Source: Octopus bimaculoides
Taxonomy: Eukaryota
Assembly: GCF_001194135.2 (NCBI RefSeq)
Contig: NC_068981.1
Span: 133,246,102 to 133,295,595 of the forward strand
Length of the DNA stretch: 49,494 bases
Direction of reading: 5' to 3'
A model generated the notes under the pieces. It saw only the letters and a list, made by a program, of their open reading frames with translations, did not search any database and had not been told where the DNA came from. Within the stretch, counting starts at the first letter, position 1, and each line of letters opens with the position of its first letter. The position numbers were made by a program, and so were the translations under genes. This document shows positions 1 to 49,494 of the stretch, one piece after another.

Positions 1-12224: not shown

Positions 12225-12393
12225 TGCGTGTGTGCGTGTGTGCGCGCGTGTGTATACATATACATATATATATATATACACGCACATACATATTTGTATA
12301 GAACGGGCTTCCGCACACTTTCCGTTGTGCAAATTCACTCGCAAGGCATTGGTCAGCCCGGTTGCATGCCAGAAGACACTTGCCCAAGATGCC
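11975..12393 (-). mobile_element. SINE family A, diverged copy with expanded internal TG tract
   Basis: GAACCGCTAAG body, a microsatellite, then GGGCTT..AATTCACTCGCAAGGC..AGAAGACACTTGCCCAAG. Confidence 0.7.
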
Positions 12394-12642
12394 ATACACC
12401 TCCAAGAAGATTAGAAAAGTATGGCAACATAAAGAAAAAAAAATGGCACCCAAAATAACCAAATTTATAAAAGTCCAAAACTGCCTCAAACGTCAGAACC
12501 AAACATAACTGAAATGAAACTCAACATCAGTCAACTAAACAAGAAAATAACAATCAATAAATAATAAACAATAACCTATAAACAGAAAACTGGCAAACAT
12601 TTGTATCCATCATAGATCTCAAAACTATCAGTAAAACACTAG

Positions 12643-12908
12643 TTATTCTCTTTTATTTTTTACTTGTTAGTTTCATGGGACAGCGACCAGCTAGGACACT
12701 GCTTCAAAAGGCTTTTAGTCGAACAGATTGTATCTACCGTGCTTATATCAAGTTATGTACTTATTGATTCGTTCTATTATACTGAGCCGCTAAGTTACAG
12801 GAGCATAAACAAAGCAATGTCGAGCAGTGGGGTGGATATAGACAGACACAAAAACACACACTTATACGATGGGCTTCCACTCATATACATATATACATAT
12901 CCATCCGT

Positions 12909-12945
<37 letters not shown>

Positions 12946-13252
12946 TACATGCATACACACACACACANNNNNNNNNNNNNNNNNNNNNNNNNNNNNNNNN
13001 NNNNNNNNNNNNNNNNNNNNNNNNNNNNNNNNNNNNNNNNNNNNNNNNNNNNNNNNNNNNNNNNNNNNNNNNNNNNNNNNNNNNNNNNNNNNNNNNNNNN
13101 NNNNNNNNNNNNNNNNNNNNNNNNNNNNNNNNNNNNNNNNNNNNNNNNNNNNNNNNGCTATCGTAGAACACACTTGCCCAAGGTGCTGCGCTATGGGACA
13201 GAACCTGAAACCACATGGTTGCAAAGCGAGCCTCTTAGCCATACAACCATCC
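12643..13252 (-). mobile_element. SINE family A, diverged, with a gap in the internal microsatellite
   Basis: Tail and body at 12643-12850; head CACTTGCCCAAGGTGC..GAACCTGAAACCACATGGTTGC at 13170-13252. Confidence 0.7.
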
Positions 13253-14419
13253 TTGCACTTCTATATAGAGGTTAAAGAAAAAAGTAACAAAAACAAGAAC
13301 AACGTTTATACCACAGCACATGTCACAATAACAACATGTAACACTATATCCACACAGCTACAGCAAATAAACAAACGCTAAAATCAAGAGTTTTTCGAAA
13401 TCAGCCACCAAAATCTACACCGAATACATATCGTAAAATGCATATCTTCCCGTAGAGTATGATTTCGAACCCTTCTTTCGATTAGGTAGAAAAATACAAT
13501 ACGGACATCTAAAAATTCAAAAGTTATAAGAGCAGGTAAATATCACAAACTTACACCCCAGAACTGGCTCTCACAATGTTTAAAATAGCACCCACGAAAT
13601 TCCCAGTCGCCTTTCTTGCCAGTAACATAAGAGGACGTGAAATACGACCAACTTTCACACTCCAAAACATAAACATACCACACACACGCACGCACACACG
13701 CATACACATACACAAAGATGTACAAACAAAAGGTAAAACTTCTAGTAATTACAATTCCTCTGTAACATGACCACATAGATAGATGCAGTAATGAAAACAA
13801 AACGACGCACAAACATAATTAAAGCAATCGCAGCTATAACTACAACAATGTTATATATACAACACATGAGTTCCATCATGGATCATGCTAGCGCTACTTA
13901 GGCTCCAATCCTCCCACAATAAAACGACAAAGCACAGAAAATTGAGCACTTCTCATTATGGCAAACTGCACAGTGATTACACAGAAAACAGGATAAACAA
14001 TGCTAGAAATTAAAGAGCATCCGGATATACACATGGGGTCATTTTGATACTGAGGGAAGCTTCAGACCTTAAAGTTCCTGTTAGGACAGGTCATGAAAAT
14101 CACTTCCAAATACACAGAGCACTACAAATTATTAAAACATTCTAAAAACAATAGCTCTTCCGGACAAACATGAGGAACACATGCGCACATAAATAACCGT
14201 AACATTAATAACTTCAGTGGTTCTATACACTTTAGTGGGATGCACACCATTGACAATATGCTCAAAGAGCAGCAACAGTCCCACTCTTAACTCGTCTAAC
14301 TTGACTACCTCTGCTGTGGTCACCACAAGAATCTTACGTGCGGACAGGGTAGAGAGGGCAACGTATGCAGACCCTCGTGCTGCACCCATACTATGCATCA
14401 GTGCATGTTGCAGTGTGTA

Positions 14420-14590
14420 GACTGGTCCTCAACGAAGCAGAGGAGAGAGTCATGATTTAATATGGTTTAACAGGGAAGATGGATCTGAAAGTCACACCTC
14501 ATTGTTCGGTCGAAATACCTGTCTCAATGAGAGAATCGATCGATCGAGGCAGACCTGGGGCTAAACAACATTTACAACAATAACAACAAC
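14420..14590 (+). mobile_element. Probable retroposon 3' end with (AAC)n tail
   Basis: Ends GATCGAGGCAGACCTGGGGCTAAACAACA..ACAACAATAACAACAAC; a weakly similar end lies at ~42740-42772. Confidence 0.35.
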
Positions 14591-15000
14591 ATAGAGACTT
14601 TCCAGTGAACGAAACGCGATTATCATTTTGTAAAAGACATTGTGTATTATTTTTTCATTAATAAACTAAAATAATTATATATTCATAGAAACAACTGGAT
14701 AATCAATCACATAGACCTAAGGTATACAAAAAAGCAACACACGCATACACATACACACACAAATACACACTTACACATACACACATTCATTCACACACAC
14801 ACACTTACACAAACAAACAAACACACAAACACTTGTGCTAGGACGGCAATGCACAGGTACGGGTACACAGCAGTTGAAATAAAATACAGGATCCTATGAA
14901 CGCATGAGATTTGTTTATGTTTGTAAAAATGACACCATTAAAAACAATGCGATCACACACACACATAAAGACATCAGCATACAAATATTCATGTCCTATG

Positions 15001-15050
<50 letters not shown>

Positions 15051-15103
15051 AATTCATGTATGTATATGTGGTAATATAAAGTACTATGTATACGTATATA
15101 GAC

Positions 15104-15167
<64 letters not shown>

Positions 15168-15347
15168 GTGTCCGTATCAATGCGCTACGGCATGTATGTA
15201 TATATCACAAGTGCGTAGACATATGGACTATATACATGCACCTACACAAACAGATGCATATATATATATATATATGAAATCATATAAAAGAAAACAATTA
15301 TAAAATTTACTACCACAAGTATATGAAAAGTTACAAGAAATACTTCT

Positions 15348-15397
<50 letters not shown>

Positions 15398-16173
15398 AAT
15401 TGTCATTTTCTCTCCGTTTTTTATCCTTACACCATTCATTAATTCATCCATCCATTTGTCATTCTACCCATCCAATCCGTTCGTCCGTCCGTCCATCCAT
15501 CTATCCTTCCATCCATCCATACATTCATTTATTCATTCTATCCTTTTTTTTTATCTCTCGCATTCTCTAATTCTCTTCCATTTATAAACTCTTTTGTTTT
15601 TGGTCCATAATTAATGAAAGTACCTACCCGCATAGTACTGGCACTGAAGAATAGAGCAGCTCCAATTAGGATGAATAACGTCAATTTACTTGTAGTCCAC
15701 ATGTCCGATTTACACATACAGTAAAATCTCTCTTTCCGTCTCTCTCTCTCTCTCTCTCTCTCCCTCTCTCCCTCTTTCTCACTCTTTCACTAACGAGGAT
15801 AAAACATCTGGGAGACCTTGTATATATATTTACATATACATATATATATCTGTGAAGTTGCTATATATATATTGATAGTCAGCCGTCTTAACTCTCGGCT
15901 TTCTTTCTCTTTCTGCTTAATACAAGAAACAAATCAACCGCTTTTCCCTGTTTGCCGGAAACTTCTAGTGTAATACGCATTCTTTTGTAATTGGATTAAG
16001 TTAACTTCAACCAAACTAAACGTATTAGAAAATATACTCCGCCTTCTACTCATTCTTTCGCGCTGTACATATTTGTGTGTGTCTTTCTCTCTCTCGCTCT
16101 CTGTTTCTCTTTCTCTATTTCTCTGTGTATCTGTCTCTCTTCCCATCTCTCATTATTTCGCTGCTCACACATT

Positions 16174-16216
<43 letters not shown>

Positions 16217-16310
16217 GCGCGCGCGCTTTCACTCTTTTTTTCCTGTTATCATATTTACTATCGCTCTGTCTCTTACTCACATGTGCATCTAAACAGCTGT
16301 GCATGTACAC

Positions 16311-16419
<109 letters not shown>

Positions 16420-16780
16420 TTTATATATGTGTACGCGCGTACGTCTGTGTATACGCACACAGACGCACACATATATATACGTATATGAATGTATGTGTGA
16501 GTGAGTGTATAAGTATGTGTATATATGTGTCTGTATGTGTGTATATGTGTGTGTGCGCGTGTGTGCATGTCTGTGCGTAACTGTGCTTCTTTCGCACTTT
16601 ATGCTTTTATTTTCCCTGATTGCTCCGGTGAACTCCACCCCTTATCATTTTATGATTCAAATTCGATTTCTCTCCCGTTTCCTCTTTCTATCGGTTTCGC
16701 TTCCATAGCTCCTTTTATCGCAGTCTTCTTCACATTCCTCTATATTTCACTCTCAGTTCATTTTCCGTTGTTTTTAGAAA

Positions 16781-16813
<33 letters not shown>

Positions 16814-17172
16814 CGTTTGCTGTGGTGGTTATTGTTGTTGTAACTGTTGTTGTCAATGTTCCTCCTTCTTTCGTTAGCTTTCCCTTTCAAATCTGCTCCC
16901 TCTCATTCTTCTTCTTCTTCTTCTTCTTCTTCCTTTTCTTCTTCTTCTTCTTCTTCTTCTTCTTCTTCTTCTTCTTCTTCCTTTTCTTCTTCTTCTTCTT
17001 CTTCTTCTTCTTCTTCTTCTTCTTCTCCTTCTTCTCCTTCTTCTTCTTTATTTCTTTTCTCTTCCCCGTCCACTTCCTCACCCTCTTCCTCTTCTAGCTT
17101 CAGGTTCAGCAAACCCTTTCTGTGCCCCACCACCACTACCACCACTACCACTACCACCACCACCACCACCAC
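16781..17172. repeat. Compound (GTA)n, (GTT)n, (CTT)n and (CAC)n trinucleotide tracts
   Basis: Read directly; (CTT)n spans about 16905-17095 and is the source of the poly-K/E/S/F ORF artefacts. Confidence 0.95.
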
Positions 17173-18050
17173 CTCTCCTTTTCAACTAGCTTTCGTCTCT
17201 TTAGTTGCTTCCATTTCGTTCGTTCGATTTCATATGCATCAACCAATCCAGCGGTGCGCGAACGAATGAGCGAACAAGTGAACAGGCGAACAAGCGAACA
17301 AACGAACAAGCGAACTGCTCCTACATATTAAAAGCTGGAAAGCGACACATGCAGTCATGCAGTCATGCAGTCAGGCAGGCAGGCAGGCGGGTAGGCAGGC
17401 TGTGAATTATACGGTTCGCATACAATATAAAGAGCGGTCTCCGTCCAGCCCCGTTCAAACAGTGTTTAACTTTGAACATGCTGAATCAGCTGCAGATGTA
17501 GAAGGAGATAATCATGTTTAATCGGCTTACAGAAACCTTGCGAATTTACAAACCAACATCGGTTACAGTTTTTAAATAAGGTCCGAAACAATGCAAAACA
17601 GACGCCCGCGCTTTCTCAGTCATATGCACAAATAAACATATACACATTTATCAGATAGACACACACACATACACATACGCACGCACGCACACACATACAT
17701 ACATACATACATACATACGTACATACATACATACATACATACATACATACATGCATTTCTTTTTTTATTCTTTTACTTGTTCCATTTACGGGCCTACAGC
17801 CATGCTCGAACTAATCGACCCAGTAACTTAATTTACATATTCAATCGATCAGTTATTGTTGAACTTCTTGACTAGTGACGTAAACAAACTTGCAGCGGTG
17901 AGGAGATAAGCACAAAGACGCGCACATGTAAAGACACAAACACACACACATACATACATATATACGTACATACATGCATACATACATACATGTATACATA
18001 CATAGGTACGTACATAAACACACACATACACTCACGCGCACACACATATA

Positions 18051-18230
18051 GTTTACAGAAAACAGTAGACGAAGACAGGTGAAAGAACAACAAGCAGGTA
18101 TATTAATTTGACGTTCAGGAAGAATGGAAAAGTCTTTGACATTTCGAACCTAAGCTCTTCAACAGAAAATATTAAGAGGGGGAAAACGGAGGGAGAAAAG
18201 AAATGTGCCGAGAATAACGGTTTAACATGG
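18051..18230 (-). mobile_element. 184-bp-family repeat with hammerhead-like motif
   Basis: Minus: TTTT-CTGTTGA-A-GAGC-TTAG-GTTC-GAAA-T-GTC-AAAG (plus 18134-18169), followed by CACCTGTCTTCGTC as at 29249. Confidence 0.6.
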
Positions 18231-18419
18231 TAAGTATGTATGTATGTATGTATGTATGCATGTATCTATGTATGTATGTATGTATGTATGTATGTATGTA
18301 TGCATGTATCTATGTATGTATGTATGTATGTATGTATGCATGTATCTATGTATGTATGTATGTATGTATGTATGTATGCATGTATGTATGTATGTATGTA
18401 TGTATGTATGTATGCATAA

Positions 18420-18490
18420 GCTAGTGGACAATGGTGCCGCATTGTGGGACTGAACCTGATGCCACATAGTTGCGAAGCGAGGCTCTTTTT
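18420..18490 (-). mobile_element. SINE family A head fragment
   Basis: GGTGCCGCATTGTGGGACTGAACC..CCACATAGTTGCGAAGC matches the family A head. Confidence 0.55.
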
Positions 18491-19029
18491 CACACAACAA
18501 TGTCAGCCCCTAATTTTGGGATTGAAAGCTATACCACTACCAAACTGTATGCCACTGCATAATGCCAAAGGCCCCCACCTTCTCCGTCTAACGTAAGGAC
18601 CTAATAATACAATAGCATAGAATCCAATGGCTCGCAGTTTTTCACTACTTTGAGGTCTGCAAGGCGTAAATAATTTTTTTCCTGCGATACCCAGTGACTC
18701 CACGTCACAAAAAAATTGCTACTAAAGGTGGAGTTGTCCAAACACTCTCATTCACCAAAGCCAAAAACGGAGAGAGCGACCTTCAAATACAATGAAATAC
18801 ACTATCACCAATTGTGACACTGCATCATAACGTCAGCCACTGGCTGAAAAAAGCAAAACTGGTGTTTACTGGACCTTTAAGTCTCGCCTGATGAATTTTT
18901 CAGCCATTCTTGCTTAAAGTCAGACAGTTGTATGAAACTTTAAGTACCAGAATTTGACTCTACTCTCCGTACTGAGTTGTCCAATAAATAAACTTTCTGC
19001 TGTTGTTCTCAAACCTTTTTAAAAAAGTA

Positions 19030-19660
19030 ACAGCTTCTGATAGAGGCACAAGACCAAACGTTTTGGGGAGTAATCGATAACCTCGGCCCCAGTACTTGAC
19101 TGGTACTTTATTTTATCGACTTTGGTGGGATGAAAGGCAAAGTTATCCTCGGTGGTATTTGAACGAAGAATCGAAAGATTCGGAATAAAAAGCGCAAAAA
19201 TTTTTTTATCTGACGCTCTATTAATTCTGCCATTTCATCGCACCAGCCTACTTTAAAATAATCCTTTCTACTATAGGTAGAAAGCCTGAAATTTTCAGGG
19301 AAGAGGTTAGTCGATTACATCAACCCCATTACTTAACTGGTACTTACTTTATTGATCCCGAAAGGATGAAAGACAAAGTCGGTCTCAGTAGAATTTGAAC
19401 TCAGAACGTAAAGGAGAACAAAATGCCGCTAAGCATTTTGACAGCATGCCTTAACCTGCTTAAAATATTGATTTCAATTTTTGGCACAAAGCTAGCAATT
19501 TCGGGGGTCGGATAAGTCGATTACATCGAACCCAGTGTTCAGCTGGTACTTACTTTATTGACCCCAAAAAGATGAAAAGCAAAGTCGACCTCGGTAGAAT
19601 TTGAACTCAGAACGGATGAAGTGCTATACAATTTGCACGACGTTCTAACGATTCTGCTTT
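19030..19660 (-). mobile_element. Three head-to-tail SINE family B copies
   Basis: Three repeats of CTGGTACTT..GGATGAAAG.CAAAG..ATTTGAAC[T]CAGAACG at approximately 19030-19250, 19258-19460 and 19465-19660. Confidence 0.8.
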
Positions 19661-19689
19661 AAAATAGCATCAATTTAATAATCACTAAG

Positions 19690-19967
19690 GTCATGGTGGG
19701 GCGTCGCTTTGAGGACTTTTAGTTGAACGAATCGGCTCCAGTACTTGTTTTAAGTCTGGTACTTATATTTGTACATATATTACACACACGCACACACACA
19801 CACACCCACACACGCACACACACACACACACATACACAAACACACACACGGTTTCCGTCTACAAAATCCACTTACAAGACCAGACACTTGCCCAAGATCT
19901 CTGGTAGCGGTGTAACTGAACCTAGAACTCTGATTGAGACATAAACTTCTTATCACAAAGCCATGCC
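19690..19967 (-). mobile_element. SINE family A, diverged with internal deletions
   Basis: GTTTCCGTCTACAAAATCCAC..GACACTTGCCCAAG..ACTGAACC..CTTATCACAAAGCCATG. Confidence 0.6.
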
Positions 19968-19984
19968 TTTATACATACATACAT

Positions 19985-20079
<95 letters not shown>

Positions 20080-20374
20080 TTATGCATGTACGTATGTATG
20101 TACAGATGTATATATTTCCGTAATTTTAATCTCTAAGTTCAAACCATGTCATTGGGAAAAAAAAGCTTCTTATCAGACAGCCATATATAAATTGATATAT
20201 AAATATATAACAATTTATATATCAGACGCCTATATAAATTGTTATTTAGAGTCATATCTTTAAGTATTTCATCTTTCTGTTAATTCAGAATCAACGATGG
20301 TCTTTTGGTAGATTTGAATGATTAAGAATTAACAAGGTCCGTTTGACTCTATGGATATATTATTACTTTTAATG

Positions 20375-20915
20375 TTATCATCAGTCCGAATACTCTGGAT
20401 GCACGTTCGAACTGGGGAACAAGCTACTGTACGACGACTGGCAGCGTCATTCGGCGACTCACCGTAAGTAATTTTACGGAGGGGTCGAACGTGCATCAAG
20501 CATATTTGGACTCATAATAACATCGCGAATTTACTTATCACTTAGTGCTCCCCGTCCGTAATTTATTTACGGTGAACCGCCGCATAGCGCTGCCAGTCAT
20601 CATAGGGTGACTGGAAAAGCATAAGAGAGGATAATCTGTTAATTCAGCTCATAGTGTCGTCTGCTTAGTGTCTGTGTCCGATGAGGAGGTAACTACTCCG
20701 AAATGCTAGCATCTCACAGTCTAGGTAGATGGCGCTGCGAGCTGATCCAGATGTATACACACTATTTGTCGACAAGCAAAATATATTCTCCGTGACAAAA
20801 TGCAGTGAGTAGCTTGTTCCCTAGTTCGAGCGTGCATCAAGCATATTCGAACTGATAATAAAATTGCAAATTTATTTATCACTGCTTAGCGCTTCCCCTC
20901 CGTAATTATTATTAC
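20375..20915 (+). mobile_element. Retrozyme-like element: ~341-bp monomer with ~90-bp terminal redundancy, preceded by an inverted, internally deleted copy
   Basis: Direct repeat 20485-20570 versus 20826-20915; inverted repeats 20375-20428 versus 20808-20861 and 20436-20484 versus 20550-20598; type I hammerhead at 20672-20719. Confidence 0.7.
20672..20719 (+). ncRNA. Type I hammerhead ribozyme, slightly mutated
   Basis: CTGTGT-CCGATGA-GGAG-GTAACTA-CTCC-GAAA-TGC-TA-GC-ATC-TCACAG. Stem I is CTGTG/CACAG, stem II is GGAG/CTCC, and stem III is the palindrome ATGCTAGCAT, with an AUC site after 20713. Deviations are U4C and a U.U mismatch at 1.1/2.1. Confidence 0.65.
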
Positions 20916-20923
20916 TGTCTATT

Positions 20924-21283
20924 GACAGGCATGGCTGTGTGGTAAAGAAGCTCGCGAAGCAAGTACATTATTTTGAATTCTGTCCCACTGCGCGGCACCT
21001 TGAGCAATTACGTTCTGTTGTAACCCTGAGTTGATCAACAATACTTTTGAGTGAATCTGGTGGACGAAAATTGTGTAGAAACCCATTGTGTGTGTCTTCG
21101 TGTTTGTTTATCCCCCAACACGACTTCACAGCCGGTGCTGGTTTGTTTACGTCCCCGTAACTTACCCGTTCGGCAAAAAAGACCAGATTTAAAAAGTAGC
21201 TCTTGAGGTCGATTTCTTCGACTAAACGCTTCAAGACAGTCCCCTAGTATGAGTGCAGTGGAATGACTGATAAAAGATAAAAG
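20924..21283 (+). mobile_element. SINE family A, diverged full-length copy
   Basis: ATGGCTGTGTGGTAAAGAAG head, GCGCGGCACCTTGAGCAA CORE-like segment, GTTTACGTCCCCGTAACTTA body and GAATGACTGATAAAAG tail. Confidence 0.75.
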
Positions 21284-21707
21284 GAAACACATAGCCTCTA
21301 ATTTTAGCATTAATTTCGGGGTCGTATATGTGGTAGAAAGACTTCTGACTAGTGTCTATTTTTGGGGGATGACCGTATCTATGCTGTGTGATAGACTTGA
21401 TTCCTTCCCTTTACGTTAGCCGCTCTAGCATTTTGAATGGAAACCTTATTATTTTACGAAACCATTTCTCCTCGATATGACTAACTGTCCTTTTCTCTCA
21501 TGACTTCTCTTATAATCTCTTCTCTGATGTTTTATCATTCTCGCTGTGCTACATGATTCAATTTTCCCTTTGATTTGTTGAAAAATTCGATTTCTTTTTA
21601 CGGCGTATTTTTTTCTTCTCTTCATATTTTAATTCTAAATTGTTTTACCTTTTATTCTTTTCACGGTCGATTCTCTACAATTATTGCTTTATTATTACTT
21701 TAATTAT

Positions 21708-21917
21708 CAAGGCGGTAAACTGGCACAATCGATAACACACCGCACAAAAAAAAAAAAAGATGCATCGCAGCATTTTCTGTCTTTACGATCCGGGTTCAAA
21801 TTCATCGTTTCAGGGCGAACGTATTAATTACCAGTTAAGTTCTGCCATCGATGCAGTCGACTAGCTTATTCTTCTCTAAAATTTCAAGCCTGATTCCTAA
21901 AGCAGAAAGGATTATTT
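21708..21917 (+). mobile_element. SINE family B, diverged
   Basis: AAGGCGGTAAACTGGCACAATCG head, GGGTTCAAATT B box and ATTTCAAGCC..GAAAGGATTATT tail. Confidence 0.6.
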
Positions 21918-22102
21918 CAACAATTATTGCTTGCTTGTATCTAATTACCTGCAAAGATTTCCTTTTTCATCTCGAAACATAATATTTTGCTTGATTGCTT
22001 TGCACGATTTAACTTTCACTCGTTCAATTAATAACTCTTGTGTGCGATTAAAACGCCATGTTTGTATTGAACTTCAAGTTCTGTACTTGAATTTGTTTGC
22101 AC

Positions 22103-22430
22103 TCTTTTTCTTTTCCTTATTTCTGCCATTAGACTGCGGCCATGCTGTGACACCTCTTTGAAGAATTTTAGACGAACAAATCGACTCCAAGGCTTACTTT
22201 TTTTTGTAAGCCTGTTACTTATTCTATCGGTCTCTTGCTGAGCAGCTAAGTTACGGGGGACGTAAGGACAGCGACACCGGGGTCAAATACAGACACATAA
22301 ACAAATACACATACACACATATAAGACGGGCTTTTTCGAGTTTTCGTCTACAAAACCCACTCACAAGACTTTGGTCGGCCCGAGGATACAGTAGAATACC
22401 CCCACCCAAGTGCCACACAATGGAACCTTA
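22103..22430 (-). mobile_element. SINE family A, head truncated
   Basis: GACTGCGGCCATGCTG tail; CTAAGTTACGGGGGACGTAA; GACGGGCTT..CACTCACAAGACTTTGGTCGGCCCGAGG. Confidence 0.8.
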
Positions 22431-22538
22431 GTAATAATATGTATACATACGTGATATATACATGTACACACACACACATATATATATATATGCATACATA
22501 TATACATGTATAATATACATACATACATGCATACATAC

Positions 22539-22601
<63 letters not shown>

Positions 22602-23181
22602 NNNNNNNNNNNNNNNNNNNNNNNNNNNNNNNNNNNNNNNNNNNNNNNNNNNNNNNNNNNNNNNNNNNNNNNNNNNNNNNNNNNNNNNNNNNNNNNNNNN
22701 NNNNNNNNNNNNNNNNNNNNNNNNNNNNNNNNNNNNNNNNNNNNNNNNNNNNNNNNNNNNNNNNTATATATTAATAAATAAAAGCACAATAAATAAGTAT
22801 TATATAATACAAAGTAAATATCATAAGATAAAGATAATAAAACGACTACACGTGTTTCATAACCAATTTTCAAATAGAAAGAAAATTTAAATCGATTAAA
22901 ATTAATTAAAACTATCGAAAATCAATTCCATTCAAAAATATAGCTAATCTTCAGGTCAAAATACACCAATAATAATAATAAAAGAATGTATATATCAACC
23001 AACAATAAATAACAAATGAATGTTACTTATTATATTAAGATAGAAAAATATTATTAAAAAATATCAAAATAATAAACATTACATAATCAACCCTACGTCC
23101 ATTATAAAATAAGCTAACAGGTATATTATATGCAATGTTAGCTTATATATTATAATGGACGTAGGATCATAGATATATCAT

Positions 23182-23515
23182 GACAACAAGGTATGCGATA
23201 AAAAAGAAAGAAAAGTCGAGAGATATGACAGGTTAGCTTGGGAAGTTAAGCAGTTGTGGTCGAGGAAAAAGGTAGCAGTAGTACCAATAATTATCGAGCC
23301 CTGGGAACAGTGAGCAAAAACCTCGAGAAGTACGTGGAACAAATAGGGACTACAATAAGGGTGGAGCACTTGCAGAAAACAGCATTGCTTGGAACCGCTC
23401 GAATACTCCGGAAAGTGCTCGAAAAGTAAGAGGTGTTACCTTAGTTCACTGGTAGTGAACAGCTGACACTGTAGTAGACCTCCAGCGGTAGAAGCTGTGC
23501 AAAGGCAATGATAAT
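23182..23515 (+). mobile_element. R4/Dong-clade non-LTR retrotransposon 3' fragment (restriction-like endonuclease C-terminus)
   Basis: KKERKVERYDRLAWEVKQLWSRKKVAVVPIII(G, frameshift)ALGTVSKNLEKY..LQKTALLGTARILRKVLEK*, stop at 23427-23429; it runs into ATGATAAT at the gap edge. Confidence 0.85.
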
Positions 23516-23995
23516 NNNNNNNNNNNNNNNNNNNNNNNNNNNNNNNNNNNNNNNNNNNNNNNNNNNNNNNNNNNNNNNNNNNNNNNNNNNNNNNNNNNNN
23601 NNNNNNNNNNNNNNNNNNNNNNNNNNNNNNNNNNNNNNNNNNNNNNNNNNNNNNNNNNNNNNNNNNNNNNNNNNNNNNNNNNNNNNNNNNNNNNNNNNNN
23701 NNNNNNNNNNNNNNNNNNNNNNNNNNNNNNNNNNNNNNNNNNNNNNNNNNNNNNNNNNNNNNNNNNNNNNNNNNNNNNNNNNNNNNNNNNNNNNNNNNNN
23801 NNNNNNNNNNNNNNNNNNNNNNNNNNNNNNNNNNNNNNNNNNNNNNNNNNNNNNNNNNNNNNNNNNNNNNNNNNNNNNNNNNNNNNNNNNNNNNNNNNNN
23901 NNNNNNNNNNNNNNNNNNNNNNNNNNNNNNNNNNNNNNNNNNNNNNNNNNNNNNNNNNNNNNNNNNNNNNNNNNNNNNNNNNNNNNNNNNNNNNN

Positions 23996-24288
23996 GAAAT
24001 GCAAGTCGACCTCGGCGGAATTTGAACTCAGAACGTAACGAAAGACGAAATACCTATTTCTTTACTGCCCACAAGGGGCTACACACAGAGGGGACAAACA
24101 AGAACAGACAAACGGATTAAGTCGATTATATCGACCCCAGTGCGTAACTGGTACTTAATTTATCGACCCCGAAAGGATGAAAGGCAAAGTCGACCTCGGC
24201 GGAATTTGAACTCAGAACGCAGTGGCAGACGAAATACCGCTAAGCAGTTCGCCCGGTGTGCTAACATTTCTGCCAGCTCGCCGCCTTA
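23996..24288 (-). mobile_element. SINE family B, young copy with an internal unit repeated after the tail
   Basis: GGCGGCGAGCTGGCAGAAATGTTAGC head; GTTCTGAGTTCAAATTCCGCCGAGGTCGAC occurs twice; central GCCTTTCATCCTTTCGGGGTCGATAAATTAAGTACCAG. Confidence 0.9.
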
Positions 24289-24289
24289 T

Positions 24290-24320
<31 letters not shown>

Positions 24321-24366
24321 AATAATAATAACAATAATAATAATAATAATAGCAATAATAATAATT

Positions 24367-24985
24367 GTGACTCACATTGCTGGTGCTTGTGAAAGTCTTG
24401 CGCAGAATGAGAACAAGCGTAGACACGACAAAGTAGCCCAAAACCTCCACTGGCTACTATGCCGTAAGTATGGATATTAGGTTAGGGGTGATTGGTACCA
24501 ACATACACCGGAAAAGCAATGGACTAAAAGGGGAAGGCAAAAATTCTCTGGAACTTTGATTTCTAGACGAAGTGTTAGAACACCGAAGGCCGGATATAGT
24601 AACCTTTAGGAGGGACAAACAATAGTGCTTAATAATCGACACAACAGCGCCAGGAGATCAACATATCATCGTGAAAGAAAGAGAAAAAGTTAATAAGTAT
24701 GGAGACTTTAGAATTGAGATTGCTAAGATGTGGCAGCTACGAGAGTCGAACATAAAGGTTACCCTTATTGTCATCGGAGCATCTGGAAAAATATCAGAAA
24801 ACCTTAGATATACCCTACAATCTAGATGTATTGCAAAATTCGCCATTACGTGGAACTGCACGCATATTGCGCAAAGCACTGTCCGTCTGAGGTCCTTGTT
24901 GTGACTTGACAAACAATACAAACTCCCGGTAGACACAATATCTTCAATCAACAACCTGACTATTTTGTATACTGTGCGACGTCTA
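24367..24985 (+). mobile_element. R4/Dong-clade 3' fragment (end of CCHC knuckle plus PD..D endonuclease), flanked on both sides by (AAT)n
   Basis: VTHIAGACESLAQNENKRRHDKVAQNLHWLLCRKYG, WYQHTPEK, KILWNFDF, EHRRPDIV..CLIID..PGD..KEREKVNKY..EIAKMW..IVIGASG..GTARILRKALSV*; contains stops and frameshifts. Confidence 0.9.
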
Positions 24986-24989
24986 TAAC

Positions 24990-25065
<76 letters not shown>

Positions 25066-25482
25066 NNNNNNNNNNNNNNNNNNNNNNNNNNNNNNNNNNN
25101 NNNNNNNNNNNNNNNNNNNNNNNNNNNNNNNNNNNNNNNNNNNNNNNNNNNNNNNNNNNNNNNNNNNNNNNNNNNNNNNNNNNNNNNNNNNNNNNNNNNN
25201 NNNNNNNNNNNNNNNNNNNNNNNNNNNNNNNNNNNNNNNNNNNNNNNNNNNNNNNNNNNNNNNNNNNNNNNNNNNNNNNNNNNNNNNNNNNNNNNNNNNN
25301 NNNNNNNNNNNNNNNNNNNNNNNNNNNNNNNNNNNNNNNNNNNNNNNNNNNNNNNNNNNNNNNNNNNNNNNNNNNNNNNNNNNNNNNNNNNNNNNNNNNN
25401 NNNNNNNNNNNNNNNNNNNNNNNNNNNNNNNNNNNNNNNNNNNNNNNNNNNNNNNNNNNNNNNNNNNNNNNNNNNNNNNNNN

Positions 25483-25725
25483 CTATCATAGTAGGTGCCT
25501 TAGGTATAATAAAAAAATATTCAGACAAATACATAACAAAAATAGCAGGACTTACAAATACATATAACATACAGAAAATTGCACTACTGGGTACTGCACA
25601 CATTCTACGCAAAACACTTTCAATACAGTAAACATAAGAGCACCACAGCAAACCACAGCACATACCCAAGGCGCACAGAGCTGCGCTCGGTAGTGAAGTG
25701 AAAGCACGTTATAAAAATAAAACTA

Positions 25726-25728
<3 letters not shown>
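25483..25728 (+). mobile_element. R4/Dong-clade 3' fragment (third subfamily), followed by (AAT)n
   Basis: IIVGALGIIKKYSDKYITKIAGLTNTYNIQKIALLGTAHILRKTLSIQ*, stop at 25629-25631; its 3' UTR differs from the other two. Confidence 0.85.
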
Positions 25729-25810
<82 letters not shown>

Positions 25811-26382
25811 TGCAACACCAGGAGGTCCTGATGCAATACCACACACTGGCTCTCATGGCTTCTGATCTTAACTATTTGGAAGTGTTTTCATGTACACATT
25901 TTAGCTTAATTTAACAGACAGGCTGCAGAAAATATTCTGCACAATACCACAGATTTGCTTGTCAGTTGTTTGATCTTAATTAGTAGAATATGTCCCTTAG
26001 TGGCTGACGATATGTACACCTCTGAACACGAGCAGAAGTATACGAGAAGCATCATCGCCGTGTATTGAGATGAATTCTTTAGGGTTAGAATAATTCACCT
26101 TTGAAAACATGGGTGTTCCATTATTCATCCTTAAATAAATTATATTTAGATGCCTTTTGAGCGGGATCAGCTATTCGACCTGAAGAAAATTCTGACTGGG
26201 CCCAATCTGCAAGATCATGTGTTGCTTATCTTGATATAAGATCACCATATCGCGCACGTATAGTTGAGATACACGTGCCTGGCGTACTCTATCAGACGGG
26301 TAGTCATGATGGGTATAGTATAATGGGCTTCGTATATTTGTAAACCAGTGTCACTTTGATGGCATGCGTTGCTCTCGCACTC
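25811..26382 (+). mobile_element. Element E, second copy, flanked by (AAT)n
   Basis: Reverse complement of 10236-10791 over its whole length, with moderate divergence. Confidence 0.8.
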
Positions 26383-26855
26383 AATAATAATAACAACAAG
26401 AAGAAAGAAAGAAAGGAAGGAAGGAAGGAAGGAAGAAAAGCAATGCATGAGGAAATAATAAGCGTTCAAGGAGGTAAATATTATTTGAATGAGAATACAC
26501 ACAGAACGTACGGAGCTTTTGACACTCCAGTAAGGAGAAAGATAAAAGTTAAAACGGAGTATTTACAACTAAAACTCAACTCTGAACGAAAGAGGAAGGA
26601 GTTGATTGACACGGAAATATCTCCCTGAAGTTAATAGCTGCCAATAAAAAAAGCAGTTTGCAGAAATACCGCAGCTGAATTGAATGAATATTTTATTGAA
26701 GCATTCTACGCGCTGCTGACGCAATGATTATTGTATTAATTGAAATAAACATTAATATTGTATTAATTAAAAGAAATCATTAGGAAATTGGTGATGACAT
26801 AAATCGCGGTGCTGAAGTCAGTTTCCGGTTTAATTTCAGTTTTATTTTTTTCTCT

Positions 26856-27025
26856 GTGATCTTTTAGTTGTTTCAGTCATTAGATTGCAGCCATGCTGGG
26901 GCACAATTTGAAAGGTTTAGTAGAATTAATCGCCCCCAGTAATTAGTTTTTGAAGCCTGGTACTTAATTTATCGTTCTCTTATGCGAAACCATTAACTTA
27001 GACGGGCATAAACAAACGAACACTG
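26856..27025 (-). mobile_element. SINE family A, 3' part
   Basis: TTGTTTCAGTCATTAGATTGCAGCCATGCTGGGGCAC tail; truncated by the gap. Confidence 0.7.
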
Positions 27026-27464
27026 NNNNNNNNNNNNNNNNNNNNNNNNNNNNNNNNNNNNNNNNNNNNNNNNNNNNNNNNNNNNNNNNNNNNNNNNNNN
27101 NNNNNNNNNNNNNNNNNNNNNNNNNNNNNNNNNNNNNNNNNNNNNNNNNNNNNNNNNNNNNNNNNNNNNNNNNNNNNNNNNNNNNNNNNNNNNNNNNNNN
27201 NNNNNNNNNNNNNNNNNNNNNNNNNNNNNNNNNNNNNNNNNNNNNNNNNNNNNNNNNNNNNNNNNNNNNNNNNNNNNNNNNNNNNNNNNNNNNNNNNNNN
27301 NNNNNNNNNNNNNNNNNNNNNNNNNNNNNNNNNNNNNNNNNNNNNNNNNNNNNNNNNNNNNNNNNNNNNNNNNNNNNNNNNNNNNNNNNNNNNNNNNNNN
27401 NNNNNNNNNNNNNNNNNNNNNNNNNNNNNNNNNNNNNNNNNNNNNNNNNNNNNNNNNNNNNNNN

Positions 27465-27514
<50 letters not shown>

Positions 27515-27515
<1 letters not shown>

Positions 27516-29240
27516 ATCTCGCCACATAAACATGAAACAGGACGGAAGCCACCTGCCAAAAGGAAAGGACTACGTACCACCTGCCCCAAAAGGGAGGTAC
27601 GTAGATGTAGTGCGTGGTACAAACCAGACCTATCAATATGTTGTTGAAAGGGCAGCTGCTGAACAATAGTCTTTTTTGTGCATGGCACAAAAGATTTAAC
27701 AGCAACTGACCTGGCAACAATCTCACAGATGGGATTATCCCCAATACACAAGACCACCACAGCAAATAGACCAAAGGTGGGCACCACTGGCCACAACACC
27801 CACATCACATCGGTGCTCTTACTGAACATCAGAGGACTGTTAACACTTAGTAACAGGACAAAAATCCCTTTCTTGAGAGACCTTGTTGCTTGCAATCAAG
27901 CCTTATGTATAGCACTTACGGAAACACACCTGAAACCAGATACAGCAAATGCCGAAATACACATACCACAGTATGTTGTATTACAAACCGACAGGAAAGA
28001 AAGGTGTCCTGGTGGAGTCGCTATGTACATCCGCGAAGACCTCACACCCCAGGTCCTTTTGTCACACTCAAATTCAGTATATGACACTAATTGTACATAT
28101 AAGACAACTCGGTGTAGTTATATGTGCTACATATCACCCTCCAGATGCCCCAAATCATGTAGACAAGTTTGAAGACTGCCTTACAAAAATAGAATTTCTA
28201 GTCACATTAGAAAAACACATAAATGTACTTCTTATGGGAGACTTCAATCTTCCCAATGTCAGATGGCCCGAGTTATGCAGTTGATACAAAAGTCTCACGG
28301 GTAATTCAGAATCCTGAAGACACTATGTACCTGCAATGTGAGCTGGATGAAATGTACAAGTGGGCTGAAAAAAATAGCATGCAGTTTAATGCTGAAAAGT
28401 TTCACATGCAAGACTAATCGGAATACCCATTAAATACACTGGACTTGGAGGGATTGCAATCCCAGAGGCACAGACCTGGGCATTTACATGAATAATGATG
28501 CATCCTTTCATGTGCATGTTGCTAAATTGGCAATGAAATGCAGGCGGCTGATCGGATGGATTCTTAGAACTTTTAGAACAAGAGATCAGGAAACCATGAT
28601 GGTCCTCTGGAAGACACTTGCCCTTAGTCACTTTGACTATTGCTCTCAGCTATGGTTACCAACCAGTGTCAAATTAATCTCAGAACTTGAGGCAATCCAA
28701 CGAAGCTACACGAAGAAGATATCCTCTATGCAGATTATAAGCTATTGGGAAAGATTCAAGAGATTAAGACTCTATTCCTTAGGGCGTAGGCGAGAAAGAT
28801 ATGCCATAATATACATCTGGAAGTTGCTGGAAGGACTTGTCCCAAACTATGGCATCGAGAGTTACACAAATACTAGAACTGGGCGCCACTGCATAGTGCC
28901 AAGGACTCCAAATTTGCTATCAAGATGTAGGACAAGATACTGCAATAGCCTGGGCTTCAGAGGTCTACAACTCTTCAATATCCTCCCGAAAGACCTGAGA
29001 GACCTGCATGGGGTGGATGTAGGTGTCTTCAAAATTAAGCTGGACCTCTTCCTGTCAAGTGTCCCAGATGAACCATCTTCGAGGCCGGAGGTGCAGATGA
29101 GGGCAGCTGCATCAAACTCTCTCATGCACCAAATGTCAATTCCTGAAAAGCATTCGTGAAGTAAAATTATGTAGCAACACCAAAAGGCTGTGCCCCAGCA
29201 TGGCCACAGCTCATGAGCTGGAACTAGATAAAATAAAATA
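27515..29240 (+). mobile_element. CR1-group LINE with a large internal deletion (APE N-terminus fused to RT C-terminus), pseudogenised
   Basis: APE motifs LLLNIRGL, IALTETHL, DR..GGVAMYI, ATYHPP and MGDFNLP. These are followed directly (junction ~28270) by SYAVDTK (degenerate YADDTK), LDEMYKWAEKNSMQFNAEK, FDYCSQLW, LEAIQRSYTKKI and YWER..LYSLGRRRER. Stop at 29159, then the stem-loop tail. Confidence 0.9.
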
Positions 29241-29248
29241 TATATATT

Positions 29249-29471
29249 ACACCACCTGTCTTCGTCTGTTATTTTTTTCGTAAATTCTCCCATAACCACT
29301 ACACACATTTTTTCTCTGCTTGTTTCTCTCTTTGTTTCTTTCTGTGTTCCTATCTGTGGAAGAGCGTAGGCTAGAAACGTTAAAAACTTTTTTAATTCCC
29401 GAGCGTTATACTGATACCTCTGTTTGTTTTCTACACCACCTGCCTTCGTTTTTTTTTTGTGTGAATTCTCC
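29249..29471 (+). mobile_element. 184-bp-family element with terminal direct repeat and hammerhead-like motif
   Basis: ACACCACCTG[T/C]CTTCGT..AATTCTCC at 29249 and again at 29433 (period 184); CTGTGGA-A-GAGC-GTAG-GCTA-GAAAC-GTT at 29354-29381. Confidence 0.65.
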
Positions 29472-29582
29472 GTTTATATATTCATAGATATACATATATA
29501 CATATACATATATACAGACATACTTATTGCATAAGTTTTATTAACGACAAACTGGTTAGGTATTGTGCTTCCAGTAGAAAGA

Positions 29583-30478
<896 letters not shown>

Positions 30479-30497
30479 ACGTTGGACAAATGATTAC

Positions 30498-30740
30498 GCT
30501 GAGGTCGGCTTTATCTTTCCTCTTTTTGGAGCGATAAAATAGGTACCAGTTTAGCACTGGTATCGATGTAATCAACTTATATCATCCTGGAAAACTGTTG
30601 GTAGTGTGGCAAAATTAGAAAGAAGTATTATTGTCAATAGGATGGTGGATTGGACAAAATGCTTTGAGTTATTTAGTTATGGCTCTTTAGATTCTGTGTT
30701 CAAATTCAAACAAGGTAAACTTTGCTTTTCATTCCTCCAG
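30498..30740 (+). mobile_element. Two SINE family B remnants
   Basis: GAGGTCGGCTTT..GATAAAATAGGTACCAG..GATGTAATCAAC, then AAAATGCTTTG..GTGTTCAAATT..CTTTGCTTTTCAT. Confidence 0.55.
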
Positions 30741-31097
30741 TGGGTGCATGGGGCATAAATAGAGAAACAGTCAAAAACTGGGCTCAGTTTTATTGACCAT
30801 GGCCGTCCCACAATTTCAGGCAGTGTTATTAATAATATTAGAACTTCAACAGATTCATGCGTGTTTCTCGTGCATCGGTCGGTACGCCTCAGTGTATCTG
30901 ATAAGTACGCTGCGTTCTCTTTTCTGGGAGTTGAACTGTGTTAGTATATTACAACTACTTGCTTTGCTTTTTCGTGGAGTACTTTGTTGTTTTGGAGAAT
31001 ATTTTTTATCAAGTCTGGCTCTTATTCTATCAGTGCCTCTTGCTGAACTGCAAATGTAATACAATTCAGACATGTACTTTACATGTATCATATTTTG

Positions 31098-31270
31098 CAG
31101 GCCGCGAGCTGGCAGAAACGTTCGCACGCCGGGTGAAATGCTTAGCGGTATTTCGTCTGACTTTACGTTCTGAGTTCAAATTCTGTCGACGTCGACTTCG
31201 CCTTTCAGCTTTTCGGGGTCGATACATTAAGTACAAGTTGCATATTGAGGTCCATCTAATCAACTGGTTC
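31098..31270 (+). mobile_element. SINE family B
   Basis: GAGCTGGCAGAAACGTT..GAAATGCTTAGCGGTATTTCGTC..GTTCTGAGTTCAAATT..TTTCGGGGTCGATA. Confidence 0.85.
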
Positions 31271-31365
31271 TTTTGGTACGTGTTTTTGTCCATGTATTTG
31301 TGAGTTGCGTTTTTGTGTTATAGAGTCAGGCGGGGGATGTGGTTTTGAGGTGTATTTGATAATAT

Positions 31366-31556
31366 CTTTTACTCTCTTTACTGGAGCATCGCCTTTAGTC
31401 GAGCAAATCGACCCCAGGACTCATTCTTTGTAAGCCTAGTACTTATTTTATCGGTCTATTATGCCGAACCGCTAAGTTATGGGGACCTAAACACACCAGC
31501 ATCGGTTGTCAAGCGATGTTGGGTGGGTAAACATAGAGACACAAGCACAAACCTGT

Positions 31557-31590
<34 letters not shown>

Positions 31591-31750
31591 ACGACGGGCT
31601 TCTTTCAGTTTCCGTCTACCAAATCCACTCATAAGGCTTTAGTCGGCCCGAGGCTATAATAGAAGACACCTGCCCAAGGTGCCACGCAGTGGGACTGAAC
31701 CCGGAACCATCTGGTTGGTAAACATGCTACTTACCACACAATCACTCCTG
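31366..31750 (-). mobile_element. SINE family A, best-preserved near-full-length copy
   Basis: Minus: TGTGTGGTAAGTAGC (A-box region), GGGTTCAGTCCC (B box), GCGTGGCACCTTGGGCAGGTG (similar to the CORE motif GTGACCTTGGGCAAGT), an internal TA tract and body. Probably one of the octopus OR1/OR2 CORE-SINEs (recalled, not verified). Confidence 0.9.
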
Positions 31751-32254
31751 TGATAATTCACAGCATTGACAACCAATGAATTCAATGGGAGTTTATGTAA
31801 CACACTCACACACTTCTGTATGTCCAAGGAAAGAGGGAAAACTCCCGTTATCTGCATAGTTTCATTTGGAAACTTCAGTTAGAGAACTCCTTTACCAGTA
31901 TAACATGAAATATTCTCGACAAGGTTCTTCCTTATTCGTTCGGAACGTAAAGCCATCATCTTCGTCTCTGCGAGAGACAGCACAAATTACAACACCCGAC
32001 ATTCATCTCTAAACAAATATCTATACTGTCATTATGCCACCACAAATGACATTTTGCACGGAACAGTTTTAAACCATTAGCTGTTAATATTATTCTGTAA
32101 GTTTCACTCCAGAGAAAACAATAACCCATTGTCTCCCTTTATATGAGACCTAGGTGGCCAAAGTATTACAATATATATAACTATGCAGCAATTATATTTA
32201 CGAAAACTTTTCACTAGTCACCATTACTTAACTTATGTAGAATACGCATATATA

Positions 32255-32290
<36 letters not shown>

Positions 32291-32296
32291 TGTATG

Positions 32297-32349
<53 letters not shown>

Positions 32350-32535
32350 GTATTCGTACATACGTGCATACACTCACACACACACTCACACACATACACA
32401 CACTCACACCACAGACCCATTAACTGAATTGTGGTAGAGATATTTTAACCATTGTTGCACTCATATACAATTCTGTTTTTTTTGGTATACATTATTAAGC
32501 ATTAAGAGATTTCACAGGAAATGTACGACCTACCG

Positions 32536-32862
32536 TTTTTATCTTTTACCTTTTACTTGTTTCAATCATTGAACTGCAGCCGTGCTGGGGCAGCACCTTG
32601 GAAAGTTTACTTTAGTCGAATGAATTGACCCCAGCACTTATTTTGTTAAACCTGGTACTTGTCTTATCGGTCGCTTTTGCCAGCCGCTAAGTTACGGGGA
32701 CGTAAACATACCATCACCAGTTGTCAAGCGGTAGTGCGGACAATCACACATACACACACAATCATATATATATATATATATATATANNNNNNNNNNNNNN
32801 NNNNNNNNNNNNNNNNNNNNNNNNNNNNNNNNNNNNNNNNNNNNNNNNNNNNNNNNNNNNNN

Positions 32863-32903
<41 letters not shown>

Positions 32904-33282
32904 TGTATGTATGTATGTCTGTATGTCTGTATATGTGTGTGTGTCCAGTAATCCCTCGACTATCGTGGATGTTACGTTCTAAAATATCCTGCGATTGGTG
33001 AAGATCCGCGAAGTAGAAACAGTACTGTACTATATATTTTGTTTTTATTATTTTTATAACTTGTATATATTTGATTTATTATAAAGGAAAAACACCATCA
33101 CAGAGGAATCGACGTAAGCTTAAGTAAGCCGCGTTAAGTGAACCGCGAATTGGCGAGGGATTACTGTGTATATACGACGGGCTTCTTTCAGTTTCCATCT
33201 AGCAGATCCACTAACAAGGCTTTGGTCAGCCCGAGTCTATAGTAAAAGACCCTTGCCCAAGGTGCCACGAAATAGGACCAAG
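32536..33282 (-). mobile_element. SINE family A, head missing, with a MITE nested in its internal microsatellite
   Basis: Tail and body at 32536-32750; GACGGGCTTCTTTCAGTTTCC..CCTTGCCCAAGGTGCCACG at 33175-33270. Confidence 0.8.
32946..33166. mobile_element. pogo/Tigger-type MITE (Tc1/mariner superfamily), 221 bp
   Basis: TIRs CAGTAATCCCTCG and CGAGGGATTACTG; the TA target site duplication is not intact. Confidence 0.75.
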
Positions 33283-33596
33283 CGAATGCTTTAATTTACA
33301 AATCATTTATTTTCCACTCTCCACCGTATGGAGATTTCATGGAGGATTTTCTTCGCGTTGCTTTTCTTCCTTCTGTTCCGATATTCTTATATTCACCAAA
33401 TACTTCTACCTTTTCCAAACCCTCTCTTATACTCGACATTTGGTGCATGAGAGATTTTGATGCAGCTGCCCTCATCTGCACCTCCTGCCGCGAAGATGGT
33501 TCATCTGGGACACTTGACAGGAAGAGGTCCAGCTTTATTTTGAAGACACCTACATCCACCCCATGCAGGTTTCTCAGGCCCTTCGGGAGGATATTG
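33283..33596 (-). mobile_element. CR1-group LINE 3' fragment, close relative of the 27515-29240 element
   Basis: NILPKGLRNLHGVDVGVFKIKLDLFLSSVPDEPSSRQEVQMRAAASKSLMHQMS is nearly identical to the C-terminus at 28977-29137. Confidence 0.9.
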
Positions 33597-34716
33597 TTGT
33601 GTCTGCAGGAGCTGGTCTGTATATTCATATTTTCTCTCACTCTCTCTATGCCTTCTACCTCCTTTCTCTGCCTCTCCCTCCCTCTCTCTCTCTCTTTCCC
33701 GCTCTCTTTCTCCCTCTTTCACTCACCCACATACGTATGTGTGTGTGCGCATGTGCATATGCGTATAAGTTATGCCCCTCTTCCGGTAAAAATTTAATAA
33801 GCATGTTCTCTACTAAAAAGCATCGAGTAATTCTTTAGTTTAAGGTAAGACTAACACCTCAGACGTAGGAAAATACTCCTAAATTGAAGATGCTCTCACT
33901 CAGCAGGAATAAAAGCCAGGCAAGCCAAATATGGCGTACAGTAAGAACAATGTTAGTTCTATCAAAAAACAAAATATTCACATTTCCTCATTATCTATTC
34001 ATGACCTAATTATAAATTCAAAATGACCGACAAGGCAAACATACTTTTAATTTAGATCAGTTTTTCCACCAAACTATCAAAGGTAATATGGTCTAACTTG
34101 GAATGGTAACAGATTGGTGTACAGACTAGAAGCTGAATAAAAGACATTGATGAAGTTGGCCTAGATTTCATTGTGGGGTCGCTCATAACCATATGCAGCA
34201 GTTCAAGCGTTTTTGACCCTGTGTAGTAGCGTTCAAGTGTCTCTAGAAGATGAACAAATAAAGTGCATCTAATCACACTAAAACAGCAGTTAGCCAAGTA
34301 TCAAAGTAATAGACATGCAAAATGTCAGCCTGTATATATATATATATATATATATGTGTATGAAGATGAAAACTATTTTCGCAATTATTTATAGACAGCG
34401 TTTCGGCAACGGATCGGAGACGGTCGTAAAAATTGTTACGTTACCTATTTGTTATGACATGCTTTGTATTAAAAAATAAGCTATAAACGTGGTCCAATGG
34501 ATGTGTTTATTAATTTGAGGCTTTCTCCATTTTCTGATTATTTGTATACGTAAGTATGCTTTTGTATCCATATATATCTGCGTAAGTTTTTATAACTAGT
34601 TTTATGGTTTTATATACTTTTTGTAGGCTTCTTTATGTGCCTTATATTTTTATATCTTTATTTTTTATTTTTTTATTTTTACTTTATTCTGATTTTATAT
34701 TTGTATTGAATTTTGT

Positions 34717-34852
34717 AAATCTCTGAAGAGACCTAGCGAATCATGCTTGTACCCCCATTACATCATTTTCATCTACTAATTACTCAGGCGCACGGGAGCT
34801 ATAGCGATAGAATGGGGCATGCAAACGTTAGGTTGAAACGGCTGTAAATTTT
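34717..34852 (+). ncRNA. Type I hammerhead with a very long stem II; stem I damaged
   Basis: CTGAAGA (34723-34729), GACCTAGCG (34730-34738) pairing with CGTTAGGTT (34826-34834), GAAA-C-GGCT-GTA (site after 34846). Inner helices CATGC/GCATG and CCCCATT/AATGGGG extend stem II. Confidence 0.6.
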
Positions 34853-35460
34853 GTCCCTTCTCCAGTTGCTAAATGTCCTTTAAATTTGAAATCTTAATTG
34901 TTATTATGACATGGTATGTCATAAGTGTCTGTATATTGTGTTTTTTGTCAATTTAGTTATAAAATAAACAGATTAATAAAGGGAATACAGTGTCTGCAAG
35001 TCGATGGGTACCGCATATTCTCCTCCATTTTCTCGTTGCTATATACATTTAGGGTAAAATAACCCCCTTTTACCCGCACCCACTTATTGCACTTGGTATA
35101 ACACTAGTGTAACAATAATTGGGTACCCTCCCAGCAGTATATTGGATAGATACTATCCCTTAGTGGGTTGGATACTCAACACTAACTCTCTTGGATTATA
35201 TANNNNNNNNNNNNNNNNNNNNNNNNNNNNNNNNNNNNNNNNNNNNNNNNNNNNNNNNNNNNNNNNNNNNNNNNNNNNNNNNNNNNNNNNNNNNNNNNNN
35301 ATATATATATATATATATAAGAGGAATAACTACCAAGGTGGATTCCTAATATGATAGAAGAAGACGCTAAATCATTTAACCACGAAGAATGTGTTCTCAA
35401 AAACTTTCAGCAAACGCCGGAATGTAAAGCAAGCAAGACAAATGAAAAGATACAAAATTA

Positions 35461-35526
35461 ACTACATACCATTGTTTCGCTCTTACCATTTACAAAACGT
35501 AAATGTCTGAAGCTCTTCAGTGCAGC
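35461..35526 (-). ncRNA. Type I hammerhead ribozyme, intact core
   Basis: Minus: GCTGCA-CTGAAGA-GC-TTCAGA-CATTTAC-GTTTT-GTAAATG-GTAAGA-GC-GAAA-C-AATG-GTA-TGTAGT. Stem I is 6 bp (GCTGCA/TGTAGT), all core nucleotides match consensus, and the site is GUA. Confidence 0.8.
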
Positions 35527-35631
35527 CGTCATATAGAAAACATAATTCACAGAACTAGACATGAGATGTCCTCTCAAAAGAGAACATGTATAAAGTACCA
35601 TCAATTATATTTGAGAGTATATTTCAAATGT

Positions 35632-35690
35632 CTGAAGAGCAGCGGACATTTACGCTTTGTAAATGGTAACAGCGAAACCATGGTATGTAA
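35632..35690 (+). ncRNA. Type I hammerhead, inverted partner copy; 5' strand of stem I missing
   Basis: CTGAAGA-GC..CATTTAC-GCTTT-GTAAATG..GC-GAAA-CCATGGTA; stem III is the perfect palindrome ACCATGGT. Confidence 0.6.
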
Positions 35691-36198
35691 CTTATCACCA
35701 AATTTTGTATCTTTTCATTTGTCTTGCTCGCTTTATATTCTGGCGTTTGCTGAAATTTCTTGAGAACACATTCTTCGTTGTTAGACGATTTAGCGTCTTC
35801 TAGTATATTATGAATCCACCTTGGTGGTTATTCCTCCTATATATGATGTAATATAATTTATGTATGCTAGGTCACTGGTTTAAATTGATTTAAATTAATA
35901 TTAATTTCTACCCTCATTATTTAACTTTATATATATATATATATGAAAAATAATAAGAGTTGGAAATGCGTTAATTTTAATGTATATATATAAATTATTC
36001 TGTTTCCAGTAAAATAAGTTTTGTTTTTGAACAAATTTACATATTTTCCCCATTTATTTATATTTATGAAAGTAAAAGTGCAAAATATGCGTTCGCATGA
36101 AAAATGTTTTCCTATCATAGTTTTACTGACAATATATTCCTGTATGTTTTCACAAGGTGAATTTTACACTCACAACACATAAAAAAAGAGAAAGAGAT

Positions 36199-36230
<32 letters not shown>

Positions 36231-49494: not shown

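What the first reader, a model, noticed from the sequence alone, without database searches (positions are those of the whole stretch)
20375..20915. Retrozyme-like ~341-bp tandem unit with a type I hammerhead and an inverted, ribozyme-deleted leader
With segments a-e the layout is [rc(a) rc(b) rc(e) rc(d)] a c d e - HHR - b a c d. The forward part is a 1.25-mer of a ~341-bp monomer (20485 to 20826), as expected from reverse transcription of a circular or multimeric RNA. The HHR has a fully palindromic stem III (ATGCTAGCAT) suited to dimeric cleavage. The 5' inverted copy joins e directly to b, omitting the ~210-bp HHR-containing part; inverted ends are typical of PLE-type integration. No coding capacity is seen. 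The unit size fits described metazoan retrozymes.
Basis: partly seen in the sequence, partly recalled or inferred. Interest (0 to 1): 0.85.

Follow-up and report, generated by a model that had tools for sequence, protein, structure and literature searches.

The report
Decayed hammerhead retrozyme-type insertion
This is an old, inactive 539-bp insertion of a small non-coding mobile element that carries a self-cleaving hammerhead RNA motif and was pasted in the way Penelope-like retrotransposons paste; the kind is known in animals, though I found no report of it in cephalopods.

Summary
Window 20368-20906 is one 539-bp insertion flanked by a 10-bp target-site duplication, TATTATTACT. It contains an inverted, 5'-truncated copy (20368-20484) followed by 1.24 forward copies of a 341-bp non-coding unit. 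The forward copy runs 42 nt further at its 3' end than the inverted copy, which matches the 'tail' of Penelope-like element (PLE) insertions.

The forward unit carries a type I hammerhead motif with 6-position helix I, 4-bp helix II and a perfectly palindromic 10-nt helix III (20703-20712). All core bases are present except U4, which is C. The 1.1-2.1 pair is U-U. A motif like this is expected about 0.013 times per window by chance. Helix I continues into a long rod, and the circular monomer folds at z = -4.1. The inverted copy lacks the ~200 bp that hold the ribozyme.

The best reading is a decayed copy of an animal non-LTR retrozyme, meaning a PLE-mobilised non-coding hammerhead unit. With one mutated ribozyme, the locus cannot release an RNA circle.

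Three things could not be tested because no cephalopod DNA was reachable: copy number, a consensus ribozyme and circular RNA. No Rfam hammerhead model matches. A second hammerhead-bearing inverted pair (35313-35844) and a PLE endonuclease fragment lie in the same window.

The parts
20358..20367 (.). Left target-site duplication, TATTATTACT
   Evidence: An exact 10-mer is shared with 20907-20916. Among random position pairs of the same geometry in this window, a shared word of >=10 nt occurs in 0.6%.
20368..20484 (-). Inverted, 5'-truncated copy of the unit, lacking the ribozyme segment. Read on the minus strand it is end of c, d, e, b, a, and its 3' end is at the left edge.
   Evidence: Inverted repeats I1, I2 and I3. 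It is 79% identical to forward segments 20530-20604 plus 20808-20870. nhmmer gives E = 2e-6.
20485..20825 (+).
   Evidence: Direct-repeat spacing is 341-344. GC is 44.3%, and the circular fold gives -103.4 kcal/mol, z = -4.06, with 67% of bases paired.
20605..20807 (+). Segment present only in the forward copy (about 198-203 bp). It contains the ribozyme and its long helix I rod.
   Evidence: In the inverted copy e (ending at 20430) abuts b (20428). No duplication or clear microhomology was seen at the junctions on direct reading.
20637..20745 (+). Rod-like hairpin domain formed by helix I and its extension, enclosing the hammerhead
   Evidence: In the minimum-free-energy folds, 20656-20668 pairs with 20721-20733 and 20672-20676 pairs with 20715-20719. 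The 81-nt segment has z = -3.2.
20672..20719 (+). Type I hammerhead motif. The core is C3 C4(!) G A U G A ... G A A, helix II is 4 bp with loop GUAACUA, helix III is the palindrome 20703-20712, and the predicted cleavage is after C20713.
   Evidence: Direct reading, the descriptor search and random-sequence controls, and a dimer cofold of -55.4 against 2 x -22.4 kcal/mol with a 10-bp intermolecular helix III. No Rfam match.
20826..20864 (+). Second copy of segment a. It ends at the position that corresponds to the 3' end of the inverted copy.
   Evidence: Repeats D2 and I1 and the alignments.
20865..20906 (+). 42-nt 3' extension ('tail'). It repeats segments c and d and is present at the right end only.
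   Evidence: Repeats D2 and D5. PLE insertions carry an optional 30-40 bp tail at one end (PMC8557442, PMC11167929).
20907..20916 (.). Right target-site duplication, TATTATTACT

Best explanation
Window 20368-20906 is one old retrotransposition event of a short (~341-nt) non-coding unit that carries a dimer-type type I hammerhead ribozyme. This is an animal 'non-LTR retrozyme', a non-autonomous element that uses the reverse transcriptase and GIY-YIG endonuclease of Penelope-like elements (PLEs).

Inferred life cycle of the family, drawn from the literature:
- Tandem or more-than-unit transcripts are cut by paired hammerheads, whose palindromic helix III forms between two copies.
- The monomers are circularised by a host RNA ligase.
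- The RNA is then copied by a PLE enzyme that nicks and primes on both DNA strands and starts reverse transcription at either of two internal sites.

That mechanism accounts for every structure seen at this locus:
- a 10-bp target-site duplication;
- an inverted 5'-truncated copy next to a forward, more-than-unit copy;
- a 42-nt tail at one end only.

The ~200-nt ribozyme rod is missing from the inverted copy. The most likely cause is that the polymerase jumped across this stable hairpin, or that it was deleted later.

This copy itself is dead. It has one ribozyme rather than two. Its core has U4 changed to C, and 1.1-2.1 is U-U. Segments that were presumably identical at insertion now differ by 14-20%.

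Shown here: the anatomy, the motif, the duplication and the folds. Inferred: PLE mobilisation, RNA circles, and the activity of an ancestral ribozyme.
For: - Repeat architecture: confirmed.
- Target-site duplication: the 10-bp duplication has p of about 0.006 against this window's own background. This means a single insertion event rather than stepwise rearrangement.
- Tail: the 3' end of the inverted copy corresponds to about 20864-20868 in the forward copy, which runs 42 nt further. PLE insertions typically show partial tandems, an adjacent inverted 5'-truncated copy and a 30-40 bp tail at one end (PMC8557442). A purified PLE protein cleaves and extends both strands and has two reverse-transcription start sites that explain the tail (PMC11167929).
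- Hammerhead: all core positions except U4 are present. G10.1-C11.1 is present, helix I has 6 positions, helix II is 4 bp and helix III is palindromic. This is the architecture PMC4209133 gives for canonical metazoan type I hammerheads.
- Chance: the expectation is 0.013 per window, and 0 of 300 random sequences had a palindromic helix III.
- Folding: helix I extends into a rod (z = -3.2). The circular monomer has z = -4.06, 67% of bases paired and GC of 44%. The dimer fold gains about 10.6 kcal/mol through a 10-bp helix III and leaves the core open.
- Strand: the motif is on the sense strand defined independently by the 3' tail.
- Published retrozyme traits: the unit size lies within the 170-400 nt range, with low GC and self-paired RNA (PMC7229834). 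Retrozymes are related to PLE pLTRs (bioRxiv 10.64898/2026.07.22.740005).
- Same-window context: a second inverted pair with strict-core hammerheads sits in a (TA)n tract at 35313-35844. A PLE GIY-YIG fragment lies at 235-830(-).
- PLEs are abundant in octopus genomes (PMC13282606, PMC8967140).
Against: - No Rfam hammerhead model scores at E<=10, even on an 81-nt stretch. Rfam also misses the strict-core motif at 35632-35685, so this negative result carries limited weight.
- The core deviates at U4 and the 1.1-2.1 pair is broken.
- Only one hammerhead is present, and there are only 1.24 units.
- No second copy of the ribozyme-bearing segment exists in the window, and none could be retrieved from elsewhere. 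Family status, a consensus ribozyme and covariation are therefore untested.
- The 42-nt tail is slightly longer than the published 30-40 bp.
- There is no significant similarity to the 3' UTR of the PLE fragment in the window.
- The ~200-bp ribozyme segment could be an addition to the forward copy rather than a loss from the inverted one.
Confidence: 0.7

Rival explanations
1. It is a remnant of an autonomous Penelope-like element, not a separate non-coding family. On this reading two pLTR pieces with the PLE's own hammerhead are left after 5' truncation or internal loss of the RT-EN reading frame.
For: Hammerheads sit in PLE pLTRs, and most genomic motifs are solitary leftovers of truncated PLEs, sometimes as pairs on opposite strands 100-700 bp apart (PMC4209133). 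The insertion hallmarks are the same for autonomous PLEs. A PLE fragment lies in the window.
Against: Segments a-c-d recur after only 341 bp with nothing coding between them. The template therefore already had a short period. The motif has the canonical 6/4 helix sizes, not the min-HHR form typical of metazoan PLEs (longer helix II and an extra base after A9; PMC4209133). There is no significant similarity to the 3' UTR of the PLE fragment in the window.
Confidence: 0.15
2. The hammerhead resemblance is accidental. On this reading the locus is an unrelated repeat, for example a foldback or MITE-type DNA transposon with 58-nt terminal inverted repeats, or a local duplication-inversion.
For: The inverted repeat 20371-20428 / 20808-20865 could be read as terminal inverted repeats. 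Rfam finds no hammerhead. The core has a mismatch. A genome of gigabase size would hold hundreds of chance descriptor matches at the rate found.
Against: The 10-bp duplication lies 4 bp outside the left arm but 41 bp outside the right arm, which does not fit a TIR element. The a-c-d direct repeat is not explained. The motif is improbable at window scale, has a long matching helix I rod, and lies on the strand predicted by the tail. A Helitron or Helentron would leave no 10-bp duplication.
Confidence: 0.1

Closest known systems
Metazoan non-LTR retrozymes (Cervera and de la Pena 2020, PMC7229834; Li et al. 2026 preprint, 10.64898/2026.07.22.740005)
   Same: It is a non-coding unit of 341 nt, within the 170-400 nt range. 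It has low GC (44%) and a strongly self-paired RNA. It carries a type I hammerhead with 6-position helix I, 4-bp helix II and a palindromic helix III suited to dimeric cleavage. The duplication is longer than 4 bp. It has a head-to-tail arrangement and a link to PLE machinery.
   Different: It has only 1.24 units and one ribozyme, whereas described loci range from dimers to large multimers. The core has C at position 4. Family copy number and circular RNA are unknown. An adjacent inverted truncated copy is not part of the published retrozyme description. I found no cephalopod retrozyme in the searchable literature.
Penelope-like element insertions and their pLTR hammerheads (PMC4209133, PMC8557442, PMC11167929)
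   Same: It shows a partial tandem, an adjacent inverted 5'-truncated copy, a one-sided 3' tail, and a hammerhead on the sense strand a short distance upstream of the 3' end.
   Different: There is no RT-EN reading frame and the period is 341 bp. The ribozyme is of the canonical type rather than the min-HHR form. The tail is 42 nt against the published 30-40 bp.
Tandem-repeat type I hammerheads of newt satellite 2 and Schistosoma (cited in PMC4209133 and PMC7229834)
   Same: They are short non-coding repeats with type I hammerheads whose weak, palindromic helix III requires two copies for cleavage.
   Different: Those are long arrays with intact cores and demonstrated cleavage. This is an isolated, mutated copy.

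Membership tests
Hammerhead ribozyme, type I | Conserved core C3 U4 G5 A6 N7 G8 A9 ... G12 A13 A14, A15.1-U16.1, H17 | tested here: inconclusive
   All positions are present except U4, which is C at 20679. One core change is compatible with a decayed copy but not with a fully active ribozyme.
Hammerhead ribozyme, type I | Three helices around the core, helix I open-ended, G10.1-C11.1 | tested here: met
   Helix I has 5 bp plus a U-U at 1.1-2.1 and then a 13-bp extension. Helix II is GGAG/CUCC. Helix III is a 10-nt palindrome that pairs between two copies.
Hammerhead ribozyme, type I | Match to a curated covariance model | tested here: not met
   No Rfam hammerhead family matches at E<=10. The strict-core motif at 35632-35685 is also missed, so the models appear insensitive to this architecture.
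Hammerhead ribozyme, type I | Self-cleavage | not testable with these tools
   This needs in vitro transcription of dimeric constructs.
Metazoan non-LTR retrozyme | Short (about 150-450 bp) non-coding unit in head-to-tail repeats, each with a type I hammerhead | tested here: inconclusive
   The period is 341 bp but there are only 1.24 units and one hammerhead. There is no coding capacity.
Metazoan non-LTR retrozyme | Low GC and a highly self-paired monomer RNA | tested here: met
   GC is 44.3%, 67% of bases are paired, and z = -4.06 against 200 dinucleotide shuffles.
Metazoan non-LTR retrozyme | Multicopy family in the genome | not testable with these tools
   There is no further copy in the window. 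No cephalopod DNA is in the reachable collections.
Metazoan non-LTR retrozyme | Expression as linear and circular RNA | not testable with these tools
   This needs RNA-seq back-junction reads or a northern blot.
Penelope-like element type insertion | Partial tandem with an adjacent inverted 5'-truncated copy | tested here: met
   The feature is described in PMC8557442.
Penelope-like element type insertion | Optional 30-40 bp tail at one end | tested here: met
   A 42-nt extension is present at the right end only. It is slightly longer than the published range.
Penelope-like element type insertion | RT plus GIY-YIG reading frame (autonomous element) | tested here: not met
   The longest ORF is 56 aa and has no homologues. 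If the insertion is PLE-related, it is non-autonomous.
TIR DNA transposon / MITE | Terminal inverted repeats directly flanked by the target-site duplication | tested here: not met
   The duplication is 4 bp from the left arm and 41 bp from the right arm.
Helitron / Helentron | No target-site duplication | tested here: not met
   A 10-bp duplication is present. The other terminal signatures of these elements were not examined.

The most novel reading that the evidence does not exclude
Octopus-type genomes may hold a so far undescribed family of ~340-nt hammerhead retrozymes. These would be mobilised in trans by resident Penelope-like elements and would still give rise to small circular RNAs. 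On this reading, the locus directly records PLE-style both-strand priming and tail formation on a non-coding ribozyme unit.
Probability: 0.25. Interest if true: 0.55.

Novelty: new member of a known kind. Interest (0 to 1): 0.4.

Why it matters
The locus links two literatures in one insertion. It has the anatomy of a non-coding hammerhead unit (a retrozyme) and the full set of Penelope-like integration scars: a target-site duplication, an inverted truncated partner and a one-sided tail. That is sequence-level support for the recent proposal that animal retrozymes are non-autonomous riders of PLEs. If the family proves to be multicopy, it would extend such elements to cephalopods. As a single mutated copy it has no likely function at this site.

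Tried and rejected
- Rfam at gathering threshold on the whole window, and at E<=10 on 701-nt and 81-nt stretches, gave no hammerhead match. It also gave none for the strict-core motif at 35632-35685.
- BLASTN (word size 7) and nhmmer of the unit against the window found only the local copies.
- Exact look-up of the element's ORFs in the protein collection found nothing. A concatenated six-frame query against 5.8 billion proteins gave no hit at E<=10.
- I tried to reach host PLE loci through the GIY-YIG fragment of the window. Only 1 word-sharing candidate turned up, and there were no hits.
- I tried to harvest host DNA through the LINE reading frame. The best hits were 64% identical on metagenome contigs of about 1 kb, so the host genome is not in the collection.
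- Exact-pattern scans of metagenome and viral contigs with the ribozyme and with segment a gave 0 hits.
- Local alignment of the unit against the PLE 3' UTR and against the second element was not significant.
- The TIR-transposon and Helitron readings were rejected because of where the duplication lies and because it exists at all.
- A nested-insertion origin for the 200-bp ribozyme segment was considered. No duplication flanks the segment, but the idea cannot be excluded.

Full report
**Setting.** The window is a draft eukaryotic assembly with many N gaps, dense microsatellites and interspersed SINE-like repeats. The finding lies between two SINE copies. One begins near 20927, about 10 nt after the element.

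**Observation: the repeats.** The layout is real.
- Segments a-c-d (20485-20573) recur at 20826-20906/20918 with a spacing of 341-344 bp and 81-87% identity.
- The left part (20372-20484) is the reverse complement of segments a, b, e and d, at 79-86%.
- In the inverted copy, e and b are adjacent. The forward copy has about 198-203 bp between them (20605-20807).
- There is no coding capacity. The longest ORF is 56 aa, and a six-frame query found nothing among 5.8 billion proteins.

**Observation: the hammerhead.** Reading against the standard numbering gives the following.
- Helix I 5' strand is CUGUGU, 20672-77.
- C3 is 20678, C4 is 20679 (U expected), and G5-A9 are 20680-84.
- Helix II is GGAG/CUCC with loop GUAACUA.
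- G12-A14 are 20700-02.
- A15.1 to U16.1 form the perfect palindrome AUGCUAGCAU, 20703-12.
- C17 is 20713.
- Helix I 3' strand is UCACAG, 20714-19, with a U-U at 1.1-2.1.
- A 6-position helix I, a 4-bp helix II and a palindromic helix III are what PMC4209133 describes for canonical metazoan type I hammerheads.

**Is the motif more than chance?**
- My descriptor, relaxed at position 4, finds this site. It is expected 0.013 times per window in first-order Markov sequences with the window's dinucleotide frequencies. With a palindromic helix III it occurred in 0 of 300.
- Helix I continues, after a small internal loop, into a further 13 bp and beyond. The 81-nt segment folds at z = -3.2.
- Two copies cofold into the double hammerhead with a 10-bp intermolecular helix III and an open core. 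The energy is -55.4 kcal/mol against -44.8 for two monomers.
- Against this, no Rfam hammerhead model reports the site, even at E<=10 on 81 nt. The same search misses a strict-core motif elsewhere in the window, so I treat that negative as weak.

**New anatomy.**
- An exact 10-mer, TATTATTACT, lies at 20358-20367 and 20907-20916, just outside the limits of homology. A shared word that long occurs in 0.6% of random position pairs of the same geometry in this microsatellite-rich window.
- The whole complex, 20368-20906 (539 bp), is therefore one insertion.
- The 3' end of the inverted copy (left edge) corresponds to about 20864-20868 of the forward copy, which continues 42 nt further.
- The ribozyme lies on the sense strand defined by that 3' end.

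**Mechanism.**
- PLE insertions are typically partial tandems. They often have an inverted 5'-truncated copy next to them and a 30-40 bp tail at one end (PMC8557442).
- A purified PLE protein nicks and extends both DNA strands, and it starts reverse transcription at two nearby internal sites. This explains the tail (PMC11167929).
- Animal type I hammerheads in short tandem repeats define the non-LTR retrozymes: 170-400 nt, low GC, self-paired, and expressed as circles (PMC7229834). A 2026 preprint relates them to PLE pLTRs (10.64898/2026.07.22.740005).
- The unit here is 341 nt with 44.3% GC. As a circle it folds at z = -4.06 with 67% of bases paired.
- I therefore read the locus as a PLE-type insertion of a retrozyme-kind unit.
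- The missing ~200 bp in the inverted copy coincide with the stable ribozyme rod. A template jump or a later deletion is the likely cause, but an addition to the forward copy is not excluded.

**State of this copy.**
- With one ribozyme, a changed U4 and a broken 1.1-2.1 pair, the locus cannot release a monomer.
- Copies that were presumably identical at insertion now differ by 14-20%.
- By the calibration in PMC13282606 (JC distance 0.09 at about 25 million years), that suggests an age of tens of millions of years. This is a rough inference.

**Context in the same window.**
- At 35313-35844, within a (TA)n tract, there is an inverted pair of ~210-nt arms that are about 90% identical. Each arm begins with CUGAAGA ... 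GAAA and has the palindrome ACCAUGGU (ACAAUGGU in the left arm).
- In that element the predicted cut site is about 153 nt from the outer 3' end. This is close to the 151-155 nt found in the element under study.
- At 235-830 on the minus strand there is the C-terminal GIY-YIG part of a PLE reading frame. The Pfam GIY-YIG match is weak (E = 0.037) and the frame is shifted. Its 3' UTR ends in (TA)n.
- That UTR holds a possible min-HHR with the U3-A8 core variant described in PMC4209133. I did not verify it.
- PLEs are abundant in octopus genomes (PMC13282606, PMC8967140).

**Limits.**
- No other copy of the unit could be obtained from the window, the protein collections or the DNA scans.
- Copy number, a consensus ribozyme, covariation and RNA circles therefore remain untested.
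- I found no report of cephalopod retrozymes in the searchable literature.

**Verdict.** It is a new member of a known kind and of moderate interest.

Noticed in passing
window 35313-35844: A second hammerhead-bearing element sits inside a (TA)n tract. It is an inverted pair of ~210-nt arms that are about 90% identical, separated by 111 nt. Each arm starts exactly at a strict hammerhead core, CUGAAGA ... GAAA, with the palindromic helix III ACCAUGGU (ACAAUGGU in the left arm). The predicted cut sites are A35685 (+) and A35467 (-). Only the minus-sense copy has a helix I (7 bp, 3 of them G-U). Rfam does not detect it.
   Followed up: partly
window 235-830 (-), 3' UTR 30-234 (-): A 5'-truncated, frame-shifted Penelope-like element fragment. 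It has a GIY-YIG endonuclease C-terminus (..CGTSFIGSTARKLHVRIKEH..; Pfam GIY-YIG E = 0.037) and ends in (TA)n. Its 3' UTR holds a possible min-HHR with a U3-A8 core (UUGAAAA U GGG..CCC C GAAA UAUUGAAUA C) at about 117-150 (-).
   Followed up: partly
window 27678-29159 (+) and 33296-33640 (-): LINE remnants. The 223-aa reading frame at 28488-29156 has hundreds of relatives (best 64% identity), some of them carrying Pfam RVT_1 (PF00078). A second copy of its 3' end lies at 33296-33640 (-).
   Followed up: partly
window 20927-21290 (+); also 31440-31772 (-), 22106-22443 (-), 13165-13255 (-), 18433-18502 (-), 48689-48767 (-): Several copies of one SINE-like repeat with a tRNA-like head (GGCATGGCTGTGTGG...). 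One starts about 10 nt after the right duplication of the element.
   Followed up: partly
window 46356-46852 and 21707-21900: A 229-bp unit is repeated 2.2 times in tandem (77% matches). It has a tRNA-like head (GTGAGCTGGCAGAATCGTTAGCACGC...). A similar-looking sequence lies at 21707-21900, possibly a second SINE family.
   Followed up: no
window 8949-9147: A 22-bp minisatellite (CTATCCTGGGATGAATTGTCAC) with 9 copies at 94% matches.
   Followed up: no
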